NCBI GenBank assembly: GCA_964631325.1
Contig: CAZVWJ010000001.1
Location: 31,075 to 95,074 of the forward strand
From: an uncultured bacterium
Lineage (GTDB): Bacteria; T1Sed10-126
Direction: 5' to 3'
Length of the DNA stretch: 64,000 bases
This document shows positions 1-64,000 of the stretch, one piece after another. The notes beneath the pieces are model-generated. The model was not told the DNA's origin, did no database searches, and saw only the letters and a program-made list of their open reading frames with translations. The translations under genes and the position numbers were made by a program. The stretch's first letter is position 1, and the number at the start of each line of letters is the position of its first letter.

Positions 1-124
1 GCTCGATCACCCGGTTTCTCCATTTATAGCTAAATTTTACTACCTTTCGTTCCTCAATTGCCAAACATAACGCTTCTCTTATTTCACTGATCTCCATTAT
101 CCTTCACCTCTTTTAGTTATCCGA

Positions 125-823
125 TTACCAGGGGCGGGGCTGCCCGTCATACCCGTAGAACTGTCCGCTTATTTCTCGATCCAGTCCGGAAATTACTTCC
201 CGCATTCCGGAGACTGAAGTCTCCACGTCAACTTTAGCATCCTCTCCGCCCATTCGTGTCTTAACCCAGCCGGGGTGCAGTAAAAGGGTGAAAACCTCGT
301 CCGCTCGAAAATCTTCCGAAATATTTTTGCCCAGCATATTCAAGGCTGCTTTTGAAATACGGTACGGATACGAGCCCCCGCTCCGGTTATCACCAATCGA
401 ACCCATCAGGGAAGTAATAAAAACGATATTTCCACGGGCCGCCTTGACCAGAGGGAAAAGCCGCTGAGTAAGACGGAAGGAGCCAAAACAATTCACATCG
501 ATAATTTCCCTGAGATCTTCAACCTCAAGTTCAAGAAAACTGCTCGTAGAACCATAGGCCCCGGCATTATTTAAAAGTAAATCAAGCCGGCGCTCAATTC
601 GCTCAAGTGTCCGACCCACTGCCTCTACGGAATCCTCATTTGTTATATCCAGTTTCATAATTTTAAGATTTTCAGGATATTCGGACTGGAGTGAAGTAAG
701 CTCTACCGCTTCCCCGGGTTCCCGGGCCGTAGAGTAAACCTGCCACCCGGCTTCCAGATACTGACGAGAAAATTCCAGACCAATACCACGATTACCACCG
801 GTTATCAACACACTGTCACTCAT
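125..823 (-). CDS. Short-chain dehydrogenase/reductase (CsgA C-factor-like)
   Basis: TGGNRGIG Rossmann motif, NNAG, YxxSK (YRISK), HPGWVKTRMGG. Confidence 0.9.
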   Translation of the reverse strand: MSDSVLITGGNRGIGLEFSRQYLEAGWQVYSTAREPGEAVELTSLQSEYPENLKIMKLDITNEDSVEAVGRTLERIERRLDLLLNNAGAYGSTSSFLELEVEDLREIIDVNCFGSFRLTQRLFPLVKAARGNIVFITSLMGSIGDNRSGGSYPYRISKAALNMLGKNISEDFRADEVFTLLLHPGWVKTRMGGEDAKVDVETSVSGMREVISGLDREISGQFYGYDGQPRPW

Positions 824-1139
824 ACTTTTCCTCCCTTAAAAACTACTTCAGGTGTTTAGTGTTTTATATTTTCCAGAAAATTAAAATTAACAGCTAAACT
901 AAGAAATATATTATAACTGATTTAGCGCGGTGAATAAATAATACTCTTGAGAGTAACAGAACTTCAACAGGGTATAATTTTATAATAATTTTTGATATGA
1001 TTGTTAGTTGATGAGGTTTTAATGAATTCTCCCGTTGAAATAATGGGGGTGAGCTTGAAGCAGTTAATATCATTCTAAACTTTCCGTATTTGCGGAAAGT
1101 GTTTGTAATAACTCAATTGATTCTGGAGGTGTCAGAATT

Positions 1140-1697
1140 TTGGAAATTGGAGACTCAGTTGTATATCCACATTACGGAGCAGGCAGGGTGATAGAGAAAA
1201 AAGAAATAGAAAGAGGGAACAAGAAAAAAGAATACCTGGTGATAGAAATATTTCTCAACCAGCAGACTGTCAAGATACCGGAAGATAATCTGGAGGATGT
1301 AGGGGTCAGAGGTTTAACCCCAAAAAAAGAATTTTACGAAAAACTTTCCGAGGTAAAAGAATACATCAGGGAAAACTACGACCCGGAGGAAGGTACCCAT
1401 CCCGAAAAAATCCACCAGCAGACTCTAAAAGCATTACTGAGCGACATCCAGGAAGGTGATTTAGAGCCTGCAATTGAAGGGCTAAAAAAACTCCACACCC
1501 GTTTTTTAGATCAAAAGTTAAACATAACTGAAAAACGGGTTTACGATACAGTGCAACAGTTTCTAAAAGGAGAGTTGATGTGCCTGGAGGACTGGGATTT
1601 AGAAAAAGCCGAAGAAGAATTCAACAAGTATTTGCCTGACTCCCTGGAAGAGCTTACGCCAGACGAACCAAACGACTCAGAAGACAACTCCGATTAG
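1140..1697 (+). CDS. CarD-like/TRCF RNA-polymerase-interacting protein
   Basis: N-terminal GDSVVYPHYGAGRV and TVKIP...VGVR typical of the CarD RID domain; GGAGG RBS before TTG. Confidence 0.8.
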   Translation: MEIGDSVVYPHYGAGRVIEKKEIERGNKKKEYLVIEIFLNQQTVKIPEDNLEDVGVRGLTPKKEFYEKLSEVKEYIRENYDPEEGTHPEKIHQQTLKALLSDIQEGDLEPAIEGLKKLHTRFLDQKLNITEKRVYDTVQQFLKGELMCLEDWDLEKAEEEFNKYLPDSLEELTPDEPNDSEDNSD

Positions 1698-1707
1698 GAC
1701 AAAACTA

Positions 1708-3831
1708 TTAAACTTTCAACTCAAATTCCTCAGGTAAAAATTCAGTTGGAGGACTGTAACGTTTTTTAAGTTGTTTTCGCAGTTTTGTCACTGTCTCATA
1801 ATCCTGGCGCTGAAACTGATACGAAGGAGGTTGATCTTCTGAGCCTCGCCTATATTTCATCTTTTGCTCTTTTAAAAATTCTTTTTCCTCGTCCGGTAAA
1901 GGTCGATTAAAAGAAAGTTTAAACCTGTAGCAATCCACTTCCCCTACTTCTACTTCCTCAATTTCGGAAAGTTTAATAACCGGCTCAACTTTATCCTGTA
2001 ATTTTTCAATCCACTCACTGGTTTTTCCCTTGGACTTTAAAACATCCTCCGGAATAGAATGATTGGTTTCGCGACCCAAGCTTTTTAAATATTTCAACTG
2101 GGCCGGAGTTGGCCGGTCACCGCTTAGCCAATTTTTTTCTTGAGATTGCTTATAGGGCTCTTCCAACCAGTTAAATTCCGCAGCCAGAAAATCTTCATAA
2201 CTACTTTCACCGGCTTCTATCCTGTCAAGTTCCTCCTCCATCCGGGCGGTGTATTCGTAAGAAATAACCTGACGATAATTGTCCCGCAGATACTCACACA
2301 ATTCATGGCCGCGGTCCGTGGGTCGCAGCTTTCCCCGAACCTTTCGAACATATCCAAACCCACCCTGGCCTTTTTTGATTTTGGCAAGGATATTTCCATA
2401 AGTTGACGGACGACCAATCCCCCTATTTTTAAGTTCACTGACGAGACTCCCCTCCCGATAACGAGGTGGTGGATACGTCTGTTCGGGCTCAGGCCAGGCC
2501 CTTTTTACTCCCAGACTGTCCCCTTTATTCAACCCGGGAATTTCAGTTTCTTCCCAGCCATAATTTTCGCGTAAACGCCTGTATAATTGTAAAAAACCCG
2601 TGTTTTCCAACAGATGTCCTTCGACGGCCGCAATTAACTCCCGCGAACTCAACTCCACTTTGGTAGTCTCATACCGAGCCGGTCTGGCCTGCGAAGAGAG
2701 AAAACGAAAATAGATCAAATTGTAGAGTTCCCAGAGGGGCTCATCCAGTTCTTCTTTTAAATTTTCAGGGTAAACTTTAACCTCTTCGGGCGCTGTCGGT
2801 CGGATTGCTTCGTGAGCATCCTGTTCAGCTCCCCGGGGCTTCCACGGACGGCCCTTATATAAATCGGAGTCAAATCTTGCGTTCAAAGCTTCCTTTGCCT
2901 GATTTAACGCCTGCGGCGAAACACGGGTTGAATCCGTCCGCATATAAGTAATCAAAGCACGCGGTTTTCCCTCCACCTGGACTCCCTGGTAAAGCTCCTG
3001 AGCCAGCGACATTGTCATCTCCGGGGTAAACCCCAACAACTCATCAGCATCGGCCTGCAGAGAATCAGTTGTATAAGGCGGCGGCGGATTTAACTTGTCC
3101 TCCGGATCAACTTCATACTCCTGCACCTGCATACTTCCGTGCTGATTTAAATTATCTATCTGCTCTTTTATTGCTTCAAAGTCCTCCCATTCTTCAGCCG
3201 CCACGGCCTCCAGTTTATCTCCATCAAATTCCAGTGCGATGTGCAATTTCCAGTAACGACGGGAGGTGAACTCTTCAATCTCATCCTCACGATCAACTAC
3301 TAACGAGACGGCCGGACACATCACCCGCCCCGCTGCGGGCAGTCCCGGACCCGCCGGATCAAATTGGGTCATTGCCGAGATAATAAAACCAATTAATCTA
3401 TCCAGAACTCGGCGGGCCCGCTGGGCTTCAACGCGATTTTCATCTATTTCCCGGGGATTTTCCAGAGCCTCTTTAACCGCCCGATAAACAATTGCATTAA
3501 ATTCAATCCGTTTGACCGCGGCTGAACCAGGTAAACAACGCTCAAACAGGTCGGCGGCGATTGCCTCCCCTTCCCTGTCCGGATCAGTTGCCAGGTAGAT
3601 TTCATCGGCCTCTGCGAGCTGTTCCCTGACCCGCTCTACTTTATTCTGGCCGCGAAAATAGATAGGCTCCAGGCGAGAAGAAAAATTATCCTCAACATCA
3701 ATTCCCAGTTCATCATCGGGTAAATCAACGATATGCCCTCCACAGGCAATAACCTCGTATTCCCCGGCCAGAAACCGGCGAATAGTCTTTGTCTTTGCAG
3801 CTGATTCTACAACTATAAATTTTTCCATCAT
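1708..3831 (-). CDS. topA: Type IA DNA topoisomerase (topoisomerase I-like, no Zn ribbons)
   Basis: VES..K, ATDPDREGE Toprim, ITYMRTDS catalytic Tyr, AHEAIRPT, GIGRPSTY. Confidence 0.9.
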   Translation of the reverse strand: MMEKFIVVESAAKTKTIRRFLAGEYEVIACGGHIVDLPDDELGIDVEDNFSSRLEPIYFRGQNKVERVREQLAEADEIYLATDPDREGEAIAADLFERCLPGSAAVKRIEFNAIVYRAVKEALENPREIDENRVEAQRARRVLDRLIGFIISAMTQFDPAGPGLPAAGRVMCPAVSLVVDREDEIEEFTSRRYWKLHIALEFDGDKLEAVAAEEWEDFEAIKEQIDNLNQHGSMQVQEYEVDPEDKLNPPPPYTTDSLQADADELLGFTPEMTMSLAQELYQGVQVEGKPRALITYMRTDSTRVSPQALNQAKEALNARFDSDLYKGRPWKPRGAEQDAHEAIRPTAPEEVKVYPENLKEELDEPLWELYNLIYFRFLSSQARPARYETTKVELSSRELIAAVEGHLLENTGFLQLYRRLRENYGWEETEIPGLNKGDSLGVKRAWPEPEQTYPPPRYREGSLVSELKNRGIGRPSTYGNILAKIKKGQGGFGYVRKVRGKLRPTDRGHELCEYLRDNYRQVISYEYTARMEEELDRIEAGESSYEDFLAAEFNWLEEPYKQSQEKNWLSGDRPTPAQLKYLKSLGRETNHSIPEDVLKSKGKTSEWIEKLQDKVEPVIKLSEIEEVEVGEVDCYRFKLSFNRPLPDEEKEFLKEQKMKYRRGSEDQPPSYQFQRQDYETVTKLRKQLKKRYSPPTEFLPEEFELKV

Positions 3832-3867
3832 AACACACCTTATTCTTATAGTATTTTTCAGAATTTA

Positions 3868-4077
3868 GGCTTTGTAGAAACCCCTTTTAGCTATCTGTTT
3901 CTCACAAAAATTGAGGCTTAAACCCTTCGAAGACGGATTTATCGAAATATATAGCCCCTGGAGGGGCTGGTTATATATTTCGATACCTCGGAGCCCAGCA
4001 GTCAATCAGGGAGTTGCAGAGTAAATCCTATAGTTCGCTCTGGTGGCGCCCGATTGACTGCTGGGCGAGAATGAATC
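3868..4077. repeat. Partial copy of a MITE-like hairpin-rich repeat (inverted relative to 23004-23260)
   Basis: Colinear with the reverse complement of 23051-23260; starts GGCTTTGTAGAAACCC; hairpins at 3941-3984 and 3994-4065; second TIR missing. Confidence 0.8.
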
Positions 4078-4353
4078 CGGAGAGTTATGTGTTCTTCGAT
4101 AACAATAGCTTAATTTAGGTCTAATAGTATTTTTCAAAATTACGGAACAATTAAAATTGCCCTCCAAGCGGGAGACAACCGGGGGCTTTAAACATAGTCA
4201 GTCCGGGGAAACTACTTTTTGTCCGGAAAAGAAACAGGTTGAAGAAAACCTACTTCAACAGGAAAAGGGGAGTAGTAAACAAAATGCACAGCTTCACAGC
4301 GGGATGGGCATACTTCTCTGCTCACTAATAGCTGGCAAAAAGTATTTTACCAC

Positions 4354-4545
4354 TCAATCAAGTCCTTTTAATTCCCGGGGGTCAGATTCCCCCATTAACA
4401 TCTTGCAGATGTTTTTATAACCAATCGACCGGTTCCGCTTGAACAAATCAACGAAATCCTCGTATGCGTCAGGAAATTTCATCTTCAAACTTTCCAGTTC
4501 ATTTTCCACCCGTTCCAGCTCTTCAAGGGGAGCTTCTGCAGCCAC
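4354..4545 (-). CDS. Small acidic hypothetical protein (63 aa)
   Basis: AAGGAGG RBS before GTG; protein-like composition. Confidence 0.7.
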   Translation of the reverse strand: MAAEAPLEELERVENELESLKMKFPDAYEDFVDLFKRNRSIGYKNICKMLMGESDPRELKGLD

Positions 4546-4711
4546 AATTAAAACCTCCTTTTAAAATTACTCCTCGTTCCATGTAAAATACACTTTAATA
4601 AATAAATCTTCTCCACGCAACTAATACTTCACAGAGACGGTTCCTTTCACCCGGGGGGACTATGATAAAATATGGCCGTTAATAAAAAAATAACCGCAGG
4701 AGGGATTACTG

Positions 4712-5626
4712 ATGCACGAGTTAAATATACTACTGGACAGAGAAATAATGCCCTACCATTTGCCGTTTCTGTACGGCCGGCATAAAGATAAGTTCACCTC
4801 AGAGAATATCAATCTCAACCTGGAAACCCCGGAGACTATTTATCCGGAGCTCTCCCCCCTGGTTGAGGCAGACTACCACTTCGCTCTGACTACGCCTCTC
4901 CGGCTGGTCCATGACTTCTTGCAGGATATACCAGTGGTCGGGCTGGCTCGAATTCTCACCACCCAGGCCGGCTTTATTTACAACACGGAAGAGTTAGAAA
5001 CACCGGCGGATATCCGGGCGGACAACCAGGTTGCTACATACAATCTTTCAGAAGAAGTAGCGAGCGCCTTGCTTGAACGGCTCCAGGCCGAAAGCGGTGC
5101 AAACGTGACTCCCGAACTAAAGCCGGCCGCGGAAGAAACCACTGAATTACTGAACCGGCTCCGAGAAAATAAGCTCCAGCTCCTGGGGCCGGCAAATATT
5201 CTCCCGGAAGGGATAATTATGCAGGCCAAAGATATCCCCGGGGATTTTTGGTTTTTTAACGATTTTAACCTGCCGAAAAACGGCCAGCTCATTCTCGTGG
5301 CTCCCCGGGAATTTACCAACAGCTCGCCCAATTTAATCCGGAACTTTGTCGGCGCCCTCCACGATATCATAGAAGAAATAGAAGCAAATCCTGAGTCGGC
5401 CGGGGATTTTTACCGGGCTAACTATACTCGCCCGGAACAGGAAAAATTCCTCACCCTCCTGCTAAACAGCAGTATAAACTGTCTGACTACCAGTTTTTCC
5501 CAGGAACATGAAATATATACCGCCTGGGGAGAATTTCTAACCGAAAACAGCTCTGCCTCCGGCTACCTTAACTTTGACCAGCTTCTCGACGAAAGATTTA
5601 TTCCACTGGATACCCTGGAATTTTAA
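4712..5626 (+). CDS. ABC transporter substrate-binding protein, NMT1/THI5-like
   Basis: N-terminal LD...PYHLPFLYG pattern and C-terminal helical arrangement typical of the NMT1 family; RBS GGAGG. Confidence 0.6.
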   Translation: MHELNILLDREIMPYHLPFLYGRHKDKFTSENINLNLETPETIYPELSPLVEADYHFALTTPLRLVHDFLQDIPVVGLARILTTQAGFIYNTEELETPADIRADNQVATYNLSEEVASALLERLQAESGANVTPELKPAAEETTELLNRLRENKLQLLGPANILPEGIIMQAKDIPGDFWFFNDFNLPKNGQLILVAPREFTNSSPNLIRNFVGALHDIIEEIEANPESAGDFYRANYTRPEQEKFLTLLLNSSINCLTTSFSQEHEIYTAWGEFLTENSSASGYLNFDQLLDERFIPLDTLEF

Positions 5627-5635
5627 GCCGGTCTC

Positions 5636-6418
5636 TTAACTCTCCACCACAGGCCAGTAGCGATCTTCGATCCGCCGGGGAGAAATTGGCGAATCGTAAA
5701 GCTCACTGAGGACTTTTTGATTCAAAATTTCTTCTTTTTTCCCCCGGGCCACCACCTCTCCGTCTTCCAGGGCGAGGACCCGGGAAAAAATCGGTATTAT
5801 CTCTTCCACGTGGTGGGTAATTAAAATTATCCCCACTTCCTGGCGGCTTTTTTCAGCCCGGTCGAGAAAAGCCAGGAAATTCTCGCGCTGGCCGGGATCC
5901 AGCCCCGCGCACGGTTCATCGAGGACCAGCAGATAAGGTTCGGCCATCATCGCTCGCGCTACTAAAACTATCTGTTTTTCTCCCTGGGAAAGCTGGCTGA
6001 ACTTTTTCTCAGCCAGCCCGGAAGCATCAAAATTAGCAAGAATTTCCAGGGCCGCCTGCCGGTCTGATTCTTGTTCTCTGAAGATACTCCTCGTAGTCGC
6101 ATATCGCCCGGTTATTATCGTAGTAAGCGTCTTTTGATTCGCCGGAAACTTTTCCCGCAATTCAGCGGAAATCCACCCTATACTCTTCCATAATTCCCGC
6201 ATGTTCGGCCGCAACTCCCCCTGGCGGATTACTTCACCACCCCGGTTGGGCCAGAGATAACCACAGGCGATTCGAACCAGGGTCGTCTTCCCCGCTCCGT
6301 TGGGCCCGATAATCGCCCAGTTTTCGCCCCGGTCTACCGCCCAGTCAATTCCGGTTAAAACTTCTTCGCCGTCAAACCGGTGGCTGATATTTTGTAACTT
6401 GAGAAATTCGTCGGCCAT
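5636..6418 (-). CDS. ABC transporter ATP-binding protein (ModF/YlmA-like)
   Basis: GPNGAGKT, LSQGE, LVLDEP, ITHH. Confidence 0.9.
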   Translation of the reverse strand: MADEFLKLQNISHRFDGEEVLTGIDWAVDRGENWAIIGPNGAGKTTLVRIACGYLWPNRGGEVIRQGELRPNMRELWKSIGWISAELREKFPANQKTLTTIITGRYATTRSIFREQESDRQAALEILANFDASGLAEKKFSQLSQGEKQIVLVARAMMAEPYLLVLDEPCAGLDPGQRENFLAFLDRAEKSRQEVGIILITHHVEEIIPIFSRVLALEDGEVVARGKKEEILNQKVLSELYDSPISPRRIEDRYWPVVES

Positions 6419-6423
6419 TTATC

Positions 6424-8028
6424 TCAGTCTACATCCCGGTGCAGTGGCGCCGTGTCGTGAAATTCCAGTTCCGGGTGATCCTGTTTGTCCCGCTGGAAAG
6501 TAAATTCTGTTTTAAACAAAAGCAGGGGATAGCCGTCCTTGTCCGCTAATAACTTGCGGTAAGCGCCGGAATCAAATTTCTCCGGCTCCAGGTCTTCGCC
6601 CTCGATCCAGCGAGCCAGCTTGAAGGGAAGCGTTTCTAACCGTGTTTCCACGCCGTATTCTTCCTCCAACCGGTATTGCAAAACCTCAAGCTGGAGTTGA
6701 CCGACAACTCCGACAATTGTGCCGCTTACCCCGTGCTGCCAGGGTTCAAAGAGCTGAACCGCTCCTTCCTCGGACAATTCTTCCAGCCCTTGTTTGAGAT
6801 GCTTCTTTTTAAACGCATCTTCACTCTTTATCCTGGCAAAATGTTCCGGTGAGAACCGGGGGACCTCGTTAAACTGAACCTGGCTGCCGCTAGAAAGTGA
6901 ATCTCCGATGTGAAAAATCCCCGGGTCAAACAGTCCGACAACGTCGCCGGGATAAGCTTTTTCCACAATCTCCCGTTCCTCGGCCATAAACTGGCGCGGC
7001 TGGGAGAGTTTTATTTCCTTCCCACTACGGACAATTTCCGCTTTCATATCCTTCTCAAATACCCCACTGCAGATTCGCATAAAAGCCAGTCGATCGCGGT
7101 GATTGGGGTCCATGTTGGCCTGGATTTTAAAAATATAACCGCTGAACTCCCCACTTTCCGGATTTACCCCACCCCGGGAGCGCGGCGGCGGGGCCAGCTC
7201 CACAAATTTATCCAAAAAAGAGCGTACACCGATATTTGTCTGGGCACTGCCAAAAAACATCGGAGCCTGCTGACCCTGCAGGAATTTTTCCTCGGAAAAT
7301 TCGTTACCCGCTACTTCCAGCAGTTCAATTTCCTCGCGAATTTTTCCGGCCAGGTCCTCCCCTAACTTTTCTTCCACTTCCGGAGCGGCAGCATCTACTT
7401 CCTCCCGTTCTAATTTTTCCTGACCGTGCGACTCGTCCCGGGCAAAGAAGATTGCTTTTTTCAACTGCCGGTCATAGATTCCCTGGAAATTTTTCCCCAT
7501 CCCCAGCGGCCAGTTGGCGGGATACAGGGTGACCCCCAGTTCCGATTCAATCTGGTCGATTAGTTCGAGTGGTTCCAGGCCAAACTGGTCCATCTTGTTA
7601 ACAAAAATAAAAAACGGAATAGAATGCCGGCGGCAGAATTTAAATAATTTCCGGGTCTGTTTCTCAACCCCGCTGGTCCCGTCAATAATTATCACCGCGC
7701 TGTCCGCGGCGACCAGCGTCCGGTAGGTATCCGCACTAAAATCGGCGTGGCCGGGTGTATCCAGTAGATTAATGTGCTGGTCATTGTGGTTAAACTGCAG
7801 AACACTGGAAGTGATGGAAATGCCCCGTTCTTTTTCCATGTCCATCCAATCGGAAGTTGCGTAACTATCGGCCTTGCGGCTCTTGACTGAACCGGCGCGG
7901 TGAATAGTGCCGCTGTACAACAACAATTTTTCAGTTAACGTAGTCTTCCCGGCGTCCGGGTGAGCAATAATAGCGGCTGTCCGCCGCCGGGCAATTTCTT
8001 CTTTCGACGTCTTACTCATCAGAGACAA
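6424..8028 (-). CDS. prfC: Peptide chain release factor 3
   Basis: RRTAAIIAHPDAGKTT, EKERGISITSS, DTPGH, NKMD, GVVGQLQ. Confidence 0.97.
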   Translation of the reverse strand: MSLMSKTSKEEIARRRTAAIIAHPDAGKTTLTEKLLLYSGTIHRAGSVKSRKADSYATSDWMDMEKERGISITSSVLQFNHNDQHINLLDTPGHADFSADTYRTLVAADSAVIIIDGTSGVEKQTRKLFKFCRRHSIPFFIFVNKMDQFGLEPLELIDQIESELGVTLYPANWPLGMGKNFQGIYDRQLKKAIFFARDESHGQEKLEREEVDAAAPEVEEKLGEDLAGKIREEIELLEVAGNEFSEEKFLQGQQAPMFFGSAQTNIGVRSFLDKFVELAPPPRSRGGVNPESGEFSGYIFKIQANMDPNHRDRLAFMRICSGVFEKDMKAEIVRSGKEIKLSQPRQFMAEEREIVEKAYPGDVVGLFDPGIFHIGDSLSSGSQVQFNEVPRFSPEHFARIKSEDAFKKKHLKQGLEELSEEGAVQLFEPWQHGVSGTIVGVVGQLQLEVLQYRLEEEYGVETRLETLPFKLARWIEGEDLEPEKFDSGAYRKLLADKDGYPLLLFKTEFTFQRDKQDHPELEFHDTAPLHRDVD

Positions 8029-8067
8029 ACCTCAAAGTAATAATTATGTTTGAACCTGTACTACAAC

Positions 8068-8114
8068 AAACCCCTGCAATACTGAACAATTGTTCAGGTG
8101 TGCAGGGGTTTTTT
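8068..8114 (-). terminator. Long hairpin, probable intrinsic terminator after aroC
   Basis: AAACCCCTGCA (8068-78) pairs with TGCAGGGGTTT (8101-11), enclosing the palindrome CTGAACAATTGTTCAG; T-rich tails on both sides. Confidence 0.7.
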
Positions 8115-9210
8115 AGGAGTTGGAATTTCCTGTCTGGCCCCGCTGTTGAAGGGCACAATCCGCAAGCACCAGGGCCAACTCAGCCTCAACGATCGGCACT
8201 GCCCGGGGCAGTACACAGGGATCGTGCCGGCCGCCGGCTTCGAGCGTAACTTCCTCCCCGGCGGAGTTTACGGTTTGCTGGGGCCTGGATATCGTCGGCA
8301 CCGGCTTGAAGGCGACCCGGCCGTGGAGGGGCATCCCGTTGCTAATCCCGCCCTGGATTCCCCCGCTGTTATTAGTGGCGGTCTGAATTTCGCCTGCTTG
8401 CTCGACAAATTCGTCGTTGTGTTCACTGCCGGTTAATTCGGTGCCGGCAAAACCACTGCCAATATCGACCCCCTTGGCCGCGGGAATCGAGAGCAAATAT
8501 TTTCCTAACTGCGCTTCCAGCTTATCAAATACCGGTTCTCCCCAGCCGGCCCGCATATTACGGGCCACGAACTTTATCGTCCCCCCGAAGGAATCACCGG
8601 CTTCCTGGGCAGTTTCTATTTTCTCGATTATGGCGTCGCTTACTACGCTGTCCGGACAGCGCACCCGGGAGGCTTCCACCGCTTCCCGGGTCACCGTATT
8701 GAGCTTTACGGCATCAGCTTTTAGCTTGTGAACAGAATTCACCCAGGCAATTATTTCCAACCCGAATTCCGCAATCAGCCACTTGCGGGCCACGGCCCCG
8801 GCCGCAACCCGGGCCGCAGTCTCCCGCGCACTGGCCCGCCCTCCGCCCATCCAGTTTCTCAACCCGTATTTGGCCTCGTAAGTCATATCCGCGTGAGAGG
8901 GACGGTAAATATCTTTTCTTTCTTCGTATTCCTCCGGGCGGGCATCCTTATTTTCCAGGCGCAGACTTATCGGCGTACCCAGCGTTTTCCCTTCAAACAG
9001 GCCGCTCATCACCTGCACTTCATCCGCTTCCCGCCGGCCACTACTCAGCTCATCCTGCCCGGGTTTCCGGCGGTCCAACTCACCCTGGATGTCATCTACC
9101 TCCAACTCTAACCCGGGCGGACAACCGTCAATTACAGCGCCCACACTCGGTCCGTGACTCTCTCCCCAGGTCATGACTTTAAACATTTTACCGCGACAAT
9201 TTCCGGGCAT
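8113..9210 (-). CDS. aroC: Chorismate synthase
   Basis: [29 protein letters not shown]; ATG at 9210 has a GGAG RBS. Confidence 0.97.
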
Positions 9211-9356
9211 AATTAACACTCCAGCTCCAAAAATATTTTATTAAAGTTTTATCACCACTGAAAAAGTGGTATTATTTTAACAACAATTTAAAATAGTAAG
9301 AAGTGCTTCATTGATTACTCCTTAAATCTTGTTATCTCTGGGAGGTATTTTTAAAA

Positions 9357-9518
9357 ATGGAAAAATATGTCTGCACGGTTTGCGGTTACATATACGATCC
9401 CGATGAAGGTGATCCGGACGGCGACGTTGAGCCGGGGACAGCGTTTGAAGACATCCCCGAGGACTGGGTCTGCCCGGTCTGCGGCGTCGGCAAAGAAGAT
9501 TTTGAACCGTATGAATAA
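9357..9518 (+). CDS. Rubredoxin (53 aa, below ORF-track cutoff)
   Basis: Manual translation [53 protein letters not shown]; two CxxCG motifs; GGAGG RBS. Confidence 0.97.
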
Positions 9519-9540
9519 ACTACCCGGATAAAATTGCTTA

Positions 9541-10269
9541 TTAAAAAGTTGGGGTGATTGTTTTCTTCTTGATTTTTTTAGGGAAGAAAACAATTTCAAC
9601 CCGGCGATTCTTTCGCCGGGCAGTGGGAGTTGTGTTTGGTTTAATCGGATGATGGTCACCAAGCCCGGCGACAATAAAGCGGTCGGGTAAAATTCCATAT
9701 TCCTGGGTCAAAAACTGGACCACGCTAACTGACCGGGCCGCAGAGAGATGCCAGTTACTTGGAAACCGGGAGCCCGGCAAAACAGGGATGGTGTCAGCAT
9801 GACCCTGGACCATAATTCTCCGGTCTGAATATTTTTCAATCACTTTGGCTATTTTTCTAAGTGTCTTACGGGCGCCTGGCTTAAGTTGGTATTCTCCGAG
9901 GTCAAATAAAATCTTCGCCTGCAGAGAAACCACCACGTTTTGGCCCTCCCGCCGGGTAGTCACCTTTTTTACGTTTGAAAGTGATTCCTCTAACTGATTA
10001 TTTTTTTTACGCAAACCGGAGAGCTTATTATCCCGAGTGGCCACCTTTTCTTCCAGGCTCTTTTTCAAAGTTTTAACGTCAGCCACTTTATTTTTATACT
10101 GCTTCTTTAAATTTTTGTTTTTCTCGCGCAATTCTCGGTTCTCTTTCCGGATTTTTTCTAATTTACTTTTCTTCACCAAGTTTTTCTTAGAGGCACAGCC
10201 GGAAAATAATAAGAGAAAGGGCAAAATAAATATAGCCAGAATAGATTTCAAAGAATTACGAGCAAACAT
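9541..10269 (-). CDS. OmpA/MotB-family lipoprotein with coiled-coil
   Basis: Lipobox LFSG-C, coiled-coil, GHAD..P, SNWHLSAARS, NRRVEI; ATG at 10269 has a GGAGG RBS. Confidence 0.85.
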   Translation of the reverse strand: MFARNSLKSILAIFILPFLLLFSGCASKKNLVKKSKLEKIRKENRELREKNKNLKKQYKNKVADVKTLKKSLEEKVATRDNKLSGLRKKNNQLEESLSNVKKVTTRREGQNVVVSLQAKILFDLGEYQLKPGARKTLRKIAKVIEKYSDRRIMVQGHADTIPVLPGSRFPSNWHLSAARSVSVVQFLTQEYGILPDRFIVAGLGDHHPIKPNTTPTARRKNRRVEIVFFPKKIKKKTITPTF

Positions 10270-10375
10270 GATAAAACCTCCACAACTAATTTCCGCGGTA
10301 ACCACAGGCAACTTCAATTTTTCAAAACAATAAATTTATAGAACAATCACCCTTAATTCAAGCATAAATTTTAAA

Positions 10376-10669
10376 TCACAATCCCCTTCCGGTCAATTCC
10401 AGAACCAAAAAACACATAACTTCAAAATCAGCCTCCACTACTTGTGCCTGAATCCCGTGCGCTTTGAGCTTACTCCGGTAAACCTGGGCCACAATAGGAT
10501 TCCAGAATTTTTCCACTACGACGGGATCACCAGCGGAATCTTTCATTTGCTCTCATTCCATTTGAACAGGAAGCTCATACCAGTGATAGCAAAAATACAG
10601 GGAACCTCCACCTACCAGAAGCACAATTACCGCAAAACATGAAACCACCAGCTTAGAAGGATTCCTCAT
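10376..10669 (-). pseudogene. Possible interrupted small membrane protein with a DUF2007-like segment
   Basis: 38-aa TM ORF (10669-10553), an in-frame TGA, then 56-aa ORF MKDSAGDPVVVEKFWNPIVAQVYRSKLKAHGIQAQV... Confidence 0.3.
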
Positions 10670-10780
10670 TATAGATCTCTCTTTTATTATGGAAGTCATA
10701 GGAGAGAATAACATAAAAAATTTCAATTTTTCACAACTCGACAACTCGGGACGGTTCAAATTTTCGGGTTCGCCACTATT

Positions 10781-10861
10781 TTTTATGTATTTTTATACAT
10801 AAAATGTGCTTTATGTATAAATCTACATAAGCTTGACTTTTTGTATATTAATACATAAACT
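10781..10861 (+). promoter_or_regulatory. hipBA promoter with three palindromic operators
   Basis: TATGTAT-N4-ATACATA-like sites centred at 10792.5, 10820.5 and 10848.5 (28-bp period); -35 TTGACT 10833-38, 17-bp spacer, -10 TAAACT 10856-61. Confidence 0.8.
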
Positions 10862-10906
10862 TTGGAAAAGTTTCGATTGAACAATTTACAGAAAGTGTGA
10901 TCTCTG

Positions 10907-11227
10907 ATGAAAACAATTCGAACTTTAGAGGGATTTGGGCGCTATCTCCGAAAATTGAGAAAAAATAAGGATTGGACTCAAAAAGAACTTGCGGAGAGAG
11001 CAAATTGTGAACAACGAACTATATCTAAATTAGAGAATGGAAACGGCGTCCATTTCCGCACTGCGCTCGATGTGATACAAACCCTGGGAGGAGATTTGGG
11101 AGTAGAGGGTTTGACTTCACGTAAAAAAGAGAAAAACGGAAATTCACTACCTTCAATAGAAAAAGAAAATCTTGGAGTGGAGAGAAAATGTCGGTCTGTG
11201 GAATCTGAGGATGAAACAAAACAGTGA
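10907..11227 (+). CDS. hipB: HipB-like XRE HTH antitoxin
   Basis: LRKLRK..WTQKELAERAN...TISKLENG; GTGA overlap with hipA. Confidence 0.85.
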   Translation: MKTIRTLEGFGRYLRKLRKNKDWTQKELAERANCEQRTISKLENGNGVHFRTALDVIQTLGGDLGVEGLTSRKKEKNGNSLPSIEKENLGVERKCRSVESEDETKQ

Positions 11228-12597
11228 GTTTGGATGTGTATCTCAGGGATCAAAAGGTTGGAACTTATAAGCGCAGTGAGGAAGGCGGAGATATTTTTAC
11301 ATATCTCCCTAAAATTGTAGAAGAGGATCGTTTCCCACCTATTTCCTTATCCTTACCAAAAAGAGAAGAACCATATCGAGGCACGACGGTAGAACGGGCT
11401 TTCCTTCATCTGCTTCCTGATAGTCCAGAAGACAGGGAAAAATTAGCCGCGGATGAACATTTGGAGGATGCATCTCCGTATTCACTTTTAAGTGAATACG
11501 GCCAGGATTGTATCGGGGCACTTCGATTTTTACCCGAGGGGGTGGCGCATGAAAAAATAAAAAAATTTGAGCCGCTCCAGGAAGAGGATATTGCCGAAAT
11601 TATTCAGTCATTGAAATATCATCCAGTTCCCAGAGTTGGGGATCGAAAAATACGGCTCTCACTCGCTGGAACGCAGGAGAAAACGGCTCTTACATGGGAT
11701 CTGGAAGAGGAACAATGGTGCTGGCCGGAAGGTGAAGCTCCATCAACTCATATTTTTAAACCTCCTATGAAAGACGAGAGATTTTTTGATTCTCATATAA
11801 ATGAATATGCCTCAATGAAATTTTTTAGTGCTCTGGGGGCTTCCGTTCCCAAAGTTGAACTATTAGAATTCGAAGGACGATATGAAACAGTCACTGCGCT
11901 TTGTATTCAAAGATTTGACAGACAGGAGATTGAGCGAGGAATTATTCGACTCCACCAGGAAGATTTTTGTAGAGCTTTGGGAAGGGCGGATAAATATGAG
12001 CGAACAGATCCCGAGGGCAATCCAAAGGAAAGACTTGCTCATATTTGTTTGGATTTACTCAACATGACGGATGATCGCCATCAGGAACAATTAAAATTTA
12101 TCCAGGGACTAATCCTTCAATGGATTTTAGCAGCCACAGATGGCCATGCTAAAAATTATGGGATATTCCTGGAAGAACAGAAAATACGCATGACTCCCTT
12201 TTATGATGTTATGTCCGGTGAACCATATAATCGGAATAACCCACTTTCTGATAAAGACGCTTTAACTATTGGATCATCTCAGGGCTGGGCAAGTGGAAAA
12301 CGTCCGTTCCACCTTGATCAAGATCTGGCAATGTCATTGGGCGCCCCCCCAAAAACAAAAATCAATGAGGTTAAACCACAAGATTTTATTAATTTGGCTG
12401 AAGTTAAAGGTTGCCGTCTGGCCGCGAGTGATATTTACGAGATAATGGAGAATACTTTTAAAAGAATTCCAGCCGGAATCAAAATTCTCAGAGAAGATAC
12501 ACGTTTGAGGAAGTTTGGTAAACGTAAGCAAAGAATAATCGATCCAATGATTGAAGGTATTGAAAAAAGAAGATCGGTCTTAAATGATTTTTTATAA
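11224..12597 (+). CDS. hipA: HipA-family Ser/Thr kinase toxin
   Basis: N-terminal couple_hipA (ISLSLP, LLPD), LSLAGTQEK, THIFKP, HQEDFC, DGHAKNY, PFYDV. Confidence 0.93.
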   Translation: MSLDVYLRDQKVGTYKRSEEGGDIFTYLPKIVEEDRFPPISLSLPKREEPYRGTTVERAFLHLLPDSPEDREKLAADEHLEDASPYSLLSEYGQDCIGALRFLPEGVAHEKIKKFEPLQEEDIAEIIQSLKYHPVPRVGDRKIRLSLAGTQEKTALTWDLEEEQWCWPEGEAPSTHIFKPPMKDERFFDSHINEYASMKFFSALGASVPKVELLEFEGRYETVTALCIQRFDRQEIERGIIRLHQEDFCRALGRADKYERTDPEGNPKERLAHICLDLLNMTDDRHQEQLKFIQGLILQWILAATDGHAKNYGIFLEEQKIRMTPFYDVMSGEPYNRNNPLSDKDALTIGSSQGWASGKRPFHLDQDLAMSLGAPPKTKINEVKPQDFINLAEVKGCRLAASDIYEIMENTFKRIPAGIKILREDTRLRKFGKRKQRIIDPMIEGIEKRRSVLNDFL

Positions 12598-12693
12598 GAA
12601 CAAAGGTATTATTTAACAGTTCCTTTACGGAGCAGGTCTATGGGGGTGGACAGAGGGAATAATATTTTCAAAAGAAAAAGAGGTGTAAACACA

Positions 12694-13938
12694 TTGTCCG
12701 TTCGCACGGATTTATTTTTTGAGCTGCTCTCCGATCATCACGGAGTTCTCGAGGAAATTCAGCGCGAGAAACAGGCCGGTGAAAACCGGGTGAGGACCCT
12801 TATCGAGGAATACCGTGAAGAGTCGGACGACCGGTCGGTCGAATATATTTTTCACCGCCTGCGCGAGGCCCGAATTTTACAGCCCCTGACCGAACAGCAC
12901 GACAGCGTCTTCGAGGTTGCTCCTTCCGTTCGTGACGTCCTGCGGTTCGTGAACCAGGATTACAGTATTTTAGGCATTGAGAGCATAGAATCATATTTTG
13001 AAATTATGGATCGTAATCGGAAGAACCTCGGTCAGGCAATTCGCCGGATGGAATCGGGCGAGGCAAAGATGCGGCTGGGAAACATCGACGAGGCCCTGAG
13101 AAACGTGCACCGGGAGGTGGTGCAGAACCGCCAGTCCATCGAAAGACGGGTGGATGAACTGAATCAGTCCGGGGGGGATGGTCGATCACTCAAAAAACGA
13201 TTCCAGATCATTGAAACACTGTGGCAGGAATACGTAAAACCACTCGGAAAACTCGTTGATCCGGAAGAACGCCCCCGAGAGATCCTTTCAAGGGTGGGGA
13301 AACTTTTACAGGAGGGGCGGGAAACGTTCTCCCAAATTTCGGATTTGTCGAGTTCCTTCCGGTATAGTTTCCAGCGTCTCCAGTATTTTCTCGACGTGTT
13401 CCAACGTAGTTTCGACGCAGTTCGAACTGAAATTCAGCCCCTTCGGAAGAAATATCGGCACAATGATCGGTTCCTCCAGGGGGCCTCCCACTTTCTCGAA
13501 GCCGAACGCCGGGAACGGGACCCCGGAATTGATGCGGATCAGTGGTTCCAGTTTCCATTGTCACGGAGCCAGGGAATTTCAGACGACCGGGAGATTCAAA
13601 AACACTTTCGGAAACTGTTCCGGTATGAACCGTCCCACTCCGTCCGCTTGAACCCGCCCGGCGAAGAAGAAACAACGACATACGTTTCCCCCTTTGAAAT
13701 TGCCCGGGAACTCGAGGAGGACCCCGATGTGAACGACGTGATGAAGGCAATCATCAACCGGGAACGTTCCCTTTCGCTTAAAGTGATATTACAGGCGTAT
13801 GGTTACTGCTATCGGAGCTGGGAGGAATTCAATCAGAAATCTCAGAAACAAATCTATCAACACGAGGAGACCGAATTACGGCTTTATCCCATCCACCGGC
13901 GAAACGCGGAGGTCATCACGGAATCCAGTGGAGAATGA
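12694..13938 (+). CDS. MksF/JetA-like (kleisin) subunit of an SMC system
   Basis: First gene of the SMC operon; wHTH-like N-terminus, helical middle, size about 415 aa; GAGGTG RBS before TTG 12694 (the ORF extends to 12640). Confidence 0.6.
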   Translation: MSVRTDLFFELLSDHHGVLEEIQREKQAGENRVRTLIEEYREESDDRSVEYIFHRLREARILQPLTEQHDSVFEVAPSVRDVLRFVNQDYSILGIESIESYFEIMDRNRKNLGQAIRRMESGEAKMRLGNIDEALRNVHREVVQNRQSIERRVDELNQSGGDGRSLKKRFQIIETLWQEYVKPLGKLVDPEERPREILSRVGKLLQEGRETFSQISDLSSSFRYSFQRLQYFLDVFQRSFDAVRTEIQPLRKKYRHNDRFLQGASHFLEAERRERDPGIDADQWFQFPLSRSQGISDDREIQKHFRKLFRYEPSHSVRLNPPGEEETTTYVSPFEIARELEEDPDVNDVMKAIINRERSLSLKVILQAYGYCYRSWEEFNQKSQKQIYQHEETELRLYPIHRRNAEVITESSGE

Positions 13939-14488
13939 AAACTCAATTTTGGGCACCTCACTCCCGAAGTTGGACGACATTTACGAACTCCTTCGTAAGG
14001 GACGGCATATTACCCGGCAGGAATCGGAGGTCTTCCACCATTTGGAACAACACGAACAGGCCTACCGAGAGTTGTTTAGTCAGCTCGGATACGAGTTAAC
14101 CCGACACGAGAAGGATTTCTTCTACTTCCAGAAGTCCGAGCACCTCTCGAACTACGGACGGAAGTTTGCTGCGTTTGTATTCGTCATTATCGACTACTAC
14201 GCCGACCGAGGACGGTTCCCGGAGGATCTTTTAACCCAGGAAACGTTCAAGATCGACGAAAAACCTTTCGTCAACCATGAGAAGAGACGTTACCGGGACG
14301 TGCTCGAGAAAGCCGGGATAGACTTTGACGAACCCCGACCTTTCGACCGGCTCCTGAGTGACCTGGAACGGTTTGGATTCGTCGAGCGCGACGGTGTTTA
14401 CCATTTTCGCTTCAGGAAACCGATCTACCGGTTTCTGGATTTGGCTGAGGACATTGCCACCCAAGCCGCGAAGGAGGAAAGCCCGTGA
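13928..14488 (+). CDS. MksE/JetB-like (kite, wHTH) subunit
   Basis: IYELLRKGRHI...LFSQLGYEL...DFFYF pattern; overlaps both neighbours; start uncertain (GTG 13928). Confidence 0.6.
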   Translation: MENENSILGTSLPKLDDIYELLRKGRHITRQESEVFHHLEQHEQAYRELFSQLGYELTRHEKDFFYFQKSEHLSNYGRKFAAFVFVIIDYYADRGRFPEDLLTQETFKIDEKPFVNHEKRRYRDVLEKAGIDFDEPRPFDRLLSDLERFGFVERDGVYHFRFRKPIYRFLDLAEDIATQAAKEESP

Positions 14489-17292
14489 ATCAACCAATCC
14501 GCTTGATATTGATTAACTCCGGGACCTTTGGCCGGGCGGAAGTGGACCTGAGCCGGGTATCTCACTTCGTGGCCAAGAACAACCTCGGGAAGACCTCGCT
14601 TATGACGACCCTACAGTTCCTGTACGTGAGTAACCACAACAAACACCAGTTCCCCACGTCACTCCGGGAAACACGGAAGCATTACTTCCCCACCAGAAAA
14701 AGTTACGTCCTATTCGAATGTCGGACTGCCGGAGGCCTGAAGACGGTCCTGTTCCGGGGAAAAGGAGAACTCGAGGATTATGATTTCGAACGAAAACTAT
14801 ATGGGGGTCCCTACCGGGAAGAATTTTTCCTGTGCGATGGAGAAAATTTAGAAGTCCACGCCCCGGAGGACACGGACCAATTCATTGCCGGGGAAGGACT
14901 GGATTACTACGTCCTGGATCCACGCAAACACCGGGCCGCGCTCCGGGGCACTTCCAATAACCAATCCATCAACCTCGGTCTGGTTCCCACGGCCACCGAA
15001 GACGATTACATCCAGTTTTGCGATCTGTACGTGGGCTTACTCCAGTTGAGTGACCTGCGTCAGGAACGCATCGAAGATCTCTTTATCCAAGTTCACGAAC
15101 GCGATCTATCCACCAAGACCGTCTCGCTCTACGATCACTCTGACGAGTGGGAATCAATACTTGAGAAACAGCGCCAGCTTCAAGTATTCCAGACTCAAAA
15201 AACCGCTATAGACAATCTACTTATGCAGTGGAGGGAGTTCCGGAAAAACCTCCGGCACGTGAAGGAACTGGCGCCAAAGCTCCGTGGAGCCTACCGCGAC
15301 CGGCTTGCTTCCATTCAGAGTCAACAGGAGGAGATCAAACAGGAAAAGAAGACACTCGACGAGCGGATGGAGGAGTTGAAATCAAAACGAAGACAACTCC
15401 GGAAGGAACGCGACGGCGTGCTCGAAAATAAGGCTCGGGAGGAACAGAAACGTGATGATCTCCAGGATGGGTTCGAGCAGTTCGAGAATTTCGACGTGAA
15501 CTGGACGCGGCAAGAAGTCCGCAATCTCAAACGCTCTGTCCAGTCCCTGCAAACGAAGCTGGACAGGTCCCTGGAAAAATCCGAAACCGAATATAAACAC
15601 GAAATCGGCGAACTCAACGCGAAGTTGGAAACCATTGAGACGAAAATAGAGGGATGTGAGAACTCATTTTATTCTCTGCTGAAAGACGAGTTCGACCACG
15701 AGCAACTGGAGGTGTTGTTCACCCTTTTAAACCCCACCATTCTCGGGGTGTCCACGGAAGCAAAAGGAGTTGGCCTGGAAAGTTCCGTCGGATTTTATTC
15801 GACGCTTGGAGACCTGCTCGAGCGTTACGATGAACCGGACTGGCAATTTGATTTCGGCCGGTTTTCCCTGGAGTCACCAGTGCTTGAAGCCCCCAACATT
15901 GACGTGCTTGAGAATCCTCGGCTCCTCCGGGTAAAGCGGGAAAAAATGAAGCAACAATTGAGCCAGCTTCGCGATTTGCTCGAACGACGCCGGGATCAGG
16001 ATGAAATAGAAGAGGAAATCCACGAGAAAGAATCCGCGTTGAAATCAAAACAAAAGAAGCTCCACGAGTATGAAAGTTTCATGGAGCAGCAACCGGCGGA
16101 GAAACATTCTGAACTCGAGCAGAATATTGAGAGTTTAACGACCCGAGCCCAGACTCTTGAACAACAGATTGAAGAACACGATGATAGTATCGAATCTTTG
16201 AACGAAAATCTCCAGCAACTTGACCGCAAGCGCAAGCAACTGGAGACTCGCCGTGATTCCACAAAAAAGGACTACGAGCAATGTATGAACTCCGTCGAGC
16301 AGTTGTCGGAGGAAACGAGCCAGCGCCTCCCCGAGGCCGAAGAGGCGGAAACGGAAAAGACATTCAACGAACTGGTGGAAAGCTGGGAGCAAAGCCTCGA
16401 AGAATTTTGGAGCCAGGAATACTCCATCAATAAATCCCTGGAGTTTTTAAGAGATAATTTGCCGGATTATCGAATTAAGGGATCAGACCGGAAACAGGCA
16501 ATACAAGAATTAAAGGAGCGAAACGAGGCCTTTGAACAACGCAAACAGGACCTGGGTCGAGAGTGGCAGGACGCACTCACATCGCTTTCGAGCGTCAGTG
16601 AAAATTTGCTTGAAAGTTTGGAGGTGCTGGCTCGGAAGGTAAATCAACTGAATCACCGAATGAACCGACAGCAGGTCTCGAACTTGGAATACGTCCGGCT
16701 TAACTTCGACCGCCGTACCGAAGACGTCGAGTCGCTGAAGAGAACTATCCAGGCCGGCCGACAGGAACAGGACCTCTTCGATGTCGACGGTCAACTCAAG
16801 CTAACCATTGAACGACTGCAGAATCTAGCGCGAGCAAAGGAAAAACTTCGTATCAGAGATTTGTTCGGGTTGACGTTTGAAGTAAAAAAATCCGACGGAC
16901 CCGGGCGACAATACGCGGATCTGAGTCAAATCCAGAGTCGGGGTACGACGATTACAATCAAGGTTTTGTTCGGTCTCATTCTGCTCAACGGACTGCTTGA
17001 GTCCAGTGGCCCCACCGAGGTACGAATTCCCTTTCTCATCGACGAAGTTCTCCAGTTGGACGGGGACAATATACTTTCCATCCGGCGCCTAGCAGAGCGG
17101 CTTCATTTTGTTCCATTTTTTAACGGAACAACGGAGATTGACGGCACGGACGTTATATATCTTATGCGCGAATACAACGACGGAAAGGTTTACCTGGAGG
17201 AACATCATCGGATCGAACTTAATCGGAAGAACCCGGTCGTCGACGGCTCCGCCCGTGAATCGGAGGCTGGAACCGTGGATTCGGAGTCATGA
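14485..17292 (+). CDS. Short SMC-family ATPase, MksB/JetC-like
   Basis: Walker A AKNNLGKTS, long coiled coils with central hinge-like break, signature QSRGTT, Walker B FLIDE, D-loop LQLD. Confidence 0.85.
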   Translation: MNQPIRLILINSGTFGRAEVDLSRVSHFVAKNNLGKTSLMTTLQFLYVSNHNKHQFPTSLRETRKHYFPTRKSYVLFECRTAGGLKTVLFRGKGELEDYDFERKLYGGPYREEFFLCDGENLEVHAPEDTDQFIAGEGLDYYVLDPRKHRAALRGTSNNQSINLGLVPTATEDDYIQFCDLYVGLLQLSDLRQERIEDLFIQVHERDLSTKTVSLYDHSDEWESILEKQRQLQVFQTQKTAIDNLLMQWREFRKNLRHVKELAPKLRGAYRDRLASIQSQQEEIKQEKKTLDERMEELKSKRRQLRKERDGVLENKAREEQKRDDLQDGFEQFENFDVNWTRQEVRNLKRSVQSLQTKLDRSLEKSETEYKHEIGELNAKLETIETKIEGCENSFYSLLKDEFDHEQLEVLFTLLNPTILGVSTEAKGVGLESSVGFYSTLGDLLERYDEPDWQFDFGRFSLESPVLEAPNIDVLENPRLLRVKREKMKQQLSQLRDLLERRRDQDEIEEEIHEKESALKSKQKKLHEYESFMEQQPAEKHSELEQNIESLTTRAQTLEQQIEEHDDSIESLNENLQQLDRKRKQLETRRDSTKKDYEQCMNSVEQLSEETSQRLPEAEEAETEKTFNELVESWEQSLEEFWSQEYSINKSLEFLRDNLPDYRIKGSDRKQAIQELKERNEAFEQRKQDLGREWQDALTSLSSVSENLLESLEVLARKVNQLNHRMNRQQVSNLEYVRLNFDRRTEDVESLKRTIQAGRQEQDLFDVDGQLKLTIERLQNLARAKEKLRIRDLFGLTFEVKKSDGPGRQYADLSQIQSRGTTITIKVLFGLILLNGLLESSGPTEVRIPFLIDEVLQLDGDNILSIRRLAERLHFVPFFNGTTEIDGTDVIYLMREYNDGKVYLEEHHRIELNRKNPVVDGSARESEAGTVDSES

Positions 17293-18170
17293 CTTCTTAC
17301 GTTGATGCCCTTGCCGGGCTTCTGGACACGCTCCTAACTAAAGGATCCATTCCGAAAAGCTCCCTGTCAGAAAAACAGCGAACTGCACTCGAACCTCTGT
17401 TTACGGGCCAAATTCTGAAAACCGAACCGCGCGGACGAGGCCAGAGCGTAACAGTCCAGAGCTCCGAAGGATTAGAGAAGTTCGTGGAACAACGTTATCC
17501 TTCCGGTTTAAAAGGCGAGGGTAGTAACACAAACTTGTCTCGTAAATCAGCTATTGAGACCCGGCGTGACAGCAAGTTATCCGGAATTGCTCTCGATAAA
17601 CTTCACGTGTTCAGAGTATTTGTTCGGGAACGATTAGTGCATACCGCGGGAGACGTGGAACCGCTCCGATCAACCCGGAGGGCGGGCTTGTATTCCATCC
17701 GGGGTGAACAACTACATCAGTGGGAACTGAACGGAACCCTCGGGACCGTAGAAAACTGGGAACTGTTCAACCACATGGAGACTCTCGATACATTCGAAGA
17801 TGTAGAAGTTCCTCCCACCTTTCTTTATACCGGAGGCAACCTCTCGAATGACGTGTTTGAGTGGTTGGGAAACCGGAAAAATTTGGAGGGAGTAGTTCAC
17901 TTCGGAGATTACGATCCTGTGGGATTGCGAGAATACAACCGGTTGAAAGTGAAATTGAATACTCCCGTCCGATTCCATCGTCCCCCAAACCTGCCGCAAT
18001 TATTCGAAACATATTCCAAAAAGTCGCTTCTTGCTCGGGAAGGGAGCCGTAAAATATTTGAGCGAGTTCGAGCGACCCTTTCGGACGATCCCGAGGTCTC
18101 TAAAATAATCGAACTCATCGAGAAACACAACGCCGGTCTCGAACAGGAAATATTGGCGGAGGGGTATTAA
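17289..18170 (+). CDS. JetD/MksG-like Toprim nuclease (DUF2220-like C-terminus)
   Basis: VENWE (catalytic Glu), HFGDYDP (DxD), terminal LEQE; ATGA overlap with the SMC gene. Confidence 0.75.
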   Translation: MTSYVDALAGLLDTLLTKGSIPKSSLSEKQRTALEPLFTGQILKTEPRGRGQSVTVQSSEGLEKFVEQRYPSGLKGEGSNTNLSRKSAIETRRDSKLSGIALDKLHVFRVFVRERLVHTAGDVEPLRSTRRAGLYSIRGEQLHQWELNGTLGTVENWELFNHMETLDTFEDVEVPPTFLYTGGNLSNDVFEWLGNRKNLEGVVHFGDYDPVGLREYNRLKVKLNTPVRFHRPPNLPQLFETYSKKSLLAREGSRKIFERVRATLSDDPEVSKIIELIEKHNAGLEQEILAEGY

Positions 18171-18412
18171 TGTGGATGTAAGCCGAAATGCAGCAGGAAG
18201 TGGAGAGGAGAGTAAGCGGTTGCGGAAAAGGTGTATCCTTCAATTGAACCTTGCCGAAATTTTGTTGTTTAATTTAATCGGGACGGGGGTTGAGATTTGA
18301 GTTTTATTGGTTTCCGTAATTCGATTTGGTTCGCAGTTACACTTTAGCTACCAGCCACCCAAAGTGTCAGCCATATTGAACGGTATAAATCTCTAACAGG
18401 AGGTACATTATC

Positions 18413-19396
18413 ATGAGTTCCGACAAAGGTCTTTCTATCGAAGAACTTGAAAGGAAAGCAGAAAAAGCTGATTTCTCTGAAGTAGAAGGAACAGCGGATG
18501 ATTCCATAGGAGGAGCGATGAGTGTTGAATCGCTCCGGCTTCCCGATGATATTTGCCAGTGAACCGGTCGGAAAACTGGCCACGATGGCGTTCAAGGAAC
18601 AAAGCGGTGCCCTGATGGCTTACATGAACCATAAAGGAATACGGGGAGGACTCTCGGAAGGACCGATCCGTCGAAACGAACTCCTGCTTATTTTACCGTG
18701 GAACAACCGAATTCACACGTTTACGTCGCCTCCCCCCAACAAGATCCACCGGCAATCGCTTCAGCACTGGATCAATTCGTTCGTGGCCCCTCCTAATCCA
18801 ATCCGGGGGCGGGGACCCGGATCCAATTACCACTCCGGGAAACCGGACGTTGAATCCGTCGTCGACGGCCTTCTCGATCGACCTGAGCCGGACGAACCGG
18901 TAGCGGTCGTGGCCATGCCAGAATTTCTCACCCGGATGACGGAATCACTAACCACCATCGATATTCACGGTGAGCAGATTCAACTCAATCCGTTAACCGG
19001 TCGGGAGATGCTCAAACGATACATTGAGAAACACTCCCCTATTACTTCACCGACTCCCGGTCATTGAGGCCTGCTAAAGAGGCCAAAATTCATGTGGATT
19101 ACGACTACCGGTCGGATCATGGCGCCTATATACGAATCAAAGCGTTCGCTCTCAAGGACGGAGAACGTATTTCGGGCTGGGGATATCTGCCCGATATGGT
19201 CCACGGACACGGAGAAGGAACTGCCACGGCGAAATTATCCTACCACGGCTGGGGCGAGGAAGATATTCCCAAGAGAACGGAGCAACTCGAACTCCTTATG
19301 AGCAGCTATCGGACCGGGGTTTTTTACCGCAAGGCCATCGATTTACCGATTACCTGGGGCGGCGAAAAGAAGAATTATTACTATAACCACCAGTAG
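18413..19396 (+). pseudogene. Fragmented gene: 5'-nucleotidase C-terminal domain plus unknown C-terminal domain (ORFs 18413-18562, 18522-19067, 19064-19396)
   Basis: SEPVGKLA..A...MNHKGIRGGLSEGPI..NELLLILPWNN matches the 5'-NT C domain; AGGAGG RBS before ATG 18413; first and third ORFs share a frame. Confidence 0.55.
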
Positions 19397-19689
19397 GAAA
19401 TCATAAATATCTTCCTTGACCGGTGGAATTATAAAATTTTTGCTCCCATAAACTGATATGCTCCAATAAAATGTATTTAGTTGTCTTCAATTAAAATGAT
19501 TTTTAGTCGCATAAATAGCTTTTAGGGACTTGCCGATCTTTCAGCTCTGTGAACTGATTATATAGCATGGTAATTGTTTAGCCTCCCCTGGAAAATGCGA
19601 ATCGCACACCCTGTGGAACACATTCACAGGGCAGATGGTTCACATTAGCAGAGATTAGAAAAAATTTTGGTTGGCAACTTTTTGCTGGA

Positions 19690-20226
19690 GTGGTGAAACA
19701 AGTGTTAGAAAAACAAGATATCCTCATCTGGATCAAACTATTAATAGAGGACAATGAGAACTTGACGGTTAAAAAAGTTGCCGAAGACCTGGGTTTTCGG
19801 CAGATGGAAATCCTGGATGCCCTTGACACGGGTGAAAAGGAGGGAGTATTTGACCCGGACAAAGGGCTTATACTTCCGGACGCGTTTCTTAATCTTCTCC
19901 GGGATTTACCAAATGTCCTTTACGTCGAACCGGAGAAGCGAAAAAAAGGGATGCCCACGGCGATTTCCGGTCCGCCCCTCTCCCGTGAATTTGATTTCCA
20001 AGACAAGGACGATTACGTCTGGGCAAACTCCCGCGGCCGTAAGCAGGGGTTGGTAATAAAACCACTGCATTCCAAGGTCCCCAGGCTGGCCCGCCGGGAT
20101 AAAAATTTATACGAATGGCTAAACCTGGTGGAGACAATCCGAATTGGCCGGCCGCAGGAACGGGTGCTGGCCTTCGACAAAATAGAAAAACGCCTGCGAG
20201 ATCTCCGGAACAAAATTAAAAATTAA
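19690..20226 (+). CDS. wHTH-containing conserved hypothetical protein (putative antitoxin/regulator type)
   Basis: LEKQDILIWIKL, GMPTA, VW...G, PLH..VP..A..D..LYEWL.LVETIR.GR..ER pattern. Confidence 0.6.
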   Translation: MVKQVLEKQDILIWIKLLIEDNENLTVKKVAEDLGFRQMEILDALDTGEKEGVFDPDKGLILPDAFLNLLRDLPNVLYVEPEKRKKGMPTAISGPPLSREFDFQDKDDYVWANSRGRKQGLVIKPLHSKVPRLARRDKNLYEWLNLVETIRIGRPQERVLAFDKIEKRLRDLRNKIKN

Positions 20227-20390
20227 TGACTTTAAGCCAACAATTTTCCTTGTCTTAGTACAGCCCCAAACAGATTTTGGTCAGTAATGCTGACTGACAT
20301 TTCATAGGTACTGAAGGAAAATTCCGATCCGCTCGGTGATTAGACAGAATTTAACCCTGTATACTAAAAAAATTAGAAACTACGATTTTT

Positions 20391-21008
20391 TTACCCGAAA
20401 AAATAGAGGATAACGAAAACCAGGAAGGCGACGGTGAGGACAATAAACGGGATATATTCTTCGTTAGATAATACAAATTTTATTTCCGACAGATTGAATT
20501 TCATTCTCTTTATTCGAAGCAAGAACCCGCTTAACGGCTCCGCAAAAATTATCAGTCCCCCACCAAATAGCAACCGAAGCCCCGGACCGAGTAAATGATA
20601 AAAATTTTGTTCAAACAGACGTTTCGAGTATAAACTCCACCGGAAGCTGGCTTCAATGTAACCACAGACTCCAAGGACAAAAAATGAAATCCCCAAAAAT
20701 AGAAGAACAAGATAGATAAGATCCTTAATTTCATTTTTTTGACCAAACTTCAATTCTCGTTCCCCCCTGGTAAGCCATTCGGCCAGCGGATCCGCGTAGA
20801 AAAGAAGTAACGCGGGCAATAATATCTGCCAAACAAAAATGAAACCATAGATAATAGGCGAATAAACCGACAACTCGCGCGAACTATTCATAAATACCGC
20901 CACTGAAGTCGGAAACCAACCTAAAAATTTCACCAGAAAATAGACGGCAATTAATTTACAGCCTGTGGAAAATAAAACTGTTTCGTTAAGCGAAGTATCA
21001 TTGTCCAA
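20391..21008 (-). CDS. Hypothetical integral membrane protein
   Basis: About five hydrophobic helices; GAGGAGG RBS before TTG. Confidence 0.7.
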   Translation of the reverse strand: MDNDTSLNETVLFSTGCKLIAVYFLVKFLGWFPTSVAVFMNSSRELSVYSPIIYGFIFVWQILLPALLLFYADPLAEWLTRGERELKFGQKNEIKDLIYLVLLFLGISFFVLGVCGYIEASFRWSLYSKRLFEQNFYHLLGPGLRLLFGGGLIIFAEPLSGFLLRIKRMKFNLSEIKFVLSNEEYIPFIVLTVAFLVFVILYFFG

Positions 21009-21077
21009 TTTTGTTTCCTCCTCTACGTAAGATAAGGAAATTTAATATTTTTCAACCGCCACTTTTTCTGGTTATAT

Positions 21078-22973
21078 TCAAGGCAGAGTAAGATCAAATT
21101 TATTCAGCCAGAGCTTGAGGACCGTTAGCGCCCACAAGAGCGGGGCCGCGTCTATTTTTGACTGGTTGTGCAGGTTGTGGAGTTTTTCCACCTGTGAACG
21201 GTCGAAGAGCGCTTCAAAACCAGCCTGGGGAGAAAGCAGGACGTCGCGCAGGTAAGCGGACTCCTCCCCTTCCCGGAACCAGGTGGCCAGGGGGACACCG
21301 AAGCCCATCTTACCGCGGTTGGCAATTGGGTCGGGTAGAAGGTCTTTGAAAGCGTCCCGCAAGCAGACCTTCTGATTGCTTCCCCGGATTTTCTGATCAG
21401 CCGAAATAGCCAGGGCAAGTTCAATTACGTCGCGGTCGAGAAACGGACAGCGGCACTCAAGGGAATTCATCATTGTCGTAATATCCGTCTTGACGAGTAA
21501 ATCACCGGGGAGGTAACTGAGCAGATCAGCGAGCATCATCTTCTCCGCTTGTTCACCGGCGGGGGCCAGCCGCGATAACTCCCGGGCCAGCGGTCCGGAT
21601 TTCTCGGCGCTCCGAAAGAGTCCGGCAAATTCACCGGTTACCAGCTCCGAAAGCCAGGTTTCGGAGCCCAGCCCTACCATGGAGAGGTATCTATGCCGCT
21701 CATCTTCAGCAAACTGCTGTAGTAAACGAATTACCTCGCCGATTTTTGAGCGGCGATCAGCCGGCAGACCAAAACGCCGGGCCAGGGACTGGACAAATTC
21801 CCGCAGCCAGCCGGGGGCATAACTGTCAAGAGTTGAAAACAACTGCATTGCCCGGTAGCGACGATAGCCGCCAAAAAGTTCGTCGCCGCCATCGCCGGAA
21901 AGAGCGACCTTGACTACCTGGCGGGTCTGCTGAGCAACATAATAAGTGGGGACGGCCGAGGAATCGGCAAATGGTTCGCCAAAATGCCGGACTAATTGTG
22001 GCAGGAGGGAAGATAGGTCCATGTCGACGGTGTATTCGTGGTGGTCGGTGCCGTTAAATTGAGCAACCTGGCGGGCGTAGTCTCGCTCGTCAAACCGGTC
22101 CGCCTCAAAACCGACAGAGACAGTCTTTACCGGGTCGGAGCTCAGGGACTGCATCAGCCCGACAATAATCGAGGAATCTATTCCCCCACTGAGAAAAGCG
22201 CCCAGCGGCACGTCACTGATCATCCGGCGCTCAACCGCTGTGCTCAGCCGCTCCCTGATAAGCCCCGGGGAAGCGTCGGCTTGCTTTTCAGAATTGAAGT
22301 AAACATCAGCCGGGCTCCAGTAACTGTTTAATTCTATTTCACCGCCGGTGCCGGCCACCAGGTAGTTGCCGGGTTGTAATTTATAAATATCCTGGACCGC
22401 AGATTGGGGCGCATTGATATACCCGAGGCGCAAGTAACCGGCCAGAGCCGGTAAATTCAGCCGGTTCTTTACTTCACTCCGTTTCAGCAAAATCTGCAGT
22501 TCGGAAGCGGCAATTAGGGTCTCGTCTTCCCGGTAATAAAAAAGCGGTTTTTGACCGAGATGGTCGCGGGCAAGAACAAGCTGTTCCCCCGGTTCATCCC
22601 AGATAGCCAGGGCAAACATTCCCCGGGCCCGGTCAAAAACCTCCGGGCCCCAGCAGCGGTAACCCTGGAGAAAAACTTCAGTGTCCGAATCAGTCGTAAA
22701 ATCATAACCGGCCTCTTTCAACTGCCTCCGCAGGGACCGGTAATTGTACAATTCCCCGTTATAGACAATACTACTGCCGCCGCGCACAATCGGTTGGTGC
22801 CCCTGCTCCAGGTCAATAATGGACAACCGCCGGTGGGCAAAACCAATTCGGCCGCTGGAATGAAACCACTCGCCGGAATCATCCGGTCCCCGGTGGCTGA
22901 GACCGGCGGCACTTTCCGCCAGGTCTTCCGGGACGGATTGATCCCCACTCAGCCAGGTAACAAACCCGCACAC
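21078..22973 (-). CDS. asnB: Asparagine synthase (glutamine-hydrolysing) family amidotransferase
   Basis: N-terminal MCG, HRGPD, HRRLSIID, NGELYN, LSGGIDSS, SGDGGDELFGGY. Confidence 0.93.
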   Translation of the reverse strand: MCGFVTWLSGDQSVPEDLAESAAGLSHRGPDDSGEWFHSSGRIGFAHRRLSIIDLEQGHQPIVRGGSSIVYNGELYNYRSLRRQLKEAGYDFTTDSDTEVFLQGYRCWGPEVFDRARGMFALAIWDEPGEQLVLARDHLGQKPLFYYREDETLIAASELQILLKRSEVKNRLNLPALAGYLRLGYINAPQSAVQDIYKLQPGNYLVAGTGGEIELNSYWSPADVYFNSEKQADASPGLIRERLSTAVERRMISDVPLGAFLSGGIDSSIIVGLMQSLSSDPVKTVSVGFEADRFDERDYARQVAQFNGTDHHEYTVDMDLSSLLPQLVRHFGEPFADSSAVPTYYVAQQTRQVVKVALSGDGGDELFGGYRRYRAMQLFSTLDSYAPGWLREFVQSLARRFGLPADRRSKIGEVIRLLQQFAEDERHRYLSMVGLGSETWLSELVTGEFAGLFRSAEKSGPLARELSRLAPAGEQAEKMMLADLLSYLPGDLLVKTDITTMMNSLECRCPFLDRDVIELALAISADQKIRGSNQKVCLRDAFKDLLPDPIANRGKMGFGVPLATWFREGEESAYLRDVLLSPQAGFEALFDRSQVEKLHNLHNQSKIDAAPLLWALTVLKLWLNKFDLTLP

Positions 22974-23003
22974 AGCTAAAACCTCCTGAACAATAATTTA
23001 AAC

Positions 23004-23260
23004 GGCTCTGTAGAGACCCTTAATGAAACTGGGACTTAAATCCCTTGCAAGACTCATTCTCCCCCCCGCAGTCAATTGGGCATCACCAGTGGGAACTATA
23101 AGATATATTCTATGGCCCCCGATTGACTGCGGGGCTCCGAGGTATCGAAATATATAACCAGCCCCTCCAGGGGCCATATATTTCGATAAATCCGTCTTCG
23201 AAGGGTTCAAGCCCCAGTTTCTGTTAGAAAGAGACAATTAAAAGGGTTTTCTACAAAACC
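23004..23260. mobile_element. MITE-like element, 257 bp, with imperfect TIRs
   Basis: Left end GGCTCTGTAGAGACCC and right end (revcomp) GGTTTTGTAGAAAACCC; inner IR GAAACTGGG(A/G)CTT(A/G)AA; flanks ATTTAAAC/ATTCAAAC (7/8 match, TSD-like); second copy at 3868. Confidence 0.7.
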
Positions 23261-23375
23261 ATTCAAACTAATTAATGAAGAGATAAATTTTGCCATAAAC
23301 AGAGGAAAAAGCGAAACTTTTCCCCGGTTGATATTTTACAGCAAGGAAAAACATCCGACCAGAATAAGATCTTTA

Positions 23376-23417
23376 AACAATTGAACCATTGAAAAATTGT
23401 CCAATGGTTCAATTGTT
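23376..23417. repeat. Perfect 16-bp inverted repeat
   Basis: AACAATTGAACCATTG - 10 nt - CAATGGTTCAATTGTT. Confidence 0.85.
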
Positions 23418-23635
23418 GGTTGAGCCTGTGGTTCGAGGATATTAGAGAGATATTAAAGTCCCTTGGGAACAGCGCCAAAAATATTAAGACCCCTTGGGAA
23501 TAGCTTAAACATGATATAATTTTATGTGTGGTTACGAAAAATTTGGCGTCGTTCAAATCAAGGTTACAGTTTAAAACGGCATTTAATTATCAAAATCGTT
23601 TATACTGGATAGATAGAGGCCACCGAAAAGGGATA

Positions 23636-23785
23636 AAATTTCCTCCCCCTCGATGGGGGCGGGGTACCCAACCAGAGGTTGGGTCGAGGTGGGGGTGAAA
23701 TGGATATATAGAGGCCCTACAGCACCTTTCAGGTTTTATATCCCCCTCACCCTAACCCTCTCCCACCAGGGGAGAGGGGACTTTT
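23636..23785. repeat. REP-like paired-hairpin repeat
   Basis: CCTCCCCCTCGATGGGGG ... GGTGGGGGTG ... CCCTCACCCTAACCCTCTCCCACCAGGGGAGAGGGG. Confidence 0.8.
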
Positions 23786-23887
23786 CGGATAAGCTCTTCA
23801 CGATATTTTAACTGTTACCTTAAATCTGGAAAAATTGAACGACGCGAAAAATTTTTAAATTAAAGTAGTTAAATTGAGGTGTTAAAA

Positions 23888-24727
23888 ATGGAAGAAATTT
23901 TGGAGAAGCTGGAAGAGATAGAACGAGCCCCGTTCGGACTCGCCTTCAATCCCGTGGAGACGATTAAAGAGGGACTTTTTCACACGGAGGAGGAAGTCCG
24001 GCAGTACGCGCTCCAGCTGGCCGGGGCCTTTGGTTCACCGGAATTTATCAAACCGTTGTTTCACCTGACGGCGGAAGCACAACGGTTGGAAACGCGACTG
24101 GAAGCTCTGAAAGTTCTCGGGGATTTTTTGCACGAAGGTAGAATCTCAGATTATCACCGCGTGGATGAGCAACAGGCAGATCCCCAGCACAAACCGGAGA
24201 CAAAAAGGCTGTCACGCAGTCAATTTCAGGCAATTCGGGATTTTCTGGGACGAGCCGTAAGAGAGCAAGCCTGGCCGGCGATGCTCCGGGCAAAAGCGCT
24301 GGAATATTTTGCCGCAGTGGAAACGAAAAAAGCAAAGCGGACGATTGAAAAATTTTACAACAGTGGAGACAGCGCTCTGGCCGAAGGAGCCCTAAAGGCA
24401 ATATCACGTGTGCATGGCGGTAAATGGAGAAACATAATAATGCAAGAAATAACTGCCCGGCACAACCAACAAAGACGACAGGCAGCGGTTGAAGCAGCGG
24501 GAGCCCAGGGAATAAAAGAAGCAGGCCCTGAACTCTTAAATATCCTGAAAAGTTCAGACAACGAAAAACTGCGGCTGGCAGCCATCGAAGCTTTGAGCAT
24601 GCTCAATTGGTCCGAAGCTCCACATCATCTGGAAAAATTCCGCGAAGATAAAAACCCCGAAGTCAGACAGATCGCCAAAAAAGGTATGCTCCGCCAGGCC
24701 TCCGCGCATGAGAAAAACCGCTTCTGA
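23888..24727 (+). CDS. HEAT-repeat protein
   Basis: Repeated EVRQYAL, RLAAIEAL, EVRQIA helical motifs; GAGGTG RBS before ATG 23888. Confidence 0.8.
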   Translation: MEEILEKLEEIERAPFGLAFNPVETIKEGLFHTEEEVRQYALQLAGAFGSPEFIKPLFHLTAEAQRLETRLEALKVLGDFLHEGRISDYHRVDEQQADPQHKPETKRLSRSQFQAIRDFLGRAVREQAWPAMLRAKALEYFAAVETKKAKRTIEKFYNSGDSALAEGALKAISRVHGGKWRNIIMQEITARHNQQRRQAAVEAAGAQGIKEAGPELLNILKSSDNEKLRLAAIEALSMLNWSEAPHHLEKFREDKNPEVRQIAKKGMLRQASAHEKNRF

Positions 24728-24741
24728 ATCAATAGCCGGGG

Positions 24742-25413
24742 CTACTCCGCTAAAATTAATTCGCCGGCTTTGCGGCCGGAAAGTAGACAACCGTTAACCA
24801 GGGAGAGGTCTTCTGTCCCCGAAGTATCCACCAGCGCCTGATAACCGGCCTGGACCCAGCCAGCTTCTCTTCGTTCAGTATTTAAAACCATAGATTCCGG
24901 CGAGCTTTCCCCCTCTTCACTGAAACGGACACTTTCTGTATAAGCTGTCGTAACAATTAAATCCTCGCCAGAATAAATTAGCGGCTGATTATTAAACAAC
25001 AAATCAATCTCAAAAACTCTATTTTTACTACGGAATTTTTCAAGGTTGACCCCGGGCAACAGCTCACCGCCAGCAGAAAAATATTGATTAACGAGGAAAG
25101 AAATCAGCTCTGTCCGCTGAATCCAGTAAGGAGCGGTAAGTTCAGGGACAAATTCAAGTTCAGCTAATAGCTCGACAGCCGGGTTAACTACCGGAACCGG
25201 TCCCTGCTGCCAGAGAAACCGTCCTCCCACCTGCGCGGCCTCATTAACAACAAGGGTATTCACATTTTCTTCTTGAAGAAACAGACCGGCTGTCAAAGCA
25301 GTAATCCCTCCGCCAACAATAAAAACTTCCGCCTTCCCGCATTCTTTCAGCCACTCCTCTTGTTCACGTCTGAAAGACTTATTTAATTCCTCAGAATCAG
25401 GCAAAGAAAACAT
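24742..25413 (-). CDS. Degenerate Thi4-like (thiazole synthase family) FAD/NAD-binding protein
   Basis: EVFIVGGG..LTAG..L, VGGRFLW, C-terminal GCLLSGRKAGELIL. Confidence 0.55.
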   Translation of the reverse strand: MFSLPDSEELNKSFRREQEEWLKECGKAEVFIVGGGITALTAGLFLQEENVNTLVVNEAAQVGGRFLWQQGPVPVVNPAVELLAELEFVPELTAPYWIQRTELISFLVNQYFSAGGELLPGVNLEKFRSKNRVFEIDLLFNNQPLIYSGEDLIVTTAYTESVRFSEEGESSPESMVLNTERREAGWVQAGYQALVDTSGTEDLSLVNGCLLSGRKAGELILAE

Positions 25414-25494
25414 AACTTTCTCCTGTTAAAATTTTCAGTCTCGGTAAAAAAATTGTTTAAAACAGATGAAACCAGTAAATAGACCTTCTCCAAA

Positions 25495-25652
25495 AAGTCC
25501 CCTCTTCGCTGGCGGGAGAGGACATGGACAGGGCTTGTGACGCGTATGCGTTATTGGGGGTGAAGGGGATAAAACAGATTGGGCATCGTAATCCCTCTAT
25601 GACACCATTTCACCCCCACCTTAATCCTCCCCCATCAAGGGGGAGGAGATTT
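25495..25652. repeat. REP-like modular repeat
   Basis: CCTCTTCGCTGGCGGGAGAGG, CATGGACAGGGCTTGTGACGCGTATGCGTTAT, CACCCCCACCTTAATCCTCCCCCATCAAGGGGGAGG. Confidence 0.8.
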
Positions 25653-25692
25653 TAGATCCTTTTCGGATCGGGTTTAAATAGTGTAGCCAGAA

Positions 25693-26502
25693 TCAGGGAG
25701 AAGAACAACATACAAGTTCAAAGTAATCGTGAACAAAACGTATATAGCTGGCGGAGGTGCCAGTATCATAGACTTGTCCGGTAAGAGGAACCCCCAGAGC
25801 CGGCTGGCTAGCAATCAGGCGGCGGAATATAGGAACATCGTCCAGTTCGCCGGTTTGAGAGTCCGGGCTCATTTCAGCGGCGATTTCGAAAAAATTTCCC
25901 GGTAATAAAGAGCGAGCAACCGTGCGCCAGCAGGGCCATTCAGAAGCCGCATTAACAAATCGTCCTTCACCTTTTTCCTGCAGTTCGGTTATTTCTACGG
26001 GAGCCTCAATCGAAGGAGACGCCGGAAAATTTCCCTGAAACCGACCGGAATTACCGAAATACCGCGCTTCTTCTCGGGAAACCCGATAAATACCAAAAAC
26101 CAGTCTCTCCGATTCATTCAGATCAAGCAAGCTACCAATTCCCGACCCATTTAAAATAATATTATCGGGAATTATCAGAGCACAGCAGGGAGGCCGGTTC
26201 AACTGTTTGTACCCACGATAAAGAGCGTCGGCCAATCCACGGGGAACCGGTTGTTCGCGCCAGATTATCTCCGCATCAACCTCAATCTGCTGCAGATAAG
26301 CACGAAGTTCATGGTCCTCGGGGGACCCAATAACAACCAGGGGGTCACAGCCGGCAGCAGCCGCTTCTTTCAAGGAAAAATCTATTATAGGGGCATTACC
26401 CACCGGAAGCATCGGTTTGGACAAATAGCGGGTTACGGGGCGCAGCCGGGTCCCCCGGCCAGCGGCCGGAATAAGGGCCGGGACCGTTGACGTAGCGGAC
26501 AT
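25693..26502 (-). CDS. Sugar-phosphate nucleotidyltransferase (GalU/RmlA-like)
   Basis: IPAAGRGTRLRPVT..KPMLPV, QPVPRGLADA, YDTGT. Confidence 0.85.
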   Translation of the reverse strand: MSATSTVPALIPAAGRGTRLRPVTRYLSKPMLPVGNAPIIDFSLKEAAAAGCDPLVVIGSPEDHELRAYLQQIEVDAEIIWREQPVPRGLADALYRGYKQLNRPPCCALIIPDNIILNGSGIGSLLDLNESERLVFGIYRVSREEARYFGNSGRFQGNFPASPSIEAPVEITELQEKGEGRFVNAASEWPCWRTVARSLLPGNFFEIAAEMSPDSQTGELDDVPIFRRLIASQPALGVPLTGQVYDTGTSASYIRFVHDYFELVCCSSP

Positions 26503-26506
26503 ACAT

Positions 26507-27163
26507 TTATTCCTCGGTCGAGTTTTTACAACGCTGATCGATTTGGTGTTCGATTCTATCCAGTCTTTCCTGGAGAGTATGAACCGCGTCGATCACAGGA
26601 TCAGAAAGATCCGTGTGGTTAAGGGAAACCCGCTCAACTCGTTCTCCTTTCCGCCGGGCAATATGGCCCGGCACTCCGACCACGGTGGAATTTGCCGGCA
26701 CAGACTGGATCACCACTGAACCGGAACCAACGCGTGTATTTTTACCAATTTTAATATCCCCCAGAATTTTAGCTCCGGCGCCAACAACCACTCCTGATTC
26801 AAGGGACGGGTGACGCTTGCCCCTTTCCTTACCAGTTCCACCCAGAGTTACTCCCTGGTAGAGAGTAACGTCATCAGCAATAATTGTAGTCTCTCCAATT
26901 ACTACTCCCATACCATGATCAATGAAAAACCCACGGCCAATTTCAGCACCGGGATGAATTTCTATCCCTGTACACCAACGAGAAATATGAGAAATAATTC
27001 TGGCAATTAATTTTAATCCCAGCTTTGAATGAAGGCAATGAGCAATTCGATGAGCAATAAGTGCGTGGAGGCCGGGATACGTCAAAAGCACTTCCAGCAG
27101 TGAACGCGCGGCAGGATCCCGTTCGAATACTGCCCTGACATCATCTTTTAACAAAGAAAACAT
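26507..27163 (-). CDS. cysE: Serine O-acetyltransferase
   Basis: RDPAARS..EV...[31 protein letters not shown]. Confidence 0.95.
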
Positions 27164-27191
27164 ACCTGAACACCTCCGGATAGTTAACTAT

Positions 27192-27320
27192 ATGAGTCCA
27201 CCCTAAAAAGGTCTTCAATCCAAATTGTAAATCCCTGAAGACCTTTAAAACCCGTTTTAACCCCCATCTATATAACACGTACGCGTCACAGACCTTCCCC
27301 CGTCAAGGGGGGAAAGTTTT
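27192..27320. repeat. REP-like modular repeat
   Basis: Homologous to 30784-30886; carries ATAACACGTACGCGTCACA and the TTCCCCCGTCAAGGGGGGAA hairpin. Confidence 0.75.
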
Positions 27321-27353
27321 TAAAAAGAAACTCTTATCTGATTTCAAGAAAGC

Positions 27354-28765
27354 TCAGATTAAACCGCGTTCTTCGGCAGTACCGGGAATAAGATTATCAA
27401 GCACCAGGGCGGAAACGGCTCCCACCGCCATCGGAGTGGAAAGAACTGCTCCAATAATATCCCAACATATTTTTGCTGTTTCTGTTTTCCCGAGCAAGCA
27501 GGGATTATTGTTATAGAAACCGGCAAAACTGACGCCGGATATTCCGCCCATCCACTTCCCCACTCCCAGCCCGATGAGAAAGGAAAATCCAACGATCATT
27601 ATATTACGCTGACTGGACATATCACAGCGCATAAGCACCTCAATCCCAATTGCTCCGATGACCCCAAACAGAGCAAGATATGCGCCGCCGATTACGGGAC
27701 TTGGTATAGAGGCGATCAACAATCCAATCGGGGTAAAAAAGCTCAAACCAATTAAGATAATTGCTCCGATCATAACAACGTAACGGGAGGCAACCCCGGA
27801 AATTTTTACCAGACCAATATTTTCAGTATAAGAGGTTGTCCCCACCCCGCCAATCAAGCCGTTAATAAAACAGCCAAGACCTTCAGAACCAATCCCATTG
27901 GAAATTTGTTCTTCGTCAGGAGCCGGTGCGCCGGCAGCATAGGCAACAGAATGGTAGTCACCAATTGACTCTACCATAGAAGCCAGAAAAGCGGCAAAAA
28001 GAGCAAAAATTGCTGAAAGAGAAAACCGGGGCCAGCCATAGGGAAATAGTTTAGGGAGAGTAAAATAATCGGGATTTTCAAAAGCCCCGGAAAAATTAAC
28101 GTAAATCGGGTGGCCCGGCGGAACTACGTTAAAAACAGAAAGCAAAAGACAGAGAAGATACACCAGAACCAGGGATAAAAGCACTGGAAATAGTTTCAAT
28201 TTAGATTTTGAGATAAGTGAAAAATAAAAGACCCCGGCCACAACCAGCAAAGAGATCGGCCAATACTTAGCGGCGTTATTATTAACCGCTACGTCAAACA
28301 GGCTAAAACCGATCAACATAATTGTAGGGCCGATAACCACCGGAGTGATAAACCGCTTAATTTTTCCAATTAAATTTGAAAAACCAACAAAAGCTTCAAT
28401 CAGTCCTCCCACTATCAACGCCCCCCAATAGTTTGCATAACTTCAGCGGGACTTCCTTCTCCCTGGCTAACCACTGAGCTGACCGCAAGAATGGGGGTAA
28501 TAAAAGCAAATGAAGAGCCCTGGACAATCGGTAGCCGGGAACCAATGTAGATTTGAAACAGTGTTGCAATTCCCATCCCCAGGTATATGTGGGAGACAAA
28601 GCGAGCAATTTCCATCATGTTACCACTGCCAAAGATACTGCGTCCCAACAAGAGCGGTACCAGAGTGGTTGCTCCAAACAGGGTCAACACGTGCTGAAGT
28701 CCCAGGGGAATTGCTTCTAATAAAGCGGGCTTATCGTCAATACCGTAAACTACACCTTCACTCAT
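27354..28765 (-). pseudogene. NCS2 xanthine/uracil permease, split by a 1-nt frameshift in a G6 run
   Basis: LGLQHVL, QGSSFAF upstream; ESIGD, TTSYTENIGL, RNIMIVG downstream; one extra G at 28421-26 gives IGGALIVGG. Confidence 0.85.
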
Positions 28766-28795
28766 AATTAGACCAACCTTTCCTATTTTCGATTG

Positions 28796-28997
28796 TAATT
28801 ACTCACCTATCCTCTCTCCTGGTGGGAGAGAGGTTGCCCTGCGCATAGACAGAGCATGTGGCGCGTACGTGCTATTAGAGAGAGGAGGACAACCCAGCTC
28901 TTACTGTGAGAAAGTTGGGTTGAAGGCATTTTTGAAGCCTTTTCACCCCCTTTTGTATTTTCCCCCGTCAAGGAGGAAAAGATCAGGTGAGTAGTTA
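28796..28997. repeat. TIR-bounded REP-like element
   Basis: TAATTACTCACCT ... AGGTGAGTAGTTA (12/13 IR); internal CCTCTCTCCTGGTGGGAGAGAGG, GCCCTGCGCATAGACAG, GCGCGTACGTG. Confidence 0.8.
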
Positions 28998-29013
28998 TTT
29001 TTGGTTAATATAT

Positions 29014-29454
29014 CTACTCTTCGGGTTTTTCCAACCTATCACGAAAATTTATTATAAAATTATTCAGCGCTCGGACAAGGTCCTTGTGGAAGTCATTTTT
29101 GCGGGTATAGACTAAATCCAGCTCATCGCGGTCCCGCATCTCAATTAATTCTTCTCGTATTCTAAATATAGGGCCGACAAGCCGGTGTGAAAACCTGATG
29201 GCCAGCAAAAATGCATAAATGACCACCACGGCCAGGCCCAGGCCGGTCAAGATAGCCATCTTATAAATTGAGTGTTCAAACATGAGCTGACTCGCTCTGG
29301 GATAAAGGGCATTTACCTGCTCAAGGACACTGAGGCAATACCAGACAAACCCTCCCATAACGAGCGCAGTCAATAAGATACACCCTAAAACCATACCCAG
29401 GATCCGTCCTTGAATTGACCAATCAACAACTAAACGACTTCTTCTATTCTCCAC
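29014..29454 (-). CDS. Small two-TM protein with a HAMP-like tail
   Basis: Two TM helices then SHRLVGPIFRI...RKND...LV.ALN. Confidence 0.6.
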   Translation of the reverse strand: MENRRSRLVVDWSIQGRILGMVLGCILLTALVMGGFVWYCLSVLEQVNALYPRASQLMFEHSIYKMAILTGLGLAVVVIYAFLLAIRFSHRLVGPIFRIREELIEMRDRDELDLVYTRKNDFHKDLVRALNNFIINFRDRLEKPEE

Positions 29455-29486
29455 GGCTGATCCCTCAGATTAAAAGATTAGTTTTA

Positions 29487-30737
29487 CTACTTTGAATCAT
29501 CAAATACAAAATCCAGGTTGGGAAAACTTTTGATCACCTGAATAATCTGCCCCGGCGCTATAACTTCAACCTGATTACTTTTTCTAACAAATTCCAGGGC
29601 CGATCGGCTATAACCACCGGGAACCACCAGGTATCCCCGATTGTAATGTTCATCAATTACTTTTAGTTCAAACTCTTTAACCGGCCATTCCCCCACTTTG
29701 AAATCCCACTGTTTAAATCCAAAGAGAGCTCTTTCTGTTGACCACAAGCCAGACTCTTCCAGGGCCACGAAGAAAATTTCTTCTTCGTTAGAATTTTTGA
29801 TACGTTTGATTTTAAAGCCCATATTATTTACTATTTTCTTTGCTATCTCTTGAAATTTATCAGTTGAACAATTCAAAATACGCTCCAGGATCATTTCTCC
29901 TTCGGATTCTTCTATATAACTTTGTATAATCGAGCTTATATCTTTAAAATCAGGCTGTTCCAGATAAATTTGACGAAATTTTTCCATTGCTTCTTCCGAC
30001 CGGCCTTCTTTCTCCAGCAATCGTGCGTGAAAATACCGGGCTGTCAAACTGGCACTTTTAGATAATTCATTTTTTCTGTCCAACTCATATAGATCTTTTA
30101 AATAATCAGCCAGTTTTTCCTTCTTCTCAAGGGTAAAACATAGTTCAACAAGTTTAAGCGTAGCTTCTATATAAAGGCTCTTAATTCCTTCCTCCCGGGC
30201 AAGTTCATACATCCGAATGGCTTCCTCGTGCTGGCGGCCTTTACGAGCTGTATCAGCGACTTCAAAAACCACGGAAATATTTTCGGGGGCAACTTCCATG
30301 TATTGACTGTAATATCGAAGGGCTTCCTCTACGTTTCCCCGGTTTCGATAAATTCGAGCCAGATAGAGATAAACTTCCGGATACGATTCATCAGCCACCT
30401 CTACCGCCTTTTCAAGGTCCTCCAGGGCAGCTTCGTATTCTCTTTCCTGGAAATACAATTTCCCCCGCTGAGCCAGGGCGGCCATAGAATCCGGAGCCAG
30501 TTCCAGGTAATTGTCCCAGGCTTTAATCGCCTTGTGATTTTTTCCATTATTCTGGTATCTTCGGGCTAACCGAATTAAATTTTCTTTATCCTGAATCTGA
30601 TTCAAATCTCGAGTTTTTAAATTATTAGCCGGGGACCAATTTTCCGTTTTCCAATGAAACAGCCAGACCAGGGCCGTCACAACAGTAGCTAAAATTGATC
30701 CGAGAATAATCAAAAAAAAGGATAAAACAGGAGACAT
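29487..30737 (-). CDS. Membrane-anchored TPR protein with C-terminal Mrr-like restriction-endonuclease fold
   Basis: N-terminal TM, several TPRs, C-terminal FQEIAKKIVNNMGF...KQW..KVGEWPVKEF...FVRK. Confidence 0.65.
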   Translation of the reverse strand: MSPVLSFFLIILGSILATVVTALVWLFHWKTENWSPANNLKTRDLNQIQDKENLIRLARRYQNNGKNHKAIKAWDNYLELAPDSMAALAQRGKLYFQEREYEAALEDLEKAVEVADESYPEVYLYLARIYRNRGNVEEALRYYSQYMEVAPENISVVFEVADTARKGRQHEEAIRMYELAREEGIKSLYIEATLKLVELCFTLEKKEKLADYLKDLYELDRKNELSKSASLTARYFHARLLEKEGRSEEAMEKFRQIYLEQPDFKDISSIIQSYIEESEGEMILERILNCSTDKFQEIAKKIVNNMGFKIKRIKNSNEEEIFFVALEESGLWSTERALFGFKQWDFKVGEWPVKEFELKVIDEHYNRGYLVVPGGYSRSALEFVRKSNQVEVIAPGQIIQVIKSFPNLDFVFDDSK

Positions 30738-30783
30738 TATTATTCCCTCAAAGCACTCTAATATCAGCTATAGTCTAATTGTA

Positions 30784-30903
30784 ATGAGTCCACTATAAAA
30801 AGGGCTTAAACCAATTTTAAAAATCCCAGAAGGCCTTTAAAACCCATTTTCACCCCCATCTAAATCTTCCCCCGTCAGGGGGAAAATATTAGGTGAGGAG
30901 TTA
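30784..30903. repeat. REP-like modular repeat
   Basis: Homologous to 27192-27320; ends in the AGGTGAGGAGTTA TIR-like motif. Confidence 0.75.
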
Positions 30904-31028
30904 CCCTTAATTAATGCTATCACAAAATTTGGGCAGCGGAAATTAAAATATCGGAGAGAGAGAGGACTAAAGTGCAATAAAACGTTCCTACCGGAAAACA
31001 ATTACCCTGATTATAAAAAAAGGAAGGT

Positions 31029-31127
31029 TAACTATTCACCTATCCCCTCTCCCCTGGCGGGAGAGGGCCTGCCCTGCGTACGTCAGGATTTTCCCCCATC
31101 AGGGGGAAAAAATTTGATGAGTAGTTA
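31029..31127. repeat. TIR-bounded REP-like element (short)
   Basis: TAACTATTCACCT ... TGATGAGTAGTTA; CCCTCTCCCCTGGCGGGAGAGGG and TTCCCCCATCAGGGGGAA hairpins. Confidence 0.8.
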
Positions 31128-31179
31128 CAAGGAATGTTTTTAGAAAGGGATATTGGCCATGGAAGTGTTTTTTATAAAA

Positions 31180-31608
31180 TTAGTTACCGGTAAATTTGCC
31201 GTAAATCTTATCGGCCAGGCCAAAGTTAGAGTTTTCAGCAACGAGCTGAGAATATTTTCTATCAAGGTGAGAGCGAAACATTTTGCCTCCGTAACCACCA
31301 TTTAACAATTTTGAGTCCGGAATAGTTTTGCGCATCTGTTTCATTAACATGCCAACCATAAGTCCTTCTAATTTATTAGCCGCTTCTCTTAATTTATTTT
31401 TCCTTTCTTCCGGAGATCTTTTTTCAACTCCGGGTTTATCGAGTTCATAAGCTTCGTTGTTTTCACCGGATTGTTCCAGAGGAATGGTATTATCAGCAGC
31501 CTCATTCAAATCAAATGTCTTATTCTGACTCATAAGGTTATTAGCATTAAACTGCTGATTGTTTGCCTGTTCACTTTGCTCAACCATATTCCGGGCCTGT
31601 GCGGCCAT
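31180..31608 (-). CDS. flgJ: FlgJ-like rod-binding protein (no muramidase domain)
   Basis: KLREAA..LEG.....LMKQMRKT, MF...LD..YS...A...FGLADKIY; follows flgI. Confidence 0.85.
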   Translation of the reverse strand: MAAQARNMVEQSEQANNQQFNANNLMSQNKTFDLNEAADNTIPLEQSGENNEAYELDKPGVEKRSPEERKNKLREAANKLEGLMVGMLMKQMRKTIPDSKLLNGGYGGKMFRSHLDRKYSQLVAENSNFGLADKIYGKFTGN

Positions 31609-31681
31609 TGCATTCAGCTTTCCTTTCTGGGCCTGAGACAGAGCCGTAGTGGCGCCGGCCGGGGAAGAGGCGAAAGAAATC

Positions 31682-32719
31682 TTACATCAACTCCAGGGGA
31701 GCATTGAGCGCCCCGGAACGATGAAGGGCTTCCAGTATTGCTATCACTGCGTCAGTAGAAGCCCCGACAGTATTCAGTGACTTAACAACGTCGCGGACAG
31801 TAGTGGCTTCAGGCAACATAACAGTTTCCCCGGAGGAAGCCCCTTCCTGGTCCCCGCCATCAACCTGAATGGAAATATCGCCGTGAGTTATTGCAACCGG
31901 CCGCACTGCTATGCTCTCTCCCATTACCACTGTTCCGGTTCGTTCATTTATAATAATTTTACTTTTATTGCCCGGTTTAATTTGCAGATTTTGAATACCG
32001 GAGATAAATTCGACCGGATTATTCTGATATTTTCTTGGAATTTTAACTCGAATTGTATTGGCATTTTCCGGCTGAGCCAACCGCCGCTGAAATTCACTGT
32101 TAACGACCCGGGCGACCCGAGACGCTGTGGTGAAGTTACTCTTATGGAGTTGAAACTTGACGTTAGAATTATCACCAACAAACTTAAAAGGAACTTCGCG
32201 CTCCACGAGAGCCCCATTGGGCATAGTCACCGTGGTCAGGTGGCGATCGTCCCCTGCACCTCCCTTGGTAATCGGTCCCTGGGCAACGGCATATATTTTA
32301 CCGTTAGCGGCTTTAAGCGGAGCCTGCATCAACACTCCACCGGAAAGGTCATCGGCACTGCCAATTGAACTAACTGTCACATCAATTTTATCGCCGGATT
32401 TTTTAAAAGGAGGCAAAGTGGCAGTCACCATCACTGCCGCAATATTATCAAGCTGAGCCTGTGCTGGATTCTGAATCCTGATCCCCAGCCGCTGAAGGGC
32501 ATTGGCAATTGCCCGATTAACAAAACCAATCCCTCCGTCTCCGGTTCCAGCCAGGCCCACGACTATTCCGAAGCCCTTGAGCTGGTTCTGGCGCATCCCC
32601 ACCACGCGGGATAAATTTTTCAGGGGAACTGTTACCCGCGATTGGGCACAGACAACTGTCGGACAGATCAACAGTAATAGAAAAGTGACTATTTTTACTG
32701 TTAATTTACTTGAGAACAT
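31682..32719 (-). CDS. flgI: Flagellar P-ring protein
   Basis: NQLKGFGIVVGLAGTGD, AAVMVTATLPPF, IIINERTGTVV, GALNA. Confidence 0.95.
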   Translation of the reverse strand: MFSSKLTVKIVTFLLLLICPTVVCAQSRVTVPLKNLSRVVGMRQNQLKGFGIVVGLAGTGDGGIGFVNRAIANALQRLGIRIQNPAQAQLDNIAAVMVTATLPPFKKSGDKIDVTVSSIGSADDLSGGVLMQAPLKAANGKIYAVAQGPITKGGAGDDRHLTTVTMPNGALVEREVPFKFVGDNSNVKFQLHKSNFTTASRVARVVNSEFQRRLAQPENANTIRVKIPRKYQNNPVEFISGIQNLQIKPGNKSKIIINERTGTVVMGESIAVRPVAITHGDISIQVDGGDQEGASSGETVMLPEATTVRDVVKSLNTVGASTDAVIAILEALHRSGALNAPLELM

Positions 32720-32736
32720 GTGCAAATCACCTGTAT

Positions 32737-33387
32737 TCACCAGAAAAGGACGTTTTTAATGAAGACCCAGGTAGAACCAATCAGACCGCTGGGCTCACCG
32801 TTGCGCAGTCCAAGCTGGCCTTCGTAATATATTTCTGCATCAGCAATTCTATCCGAAGGAATGGTATTATCCGGCCGCACATCGCGCCGGCGGGCAAATC
32901 CTTCGATAGTAATTGTCTTGACCTCGTCGCCAATTTTTATCTTCCTGCTCCCGCGCAACCTCATAACTCCCTGTTCGTCAATATCTTTTACGCGGACTGA
33001 GATAGTCGTATTCAGACTGCCGGAAAGATCAGAATTTCGTTCTGATTCGTAGTTAGAACCGCCTGAAAAAGCGGCACCAAAGAAGGGAATCCAGGAGACC
33101 AGGCTGTTGGCAATAGTGGAATTTTCACTACCTTCATTGGCGCTTCCCCCGACTTCCATTGATTTCTCCCGCTCCCGGGTAGAGTCAGTAGTTGCCGAAG
33201 CCGACTCAGAAATTGAAATTTTTACCAGGTCTCCTTCGGCTACGGCTACTTTATCCGAATACTGACTGAGTTTATCGGAACCGTGATTTTCCCACAGGGA
33301 GGCTGCGTTAGCGGGGGGGAGCAAAGAGATGAAACCAAATAATCCTACCAGCACCAGAGTAACTAATTTATTTTCCTGCAGCACCAT
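32737..33387 (-). CDS. flgH: Flagellar L-ring protein
   Basis: GDLVKISISE, G.L.TTISVRV, RRDVRPDNTI.S..IADAEI.Y. Confidence 0.9.
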   Translation of the reverse strand: MVLQENKLVTLVLVGLFGFISLLPPANAASLWENHGSDKLSQYSDKVAVAEGDLVKISISESASATTDSTREREKSMEVGGSANEGSENSTIANSLVSWIPFFGAAFSGGSNYESERNSDLSGSLNTTISVRVKDIDEQGVMRLRGSRKIKIGDEVKTITIEGFARRRDVRPDNTIPSDRIADAEIYYEGQLGLRNGEPSGLIGSTWVFIKNVLFW

Positions 33388-34357
33388 TTTTCACCAACAC
33401 CTTCCTTCTATCTATTACTTCGGCATAAACCTGCTCTTCACTTGAACGATTTTCTACAATGATTTTATCCCCCCGGTGACCGTTATCCTGCGCAACTCCT
33501 TGAGTCGTAATTACTATTCCCCCCATTTCATAACGCATATTCACTTCTTCATTTCGCTCAACAAGAAGAGGTTTTTTTAGATAACGGTTGTGAACAGCTT
33601 TCCCCGCCGGGATAAGCTGAGTGGTTTCATAGCCCCGGACCGCTTCTGTATCAGTTAATACGTCCCCTTTGAAATGTTTGATTTCTTTTTTCCTCAACTC
33701 AAAATCATCCGTGGTCACTTTAGTTCCTTCCGTGATTTTCCGAGTGGTGACTACTACTTTTCGAAAATCACGCACCCGGGCGTTAACGCGGAAAGTATTA
33801 GTAATTGTCCGGCCCTGGCGAACTTTGATTTTATACCAATTAGTTTCATGCAATTTGTGATAAGGACTTATCTCCCCTAACTCCAGTTGATATTGTCCGG
33901 GTGAAATTTTAACCGATTGGGGGACTCGGATAAGCTTGATTTTTCTCAGGTTATCCTGACCCAATTGTTTTTTTAACAGTTGCTCGACAGGAGTAAAAAT
34001 TTCTTCTCGGGTGAGTTTGCGAGCCGGTCTATGAACGTTAGCGTAAATTTCCTGTCCCTTGAATTTGGGGAGAGGCTTATCAGCTTCTCGCGCACACATC
34101 ATAATGTAACCGCGGCTAATAAATTTTCCCCGGCCCGGGTCGGGTAAATTACCAAGGTAAATTTCTTCCAGCCCCGGGGGCAACCCCCCCTTGATTATCC
34201 GAGACAACGACAGTGGGGGTTTTTTCACCGTAACTTCGGATTTTAGTTCCACCGCCCTGGAACTGGCTGCGGCGGCGGGGGATATTCCCCAGCCGCCGCC
34301 AGAAATAAGTGCGATTAACACTAAACCGATGAGAAGTCTTTTTAGCCAGTTCATCAT
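33368..34357 (-). CDS. flgA: Flagellar P-ring formation chaperone
   Basis: SAF domain; LVERNEEV...G..AQDNGHRGDKI.VEN..S. Confidence 0.85.
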   Translation of the reverse strand: MMNWLKRLLIGLVLIALISGGGWGISPAAAASSRAVELKSEVTVKKPPLSLSRIIKGGLPPGLEEIYLGNLPDPGRGKFISRGYIMMCAREADKPLPKFKGQEIYANVHRPARKLTREEIFTPVEQLLKKQLGQDNLRKIKLIRVPQSVKISPGQYQLELGEISPYHKLHETNWYKIKVRQGRTITNTFRVNARVRDFRKVVVTTRKITEGTKVTTDDFELRKKEIKHFKGDVLTDTEAVRGYETTQLIPAGKAVHNRYLKKPLLVERNEEVNMRYEMGGIVITTQGVAQDNGHRGDKIIVENRSSEEQVYAEVIDRRKVLVKNGAAGK

Positions 34358-35145
34358 TACTTAAGTAATGTAGTCGCCCGGCGCAGCATCCGGGAAGAAG
34401 CTTTAATTGTCTTGTGATTAAACTCGTAAGCACGCTGCATAGAAATCAGTTTTGTCAGCGAAGAAATAACATCCACGTTTGAAGACTCCAGAAACCCCTG
34501 CTGAATTTCACCGGCTCCCTCAGTGCCCGGAGTAGAGACCGTCGGGGTACCGGAAGCGGGTGTCTCGGTGAATAAGTTCGAACTTTCTGCTTTTAAACCG
34601 GCCGGATTGACGAAAGTAGCAAGCTGGAGCTGACCTACGTTTACGGGAGCAGCTTGGCCGGGAACAGACGCGGAAACAGTGCCATCCTGGCGGACAGTAA
34701 CCCCGTTGGCGTCCTCCGGGATAGTAATGTTTGGTTGAACGTATTGTCCATCAGCAGTGACAAGATTTCCTTCGCCGTCCATTTTCAGGGCACCGTCACG
34801 GGTATAAGCGGTGCCGCCGTCAGCTGTCTGGATCTGGAAAAAACCATCCCCTTTTATCATCAAATCGAGGGGGTTTTCCGTTCGCTTAGCATTACCCTGA
34901 GTATAAACCTTAGAAGTCGAACCGGTGCGAACTCCCATCCCGACCGAAACACCGGTAGGATGTTCGGTGGCCTCCGCTGACGGAGCGCCCGGATTTTTCA
35001 AATATTGATAAAATAAATCCTCAAAATTGGCCCGATCACGTTTGAATCCGTTGGTGTTAATATTGGCCAGGTTGTTGGCCGTAACATCAACGTTAAACTG
35101 CTGGGCCCGCATTCCAGTAGCACCTGTATACAGACTGCGAATCAT
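34357..35145 (-). CDS. flgG: Flagellar basal-body rod protein
   Basis: MIRSLYTGATGM.AQQ..VD..ANNLAN, FEDLFYQ, LESSNVD. Confidence 0.95.
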   Translation of the reverse strand: MIRSLYTGATGMRAQQFNVDVTANNLANINTNGFKRDRANFEDLFYQYLKNPGAPSAEATEHPTGVSVGMGVRTGSTSKVYTQGNAKRTENPLDLMIKGDGFFQIQTADGGTAYTRDGALKMDGEGNLVTADGQYVQPNITIPEDANGVTVRQDGTVSASVPGQAAPVNVGQLQLATFVNPAGLKAESSNLFTETPASGTPTVSTPGTEGAGEIQQGFLESSNVDVISSLTKLISMQRAYEFNHKTIKASSRMLRRATTLLK

Positions 35146-35214
35146 AGGAAGATCACCTCAAAAAAATTCAAAACCTTAACTTTTTCGCTTTTATACTTTT
35201 CAAAACCCCCGCTA

Positions 35215-36009
35215 TTACGCCTTGCCAATAGTTTTAATTGCCTGAGCAAGCGCTTTATTCTGTTTATTCATCACGTCGCCCTGCATATTGTACAGACGGT
35301 TCAATTCGATCATTCGAACCACGTGTTTAATCGGTTTTGTATTAGACCTCTCCAGGGCGCCCTGTTTAATTTTAAAATCCTTTCTATCAGCCTGATCAAC
35401 GATCGGATTGTTAGGCCCCTGCCGATAAAAATTTTGTCCCATGTTGCGTAATTTTTGCAAATTTTCAAACTGAGTAATCTCTAATTTTCCAAGCACCTGG
35501 TTATTACCATCGACAATTGTGCCGTCTCCGGTAACCGCTAATTCCTTTATATTGGGGTTTACTGTAAGTGGCCCGTTTTCCCCCATAACTTGCACCCCCT
35601 TGGAGGTGACCAACTGGTTCTCCGAATTTATTCGAAAAGCACCGTTCCGGGTGTAGACCTCATTACCGTTTTCCAGTTGAATTGTAAAAAAACCATCCCC
35701 GAGGATAGCAAGATCGAGCGGGTTCTGTGATTTCCGAAGACTTCCCTGGGTGTAATTAGTGTAACCCCCGTCCGAAGCTACCCCGGTGTTCAACTGGCCA
35801 ATATACGGCGGGTCATCAACTGTACCCATCGGGAGCTCCTTCTGATTATCTCCGGTTTGGTACATGTCATTTTCCGGATATGCTTTAGAAACCATTATTT
35901 CTTGTTTGAAGCCAGGGGTAGTAACATTAGCCAGATTATTCGCTGCCACATCGAGGCGCTTCTGGCCGTGAAGCATTCCACTGGCTGCCGTGTATAAACC
36001 ACGAATCAT
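35215..36009 (-). CDS. flgF: Flagellar basal-body rod protein FlgF/FlgG family
   Basis: MIRGLYTAASGM, ANNLANVTTPGFK, YTRNGAF, QGALERSN. Confidence 0.85.
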   Translation of the reverse strand: MIRGLYTAASGMLHGQKRLDVAANNLANVTTPGFKQEIMVSKAYPENDMYQTGDNQKELPMGTVDDPPYIGQLNTGVASDGGYTNYTQGSLRKSQNPLDLAILGDGFFTIQLENGNEVYTRNGAFRINSENQLVTSKGVQVMGENGPLTVNPNIKELAVTGDGTIVDGNNQVLGKLEITQFENLQKLRNMGQNFYRQGPNNPIVDQADRKDFKIKQGALERSNTKPIKHVVRMIELNRLYNMQGDVMNKQNKALAQAIKTIGKA

Positions 36010-37272
36010 TTATGGTCCCTCCGCCGGCGCTCGTTTCATCTGAGCGCCAAGATTTTCTAATTTTTCTTCCAGCTTTTCGTAACCTCGATCAAGATGATAA
36101 ATTCTTCTTACTTCGGTTGTTCCTTCAGCGGCGAGGCCGGCAAGCACAAGAGCTGCCGAGGCCCGCAGATCCGTAGCCATCACCGGAGCTCCTTCTAATT
36201 TTTTTACACCGTGAATTGCCACGGAATTGCCGTCTATTTTAATATCGGCACCAAGCCGCTCCAGTTCAAGCACATGCATAAACCTATCCTCAAAAATAGT
36301 CTCCTTGATAGTAGAAGTTCCACTGGCGCGGGCGAGCATTGCCGTAAACTGGGCCTGCATATCAGTTGGAAACCCCGGGTAAGGCATCGTTACGATATCA
36401 ATTGGTTCTGGCGGAAAATTGGCTTTGAGGCTAATAGCGGATTCTTCGCGACTAATTTCCATCCCGGCCTGTTCAAGCTTATTCAACACTGCCTGGAGTA
36501 AGTTGGGATCAGTATTGACCGTTTCAATCTCACCGACGGTAATTGCTCCGGCTGTAAGGTAGGTCCCGGTTTCAATTCTATCCGGTATCACCCGGTGCTC
36601 AACGCCATGTAGGCTCTCTACTCCGGTAATCTCAATTCGATCCGACCCGGCTCCTTCAATAGACCCTCCCATTTGATTAATCAACCTGCCAAGGTCAGCT
36701 ATTTCCGGTTCACAGGCCGCGTTTTCAATCACTGTTTTGCCCCGGGCCAATGAAGCGGCCATTAACAGGTTTTCAGTCGCCCCCACCGAGGGAAAGTCCA
36801 GCGCAATTTCTGTCCCTTCCAGTTGAGAAGCTCGGGCTTCAATCGTTCCCTCATTCAATTCAATTTCTGCTCCGAGTGATTCCAGACCAGCCAGATGCAA
36901 ATCTATCGGCCGACTACCAATAGCACAGCCCCCGGGCAAAGAGACCCGTGCTTCTCCGAGCCGGCCCAGCAAAGGTCCAAGCACTAACACCGAAGCCCGC
37001 ATTTTCTTAACCAGATCATAAGGAGCGGAATTATTTGAGGCCGCCCGGTTATCAATTTCCATTTCTGCCGATTCAAACATAACCTGACTGCCAAGATTAC
37101 TCAGTAATTTACTCATAGTATAAATATCATTAAGCTCGGGAACATTGGTGAGCCGAAACTGTCCCTCACTGAGCAGGGTGGCAGCGATAATCGGCAGGGC
37201 CGCGTTTTTAGCACCGCTGATTGGAACCGTACCGTAAAGCGGCTTGCCTCCGTCAATTATTAATTTCTCCAC
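36010..37272 (-). CDS. murA: UDP-N-acetylglucosamine 1-carboxyvinyltransferase
   Basis: GAKNAALP, MRAS, PGGCAIG, PGFPTDMQ, DLRAS, HLDRGY. Confidence 0.97.
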   Translation of the reverse strand: MEKLIIDGGKPLYGTVPISGAKNAALPIIAATLLSEGQFRLTNVPELNDIYTMSKLLSNLGSQVMFESAEMEIDNRAASNNSAPYDLVKKMRASVLVLGPLLGRLGEARVSLPGGCAIGSRPIDLHLAGLESLGAEIELNEGTIEARASQLEGTEIALDFPSVGATENLLMAASLARGKTVIENAACEPEIADLGRLINQMGGSIEGAGSDRIEITGVESLHGVEHRVIPDRIETGTYLTAGAITVGEIETVNTDPNLLQAVLNKLEQAGMEISREESAISLKANFPPEPIDIVTMPYPGFPTDMQAQFTAMLARASGTSTIKETIFEDRFMHVLELERLGADIKIDGNSVAIHGVKKLEGAPVMATDLRASAALVLAGLAAEGTTEVRRIYHLDRGYEKLEEKLENLGAQMKRAPAEGP

Positions 37273-37457
37273 GAAATACAAACACCTTTTCTAATCGGAT
37301 AGTTGGATGGGCCAATAAAATTTATGATGTTTGCTGTATTGAGTGGATTGATTAAAAGCGATATTTACTGGTGTGTCTATTTCAGTCCCTTGTGTGTCCA
37401 TTCTCATTTGTCGGGAAAGAAGAGAAAAAAGTTAAGTAATAAGTGGAAAAAATAAAT

Positions 37458-38291
37458 TTAGCGGGTAAAAGTTAGATACCGGCAACGACCGAACGAGTCT
37501 TTTCGGAGAGTATAATTTTTCCAGGTAAGTCTATCAGTACTCTGTTCGAGCAATTCATCAAAGAGCTGTTTGGTTCCCTCCAACCAGAGCTCCCCGCCTT
37601 TTTTTAGACGAGTGTGGGACTGCCGCAAAAAGGTGAGATAAAAATTAATTCCGGACGGCGGAAGATTTACTGCCAAATCAGGTTCATATTTTTCCACCGA
37701 ATCGGCTAATTTTTCTTCCGACTTAACGTAGGGAAGGTTAGCGACAATACCGGCCAATTTCAGGTGAAGGGGGCCTAACCTATCGGCACCTACTAATTTC
37801 AGGTTCCAACCATTTAACTCCCGGTTCTCCGCCGCCAGTTTAATTGCCGGTAAATAAGCGTCCGTGGCCAGGACCCGGCGTTGAGTAGACTGACACAGCC
37901 AGCCGGCGATAAAACCCGTGCCGGTTCCGCAATCAACCAGCGGGCCCGGTGGTAAATCCGGAACCCGGTCCGCAAACCGGCGAGTTAGCGTTTCTGTCTC
38001 GGCCCGGGGTATCAGGGCGCGTGGATCAGTTTTCAAAGTCAGTTGATCCACGTGACAGTGGCCGAGAATATACTCCAGTGGTTCACCCTCTGAGCGACGG
38101 AAAAAGAGTTTTTTAAGTGGAACCGGTTGTTTGAGAAAGGAAGTATTTACCTGGTTATTTTCAGGCTCAAAATGAGATTCAATTTCTGTTTTTTCCCAGG
38201 CGGGAAACTTATTGTACCAGGCGGGAAATATCGGTTTCTTCTTCAATTTCTTCCAACTTGCGTAGCTTGTCCGATTTTTGAAGAGCATCAA
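37458..38291 (-). CDS. prmC: Release factor glutamine methyltransferase (start uncertain)
   Basis: RRSEGEPLEYILG, LIPRAETE, DCGTGTG, ANLPY; follows prfA. Confidence 0.8.
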   Translation of the reverse strand: MMLFKNRTSYASWKKLKKKPIFPAWYNKFPAWEKTEIESHFEPENNQVNTSFLKQPVPLKKLFFRRSEGEPLEYILGHCHVDQLTLKTDPRALIPRAETETLTRRFADRVPDLPPGPLVDCGTGTGFIAGWLCQSTQRRVLATDAYLPAIKLAAENRELNGWNLKLVGADRLGPLHLKLAGIVANLPYVKSEEKLADSVEKYEPDLAVNLPPSGINFYLTFLRQSHTRLKKGGELWLEGTKQLFDELLEQSTDRLTWKNYTLRKDSFGRCRYLTFTR

Positions 38292-39273
38292 TTAATTCGT
38301 CCAGGTCCCCATCAAGGATGTCTTCCAGGTTATAAAGATCAAGCTCAATACGATGGTCGGTAACGCGCGACTGGGGGAAGTTGTAGGTCCGGATTTTTTC
38401 ACTGCGATCGCCGCTGCCCACCTGGTCCCGGCGCGACTCCCGACGTTCTTTTTGCTGTTTCTGCCGGGCCTGTTCGTAAAGACGGGAACGAAGAATTTTC
38501 ATGGCCCTGGCCCTATTTTTATGCTGGGAACGCTCATCCTGGCACTCAACTACAATCCCACTCGGTTCGTGAGTTATCCGGACTGCGGAATCAGTCATAT
38601 TCACGTGCTGGCCCCCGGCTCCACTGGCCCGAAAAGTATCAATTTCCAGGTCCTGCCGGTCAATATTCACGTCAATTTCACGAGCCTCGGGAAGGACAGC
38701 CACCGTAGCGGCGCTGGTATGAATGCGCCCCCCAGATTCAGTTTCCGGTACCCGCTGAACCCGATGTATTCCGCTTTCAAACTGGAGCTGGCCAAACGCG
38801 CCCGAGCCATTAATCATGGCGGTCAATTCCTTATAGCCGCCATGATCCGCTTCACTGAGATCAACGATTTCAGTTTCCCATCCCTGGTTGCCGGCATACC
38901 GCTTGTACATCCGAAAGAGATCAGCTACAAACAGTGCCGCTTCTTCACCACCGGTGCCCGCTCGAATTTCCAGAACCAGGTTACGGTCGGCATCAGGATC
39001 ATCAGGAATTATCTGTTCCTTCAGCTTCTCCTTCAACCGGGCTAATTCAGCCTCTAATTGGTCAACTTCCTCCACCGCCAACTCAGCCATTTCGCCGGAC
39101 TCCGATTGAGCCAGCTCCCGGCTTTCTTCCAGCTCACTGGAAGTATCTTTATAGCGACGGAAAGTCTGGACCACGGGCTTGATTCGGGAATGTTCCCGGG
39201 AAAGTTTCTGAAACTCCTCCCCGGGGATTTCGGCGGGCTTATTTAACTGCACCTCAAGCTGTTTCAGACGCAA
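38209..39273 (-). CDS. prfA: Peptide chain release factor 1 (true start probably up to 39315)
   Basis: GTGGEEA, VQRVPETE, ASGAGGQHVN, GSGDRSEKIRTYN. Confidence 0.97.
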   Translation of the reverse strand: MRLKQLEVQLNKPAEIPGEEFQKLSREHSRIKPVVQTFRRYKDTSSELEESRELAQSESGEMAELAVEEVDQLEAELARLKEKLKEQIIPDDPDADRNLVLEIRAGTGGEEAALFVADLFRMYKRYAGNQGWETEIVDLSEADHGGYKELTAMINGSGAFGQLQFESGIHRVQRVPETESGGRIHTSAATVAVLPEAREIDVNIDRQDLEIDTFRASGAGGQHVNMTDSAVRITHEPSGIVVECQDERSQHKNRARAMKILRSRLYEQARQKQQKERRESRRDQVGSGDRSEKIRTYNFPQSRVTDHRIELDLYNLEDILDGDLDELIDALQKSDKLRKLEEIEEETDISRLVQ

Positions 39274-39314
39274 TTCCAGCTCTTCAAGCTGGGACTCAAA
39301 GGAAAGCTCGCTAA

Positions 39315-39590
39315 TTACTCTTCAGCCTCTTCCCCTTCATCCTCCTCGCCAATATTGCCGTATTTACGTTCGAACCTTTCAACTCTACCTTCAGTATCAA
39401 CCAACTTTTGTTCGCCGGTGTAGAAGGGATGACTGCCGGAGGAAACTTCCACTTCCCGCAGTGGATATTCTTCTTCATCCACGGTGGTAGTCTGATCCGT
39501 TTCGAGAGTCGAACCGATTATAAACTCCTCGTCGGAAGAAACATCCCGAAAAACTACGTCACGAAATTCGCTTTCGATTGTTTCTGCCAT
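39315..39590 (-). CDS. rpmE: 50S ribosomal protein L31, type B (Zn-free)
   Basis: [27 protein letters not shown]; no Cys; RBS before ATG 39590. Confidence 0.92.
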
Positions 39591-39688
39591 TTTAGACACC
39601 TCACTTAAACTGTGATCAAATTTTACCTGCACTATTATATCGCTTATTCAACTAACAGTCACCATTTTTTTACCCGGGAGTGGGAAAA

Positions 39689-40603
39689 CTAACGCAAAAT
39701 AATCGCAAGCAAGCCGAGAAAAACAACGCTGGCCGCCAGAAACCGCCGGGGAAGGTCCTCTTCCTCGAACAACAGGCCCCCACCGAGGACACTGACCAGC
39801 ATTCCGGCCCGTTTGATTGCAACCACATAAGAGACCTGGATCTCAGTAATAGCCAGCATCTGTGTGCCTGAAAGAACAGCTTCCAGGGTACCAGCCGCAA
39901 TTATTCCACCAAAAATATAGCCCGGCCAGGGCGACGAACCGGAAATGTGAGTATCCCCTGGTTTTTCCTTCATTAATTTGCCCCGACGAAAAAGGACCAG
40001 CGGCAATAAAAGCAACGTAAATAAAACGTGAAACCAGAACGAATATATCAGCGGCCGGGCCGCTCGCGCGGCGAGTTTGTCTATATTTGCCTGGATACTC
40101 CAGATAAACGACACAAACAGGGCCCAACGACAACCGGGGTCCTCAAACAGGGCTAAAAAGGGGCGAAAACCGCTCATCTCTGAACTGCGGGTTAATAAAT
40201 AGGTCCCCGCTACCACTCCGAGAATCCCCACGAGCCCCTGGAGATCCGGTAGTTCCGAAAGAATCAACCAACTGGTAAGAATCATAAAAAAAGGAGTCAA
40301 GGAAATTAACGGCATAACCAGAGAGACATCGGACAGCTCCAGGGCCCGGACATAGCCGTAAAAACCAAACAGATTACCGAACACTGCAATAAACAAGACC
40401 AGGGGAAAATGATTTTCATATGTCGGCGGAGGAGTAAAATATGTAAATACGAGGAGGACAGGTACCGCAAGCCCCATCAACAACCAGAGCAAAAAGAGAC
40501 TATTTATTCGGCGGCGAGTCAATCCTTTTATAAACAGGTTCTGGAGGGCATAGGAGAAACTGCAGATAATAGCCAGCAACTGCCAGGTAACTGTAAGCAA
40601 CAA
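39689..40603 (-). CDS. EamA/DMT family transporter
   Basis: About ten TM helices in two EamA-like repeats. Confidence 0.85.
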   Translation of the reverse strand: MLLTVTWQLLAIICSFSYALQNLFIKGLTRRRINSLFLLWLLMGLAVPVLLVFTYFTPPPTYENHFPLVLFIAVFGNLFGFYGYVRALELSDVSLVMPLISLTPFFMILTSWLILSELPDLQGLVGILGVVAGTYLLTRSSEMSGFRPFLALFEDPGCRWALFVSFIWSIQANIDKLAARAARPLIYSFWFHVLFTLLLLPLVLFRRGKLMKEKPGDTHISGSSPWPGYIFGGIIAAGTLEAVLSGTQMLAITEIQVSYVVAIKRAGMLVSVLGGGLLFEEEDLPRRFLAASVVFLGLLAIILR

Positions 40604-40628
40604 TAAAAAGTCCTATCCTAATAAAATC

Positions 40629-40907
40629 TTACAAAGGGATTTCCCTGGACTCTGAGACCTGCTCGTTGTAATCCCGAATAAGCTCGGCGCAAATTCTTTC
40701 CCGACAATCATTATTCAGTGGGTGAGCTATGTCACGCAACTCACCTCTATATTCCTCATTAGGCATCGCTGCAATAACTCCACTTTCCGCTCTGACCAAC
40801 CTGATATTATGGACCACGAATTCCTCGTCAAATACTACGGAAGCAAATGCTAACAGACGTTCGCCACCGGTCTCTACGGGATTCAAATCAACAGATGTAA
40901 CTTCCAT
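40629..40907 (-). CDS. spoVG: SpoVG family protein
   Basis: AFASVVFDEEFVVHNIRLV...AMP...DIAHP; GGAGG RBS. Confidence 0.9.
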   Translation of the reverse strand: MEVTSVDLNPVETGGERLLAFASVVFDEEFVVHNIRLVRAESGVIAAMPNEEYRGELRDIAHPLNNDCRERICAELIRDYNEQVSESREIPL

Positions 40908-40967
40908 GATATCAACCTCCAAATAATAAGCCCTTCTGTTCCACAAAAACAGTTGGTTATTCTTGCG

Positions 40968-41864
40968 TTAATCAGCCCCGATTTCAATTGTCCCACCTAA
41001 TCTTCCCATAAACCAGTCTATCGCAGAATTATTATTCCGCAACTGTTTCACTGCTTCGTTTGCTTTTTCTCTCCGTTCAAAAAGAGCGTAAAGTCCACTT
41101 CCACTGCCAGTCAATCCAACGTAATTTGAAAATACACCGAGACGCTCCCTTATTTCTTCGAGTTGTTCATAACGGGAGACAAGTACAGGCCAAAAATCAT
41201 TTTCCAAATTTAATTTTTGCCACAGATAACCGGGCCTGGAAACAGGCAACACCGGTAAATTAAAACAATAATTTTTAGTTTCAGCCACCTCTTTTTCAAA
41301 CTGGCTATAAGCCGAGACAGTTGAAATATGCAAGCCGGGAATCGCGATCAACGCCCAGCCTTCCTGGGGCGGTAAGGAAAGCAGTTGTTCGCCAATCCCG
41401 GCGGCCCGACATGTTTCTCCGGTCAGAAAAAAGGGAATATCCGCACCCAATTTATGAGCTACATCAGAATAGAAAGACCAGTCCAGCTTAATGCCGGAGA
41501 AATTTTGAACGGCCCATAGAATTAGCCCGGCGGCATTACCGCTTCCCCCACCCAGGCCGGCACCGGTAGGAATACGCTTTTTCAGTTGGACCTTGAGCGG
41601 GGGTATTTCAACTCCCCGGTCACGCAAAAATTGAAGCGTTTTAAAAATTAAATTTTCAGGACCGTCCGGCACTGAAACAGGGCCGGAAACTGTCAGTATA
41701 TCTTTTCTCCCATCACTATCTTTCCGAGTGATCACCAGTTGGTCTACAATTTTAACCACCTGAAAAACCGTTTCCAGACCGTGAAAACCCGACGCCAGCT
41801 TCCGGCCAATTTTTAAACCTAAATTCAATTTTGCCGGAGTAAAGATTCGTACTGTTCTACTCAT
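40968..41864 (-). CDS. ispE: 4-diphosphocytidyl-2C-methyl-D-erythritol kinase
   Basis: PAKLNLGL, IPTGAGLGGGSGNAA, GADIPFF, LTGSGS. Confidence 0.93.
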   Translation of the reverse strand: MSRTVRIFTPAKLNLGLKIGRKLASGFHGLETVFQVVKIVDQLVITRKDSDGRKDILTVSGPVSVPDGPENLIFKTLQFLRDRGVEIPPLKVQLKKRIPTGAGLGGGSGNAAGLILWAVQNFSGIKLDWSFYSDVAHKLGADIPFFLTGETCRAAGIGEQLLSLPPQEGWALIAIPGLHISTVSAYSQFEKEVAETKNYCFNLPVLPVSRPGYLWQKLNLENDFWPVLVSRYEQLEEIRERLGVFSNYVGLTGSGSGLYALFERREKANEAVKQLRNNNSAIDWFMGRLGGTIEIGAD

Positions 41865-41972
41865 TAATAAACAACTCACTCATTTAAATCAAACCAAACA
41901 CCTAAGAACCCTCCCTCAATAAACCTTGTGACTGCTCCAGAGTCACACAAAATCCTCACAGCAAATATATTT

Positions 41973-42467
41973 TCACTCAGCCGTATTTTCCTCTTTAATT
42001 TTACGATAATGTTCAACTACTTTAAGCCGGGCTTTCGCACGTTCGAGGCACCAGTATGAATGGTCAACGTCAATTTCAATTTCCGATTCGTCCAGCCCTT
42101 CTTCCTGCTGCAATTGACGAGCTTCCTCCAGCCTTTTCTCCGCCCGGTCGTAAGCTGCTCTGGCCCTTTCTTCGTCAATATCCTCCGCTTTTTCAGCCCC
42201 TTGAGTCAACACAGATATTTCATTGTCAGCAATGCGGGCATAGCCCCCCGTAACATTCAGAAGTTGAACTTCGTCATCCCACTTGAGCTTTAACTCACCA
42301 GGCTCTAGTTCCGCCATATAAGGTTCGTGACCGGGAAGGACTCCAAACCTCCCTTCCTGGCCGGGAAAAACCGCCTCATCCACCCGGCCTTCCCAGATTA
42401 TCCCCTCGGGCGTGACAACTTTAAGGTGAATCTCTCCGGTAGGAGTACTGCTATTTTCTGGGACCAT
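41973..42467 (-). CDS. atpC: ATP synthase epsilon subunit
   Basis: LKVVTPE, GRFGVLPGHEP, GGYA; operon position. Confidence 0.93.
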   Translation of the reverse strand: MVPENSSTPTGEIHLKVVTPEGIIWEGRVDEAVFPGQEGRFGVLPGHEPYMAELEPGELKLKWDDEVQLLNVTGGYARIADNEISVLTQGAEKAEDIDEERARAAYDRAEKRLEEARQLQQEEGLDESEIEIDVDHSYWCLERAKARLKVVEHYRKIKEENTAE

Positions 42468-42481
42468 ACCAATTCCTCTTG

Positions 42482-43891
<1,410 letters not shown>

Positions 43892-43901
43892 TTACAGGGC
43901 C

Positions 43902-44780
43902 TCATAGTGCTTCAGCCGCTCCGGAAATTTCCGCAATTTCCCGGGTAATATTCTGCTGGCGCAGTTGATTAAATTCGTGTTCCAACTCTTCCAACATTTC
44001 ATCCGCGCTCTCCGTAGCCTGCTCCATTGCCGTCATACGAGCCCCACGCTCGGAAGCGTATGATTCCAGCAAACCCATAAAAATCTGGCTGTAGACGTGG
44101 TAGGGTAAGATGGCATCAATTACTGTTTTTGGCTCCGGGTCATAATGATAATCCAATCCCTCCGAAAAAATCTCAATTATAAATTCCTCCCGGTTCAATG
44201 GGAGGAGCGGATAATCCAGAACCCGCTGACGCATTGCGGTCTCGAATTCATTGTAAATCATGGTGATTGAAGTTACTTTGCCTTTTTTGAAATCTTTACA
44301 AACTCTGTCTCTAATTGCTCCGGATGTCTCAAGATATTGACTCTCCCAGACGTCCTCAAAAGTAGCTTCTACCGGTGCCCCTTCCCGGGTAAAATATTCA
44401 ATTCCTCTGTTGCCAACCAGATATAAATGGGCATCTCCCGGTTTCTGCAACATCTTTTCAACTTTACGGTAAACGTTTGTATTAAAAGAACCGCAGAGAC
44501 CCCTATCAGAGGTAAATATGAGGTAGCCCGGGGACTGATCTTCCGGCACAAGTCCCTCCTCGGCCGAGAGAAAAAACGGATGATCAAACGAAGAATGACG
44601 GACGATCAGCGAACGAATAGCCCGGGAAGTTTCCCGACCAAATGCGCGAGCATTCTGCATCCATTTTTTGGCCCTCTGCATGCGGGCAGAAGCGACAGCC
44701 CGCATCGCACTGGTAATCTGGCGAACGTTTTTCACTCCGCCTAAATGTCGTTTTAACTCCCGTTCTGAACTGGCGCTCAT
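43902..44780 (-). CDS. atpG: ATP synthase gamma subunit
   Basis: ITSAMRAVA, DRGLCGSFN, ARMTAMEQAT, RQQNITREI. Confidence 0.96.
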   Translation of the reverse strand: MSASSERELKRHLGGVKNVRQITSAMRAVASARMQRAKKWMQNARAFGRETSRAIRSLIVRHSSFDHPFFLSAEEGLVPEDQSPGYLIFTSDRGLCGSFNTNVYRKVEKMLQKPGDAHLYLVGNRGIEYFTREGAPVEATFEDVWESQYLETSGAIRDRVCKDFKKGKVTSITMIYNEFETAMRQRVLDYPLLPLNREEFIIEIFSEGLDYHYDPEPKTVIDAILPYHVYSQIFMGLLESYASERGARMTAMEQATESADEMLEELEHEFNQLRQQNITREIAEISGAAEAL

Positions 44781-44806
44781 TTAAAATCTACTCCCCGGCA
44801 AACCTG

Positions 44807-46312
44807 TTAACCTATTTCGTCCCAACTGGCCTCAATTAATTCTTCAATCCGAGATTCAAACTCTTCCGAAAGCTCCTCCGCTTCTTCCAGTTTTTCCAGT
44901 AAATCCTCATATTCATCTCGAGCTTTCTGAATAATTGTCTCTTCAAAATCCTTAACCCCATCCACGTCAATCGAATCAAGGTACCCGTTTATTCCTGCAT
45001 AAATTATTAAAATTTGTTCACTCACCGGTAACGGATGATACTGCTTTTGCTTGAGAATTTCCATCAATCTTTCCCCACGGGTGAGCTGCTTCTGGGTCTC
45101 TTCATCCAGTTCTGTTCCAAACTGAGCAAAAGATTCTTTTTCCCGGTACTGGGCCAACTCAAGGTGAAGCGCCCCGGCCACTTCGTTCATTATTTCATTT
45201 TGTGCTTCTCCGCCAATCCGGCTGACCGAAATTCCTACGTCAATAGCGGGTCTAATCCCCTGGTTAAATAGTTCCGGATCAAGATAAATCTGCCCATCTG
45301 TTATTGAAATTACGTTGGTAGGGATATAGGCGGAAACATCCCCGCTCTGGGTTTCAATAATCGGCAGAGCAGTCAAGCTTCCACCGCCGTAGTCGTCACT
45401 GTATTTCGCTGCTCTTTCGAGTAGACGCGAATGAAGGTAAAAGACGTCACCGGGATAAGCTTCACGGCCGGGTGGACGGCGCAACAACAAGCTAATCTCC
45501 CGATAAGCAACGGCGTGCTTACTTAAATCATCATAAACAATCAGAGCATCTTCACCATTATCCCGATAGTACTCCGCCATACTGCAACCGGAATACGGAG
45601 CAATATAACGTTCTGCCACCGGCGCTGAAGCAGAAGCCAGAACCACCGTCGTATATTCCATCGCCCCGACTTTTTTCAATTTTTCAATCAATTCCGCCAC
45701 TTCCCCCTTTTTTTGGCCAATGGCCACGTAAATACATTTTACATCACTGTGTTTCTGATTAATTATAGTGTCTACTCCAATCGCGGATTTACCAGTCTGA
45801 CGGTCACCCACAATTAACTGGCGTTGTCCCCGGCCCAGGGGAGTCATAGAATCAATAGCTTTCAGGCCTGTCTGCAGCGGTTCTTGAACTGATTGTCGTT
45901 CTTTCAAACCGGGGGCCGCACGCTCAACCTTGTAACGCTCAACCGGCTCTATTTCTCCCGCACCATCAACTGGCTGGCCCAGCGCATTTACTACTCTCCC
46001 CTGCAAATCCGGGCCCACCGGAACATTAATTACCCGGCCGGTACGTCTAACCTCTTCCCCCTCATGAATCCCTTCCTCCGGTCCGATGATAACCACACCA
46101 AGACTACCTTCATCCAGGTTTAAGACCAGGCCCTCAACTCCGTTCTCAAATTTTACCAATTCAGAGGCTCTAACGTCTTTTAAACCATAAACCCGGGCGA
46201 TACCATCACCCACTTCGAGCACTACCCCCACTTCCCGGTAATCCAGCTCGGTTTCTAAAGAATTTATCTCCTGTTTAAGAATATTTTTGACTTCTTCCGG
46301 CCTTATTTCCAT
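44807..46312 (-). CDS. atpA: ATP synthase alpha subunit
   Basis: [29 protein letters not shown]. Confidence 0.98.
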
Positions 46313-46333
46313 CTGATTATTGTGCCTCCGCCG

Positions 46334-46843
46334 TTAAATTTCTTTTTTAAAATTTTTCAGGATCTGTGCAACTGAATTATCAAACACGTAATCATCAACC
46401 TTAACTCGTAGTCCCCCGACCAGTGAACTATCAACTATTTCTTGCAGCTCTATATTCTCATCAAATCGATTTTCCAGAGCCGCTTGCAATTTCTCGCGCT
46501 GGCCTTCTTTCAGCGGGAAAGGGGTCCACACGCGAGCTGTCTGAATGTTACAGAACTCACATCTTTCTTGACCACAAAGGCGAATTAATTCGGGAATCAG
46601 GGGCAATCTCTTTTTTACCGCGAGGACCTGGCAAAAATCTTTAATTAACTCACAACCCTCCCCCTCAAAAGCTTTTTCGAGTAGCTTCTCTTTGGTTTGA
46701 GCAGAAACCGTCGGGCGGGCAAAATACTCCCGTATTTCCCTGGTAAAAATTTCCGGCAACGCCTGAATTGCCCGGGCCGTTTCATCTAACTGTCCTCGCG
46801 ATCTGGCCAAATCAAAAAGTGCATCCAGGTAACGCCGGGCCAA
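46334..46843 (-). CDS. atpH: ATP synthase delta subunit
   Basis: ARRY..ALF, VDSSLVGGL.VKV.D. Confidence 0.9.
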   Translation of the reverse strand: MARRYLDALFDLARSRGQLDETARAIQALPEIFTREIREYFARPTVSAQTKEKLLEKAFEGEGCELIKDFCQVLAVKKRLPLIPELIRLCGQERCEFCNIQTARVWTPFPLKEGQREKLQAALENRFDENIELQEIVDSSLVGGLRVKVDDYVFDNSVAQILKNFKKEI

Positions 46844-46854
46844 CTGTGCATTTT

Positions 46855-47358
46855 TTAGTGGAATTGAAGTTCACCCGTTTCCAAATCCTCAATAAACGAC
46901 TCCACTAATCTCTCGTGGTCTTCTTTGCTAATTTCTCTCTCTAAAATTTGTTCGCCAAGCATTGCCGCATACACGCCCAGCTCTTTTTTTAACCGGTCAA
47001 ACTCTTTTATTTCCTTTTCCCGCGCCCGCTTTTCAGCCGCGTTAATTTTAGCTCGAGCTTCCTGTTCAGCTTCGTTAACAATCTGTTTGCGTTCCTTTTC
47101 CCCGGCTCGTTTTTTGTTTTCAACTATTTGCCGGGCTTTTTCTCGAGCTTCTTTTAGCTCCGACTCTTCTTCTTTTACCAGAAACTCGGCCCGTTCTTTT
47201 CTTTCCTCCGCCTTCTGCAGATCCGACTGAATTTTTTCTTCCCGTTCCTGCAGAGTTTCTACAATCGGCCCCCAGGCGTATCGTCCCAGCAGAAGCAACA
47301 GTAAACCAAAAGCCAGCCAGGTGAAAAAAATCAGACCCGGATTAAACACGAATATCAC
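46855..47358 (-). CDS. atpF: ATP synthase b subunit
   Basis: N-terminal TM, AWGPI...L.ERE.KI, coiled coil. Confidence 0.92.
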   Translation of the reverse strand: MIFVFNPGLIFFTWLAFGLLLLLLGRYAWGPIVETLQEREEKIQSDLQKAEERKERAEFLVKEEESELKEAREKARQIVENKKRAGEKERKQIVNEAEQEARAKINAAEKRAREKEIKEFDRLKKELGVYAAMLGEQILEREISKEDHERLVESFIEDLETGELQFH

Positions 47359-47393
47359 CCGCTTCAGGCCCGGTTATCCGGAGCAGTTTCATT

Positions 47394-47735
47394 TTATCCC
47401 CATTCTTCCGGTGCTGGCTGCATCACAGCCGCTTCCTGATTAACCTTCGACTGACCAGCACTATCCTGGTAATCAGTCCGAATGTGCTTGATCGCGTAAA
47501 TCCCGTAAAATGCTACACCGAGAGCGGCAAAAGTGAGCCCTTCAATTAAAGCTGAAGCGACAATCATGTGAGTTAATAAAGAACCGCTAACCTCCGGTTG
47601 CCGCCCCAGGGATTCAAGATCCTTGGAAGCAAGCCAACCAATTCCCAGGGCACCTCCAAGCAAAGCTATACTTCCTCCCAGAACAGTAATTCCAATCCCA
47701 ATCCCTTCACCGATAAACATTCCACTCAAACTCAT
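47394..47735 (-). CDS. atpE: ATP synthase c subunit with 30-aa C-terminal extension
   Basis: GALGIG, RQPE loop, ALIEG carboxylate. Confidence 0.92.
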   Translation of the reverse strand: MSLSGMFIGEGIGIGITVLGGSIALLGGALGIGWLASKDLESLGRQPEVSGSLLTHMIVASALIEGLTFAALGVAFYGIYAIKHIRTDYQDSAGQSKVNQEAAVMQPAPEEWG

Positions 47736-47803
47736 TTCAAAAACCTCCTGATTAAAAAATAAATGTTAAACACCCAGTTGCATTTTTTATCGTCCATTTA
47801 CAT

Positions 47804-48664
47804 CTAATGACGATGTATCTGTAAATCAATATACAGCACAGAAAGTATCGTAAATACGTAAGCCTGAACAACTGAAGTTAAAATTTCCAGAGCATAAATA
47901 AATAGAGCAAATAAAGTCGCTGCCAGTGACGAGGGCCAGCTCAACAACATCGACTGAAATGATTCCATAAAAAAAACAGCAAGGCCCAGCACTCCAAAGA
48001 GAATCCCGTGGCCGGCCAGCATGTTAGCCAGCAACCGAACAACAAGAACCATGTGTTTTACTACCGTCAAACAAAATTCCAGTGGTAATAAAAAAATCGC
48101 TATATATTCAGGAACCGTTTCCGGTACATAATTCCGGAGATATCCAAAAAACCCAAATTTTTTAATCCCCACTGCCATCCCTACTAACAACACCAGCAAC
48201 GCCAGACCGGAAACAATCCAGATGTTAGAAGTCGGCGTCGCCATTGGGAAAATAATGAAATCTGTCCAGGGAATTTTTACTTCCGGAATCAAGCCGGACA
48301 AATTTGCGACTAAAAGAAAAGCAAACAGGGTTAAAAAAAAGCTCAAGAACGGTTTACCTTCATCCTCACCGAGAATCGGATACACCATCTCGTCTCGAAC
48401 ATAAATCACATAACTCTCAAAAGCAGTCATCAAATACCCCTGCGGGGCTGGAACGGGAGTCGTGGAGAATCGCCAGCCTACGTAAACACCCGCCCCTGTC
48501 AAAAAAATAAAAGTATATAGCAACACCCAAGTATGACGGGTAAACTTAAAAATTATCGGACCCAGCGAAAAAATTACAAAATAACTCTGATCTAACAAAT
48601 GATGAATAATTTCCATGGGGATCAACCCAGAATAAAATATGAAATATAACCCCCCACGATACAA
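47804..48664 (-). CDS. atpB: ATP synthase a subunit
   Basis: NL.GLIP, RLLANMLAGH, QAYVFTILS; start may be ATG 48616. Confidence 0.93.
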   Translation of the reverse strand: MYRGGLYFIFYSGLIPMEIIHHLLDQSYFVIFSLGPIIFKFTRHTWVLLYTFIFLTGAGVYVGWRFSTTPVPAPQGYLMTAFESYVIYVRDEMVYPILGEDEGKPFLSFFLTLFAFLLVANLSGLIPEVKIPWTDFIIFPMATPTSNIWIVSGLALLVLLVGMAVGIKKFGFFGYLRNYVPETVPEYIAIFLLPLEFCLTVVKHMVLVVRLLANMLAGHGILFGVLGLAVFFMESFQSMLLSWPSSLAATLFALFIYALEILTSVVQAYVFTILSVLYIDLQIHRH

Positions 48665-48741
48665 CCATCCGTAAATATAACTTTTAAGCCAGACAAAGTA
48701 AAAAATTAACCCCCCGGTTTAACCGAGGTGGGAACTGCCAG

Positions 48742-49143
48742 CTAACCGGCAGATTTGCTGCGGACAGCCAGGTGGAGTGATAAAAATGTTACCAAAAATA
48801 CTCCGATAAGCAAACTGAGAAAAAAAGATATAGGATTTATTAATCCATAATAAAATAACAGGGCTGTCGAACCAAAGATCAACACTAATTTCCAGAAATA
48901 CAAAGCGGTTAACCCCAGCAGAGGCGGTAGTTTACCGGTGAACATCAAACTATAAATAAAATAGAAAATTGGCAGTTGTGAAAGGATTATTACAAAGGCC
49001 AGTCGGAAAGTACAGATACAGGCGACAGAATCTACACAGAGTTCCAGGAGAAGCCAACTCCCGGCAAACAGCCAGCCATAAATTAAAAGTTTTCTAACAA
49101 AAGCATCATTTACCCGGTGGAGTCTCTCTTTTATCCACTTCAT
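48742..49143 (-). CDS. ATP synthase protein I-like membrane protein
   Basis: Four TM helices, upstream of atpB. Confidence 0.6.
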   Translation of the reverse strand: MKWIKERLHRVNDAFVRKLLIYGWLFAGSWLLLELCVDSVACICTFRLAFVIILSQLPIFYFIYSLMFTGKLPPLLGLTALYFWKLVLIFGSTALLFYYGLINPISFFLSLLIGVFLVTFLSLHLAVRSKSAG

Positions 49144-49345
49144 TGGAGATTAATTTCCTGGTTTTAAACAAAAAATAAGCAAGCGCACCCAGAATACCAA
49201 CTATAAGTCCAACTCCCAGGCCCAGGCTAAACCGCTCAAGCCACTGACCGATTGTATAACCAAGGTAAGTGAAAAAGCCAATAATGAGGACCATTACAAA
49301 CCCCATGTGAGAATAACTGAGTGCCAGACGCAAATCTTCTTTCAA
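49106..49345 (-). CDS. AtpZ/AtpI (ATPase gene 1) family protein
   Basis: Two TM helices, G..LG..L pattern, head of the atp operon. Confidence 0.7.
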   Translation of the reverse strand: MKEDLRLALSYSHMGFVMVLIIGFFTYLGYTIGQWLERFSLGLGVGLIVGILGALAYFLFKTRKLISNEVDKRETPPGK

Positions 49346-49363
49346 CCGTTTACCACCAGCCTT

Positions 49364-50416
49364 TTAAACAGTCCCAAATAACCTATCACCGGCATCGCCC
49401 AGGCCGGGAATTATATAACCGTCATCGTTTAATTTTTCATCAACCGAGGCGGTATAAATTGAAACATCGGGGTGGGCCTCTCGCACTGCTTTTACTCCTG
49501 CAGGGGCAGCAACCAGGCAGAGAAACCTGATGTCCGAGGTGAATCCTTTCTCTTTCAACAGGCTGATTGCCTTGACAGCGGTTCCCCCGGTGGCCAGCAT
49601 TGGATCCAGCAATAAAACGATACAATTATCAAGATTTTCTGGTACTTTCAGATAATACTCCACCGGCTCAAGCGTCTCCTCCTGCCGGTAAAGCCCAACG
49701 TGACCAACTTTTGCAGTGGGCACCAGCTCCAGGATCGGATCCACCATCCCCAGACCGGCCCGGAGAATAGGAACCAGCAAAATTCTCTGCAGAAGTTCTT
49801 TACCCCGTGCTTCAGCCAGCGGAGTTTCAACGACCTCCCGGTCAGTGGGACAACTCCCGGTGGCTTCATAGAACATTAAGCCGGTTAATTCACCAATTAA
49901 TTCCCGAAATTCTTTCTTAGTTGTAGCTTTATCGCGAAGCTGGGTCAGCTTGGTCTGAACCAGCGGATGGTGGATTACTTTCAGTGGGGGATTGTCAATC
50001 TTATTTATGCGGCGGCTGTGGCGACCACCGTCAAAATCAGTCTCTATGAACGCGTCTACAACTTTTTTGGCCTGTTTCGAAGAAATTTCTCGGCCACCAA
50101 AAGTTAAACAATTAATATTGTTATGGGTCCGGGCCAGACTAGCTGCTTCGGGAGTTAAACATCGACCGGCGCGGATACCCCGGTGACGATTGGCCGTTAT
50201 TGCCATTCCTACTCCACTCCCACAAACCAGGATTCCCCGAGCCTCTTCAGCCGCTTGCAAATACTCCACAGCCCGGTGAGCAAAATCCGGATAATCACAA
50301 GTCTCCGGAGAATCGGTCCCGACATCCCGAACTTCAAACCCCTTTTGCCGCAAATAATTTTTAACCTTTTCTTTTTCTTCATATCCAGCGTGATCAGAAC
50401 CAACGACAAATTTCAT
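49364..50416 (-). CDS. rpiB-upp: Fused ribose-5-phosphate isomerase B / uracil phosphoribosyltransferase
   Basis: GSDHAG, CGSGVG, RTHNN, RHSRR then HHPLVQTK, ILRAG, DPMLATGG, PGLGDAGDR in one ORF. Confidence 0.93.
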   Translation of the reverse strand: MKFVVGSDHAGYEEKEKVKNYLRQKGFEVRDVGTDSPETCDYPDFAHRAVEYLQAAEEARGILVCGSGVGMAITANRHRGIRAGRCLTPEAASLARTHNNINCLTFGGREISSKQAKKVVDAFIETDFDGGRHSRRINKIDNPPLKVIHHPLVQTKLTQLRDKATTKKEFRELIGELTGLMFYEATGSCPTDREVVETPLAEARGKELLQRILLVPILRAGLGMVDPILELVPTAKVGHVGLYRQEETLEPVEYYLKVPENLDNCIVLLLDPMLATGGTAVKAISLLKEKGFTSDIRFLCLVAAPAGVKAVREAHPDVSIYTASVDEKLNDDGYIIPGLGDAGDRLFGTV

Positions 50417-50476
50417 AATTTCACCTCAAAAGGATTATACCTGAATCAAATAATAATTTGAATCCCGCTAACCCGA

Positions 50477-50929
50477 TTACCCGCGGATAATTTTTTGCTT
50501 CAATGTTTGAAGCGCCGGTTTAAGTTGTTGAAATAACTTTCTGTACTGACTTAAATCATGACCGTAAGGATCAGAAAGATTCAGTTCAGAATCAATGTAT
50601 TCATTTAAGGTAAATACGTCTACTTCCCGACCGGCAAATTGGTTCAGCAAGTGCTGCTTGTGGCTTTGCGTCATTCCAAGAAATAGATCGTCCGATTCAG
50701 GAAATATTTCTGCGACTGGCTTTGAGTGGTGATTTTTTATTCCATCAATTCCGGCCTCAGTAAGAATCTTCACGGTATTTTCCGAAGCCGGCGACCCCGA
50801 GGAAGCCATAATTCCCGCCGAATCAACTTTTATTTCATCCTTTTCAGCTTCAGAAATCATTGAACGAAAAAGATACTCCGCCATCGGACTCCGACAGGTA
50901 TTTCCCGTACAGACAAAAATAACTCTCAT
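50477..50929 (-). CDS. Low-molecular-weight protein phosphatase (YwlE/arginine phosphatase type)
   Basis: CTGNTCRSPMAE, DPYG. Confidence 0.9.
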   Translation of the reverse strand: MRVIFVCTGNTCRSPMAEYLFRSMISEAEKDEIKVDSAGIMASSGSPASENTVKILTEAGIDGIKNHHSKPVAEIFPESDDLFLGMTQSHKQHLLNQFAGREVDVFTLNEYIDSELNLSDPYGHDLSQYRKLFQQLKPALQTLKQKIIRG

Positions 50930-50964
50930 AAACCTTACTCCTCGTTGGATTGAGTTTAGTTTGG

Positions 50965-51555
50965 CTATTTCTCGGGTAATTCAGCGAGATCTATCTCACC
51001 CTCGCGATGAATCTTCCAATTTCCGCTTTCTTCATTCAATTCTGCTACCGTGGAAGGGGCGCCGGAACCTTCTTTTCCCCCGAGAATAAAGTTTACTTCC
51101 CGGAGCAAAAATCCTGAAATTTCATCTTCTGCGGTCGGGGCGGGCTCACCGGAAATGTTTGCACTCGTTCCAACCAGGGGACCACACTCTGCAATTAATT
51201 CAAGCAGGGGCTGAAAGTCCGGCTGGCGGAGGGCAATTTTTCCGTCAGCTATTAACCGCTCATCTAATTCCCCGGGCTCTTTTGCCCCCAGAATCAAGGT
51301 CAAGTTACCGGGCCAGAACTGTTCTATGGCCATCTTTTCTAATTTTTCGGTCCGAGCTAAATTCAAAACCTGCTTTCGAGTCACCAATACCGGGACCGGA
51401 TTGGTCTCCTTTCGTCCCTTGATTTGATAGACATTATTAATCGCCTCAACGCTGTCAATTGAGCAACCGATTCCATACACAGTATCAGTGGGAAATATAA
51501 ATACTTTTCCCTCTTTTATCTGTTTTATTACCTGCTTATTCTCCCACTTTTTCAA
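50965..51555 (-). CDS. tsaC: Threonylcarbamoyl-AMP synthase (TsaC/Sua5 YrdC domain only)
   Basis: FPTDTVYG, IKGR, WPGNLT, TSANISG. Confidence 0.92.
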   Translation of the reverse strand: MKKWENKQVIKQIKEGKVFIFPTDTVYGIGCSIDSVEAINNVYQIKGRKETNPVPVLVTRKQVLNLARTEKLEKMAIEQFWPGNLTLILGAKEPGELDERLIADGKIALRQPDFQPLLELIAECGPLVGTSANISGEPAPTAEDEISGFLLREVNFILGGKEGSGAPSTVAELNEESGNWKIHREGEIDLAELPEK

Positions 51556-51580
51556 ACTCTTTACTCCTTCCTGCCGTCAA

Positions 51581-52402
51581 TTACAAATTTTCCGCTTCCT
51601 GAAGTTCCAATCCTAATTTATACAGCTCACTTTTGGGCTGCGAGGAAAATTTAGCGCTAATTTTTGCAGCGTCACTGAGTTTTAATCCCTTTCGCAATAA
51701 ATCTCGCAGATATTCTTCTGGTTCCACTGTTTCTTCCGGACCGGGATGGATAAGCACGGTGAATTCGCCCCGTGGGTCTTTTTCCTCCCATCTTTCAATT
51801 AGCTCATTTATAGGAGCGCGGCTGTATTCTTCGAATTTTTTTGTCATCTCTCTTCCCAGAAAAACCAACCGGTTCCCGAGCAAATTTCCGACCAGCCGGA
51901 GGGTGGCAACAATCCTGTTGGGACTTTCAAAAAAAATCGTCGTACCCGAAAAATATTTAACGGAAAGCAGAACATCCCTTTTAGCCTTACTTTTCTTTGG
52001 AATAAATCCCAGAGAAATAAACTGATCGCTGGGAAAACCGCTAACACTAAGTGCCGTTATCGGAGCACTCGGTCCGGGAATAGGGCACACTTTCAGGTCA
52101 GCCCGGTGGACAGCTTCTAACAAATTATAACCGGGGTCCGCCACCTGGGGAGTTCCCGCGTCACTCAGCAAAGCCAGATCACGACCGCGCTTCAATTTTT
52201 CAACAATTTGCTCAGTTTTAGCCGCCTCCACTTCATCGTAATAACTGGTCATTGGCTTTTTGGGGAGATCAAGTAAATCCCTTAGTTTACCTGCCTCCCG
52301 GGTATCCTCCACGACCCACTCGTCACAGTCGGCCAACACGTCAAGAGCCCGGCGAGTAATGTCCCGTTTATTTCCCAGCGGCGTCGCCACTACGTATAAC
52401 AA
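51581..52402 (-). CDS. rsmI: 16S rRNA (cytidine-2'-O)-methyltransferase
   Basis: LYVVATPLGN..DIT.RA, EDTR, SDAGTP.VADPG, FESPNR, REMTKKFEE. Confidence 0.95.
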   Translation of the reverse strand: MLYVVATPLGNKRDITRRALDVLADCDEWVVEDTREAGKLRDLLDLPKKPMTSYYDEVEAAKTEQIVEKLKRGRDLALLSDAGTPQVADPGYNLLEAVHRADLKVCPIPGPSAPITALSVSGFPSDQFISLGFIPKKSKAKRDVLLSVKYFSGTTIFFESPNRIVATLRLVGNLLGNRLVFLGREMTKKFEEYSRAPINELIERWEEKDPRGEFTVLIHPGPEETVEPEEYLRDLLRKGLKLSDAAKISAKFSSQPKSELYKLGLELQEAENL

Positions 52403-52404
52403 AC

Positions 52405-55020
52405 CTAACCATTCCCCAGCTTTTCTACCCGCTGAGCCACATCACGAAACTCAACGTCGGAAGCCAGTATTTTTCGATAGTGTTGAAGAGCTTCGCCGGG
52501 CCGGTTATCTCCTTCCGCCGCCCGACCCAGCCAGTAATGAAGAGAATGACGATTACCCTGCGGCAATTCGGGATTATCCGGATCTACCGCTGACAGTTTT
52601 GAGTAAGCCACATCACACAGACCCATTTCCACCAGACAACGTCCAATAAAAGAAAGCACCTGGGCTTTGAATTTCTCGCCTCCGTGTTTGATTTCCTGAA
52701 AAACAGACAACGCTTCTTCACGTTTACCCTGTCGATACAGAGTAACCCCCAGTCTGAATTGTATTTTCGCTCGGGAAAAATGACTGTTTTCCAGGATTAC
52801 CCGGTAAACCTTTTCGGCCTGTTCTAATTTATCCTCGTTTTCATAACGCCGGCCAATTTGCTGGAGTCCTTTTGCCGCTTGAACATTGTCCTGCTGATAG
52901 GTAAACACTTCTCGATAACATTCTTCCGCTTCTTGCCACTTTTCAAGCTGCTGATTAATTCTGCCCATTTTTCCCAGATACAAAAAATCTTCCGGGGAGT
53001 CTGAAAGTAACTTTCTGTAATATTTTAACGCTGTTTCCAGGTCCTCACGGTCTTCGTAAAGTTCTGCCAGACGACGTGTATATTGTTCCCGGTCTTCCTG
53101 GCTAAGTTCCCGCGTTATTAGTTCTTTCAGCAAACTGAGCTCACGGCTTTCCTCGCCCGGCTTTTCAGTTGCAAGCTCAAGTAGAAACTTCAACTGTTCG
53201 GTGGATTCTTCTGTAAATTCCAACTCCCGGTTTTCATCGTAACTGTTTAACAAAAATTCAGAAATCGATTCCGGATCCTGGAGCCCGTTTTCCTCAACAG
53301 AACGGGAGATAGTCGCCCGGTGTTCAGACTGAATATACCCACTTTTTATTCTTCTTATCCACTTTTTGCCCAATTCCCGCCAGTATTCCCAATTTTTTTC
53401 TATTGCCGCCAACCTGAGAACTCGCTGGTAAAGTTTATTTTGATCAGGATTTAATTCTAATAATTTTTTAAACAATTCCAGTGCACGCCCTGTTTCACCA
53501 TCATTGAGCCAGATTGGGGCAAGAGTCCGCGCTAATTCGCTCTGGTTGTTCGCAGAGAGTTGCTCCCATTCTTCAAGCAATGAAACGAGTTTCCGGCGCG
53601 CGCGTCGAGTCTCCTCCGCTTCCACAAATAGCTGCCCGAGTTTTAGTTGATGTTCACAAGACAGGGAGACCTGCTTACGTCTTTTCTCCAGGATCCCTCT
53701 CAATTCATTATTTTTTTCTTCATTTTCCAGGACTGTTACCCAGTTGCGAAAAGAAGTTTCAGGCATCCAGACAGGCAAACAAAACAGTCTGTAAATCCAC
53801 GCAGCAAGTGGCCAGGACCCCTCCCCTGCTAACAAATCCCCAAGCTTTGCCCCCGCGAGGGTTAAGAAACGGTTTCCATACAAGGGTAAAAATACAAACG
53901 CTAAAACCACCACCAGAGCTATGCCGACAAATATAAAAATTATTTCAATTAAATTTTGTTGCCACCAGATAGCCCATCTCAAGCCGGTTCGCTTTTTTAT
54001 CCCCGGAAATTTTCTGTCCAGGTTCTTAACAATTTCATTTGCCCGGCGGTAACGCCCCAGTTCATAGTAGATCCGAACAAGTTCCTGCAGCGTTTCCGAA
54101 TGCGGTTCTCGAGCCAGAAAACGAGAGCGCGAAAGTGCTTCCTTTGCCTGGTTTAGCCTCCCCCTCCGAAGTAACTGTTCTCCCCTGTAAAAATACAACC
54201 GGCCCAGATAAGGTGCCACTCGCGTTTTGTATTTTTTCTGATTAAAAAATTTTCTTCCGCGCGCTAATAATTTTTTTACCGTTTCAGAAGGAGTATCCGC
54301 AGAAACCTGCTGGCTCTGTTCAACCCAGTTTTGAAATTTCTGCCGTTTTCTTAGCTGAGTATAAAGCTGCTGGAATTTATCAGCCTTCCCGTATTCCTCC
54401 TGTCGATTTTGGAGTAATGAAATTGAGGCCTGCAGTCGGCCTCGCTCGGCTAATTTCCGAACTTCTTTGAGCAGAGAATTAAGCACTGCTTTGCGCCGCA
54501 CTCTTTTTTTACGCATGTAGCCCGAACGAGCTCGCTGAATCCACCCGTTAATATTTTGTTTAACCGTTTCCTGCTCGGTCAAATTCCGGGCTTTTTTTAA
54601 ATAATTCAAAGCCCGTCGGAATTCCTCAACTTGGTACGCCAGAATACCCGCGTATCTATAGACCTCTTCGGGCCGGTAATGTTTCAACTCTTCGGGAGGC
54701 TGATCGGCAAGCCGGGAATAATATTTGAAACTTTGCTGCTTGGCTCCCCGCTTTTCTGCAATCCTTGTCAGGTAATCGAGAGCTCTCTCATCCCGGGGAG
54801 TTGAATTTAATACTGATTTAAAGACCTTTTCCGCCTGTTTTAATTTTCCCTGATTAAAAAGCTTAACTCCAGTATCAATACTGGCAGGCCGGGCAGCATG
54901 GACTCCACCCAAGATAATTCCAACCAAAACTATTCCAAAAATACAATTAACTCTCCAGGATTTCAAAATCGGCAGGTACCTCCTGGGTTTTCTGATGATA
55001 ATTCTCCATGTCAGCCACAA
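52405..55020 (-). CDS. Large membrane-anchored TPR protein
   Basis: Signal-like N-terminus, periplasmic TPRs, TM at about aa 355-385, cytoplasmic TPRs; start uncertain. Confidence 0.8.
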   Translation of the reverse strand: MWLTWRIIIRKPRRYLPILKSWRVNCIFGIVLVGIILGGVHAARPASIDTGVKLFNQGKLKQAEKVFKSVLNSTPRDERALDYLTRIAEKRGAKQQSFKYYSRLADQPPEELKHYRPEEVYRYAGILAYQVEEFRRALNYLKKARNLTEQETVKQNINGWIQRARSGYMRKKRVRRKAVLNSLLKEVRKLAERGRLQASISLLQNRQEEYGKADKFQQLYTQLRKRQKFQNWVEQSQQVSADTPSETVKKLLARGRKFFNQKKYKTRVAPYLGRLYFYRGEQLLRRGRLNQAKEALSRSRFLAREPHSETLQELVRIYYELGRYRRANEIVKNLDRKFPGIKKRTGLRWAIWWQQNLIEIIFIFVGIALVVVLAFVFLPLYGNRFLTLAGAKLGDLLAGEGSWPLAAWIYRLFCLPVWMPETSFRNWVTVLENEEKNNELRGILEKRRKQVSLSCEHQLKLGQLFVEAEETRRARRKLVSLLEEWEQLSANNQSELARTLAPIWLNDGETGRALELFKKLLELNPDQNKLYQRVLRLAAIEKNWEYWRELGKKWIRRIKSGYIQSEHRATISRSVEENGLQDPESISEFLLNSYDENRELEFTEESTEQLKFLLELATEKPGEESRELSLLKELITRELSQEDREQYTRRLAELYEDREDLETALKYYRKLLSDSPEDFLYLGKMGRINQQLEKWQEAEECYREVFTYQQDNVQAAKGLQQIGRRYENEDKLEQAEKVYRVILENSHFSRAKIQFRLGVTLYRQGKREEALSVFQEIKHGGEKFKAQVLSFIGRCLVEMGLCDVAYSKLSAVDPDNPELPQGNRHSLHYWLGRAAEGDNRPGEALQHYRKILASDVEFRDVAQRVEKLGNG

Positions 55021-55987
55021 TCACATCCGCTTCTACTGCCGCTGTTCGAACCGGTTTGGTGAGAGCTACGTCCGCGGTCATCTTCCGGAGAGCAAACTCA
55101 AATAGTTCCCGGTCACCCGTAGGAGAGCTAAAAATATGCGAACGCATTAAATTTCCCTCCCGTTCAAACTGCAACCTAACCCGGAGCCGGTAAGCAAGAC
55201 TAACGGTGTCTCGGAGCCGCTTCTGAATCCGCTTCAAAACAGACCCTAATTCTTTACAGATTTTCTCTTTCTCATTTCCTATTTCAGGTTCCAGGGAAAT
55301 TTCTTGACTCAGCGAGCGGGGTCGAGAAAATACGCTCAGGGGCCGAGGGTCTTTATGGTCGAATAATATGTGCAAAATACGGCTCTGCTTACCAAACAGT
55401 TTCCGCCGTTCTGTTTCCTTTAGATAATATAATTCCCCCATCTGCTTCAAACCATTTTTTCTTAGAGTTTCCATAAATTGCTTCCCCAGCCCCCACATCT
55501 CATCCCGTTGAACGGACTGGATCGCCTCCTCGTATTGATCCGGTTCAACCCGCTCAAATTCAGCCGAACCCTGACGGGCGGAAATAATCCGGGCCAGCCA
55601 CCCGGTTTCAGCGGCGCACCCGCACAGCGGATACTCAAAATTTTGCTGGCTTTCAAACCAATCTTCAGCTTTTTCAGCCGCTTCCACTTCAACAAAGATT
55701 TCTCCCAGCTCAAGATTTTCCACAAGTGGACTTAAGTCCTGGACTAATTCTCTGAATCGCTGATTTTCATCCGCGAATTTTTGCAGCTCAAACCGACAAA
55801 TATTTACTTCATCCGGAATATCCACTGTCTCCACTAATTTTCCAGCTTCAAGACCCAGCTCCCGGGCTTCCGGGCTGACCGACACCACGCGGCTTTCATC
55901 CTGAACCACTACGGGGTCACCACGGAGTCCGTTTACTATCTGAAAAACTTTTGCCGGAAAATCCGGTATCCTCAAATGGGCAATCAT
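54947..55987 (-). CDS. ImuB-like inactive Y-family polymerase homologue
   Basis: IMS-like N-terminus (VVSVSPEARELGL..G), GLG HhH, little-finger-like end; catalytic acidic motifs absent. Confidence 0.7.
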   Translation of the reverse strand: MIAHLRIPDFPAKVFQIVNGLRGDPVVVQDESRVVSVSPEARELGLEAGKLVETVDIPDEVNICRFELQKFADENQRFRELVQDLSPLVENLELGEIFVEVEAAEKAEDWFESQQNFEYPLCGCAAETGWLARIISARQGSAEFERVEPDQYEEAIQSVQRDEMWGLGKQFMETLRKNGLKQMGELYYLKETERRKLFGKQSRILHILFDHKDPRPLSVFSRPRSLSQEISLEPEIGNEKEKICKELGSVLKRIQKRLRDTVSLAYRLRVRLQFEREGNLMRSHIFSSPTGDRELFEFALRKMTADVALTKPVRTAAVEADVIVADMENYHQKTQEVPADFEILES

Positions 55988-56292
55988 TGGTTCTCTCACA
56001 CCTCGCCAGAGTAAACTACTACGTTTAAAAATAGTATAACAAAATTTTCCCTCAAAAAATCCAAAAACCAGCCCGATTTGATATAATTGGGAATAAGAGA
56101 TTGAGTAATCAAACAGGCCTCCTTTTCTTCCACGGCTTGCAGATTAATATATCTTCGTAAATATTTAGCCCGGAAGGCTGTGAGCTTACCCTGCGCATGG
56201 ACAGGGAATGAGTTCCACAGGGAGTATAATTCGTTGTAATAGGGGGGGCGCTAAACAAATATATATCTTCTATAACTGGAGCTTCGTATTAA

Positions 56293-57390
56293 ATGCGCAC
56301 TGGTTCTGCCGATTTACCTCTACACGGTGGCCACTGTCCACCGTGGCTCTTTGAGAAAATGAAAAAACTCAGTGAGGCGATGGTGGAAGTAATCATACTT
56401 GAGTTTTCCCGGCCAGAACTACTGTACAGATTGTCACAACCCGGTTGGTTTCAGTCACTCGGCTGTGTGCTGGGGTTTGACTGGCATTCCTCCGGCTTAA
56501 CTACAGTTCTCTGTGGGGCACTAAAAGAAAGTATAAATCCTCGGACCGGGGAACTTGGTTTATATATTGCCGGCGGCAAAGGAACCACCTCCCGCAAAAC
56601 TCCCCGGGAACTGGAAAATTACGTAGCTACTTATGCCCCTTCACTTCCCCTGGAAAATCTGCAAAATTACAGTAAATTAACAGCGAAAATAGACAGTAGT
56701 GCTGTCCAAGATCATTACCAACTTTATCATCACTGTTTTTTCATCACCCGCGAGGGTGGCTGGGCTGTAATACAACAGGGAATGAACGATCAATCCGGGC
56801 GAGCCCGTCGCTATCACTGGTTAAGCGACGCAGTAAATGACTTCCTGGAAGACCCCCACGCCGGAATCTGTACTGAAAAAAGACACCGGCCCCTCAACCT
56901 CGTTGCCTCCTCCAGCCGAGAAAATCGCGAAATTTCCACTGAACTCGTCGTCAACCCGGCTGAAACTCTCCGGGACTATCAACTTATACTGGACTATTGG
57001 GACGAAGAAAAAAACAAACTCAACCTCCCGGATCGACACGATATTCCGCGGGTAAATCACATGGAACAAGTCTTAGAGCAACTCTACGAAAAACCGCCGG
57101 AGGACTATGAAAATTTACTCAGCCGAAAAGGAATCGGTCCTAAAACTATCCGGGCCCTCTCCATGGTGGCCGAAGTTGTCTGGGGTGCCAAACCCAGCTA
57201 TCAAGACCCGGCTCGCTATTCTTTCGCCCACGGCGGCAAAGACGGCTATCCCTATCCGGTAAACGAATCTCGCTACCAGGAAACCATAGAAATCTTAAAC
57301 ACAGCCCTCAAAAAAGCCAGAATTAATCGTTCCGAGAAGAAAAAAGCCTTCCAGCGCCTGACAAAACTACAAAAACAATCCAATAATTGA
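56293..57390 (+). CDS. DUF763 family protein
   Basis: GSADLPLHGGH.PPWLF, GFDWHSSG.TT, AK.DS..VQD.Y.LYHH, SFAHGGKDG.PYPV. Confidence 0.9.
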   Translation: MRTGSADLPLHGGHCPPWLFEKMKKLSEAMVEVIILEFSRPELLYRLSQPGWFQSLGCVLGFDWHSSGLTTVLCGALKESINPRTGELGLYIAGGKGTTSRKTPRELENYVATYAPSLPLENLQNYSKLTAKIDSSAVQDHYQLYHHCFFITREGGWAVIQQGMNDQSGRARRYHWLSDAVNDFLEDPHAGICTEKRHRPLNLVASSSRENREISTELVVNPAETLRDYQLILDYWDEEKNKLNLPDRHDIPRVNHMEQVLEQLYEKPPEDYENLLSRKGIGPKTIRALSMVAEVVWGAKPSYQDPARYSFAHGGKDGYPYPVNESRYQETIEILNTALKKARINRSEKKKAFQRLTKLQKQSNN

Positions 57391-57482
57391 TTTTAGTAAT
57401 CCAACAATTTTAACGTAAAGTTCCTTTGACCCAGAACACAGAAGCCAAAACATCGGTTATCATCTTTGAGTTCACTGCAAAA

Positions 57483-57618
57483 CCTTTCCCCTTGATGGCG
57501 GGAAACGCAAGGGGGGGGGAATCAGAGCAGTCCCCCTCCTTTTAATAACGCGTACGCGTCACAAGCCCTGTCCATGCGCAGGGCAGGCCCTCTCCCACCG
57601 GGGGGGAGGAGAGACTTT
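57483..57618. repeat. REP-like modular repeat
   Basis: ATAACGCGTACGCGTCACAAGCCCTGTCCATGCGCAGGGCAGGCCCTCTCCCACC; shared with 25523-25554 (inverted). Confidence 0.8.
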
Positions 57619-57629
57619 TGGCTGGGGAC

Positions 57630-58427
57630 TCATCTTTTAATTCTTCCTTCCATAACCGTGGTGGGCTTGGCATACAGTTTTTCGGGAATTCGACCCGCCT
57701 GATAGCATAACCTGCCTGCCTTAACCGCTTTCTGTAGCGCCTCAGCCATCATCCCGGGTTTCTCAGCTCGGGCAATTGCACTGCTCACGAGAATACCATC
57801 GGCACCAAGTTCCATCGCCCGGGCGGCATCCGAAGCAGAACCAATTCCGGCATCTACGATTACCGGTTTATCTATCGCCTCCCGGATTATTTTCAGGTTG
57901 TCGGAATTACTGATCCCCCGCCCGGAACCAATTGGCGCTGCCAGGGGCATCACTACCGGACAGCCAATTTCAACGAGTTTTTTCGCCGTAATAGGATCAT
58001 CACTGGTATAGGGTAAAACAACAAAATCCTCCTCCACCAACTGGCTGGCCGCTTCCAGCAATTCCTCGGTATCCGGATATAATGTTTCCTCATCCCCAAT
58101 TACCTCTAACTTAATCCAGTTTGTATCCAGGGCTTCCCGACCCATCTTGGCCGTCAGTACTGCATCTTTCGCAGTATAACAGCCGGCGGTATTAGGTAAA
58201 ATTTTGACCCCGAGCCGATCAAGTAAATCCATCAGTCCCCCGGTCTGAGCGGTGCCGGAATCTATTCTCCGCAGACCGACAGTGACCATTTCAGCTTCTC
58301 CCTGCTTGATAGAATTTTGTAATTTCTTAAGGTTCGTGTGGCCTCCCGTGCCGATAATCAACCGTGATTCAAAACTCTCTCCCGCTATTTCTAATCTGTC
58401 TTCCGATTCAAGCTGTTCTTCAGTCAT
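57630..58427 (-). CDS. thiG: Thiazole synthase
   Basis: SRLIIGTG, ILPNTAGC, WIKLEV, MPLAAPIGSG, VDAGIG. Confidence 0.96.
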   Translation of the reverse strand: MTEEQLESEDRLEIAGESFESRLIIGTGGHTNLKKLQNSIKQGEAEMVTVGLRRIDSGTAQTGGLMDLLDRLGVKILPNTAGCYTAKDAVLTAKMGREALDTNWIKLEVIGDEETLYPDTEELLEAASQLVEEDFVVLPYTSDDPITAKKLVEIGCPVVMPLAAPIGSGRGISNSDNLKIIREAIDKPVIVDAGIGSASDAARAMELGADGILVSSAIARAEKPGMMAEALQKAVKAGRLCYQAGRIPEKLYAKPTTVMEGRIKR

Positions 58428-58430
58428 ATG

Positions 58431-58640
58431 CTAACCTCCCTGGATAGGCTGAACTATTTCTATTTTTTCTCCGCCGCAAAGGTTTGTCCCCGGCCATTCT
58501 CCGCGAGGAATCACTTCCCCACCCACGGCTACAGCAACATGATTTTTCTTCCCCTCTACTTCCCTGTTTACTAATTCCGCCAGGGAAATAGAAGAAGTAA
58601 TTTCTTTTTCTTCGCCATTGACTTCCAATTCTTTGGTCAT
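58431..58640 (-). CDS. thiS: Sulfur carrier protein
   Basis: VNGE, C-terminal IQGG; precedes thiG. Confidence 0.92.
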   Translation of the reverse strand: MTKELEVNGEEKEITSSISLAELVNREVEGKKNHVAVAVGGEVIPRGEWPGTNLCGGEKIEIVQPIQGG

Positions 58641-59662
58641 TATAAAATCTCCTCCAGCCAGGAAATAGCTTCCTCTAAATACAACAAGCCAAACCTACCA
58701 AACCCGCCCAGATAACAGTAATTAGCTCGGTTTGTTTTAATTAATTCCTGACTTTTTTGCGAGGACCACCAGTTAAAATTAAGTTGAGGACGCTGAAATT
58801 CCTGCTCATAGAGAAATGGTAGCAGTTCGCAGGCTTCGTGCATTAATTCCAGTAGCTCTTCGTTGATTATCTTGTTACTACAATTTCCCTCTTCGGTAAA
58901 ATTGTTCACCAGGTTTAAATGAAGCTCCCCCGGCTGCCGGGGATAAATTTCCAGCTTTTCTGTCAACACCGGAGTGGAAAAATCAATCCAACCGGAAAGC
59001 TTTATTGGCATAACTAACTCCCTCTCCGGGCGACAGTAAATTTTCCGATTGAGATATCGACCCGCTGTTCCGGTAAAAATATACATTTCACCCTCAAGCT
59101 CTTTATTTCCGTATCTAAGTGTCTCTATGCGCGAAGAAGCCTCACGCATTTTTTTTACAGAACAAGTTCGACCCCGAACTAAATCATGGTATTTTTCAAA
59201 ACTTTTGACAGTTGCCTCAGCAATCCCTTTAAAAACCAATTGTTTGATACCCCTGATCTCCACCACGGAATCCACGAAATTAGCCAGCAGTGGTTGCCTG
59301 GACTGAACTGCCTCTCCGGTTAATTGGCTTACCTCACAATTTTCCAGTTCAGTATAAAATTCAGCCAGATTTTCCCCGTTACCCCGACCTTCAAGCAAGT
59401 AACCAACCAGTTTATTTACATTTAAACCCAATCCGTCTATTTTTGTCAGACGGTCCCGTAATTTGCTTATTATTTTGTCCGGCGTAAATATTTTCGCCGG
59501 ATATCCCTCCGAGTCGACCGGGGATAAAGAAAATCGCGGGTAACTGTAATAATCTTTTTTCAAACCGGGCGGGCCAACAAAGATTACATGGTATTTTTGG
59601 GCAAGAAAAAATGCCAGAAGCTTGCCAAAAAAACCTCCACCAACCACAATTAACCTCTGCAT
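58640..59662 (-). CDS. Divergent DAO-family FAD oxidoreductase, ThiO-like
   Basis: IVVGGGFFG dinucleotide motif, C-terminal GFGRFG.L; coupled to thiS. Confidence 0.6.
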   Translation of the reverse strand: MQRLIVVGGGFFGKLLAFFLAQKYHVIFVGPPGLKKDYYSYPRFSLSPVDSEGYPAKIFTPDKIISKLRDRLTKIDGLGLNVNKLVGYLLEGRGNGENLAEFYTELENCEVSQLTGEAVQSRQPLLANFVDSVVEIRGIKQLVFKGIAEATVKSFEKYHDLVRGRTCSVKKMREASSRIETLRYGNKELEGEMYIFTGTAGRYLNRKIYCRPERELVMPIKLSGWIDFSTPVLTEKLEIYPRQPGELHLNLVNNFTEEGNCSNKIINEELLELMHEACELLPFLYEQEFQRPQLNFNWWSSQKSQELIKTNRANYCYLGGFGRFGLLYLEEAISWLEEIL

Positions 59663-59688
59663 CTTAGCTATCTCCGATCAGAATAATT

Positions 59689-61032
59689 TCAACCACCCCT
59701 GTCAAATTCCTTGGGGATGTGTTTTTTCCAGTGAGAGATATAATAGTCAATTGAATCGGGAAAAGGATGCCGCAATTCAAAATTCATCCACCGGGGACTA
59801 GGATAATCCTCCAGGTCCCTGATAATTTCAACATAACCGTCAACACTGTCCAACGAATAACCTGCCTTATAGAGGTACACCATCCCTGCAAACAGAGCTC
59901 TTTTCTCGTTTTCTGTTCCATAACCCTGCTGAATAAATCCCCGGTAAGTTGATTTGGCATAGGCCGGTAAATACTCAGCTATTTTTCTTAACCGGCCAAA
60001 ATCAATTTCACCGCCAGTAGTCCTTTTAATCGCTTTTGTCAATAATTTAAGAATCTTGTTTTGACTTTCTATTCCCGGACTCTGACGAAAATCAAAATGG
60101 CCGAGTAAGTGCGCCAGTAAGAAGACTTTTTCCGCCGGAGCTTCCATTGCCCGCCATAATCCCCGCGTGAGAATAATTCCACCGTCCGGCAAACCCAATC
60201 CACAAAACTTACTGGTGTCCAGGTAGATAACCTTAGGTTTTACTCCCTCGCATAACCGGTATTTGAATAGCCGTTTCTTTATTTTTTCCATAAGCGGCGG
60301 TAACTCTTTGATTAATCCATACTTTTTTTTAAATTCTTTTTCCACTTTTCCCTCAACATTTCCCAACTCATCGCTAACAAATTTTGTTACCGAAGGGCCG
60401 TCATCAGTACCGGAAAAACAAATTGGGCAAGGAAGAAAACCAGCTTCCCGGGCCACCTTTTTGCCCTCGAACACCTGAGCAGTTGCCGAATCCGGAGAAT
60501 GTCTATAGCCCAGTTTATGATAAAGTGAGCCACCTGCAGCAACGTATACCGGCTCAGGTTCAGAGACACGTCTGATTGGATATTTACATTGGAAAGAAAA
60601 AGACCTATAGGGGGAGCGACCGCGGGGATCATAAAAGGGATTCTCCCTTTTTCTTTTTTCATAACTGGGGGTCAGTTCATAGCCGGAAAAGGTAACTTTC
60701 TCCCCCCGGTGTTTTTTTAAAACAGTCAACACCTGCTGCATCCTGTCCACTTTCTGTCCGGCTATTTTCTGGATGATAGCAAACCGGCGTAATCCTCCGA
60801 CAGCCGCTGGTTTTTCCCGATCTACCGAAGTCACATACAGACCCGAGACATTGGGAAAAGGAAATTTCGGTTTGAGTAAACGAAAATACTTCAGGGGGTA
60901 ACCATAAAATCCCGGTTCAATCGGCAAAATCTCCCGTTTCTCTTTCCCGGGGATCTCTCCGGCTTGAGCAGACATACATACGAAAAAAAACAAAAATATC
61001 AGCAGAAAAATAAACCTGAATTGTTTTAACAC
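59689..61032 (-). CDS. Secreted PDZ + Ada-Zn-like + M48-like protein (probably inactive protease)
   Basis: Signal peptide; PDZ-like (PAAVGGL...I.KIAGQKV); GFLPCPIC; GLGLPDGGI..TRGL, HLLGH. Confidence 0.6.
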   Translation of the reverse strand: MLKQFRFIFLLIFLFFFVCMSAQAGEIPGKEKREILPIEPGFYGYPLKYFRLLKPKFPFPNVSGLYVTSVDREKPAAVGGLRRFAIIQKIAGQKVDRMQQVLTVLKKHRGEKVTFSGYELTPSYEKRKRENPFYDPRGRSPYRSFSFQCKYPIRRVSEPEPVYVAAGGSLYHKLGYRHSPDSATAQVFEGKKVAREAGFLPCPICFSGTDDGPSVTKFVSDELGNVEGKVEKEFKKKYGLIKELPPLMEKIKKRLFKYRLCEGVKPKVIYLDTSKFCGLGLPDGGIILTRGLWRAMEAPAEKVFLLAHLLGHFDFRQSPGIESQNKILKLLTKAIKRTTGGEIDFGRLRKIAEYLPAYAKSTYRGFIQQGYGTENEKRALFAGMVYLYKAGYSLDSVDGYVEIIRDLEDYPSPRWMNFELRHPFPDSIDYYISHWKKHIPKEFDRGG

Positions 61033-61037
61033 TGGTT

Positions 61038-62312
61038 TTAAATCCCTACCTTTCGAGCAAATAATCTCCCATTTTCCGAAGCTTCAAAATCAACTTTGAC
61101 TGATTCTCCCCGGCAACAGTCACCAGTTACCCAAACGGGAAAATAACGCTCACTGTATCCAAACCACTGGCCGGAACTGAGCTTTTTCTCAACTACTACC
61201 TCGCCCCGGCGACCGACCAAGTTTTGTGCAAATTCATTCGCCATGCTCTTTCCCTTTTCGCGTAGTTTTTTACTTCGCACTTTCGCAGTCCGAGAATGGA
61301 CTTTATCCTCCATCCCGGCCGCCGGCGTACCCGGACGTTCACTGTATCTAAAAACATGCAAATTGGCCAACCTCAACTCATCCACTAAAGCAACCGTTGC
61401 TTCAAAATCTTTTTTTGTTTCCCCGGGGAACCCGACCATTAAATCGGAATTCAAGGAAAATTGTGGATCGATTTCATAACATTTATCCCCAATTTCCAGT
61501 AGTTTCTCACGTCGGTATTTTCGACCCATCCTTTTCAAAATTCTGTCTGAGCCACTCTGCAACGGCAAAAACAGATGATTACAAAAAACTTCAGTTTTCC
61601 CCACCAGATCAATTATTTGCGGTGATACGTCCTGGGGTTCCAATGAACTCAGCCGGATTCGGCAATCCGGATCAATTCGGGCTATTTCAGCTAATAATTT
61701 TTGTAAATTAAAATCATCTTTACGTTCTTCACCATACGCTCCCAAATGAGCGCCGGTAAGCACAATTTCATTGTAATCCCCCTCTTGAGTCATTTTTTCT
61801 ACATCAGCCTTTATTTTCCCTGGATCTCGGCTCCATAATTCCGGACGGACATACGGTACGATACAATAAGTACAAAACTCCTGACATCCATCCTGGATTT
61901 TATAAAATTTTCTTGTATTAAACTCTTCCCCGTTCAACCGGTTCTCCGGCCCACCAGGGCGGTAATTAGTCTCCAAATACGAGGGGACCTGCTCTTTTTC
62001 ACCATCGGGAAATACAGTATCCACTTCAGGTAAAACTTCTTTCACTCGGCCGGCGAGATGTTTAGCGTAACAACCGGTAAAGATGATTTCAGTCCCGGTG
62101 TGTTTCCGCCGGATTCGCCGAACATTTTTTCGCAATTTCGCCGCTGCCTGACTGGTTACACAACAACTGTTCGCCACATAAGCGACAGGAGAGCTACCAC
62201 CTTCTCTGATGCCTTCACTTATCCTGAATCCCCGTTCAACAAGCTGCCTTTTTAAACTCTCCCCCTCGGCCTGGTTCAACTGACAGCCAAACGATTTCAC
62301 AGCTACTAACAT
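61038..62312 (-). CDS. mtaB: tRNA t6A37 methylthiotransferase
   Basis: SFGCQLN, NSCCVT, IQDGCQEFCTYCIVP radical-SAM motif, TRAM-like end. Confidence 0.9.
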   Translation of the reverse strand: MLVAVKSFGCQLNQAEGESLKRQLVERGFRISEGIREGGSSPVAYVANSCCVTSQAAAKLRKNVRRIRRKHTGTEIIFTGCYAKHLAGRVKEVLPEVDTVFPDGEKEQVPSYLETNYRPGGPENRLNGEEFNTRKFYKIQDGCQEFCTYCIVPYVRPELWSRDPGKIKADVEKMTQEGDYNEIVLTGAHLGAYGEERKDDFNLQKLLAEIARIDPDCRIRLSSLEPQDVSPQIIDLVGKTEVFCNHLFLPLQSGSDRILKRMGRKYRREKLLEIGDKCYEIDPQFSLNSDLMVGFPGETKKDFEATVALVDELRLANLHVFRYSERPGTPAAGMEDKVHSRTAKVRSKKLREKGKSMANEFAQNLVGRRGEVVVEKKLSSGQWFGYSERYFPVWVTGDCCRGESVKVDFEASENGRLFARKVGI

Positions 62313-62482
62313 TTTCTCATTTTCACCGGCAGAGGCTAAATTCCTTTCTTAACTCAGAAAATTTTTCCTGTATTTTTCTCTGTATAGACGGTAATATTAT
62401 ATCAAAATAAGTAAAAAGATTGTGGCTGGTTTTAACCTTATTATTTCCATATACATTATAATCATTTGAGAGGTGAAAAAAT

Positions 62483-63202
62483 CTGTTTAATAAAACAGCT
62501 TTAATTACCGGAGCTTCCCGGGGACTGGGTCAACATATAAGCCGCCGGTTAACAAAATACGGTTTTAACACCCTGCTGGCCGCCCGTGATATGGATAAGC
62601 TGAACGAACTGGCCAATGAGTTTAACAAACAAGAACCCGGAGATAGTATCGCTCTGCCAATTGATTTCCACAAGCCGGATTCCCTGCGGGATATCTCCCA
62701 CGCCGTTCCCAAACAGTGGCCTCCTATTTCAGTTCTGATAAACAACGCGGGTTATTATTCCCCCGCCCCGCTGGAACAAACTGAACTTTCAGATTTTCAA
62801 AAACACATGGAGGTTAACTGCCAGGGGCCGTTTATTCTTCTGCGAGAGCTGGCACCGGAAATGGCTGAACGGGGCGAAGGTTTTGTCGCTAATATACTCG
62901 CCACCGGGGCGCTGGAAGGTCAATCCGAGCACTCTGCCTTCAATGCTTCAAAATTTGCTCTCCGAGGACTTTCTCTTAGTCTAACCGAAGAGTTCCAGGA
63001 CAGAGGTGTCCATATCACGGCAATTACAGTTAACGGAGAAATCGATAGCCCAAAAAAACGTGAACAATACCCGGCTCGAGATCCTGCTACCTTGATCAGT
63101 CCTGATTCTATTGCGGAAGAAATTATACATCTCTACGAACAACCCCGGGATGCTTGGACCCGCGAGTTGGATCTTCATCCCCGAAAAGAATACCCGGCTT
63201 AA
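62483..63202 (+). CDS. Short-chain dehydrogenase/reductase (likely CTG start)
   Basis: In-frame upstream ALITGASRGLG motif, NNAG, FNASKF; GAGGTG RBS 7 nt before CTG. Confidence 0.85.
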   Translation: MFNKTALITGASRGLGQHISRRLTKYGFNTLLAARDMDKLNELANEFNKQEPGDSIALPIDFHKPDSLRDISHAVPKQWPPISVLINNAGYYSPAPLEQTELSDFQKHMEVNCQGPFILLRELAPEMAERGEGFVANILATGALEGQSEHSAFNASKFALRGLSLSLTEEFQDRGVHITAITVNGEIDSPKKREQYPARDPATLISPDSIAEEIIHLYEQPRDAWTRELDLHPRKEYPA

Positions 63203-63206
63203 GCAC

Positions 63207-64000
63207 TTGGAAACTGATATCAACTTTTTCAATGAAAACTGTCTGGAGGGAATGGGAAAAGAACTGGCTCAAGAAAGTGTAGATCTGGTCGTCACCTCGC
63301 CTCCTTACAACCTTGATATAGACTATAATCTTTACGATGATTCTGAATCCAGACAGAGCTATTTACAGTGGATAAAAGACTGGGGCAAAGAAATATATAA
63401 TATTCTGGACGAAGACGGCTCTATCTTTCTCAACCTGGGCTCTAAACCATCCGACCCCTGGGGGCCACACGAAGTTATTTTTGAACTGCGTGAATTATTT
63501 GAATTACAAAATGAAATTCACTGGGTAAAATCCATTGCCATCCAACAGAAAAGCTACGAAAAAGAAGTAAAAACTAATGTTGGCCACTATAAACCGATAA
63601 ACAGCGATCGTTATCTAAACCAGTGTCACGAATACATCTTCCACCTGACCAAAAACGGTGACGTTGAACTTGACCGGCTGGCAATCGGCGTCCCCTACAA
63701 GGATAAATCCAACGTCGGCCGCTGGGATTCGGCTGACGCGGACCTGCGCTGTCGGGGTAATGTCTGGTTTATTCCCTACGAGACCATTCAGGATCGAGAC
63801 AACCAGCGCCCCCACCCGGCCAGTTTCCCCGTCCAACTCGCGGAAATGGCAATGAAACTACACGGGCGCGACAAAATCGACCTCGCCCTCGATCCTTTCC
63901 TCGGCATCGGTAACAGTGCTATTGCCGCCGAAAAATTGGGCGTTGATTTCGTCGGGTTTGAAATTGACGAAGAATACCTCGACATCGCCCGTTCCCGCCT
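63207..64000 (+). CDS. Beta-class DNA (N4-C/N6-A) methyltransferase, runs off the window
   Basis: Manual translation: DLVVTSPPYN (motif IV), HPASFP, DPFLGIG (motif I), GFEIDEEY. Confidence 0.9.
   Translation, partial: METDINFFNENCLEGMGKELAQESVDLVVTSPPYNLDIDYNLYDDSESRQSYLQWIKDWGKEIYNILDEDGSIFLNLGSKPSDPWGPHEVIFELRELFELQNEIHWVKSIAIQQKSYEKEVKTNVGHYKPINSDRYLNQCHEYIFHLTKNGDVELDRLAIGVPYKDKSNVGRWDSADADLRCRGNVWFIPYETIQDRDNQRPHPASFPVQLAEMAMKLHGRDKIDLALDPFLGIGNSAIAAEKLGVDFVGFEIDEEYLDIARSR

Follow-up and report, generated by a model that had tools for sequence, protein, structure and literature searches.

A co-directional operon of four genes lies at positions 12640-18170 of the + strand of the window, by which we mean the whole 64-kb stretch of DNA (64,000 nucleotides) that was analysed. 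The operon encodes, in this order, a kleisin-position protein, a KITE protein, an SMC ATPase and a Toprim nuclease. The open reading frames of genes 1, 3 and 4 span 12640-13938 (432 aa), 14485-17292 (935 aa) and 17289-18170 (293 aa), respectively, while the frame called mechanically for gene 2 (13799-14488) overlaps gene 1; all four are on the + strand. The real start of gene 2 is probably further in, at GTG 13928, which would give about 186 aa (13928..14488), or at TTG 13949, which would give 179 aa, a choice based on the 175-200 aa of the KITE proteins of the family. The likely GTG start is overlapped by the stop codon of gene 1 (13936-13938). The junction sequences showed a GTGA overlap between genes 2 and 3 (14485-14488) and an ATGA overlap between genes 3 and 4 (17289-17292), both preceded by a GGAG-type ribosome-binding site. 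The close overlap of four genes claimed in the preliminary description was confirmed from these reading frames and junctions, and all of the motifs it quoted (AKNNLGKT, QSRGTT and FLIDE in the SMC, VENWE and GDYD in gene 4) are present. Promoter and terminator scans gave no signal above shuffled controls. The 64-kb window holds no tRNA gene, so that an island boundary could not be set by that route.

[quoted passage not shown]

Gene 1 (12640..13938, + strand) encodes a predicted kleisin of the MukF/MksF-like kind, assigned by its position and by family profiles. NCBIfam NF040857 matched it with 33.6 bits (E 1.7e-8, residues 49-332) and matched 57 of the 58 kleisins of the family, with a best E of 8e-32. 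Searches by blastp connected gene 1 with the same-position proteins of related loci in 63 cases out of 63, and Pfam PF28010 is precomputed on its homologues. Equivalent genes of 407-416 aa were assigned as the kleisin MksF by Bürmann et al. 2025 (Data S1; PMC7617805). Translated instead from TTG 12694, the window protein would have 414 rather than 432 aa, which is nearer the family norm of 405-430 aa. The window kleisin is about 22% identical to family members. Gene 1 had no match among the PADLOC JetA models, and similarity to JetA was also undetectable in the kleisins of the family (0/58 at E<=1e-3).

Gene 2 (13928..14488, + strand) encodes the predicted KITE subunit, a MukE-like MksE. Its match to Pfam PF21980 (MksE) reached 100.3 bits (E 1.9e-28) over profile positions 1-162 of 163, far above the gathering cut-off of 27, and places it in that Pfam family; NCBIfam NF040858 scored 79.8 bits. 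A search with the KITE profile returned 333 homologues, and PF21980 was found on all among the matches listed. The PADLOC JetB1 model scored 16.4 bits (E 0.002) on the long reading frame of gene 2 and did not match the 186-aa form, while Pfam DUF4194 scored 18.5 bits, under its cut-off of 32.7. Within the family, PADLOC JetB models matched 8 of 55 KITE proteins, with a best E of 1e-5. The N-termini of the family KITE proteins have the consensus LPHLxEIFDxLRRG, which might correspond to the IFDR motif of type I JetB.

Gene 3 (14485..17292, + strand) encodes a putative short SMC ATPase of the MukB/JetC group, as judged from NF040859, PF28007 and Foldseek. Its 935 residues are laid out as an N-terminal head half, a coiled coil, a small hinge (about residues 405-477), a second coiled coil and a C-terminal head half. 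NF040859 matched residues 9-880 of the 935 with 148.1 bits, and Pfam PF28007 is precomputed on the protein, which is 26% identical to family members. The AlphaFold2 model of gene 3, built on 4 homologues only, had an SMC-like secondary-structure layout at low confidence (pLDDT 61). Foldseek searches with this model returned MukB first (E 5e-16 to 2e-11), then JetC of type II and of type I, Rad50 and Smc5/6; with a model of such low confidence, the order of MukB before JetC is suggestive only.

Comparison of 61 SMC sequences of the family showed that N32, N33, G35 and K36 of the Walker A motif (P-loop AKNNLGKT, residues 30-37; 14572..14595, + strand) are invariant and that T37 is nearly so. The family consensus is GPNNxGKT, and the window motif agrees with the pattern of P-loops in general, [AG]x4GK[ST]; it is canonical, and to call it non-canonical, as had been done, was an overstatement. 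The signature is QSRGTT in the window (residues 817-822; 16933..16950, + strand) and ESNGTT in the consensus of the 61 sequences, with S818, G820 and T821 invariant. Its occurrence in place of LSGG, which the preliminary description had pointed out, proved to be a real variant found throughout the family. In the Walker B motif (PFLIDE, residues 849-854; 17029..17046, + strand), which is followed by the D-loop QLD, P849, D853 and E854 are the same in all sequences, L858 and D859 in nearly all. The window SMC departs from the family at two well-conserved positions, with A30 instead of G and Q817 instead of the E that is present in at least 90% of the family SMCs.

The best PADLOC JetC score on gene 3 was about 28 bits and came from coiled-coil segments only (residues 207-780); no JetC model in PADLOC-DB v2 matched over the ATPase head. 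Pfam DUF3584 scored 19.2 bits on residues 8-140, under its cut-off of 31. Searches of PDB sequences with the SMC and with the nuclease, each as a single sequence and as a family profile, and with the kleisin as a family profile, returned no Jet, Muk or MksG chain, the SMC profile giving coiled-coil noise. The earlier impression that the trio is nearer to Mks condensins than to JetC was upheld by the match of NF040859 over the full length of the SMC (148 bits), by the KITE score (80 bits) and by the kleisin matches (57/58).

The Toprim nuclease

Gene 4 (17289..18170, + strand) encodes a candidate mini-JetD/MksG nuclease of 293 aa that belongs, on AlphaFold2, Foldseek and HMM evidence, to a DUF7281-type family. 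The AlphaFold2 model (pLDDT 79) consists of a winged helix (residues 1-70), a basic linker (residues 76-103), which is poorly predicted and in which R85, R93 and K96 are conserved in the family, and a predicted Toprim domain (residues 105-293, approximately), in which strands and helices alternate. The five best Foldseek matches in the PDB were all topoisomerase VI-A (E 7e-5 to 6e-4), with TM-scores of 0.42-0.47 and identities of 12-15%, and comparison with viral structures gave only weak matches to DnaG-type Toprim domains. The same relationship to topoisomerase VI-A was reported for MksG (PMC10123090).

The catalytic glutamate and the DxD motif noticed at the outset hold for the whole family. 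Alignment of 82 nuclease sequences showed that the Toprim glutamate E155 (17751..17753, + strand; in VENWE, residues 154-158) is invariant (82/82), as are D207 and D209 of the metal-binding DxD motif (D207-Y208-D209 in GDYD, residues 206-209; 17907..17915, + strand) and the upstream H204, while Y208 is found in 81 of 82. In the C-terminal acidic motif (E285-Q286-E287 in NAGLEQE; 18141..18149, + strand), E285 and E287 are present in 82 of 82 sequences, together with an invariant G283 and a nearly invariant L284 and Q286. Gene 4 thus has the glutamate and the DxD of a Toprim domain in a predicted Rossmann-like alpha/beta fold.

We also looked for a catalytic tyrosine. No conserved tyrosine was found in residues 1-104 of the 82 sequences, the only candidate being position 70, where 50 sequences have Y, 29 have F and 3 have L. 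On this ground a topoisomerase-like function was rejected for gene 4, and a hydrolytic nuclease is indicated instead.

The PADLOC JetD1 model matched gene 4 with 20.4 bits over the C-terminal part only (profile positions 272-406 of 409) and matched 53 of 71 family nucleases, with a best E of 4.8e-11. Pfam JetD_C and DUF7281 matched 41 and 48 of the 71, respectively, the latter at E<=1e-3 with a best value of 1.3e-9; one homologue of gene 4 bears the RefSeq name 'DUF7281 / Wadjet JetD domain-containing'. The window gene 4 itself scored 17.4 bits against DUF7281 (PF23947), under the gathering cut-off of 27, and since 48 of 71 relatives do match, the window copy is best regarded as a divergent relative. 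By these profiles, gene 4 is homologous to the Toprim domain of JetD. The Toprim fold, on which the first reading of the locus depended, therefore withstood testing by the top five PDB matches (all topoisomerase VI-A) and by the JetD_C (41/71) and DUF7281 (48/71) matches. So did the absence of the usual DUF3322 arm from its N-terminus, as none of the 71 family members had an N-terminal JetD (DUF3322) match.

Distribution and relation to known systems

The nuclease family comprises 241-781 clusters among 1.84 billion representatives, nearly all of 275-305 aa. In all of 83 related loci, a short SMC gene lies directly upstream of the nuclease gene, and wherever the locus extends far enough, the same order, sizes (kleisin about 405-430, KITE about 180-195, SMC about 900-920 and nuclease about 280-295 aa) and overlapping junctions are found. 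This recurrence of order, sizes and overlaps shows that the four-gene arrangement is not due to chance, and independent gene calls in public assemblies agree with it. The linkage of gene 4 homologues to the SMC operon, on which the preliminary description had made its proposal depend, was constant in the 83 loci. About 150 matches, patchily spread over many phyla, were found in 185,579 species genomes; plasmid-borne copies occur on large non-mobilizable plasmids only (76 kb to 2.3 Mb), the SMC is split or frameshifted in several relatives, and gene 4 had no tblastn match among 50,697 phage records. The locus of Desulfosediminicola flagellatus (L022) is a confirmed member of the family. The window copy is divergent, at about 26-38% identity to other family members, and a nuclease 48% identical to that of the window is present with an adjacent SMC in other metagenomes.

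In the window, HipBA lies upstream of the operon and the PADLOC candidate PDC-M21A downstream. The neighbours in related loci include type I restriction-modification, AbiE, GmrSD, a Schlafen-like helicase, ABC-3C, SoFic, a ZorD/DpdE-like helicase, BrxC and insertion sequences. PADLOC and Pfam annotation of 125 flanking open reading frames from 33 loci gave a heterogeneous mixture of defence, mobile-element and housekeeping genes, among which there was no conserved fifth gene. On this qualitative survey, the setting of the operon resembles defence or mobile DNA.

Wadjet types I-III were defined by the JetA, JetB, JetC and JetD models of PADLOC-DB v2 (after Doron 2018). By these models the operon has neither a JetA nor a JetB, nor a JetC recognised over its head, nor a JetD made of a DUF3322 arm-CAP and a DUF2220 Toprim domain, and no high-scoring match was obtained for any of the four proteins. 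The proposal of a distinct Wadjet subtype stands as far as the type I-III profiles do miss it; it does not stand as a new architecture, which is already listed in Data S1 of Bürmann et al. 2025. Those authors searched for co-directional genes for a kleisin of 400-1200 aa, a KITE of 150-800 aa and an SMC of more than 890 aa with Walker motifs. The corresponding window proteins have sizes of 432 aa (or 414 aa), about 186 aa and 935 aa; they are encoded one after the other with overlaps, and the SMC has both Walker motifs. The MksG/JetD-type Toprim nuclease gene that flanks such operons is represented by gene 4, which follows immediately with an ATGA overlap and has a predicted Toprim fold, the invariant E and DxD residues and JetD_C homology at the family level.

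Four such operons, in Desulfosediminicola ganghwensis, Desulfosarcina widdelii, a Chloroflexi MAG and Ca. Chloroploca, were listed within the Wadjet group under FEBG, with an MksG nuclease (Bürmann et al. 2025, Cell; PMC7617805, Data S1). They make up a 'short FEBG' clade, long-branched and 100% supported in the published SMC tree, with kleisins of 407-416, KITEs of 185-193, SMCs of 890-921 and MksG proteins of 271-281 aa (PMC7617805). Gene order and sizes are the same as in the window operon, and the genus Desulfosediminicola is common to this clade (D. ganghwensis) and to our family (D. flagellatus). From architecture and genus, we infer that the window operon belongs with the 'short FEBG' clade; none of the MAG contig accessions of the family was found in the published table. 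The Pseudomonas operons among the rows listed are long FEBG operons of a type-I-like kind.

Comparison with better-known systems showed the same four roles in the same order in Wadjet type I JetABCD (E. coli GF4-3 and P. aeruginosa PA14) and in C. glutamicum MksBEFG, and type I JetD and MksG share with gene 4 the Toprim glutamate, the DxD motif, the C-terminal acidic motif and the lack of a catalytic tyrosine. However, the JetC/MksB proteins of the other clades in the published table have about 1100-1470 aa, against about 900-935 aa for SMCs of the window type. The JetD1 profile has 409 positions, whereas the family nucleases have about 280-295 aa, with a winged helix of about 70 aa and without the DUF3322 arm. 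MukBEF of E. coli follows the same kleisin-KITE-SMC logic in the same gene order, F-E-B, but it is a housekeeping system without a nuclease, its MukB has at least 1467 residues in solved chains, and sequence similarity to it is at noise level (MukE 15-18 bits). Topoisomerase VI-A/Spo11 resembles gene 4 over nearly its whole length, with a CAP-like winged helix followed by a Toprim domain; unlike it, gene 4 has no conserved catalytic tyrosine and the operon has no Top6B partner.

The best HMM matches of genes 1-3 are the NCBI and Pfam 'Mks condensin' families (NF040857-9; PF28010, PF21980 and PF28007), of which the NCBIfam models presumably describe the P. aeruginosa-type MksBEF condensin. The scores of genes 1, 2 and 3 are far under the equivalog cut-offs of these models (33.6 against 750, 79.8 against 400 and 148.1 against 1900 bits, respectively), and on these profiles the three genes are related to the 'Mks condensin' families but are not their equivalogs. 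In the NCBIfam and Pfam naming of these families, B and F are swapped relative to the literature. The P. aeruginosa-type MksBEF condensin was described without a nuclease (PMC10586767), unlike the window family, which always has one. It counts against a Wadjet function that NCBI and Pfam apply the name 'condensin' to the families nearest to genes 1-3 by HMM, and nuclease-free relatives function in chromosome organisation (PMC10586767; bioRxiv 2025.03.10.642339).

Proposed function

The operon is, in our verdict, a divergent member of an unnamed short-SMC/mini-JetD subtype of Wadjet that was not previously characterised; we found no experimentally characterised member of this clade in the literature. 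It probably encodes a compact complex of the Wadjet group (MksBEFG/JetABCD-type) that restricts plasmids by extruding DNA loops and then cutting. The SMC, the kleisin-position protein and the MksE KITE would together make up a loop-extruding motor powered by ATP, probably as a dimer of motors bridged by the kleisin like MukBEF and JetABC, that would load on DNA without sequence specificity. Once a small circular DNA had been fully reeled in, the motor would stall and license a dimer of the gene 4 Toprim protein, which would then make a metal-dependent double-strand cut. Linearisation would destroy the plasmid, whereas the chromosome, which is much larger, would be spared.

The intact catalytic residues of the ATPase and of the Toprim domain, the strict linkage of the four genes and the identities predicted for them are shown by the sequences of the window and of the related loci, as are the homology of gene 4 to the Toprim domain of JetD and its lack of a conserved catalytic tyrosine. 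From the characterised Wadjet systems of types I and II and from C. glutamicum MksBEFG, we infer that the complex would extrude loops, act specifically on circular DNA under a size cut-off and have an anti-plasmid phenotype. As similarity to the characterised JetA, JetB, JetC and JetD proteins is marginal or absent, this mechanism is carried across a long evolutionary distance. In type I, the arm of JetD shields the active site and binds the IFDR motif of JetB. Gene 4 has no long arm of the arm-CAP kind, and both the docking of the nuclease and its auto-inhibition must therefore differ from those of type I.

A defence system made of the same parts with another target or trigger, such as circularising phage genomes, episomes or integrative elements, or an abortive-infection-style cutting of host DNA, seems unlikely to us. 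The abundance of anti-phage genes in the neighbourhoods would fit it, a nuclease without the JetD regulatory arm could obey another logic of activation, and the conserved basic linker has no described counterpart. However, every characterised system that combines SMC, kleisin and KITE with a Toprim nuclease, namely Wadjet type I, Wadjet type II and MksBEFG, restricts circular plasmids (PMC10586767; bioRxiv 2025.03.10.642339), and the absence of gene 4 homologues from the 50,697 phage records also speaks against it.

The best matches of genes 1-3 to the NCBI 'Mks condensin' models, the Foldseek order of MukB over JetC and the topoisomerase subunit as best structural match of gene 4 would all suit a housekeeping Mks-type condensin whose Toprim partner resolves entanglements or processes chromosomal DNA, a role that we regard as quite improbable. 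The winged helix of gene 4 has no conserved tyrosine, which makes covalent topoisomerase chemistry unlikely. The family is rare and patchy, is found on plasmids and has SMC genes that are sometimes split or frameshifted, as expected of accessory rather than essential genes; its neighbours are mobile and defence genes, and the NCBIfam scores are far under the equivalog cut-offs.

That the operon is a decaying or inactive remnant without current function is very improbable: the divergence of the window copy from its family (identities of 26% in the SMC and about 22% in the kleisin), its A30 and Q817 substitutions and the frameshifts of some relatives are outweighed by four intact frames of family-typical length, preserved junction overlaps and ribosome-binding sites, the retention of all invariant catalytic residues and the presence of the 48%-identical nuclease with its adjacent SMC in other metagenomes.

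We tentatively suggest, as a possibility, that the operon is a minimal Wadjet in which the nuclease is docked and restrained otherwise than in type I; its small winged helix and the basic linker with the conserved R85, R93 and K96 could then provide the coupling. The clade may also be an armed sister lineage of the 'Mks condensin' trio. If so, it would preserve the ancestral state from which nuclease-free condensins of the MksBEF type were domesticated. A published hypothesis derives the MksBEF and MukBEF condensins from Wadjet by loss of the nuclease (PMC10586767; bioRxiv 2025.03.10.642339), and a family in which genes 1-3 are nearest to 'condensin' Mks models yet the nuclease is always present bears on it.

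The novelty of the locus is below what the preliminary description implied, because its architecture had already been listed in the FEBG Wadjet group (PMC7617805, Data S1). Nothing is overturned, the diversity of the group being known and the architecture present in a published operon table. Wadjet has been described as three types, with mechanistic work mainly on type I and first data on type II (PMC10586767; bioRxiv 2025.03.10.642339). The lack of usable matches to the PADLOC v2 models suggests that defence censuses built on them under-count the present clade. Its members are about a third smaller and have the shortest SMC arms among the systems compared; with a nuclease cut down to a winged helix and a Toprim domain, they could serve as a convenient minimal model for the licensing of a nuclease by an SMC motor.

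Operon anatomy and the SMC, KITE and kleisin-position proteins

Four reading frames on the forward strand fill positions 12640-18170. The first (gene 1, 12640-13938) encodes 432 aa from the ATG at 12640; its start may be this codon or the TTG at 12694, which gives 414 aa and fits better the 405-430 aa of the family of homologous four-gene loci. The mechanical call of gene 2 (13799-14488) overlaps gene 1 by 140 nt. Because of this overlap, of a Pfam match beginning at residue 56 of the ORF and of the 175-200 aa length of the family KITEs, the true start of gene 2 is probably the GTG at 13928, which overlaps the gene 1 stop codon at 13936-13938, or the TTG at 13949. Gene 3 (14485-17292, 935 aa) and gene 4 (17289-18170, 293 aa) complete the operon. 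The junction overlaps quoted in the preliminary description were found when read from the sequence (ccGTGAatc at 14485-14488 and tcATGAct at 17289-17292), and a GGAG-type ribosome-binding site precedes both.

The profile matches of gene 2 to Pfam PF21980 (100 bits, cut-off 27) and NCBIfam MksE (80 bits) clearly point to an MksE KITE. Its N-terminus (13928-14000) reads LPKLDDIYELLRKGRH, and the gene 2 alignment (A5) has the conserved motif LPHLxEIFDxLRRGRH at this place. The IFD recalls the IFDR motif through which type I JetB binds JetD; the N-terminal motif may also be no more than helix one of the winged-helix domain.

Gene 3 aligned with NCBIfam NF040859 from residue 9 to residue 880 (148 bits), and a precomputed assignment places it in Pfam family PF28007. 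Its predicted layout is SMC-like, with a beta-rich N-terminal head half, some 180 helical residues, a short centre, some 250 helical residues and a beta-rich C-terminal head half. Foldseek with the AlphaFold2 model, which is of low confidence (pLDDT 61), placed MukB at the top (E 5e-16 to 2e-11), followed by the type II JetC of N. vireti, the type I JetC of E. coli and P. aeruginosa, Rad50 and Smc5/6. In the alignment of 61 family SMCs, the Walker A consensus is GPNNxGKT (N32, N33, G35 and K36 invariant) and the Walker B consensus is PFYLDE (P849, D853 and E854 invariant; PFLIDE in the window). The preliminary description had listed the Walker A, signature and Walker B motifs as non-canonical. 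The window Walker A, AKNNLGKT, is not really so, because it still fits the general P-loop pattern, and the variant signature proved to be family-wide (ESNGTT, with S818, G820 and T821 invariant; QSRGTT in the window). Since the key residues of the Walker A, signature and Walker B motifs are kept, the gene 3 ATPase looks functional. The SMC gene is split or frameshifted at several family loci (L020, L023, L030, L042, L061, L071 and L085, the last at 10549-13250); decay or sequencing errors could explain these breaks. Desulfofustis limnaeus is one example, with the gene called in two parts (412 + 528 aa) in its complete genome.

Gene 1 matched NF040857 weakly (33.6 bits, E 1.7e-8). The same model was matched by 57 of 58 proteins at the gene 1 position in related operons (best E 8e-32), and blastp linked window gene 1 to all 63 same-position proteins of related operons. 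From these matches and links, its position and size, and the assignment of equivalent genes as MksF by Bürmann et al. 2025, we infer that gene 1 encodes the kleisin.

The Toprim nuclease and its linkage to the SMC operon

The AlphaFold2 model of gene 4 (pLDDT 79) begins with a winged helix (residues 1-70), which a poorly predicted linker (76-103) joins to an alpha/beta domain (105-293). Its Toprim fold, already proposed from the sequence, was borne out by Foldseek, in which the best five PDB matches were topoisomerase VI-A chains, with alignments that spanned almost all of gene 4 (E 7e-5 to 6e-4, TM 0.42-0.47). Across 82 sequences, E155 (VEN), H204, D207 and D209 (DYD), and E285 and E287 (GLEQE) were invariant, and the N-terminal domain had no conserved tyrosine (at position 70, 50 sequences have Y, 29 have F and 3 have L). 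MksG and JetD likewise have a topoisomerase VI-A-like Toprim domain without the catalytic tyrosine (PMC10123090; PMC10586767), and this shared absence argues for gene 4 being a hydrolytic nuclease. The linker (window positions 17514-17597) has a pLDDT below 50, yet R85, R93 and K96, present in 74-81 of 82 sequences, are among the best-conserved residues outside the active site, which suggests that this segment binds a partner or DNA and folds in doing so.

A word-indexed search with gene 4 returned 8 relatives only, and an exhaustive profile search of its family against 1.84 billion representatives returned 781 clusters at E<=1e-3, 518 at E<=1e-10 and 241 at E<=1e-30, almost all nucleases among the matches listed being 275-305 aa long. 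In 185,579 species genomes scanned, 150 loci were confirmed, and the 80 kept came from Elusimicrobiota, Desulfobulbales, Geobacterales and other Thermodesulfobacteriota, Verrucomicrobiota, Kiritimatiellia, Rhodothermota, Acidobacteriota, Chloroflexota and Proteobacteria. The expected linkage to the SMC gene is complete, since the gene 4 homologue lay directly 3' of a short-SMC homologue in 83/83 loci examined and the gene calls and Pfam labels of public assemblies agree on the order MksB-MksE-MksF-DUF7281. Every locus with a long enough contig had MksE plus an ORF of some 405-430 aa ahead of the short SMC, and the junctions were mostly overlaps of 1-20 nt.

Relation to Wadjet types I-III and to catalogued Mks operons

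The preliminary description had suggested that type I-III profiles could miss the operon, and no window protein exceeded 28 bits against the PADLOC Wadjet models. JetA matched neither window gene 1 nor any of 58 family kleisins. JetB gave 16 bits with the long ORF of gene 2, nothing with its 186-aa form, and matched 8/55 family KITEs (best E 1e-5); JetC reached at most 28 bits with gene 3, in the coiled coil only. JetD gave 20 bits with the C-terminus of gene 4 and matched 53/71 family nucleases (best E 4.8e-11), of which 41 matched Pfam JetD_C, 48 DUF7281 and none the N-terminal JetD family. By these matches gene 4 is truly, though distantly, homologous to the JetD Toprim domain and has no arm-CAP, and its N-terminus is indeed unlike the DUF3322 arm. 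Genes 1-3 were closest to the NCBI 'Mks condensin' models, with scores far below the equivalog cut-offs. The operon is a member of the Wadjet/MksBEFG group whose sequence and whose SMC and nuclease sizes set it apart from types I-III. NCBIfam NF040857/NF040859 and Pfam PF28010/PF28007 name the ~410-aa kleisin-position protein 'MksB' and the ~920-aa SMC 'MksF', the reverse of the literature (MksB = SMC, MksF = kleisin; Bürmann et al. 2025 Data S1), so automated annotations of such operons will carry swapped names.

In reviews and in the paper on the type II structure, the description is confined to types I-III plus the nuclease-free MksBEF of P. aeruginosa, regarded as a Wadjet descendant that lost JetD (PMC10586767; bioRxiv 2025.03.10.642339), and DUF7281 was not mentioned in the literature searched. 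The iterative catalogue of 'Wadjet group' operons built by Bürmann et al. 2025 (PMC7617805) contains four FEBG operons (letters giving the Mks subunits in gene order) that form one clade of the SMC tree (100% support, stem branch ~1.0). Their kleisin, KITE, SMC and MksG measure 407, 185, 916 and 281 aa in Desulfosediminicola ganghwensis, 416, 193, 921 and 271 aa in Desulfosarcina widdelii, 413, 189, 909 and 277 aa in a Chloroflexi MAG, and 416, 185, 890 and 273 aa in Ca. Chloroploca. D. flagellatus, of the same genus as D. ganghwensis, is a confirmed family locus (L022), whose proteins RefSeq names 'DUF7281 / Wadjet JetD domain-containing' and 'condensin complex protein MksE', with SMC and kleisin 'hypothetical'. 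The short-SMC/mini-JetD architecture is therefore catalogued, and Pfam and RefSeq names recognise it in part, but it is neither named, discussed nor characterised; it would not surprise a specialist, and the PADLOC v2 defence models tested overlook it. Because neighbouring non-type-I clades also have a short MksG of 267-303 aa (BEFG of Psychrobacter, Acinetobacter and Vibrio breoganii; FEBG of Lactobacillaceae; Bürmann et al. 2025), mini-JetD nucleases may be widespread outside types I-III.

Proposed mechanism and genomic setting

We consider it probable that the operon encodes a compact Wadjet-type restriction complex in which an SMC motor licenses a Toprim cut. The kleisin-bridged SMC/KITE motor (genes 1-3) would extrude DNA and stall once a small circle is fully extruded, and the stalled motor would license the Toprim dimer (gene 4) to cut. 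Loop extrusion as the trigger, specificity for circular DNA and the phenotype are extrapolated from type I and II Wadjet and MksBEFG (PMC10586767; bioRxiv 2025.03.10.642339; PMC10123090); that the same machine has another target or trigger is unlikely. In type I, the JetD arm covers the active site and binds the IFDR motif of JetB. Gene 4, in contrast, is without that arm, so nuclease coupling must differ from type I, and we infer as candidates for it the small winged helix and the basic linker with its conserved residues. That the operon is a housekeeping condensin whose partner processes DNA is a little less likely again. With copies on plasmids and a split SMC at several loci, the family operon looks like a self-contained accessory module that moves horizontally. 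The parts of the operon are present and linked and its active sites are intact, and an inactive remnant is very improbable. As a compact restriction complex, the operon is a possible minimal model of SMC motor control over a nuclease and bears on the condensin-from-Wadjet hypothesis.

Directly upstream, where GC is low (0.41; window 0.47, operon 0.51), lie forward-strand genes for a HipB-like XRE antitoxin (10907-11227; HTH_31/HTH_3, TIGR03070) and a HipA-like kinase (11224-12597; Couple_hipA and HipA_C, E 5e-41), which overlap by 4 nt. Downstream, a 178-aa forward-strand ORF (19690-20226) matched the candidate defence family PDC-M21A (PADLOC E 3.7e-24) and no Pfam or NCBIfam family. The interval 18171-19690 holds small or unannotatable ORFs only, with a weak match to a 5'-nucleotidase C-terminal fragment at 18522-19067.

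Neighbours in related loci included type I restriction-modification with an AAA_15/SMC_N ATPase, AbiE, a Schlafen-like helicase, and a GmrSD gene that insertion sequences and a group II intron interrupt. Among 125 flanking ORFs from 33 loci there was no conserved fifth gene; SoFic, PDC-S04, ZorD/DpdE-like helicases, AbiE, BrxC, RepB and IS21 were mixed with ordinary metabolic genes. No gene 4 homologue occurred in the 50,697 phage records searched. Operon copies were found on five large plasmids, all non-mobilizable and ranging in size from 76 kb up to a megaplasmid of 2.3 Mb, namely Salinibacter ruber pSR76 (locus L086, 76 kb; neighbours DUF262 and a thermonuclease), Polaromonas naphthalenivorans pPNAP02 (locus L087, 190 kb; neighbours ABC-3C and RelB) and Ralstonia, Halioglobus and Phocaeicola records. 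A plasmid-restriction system on such large plasmids could act in plasmid competition. In the pSR76 and pPNAP02 records, all four genes are annotated 'hypothetical protein'.
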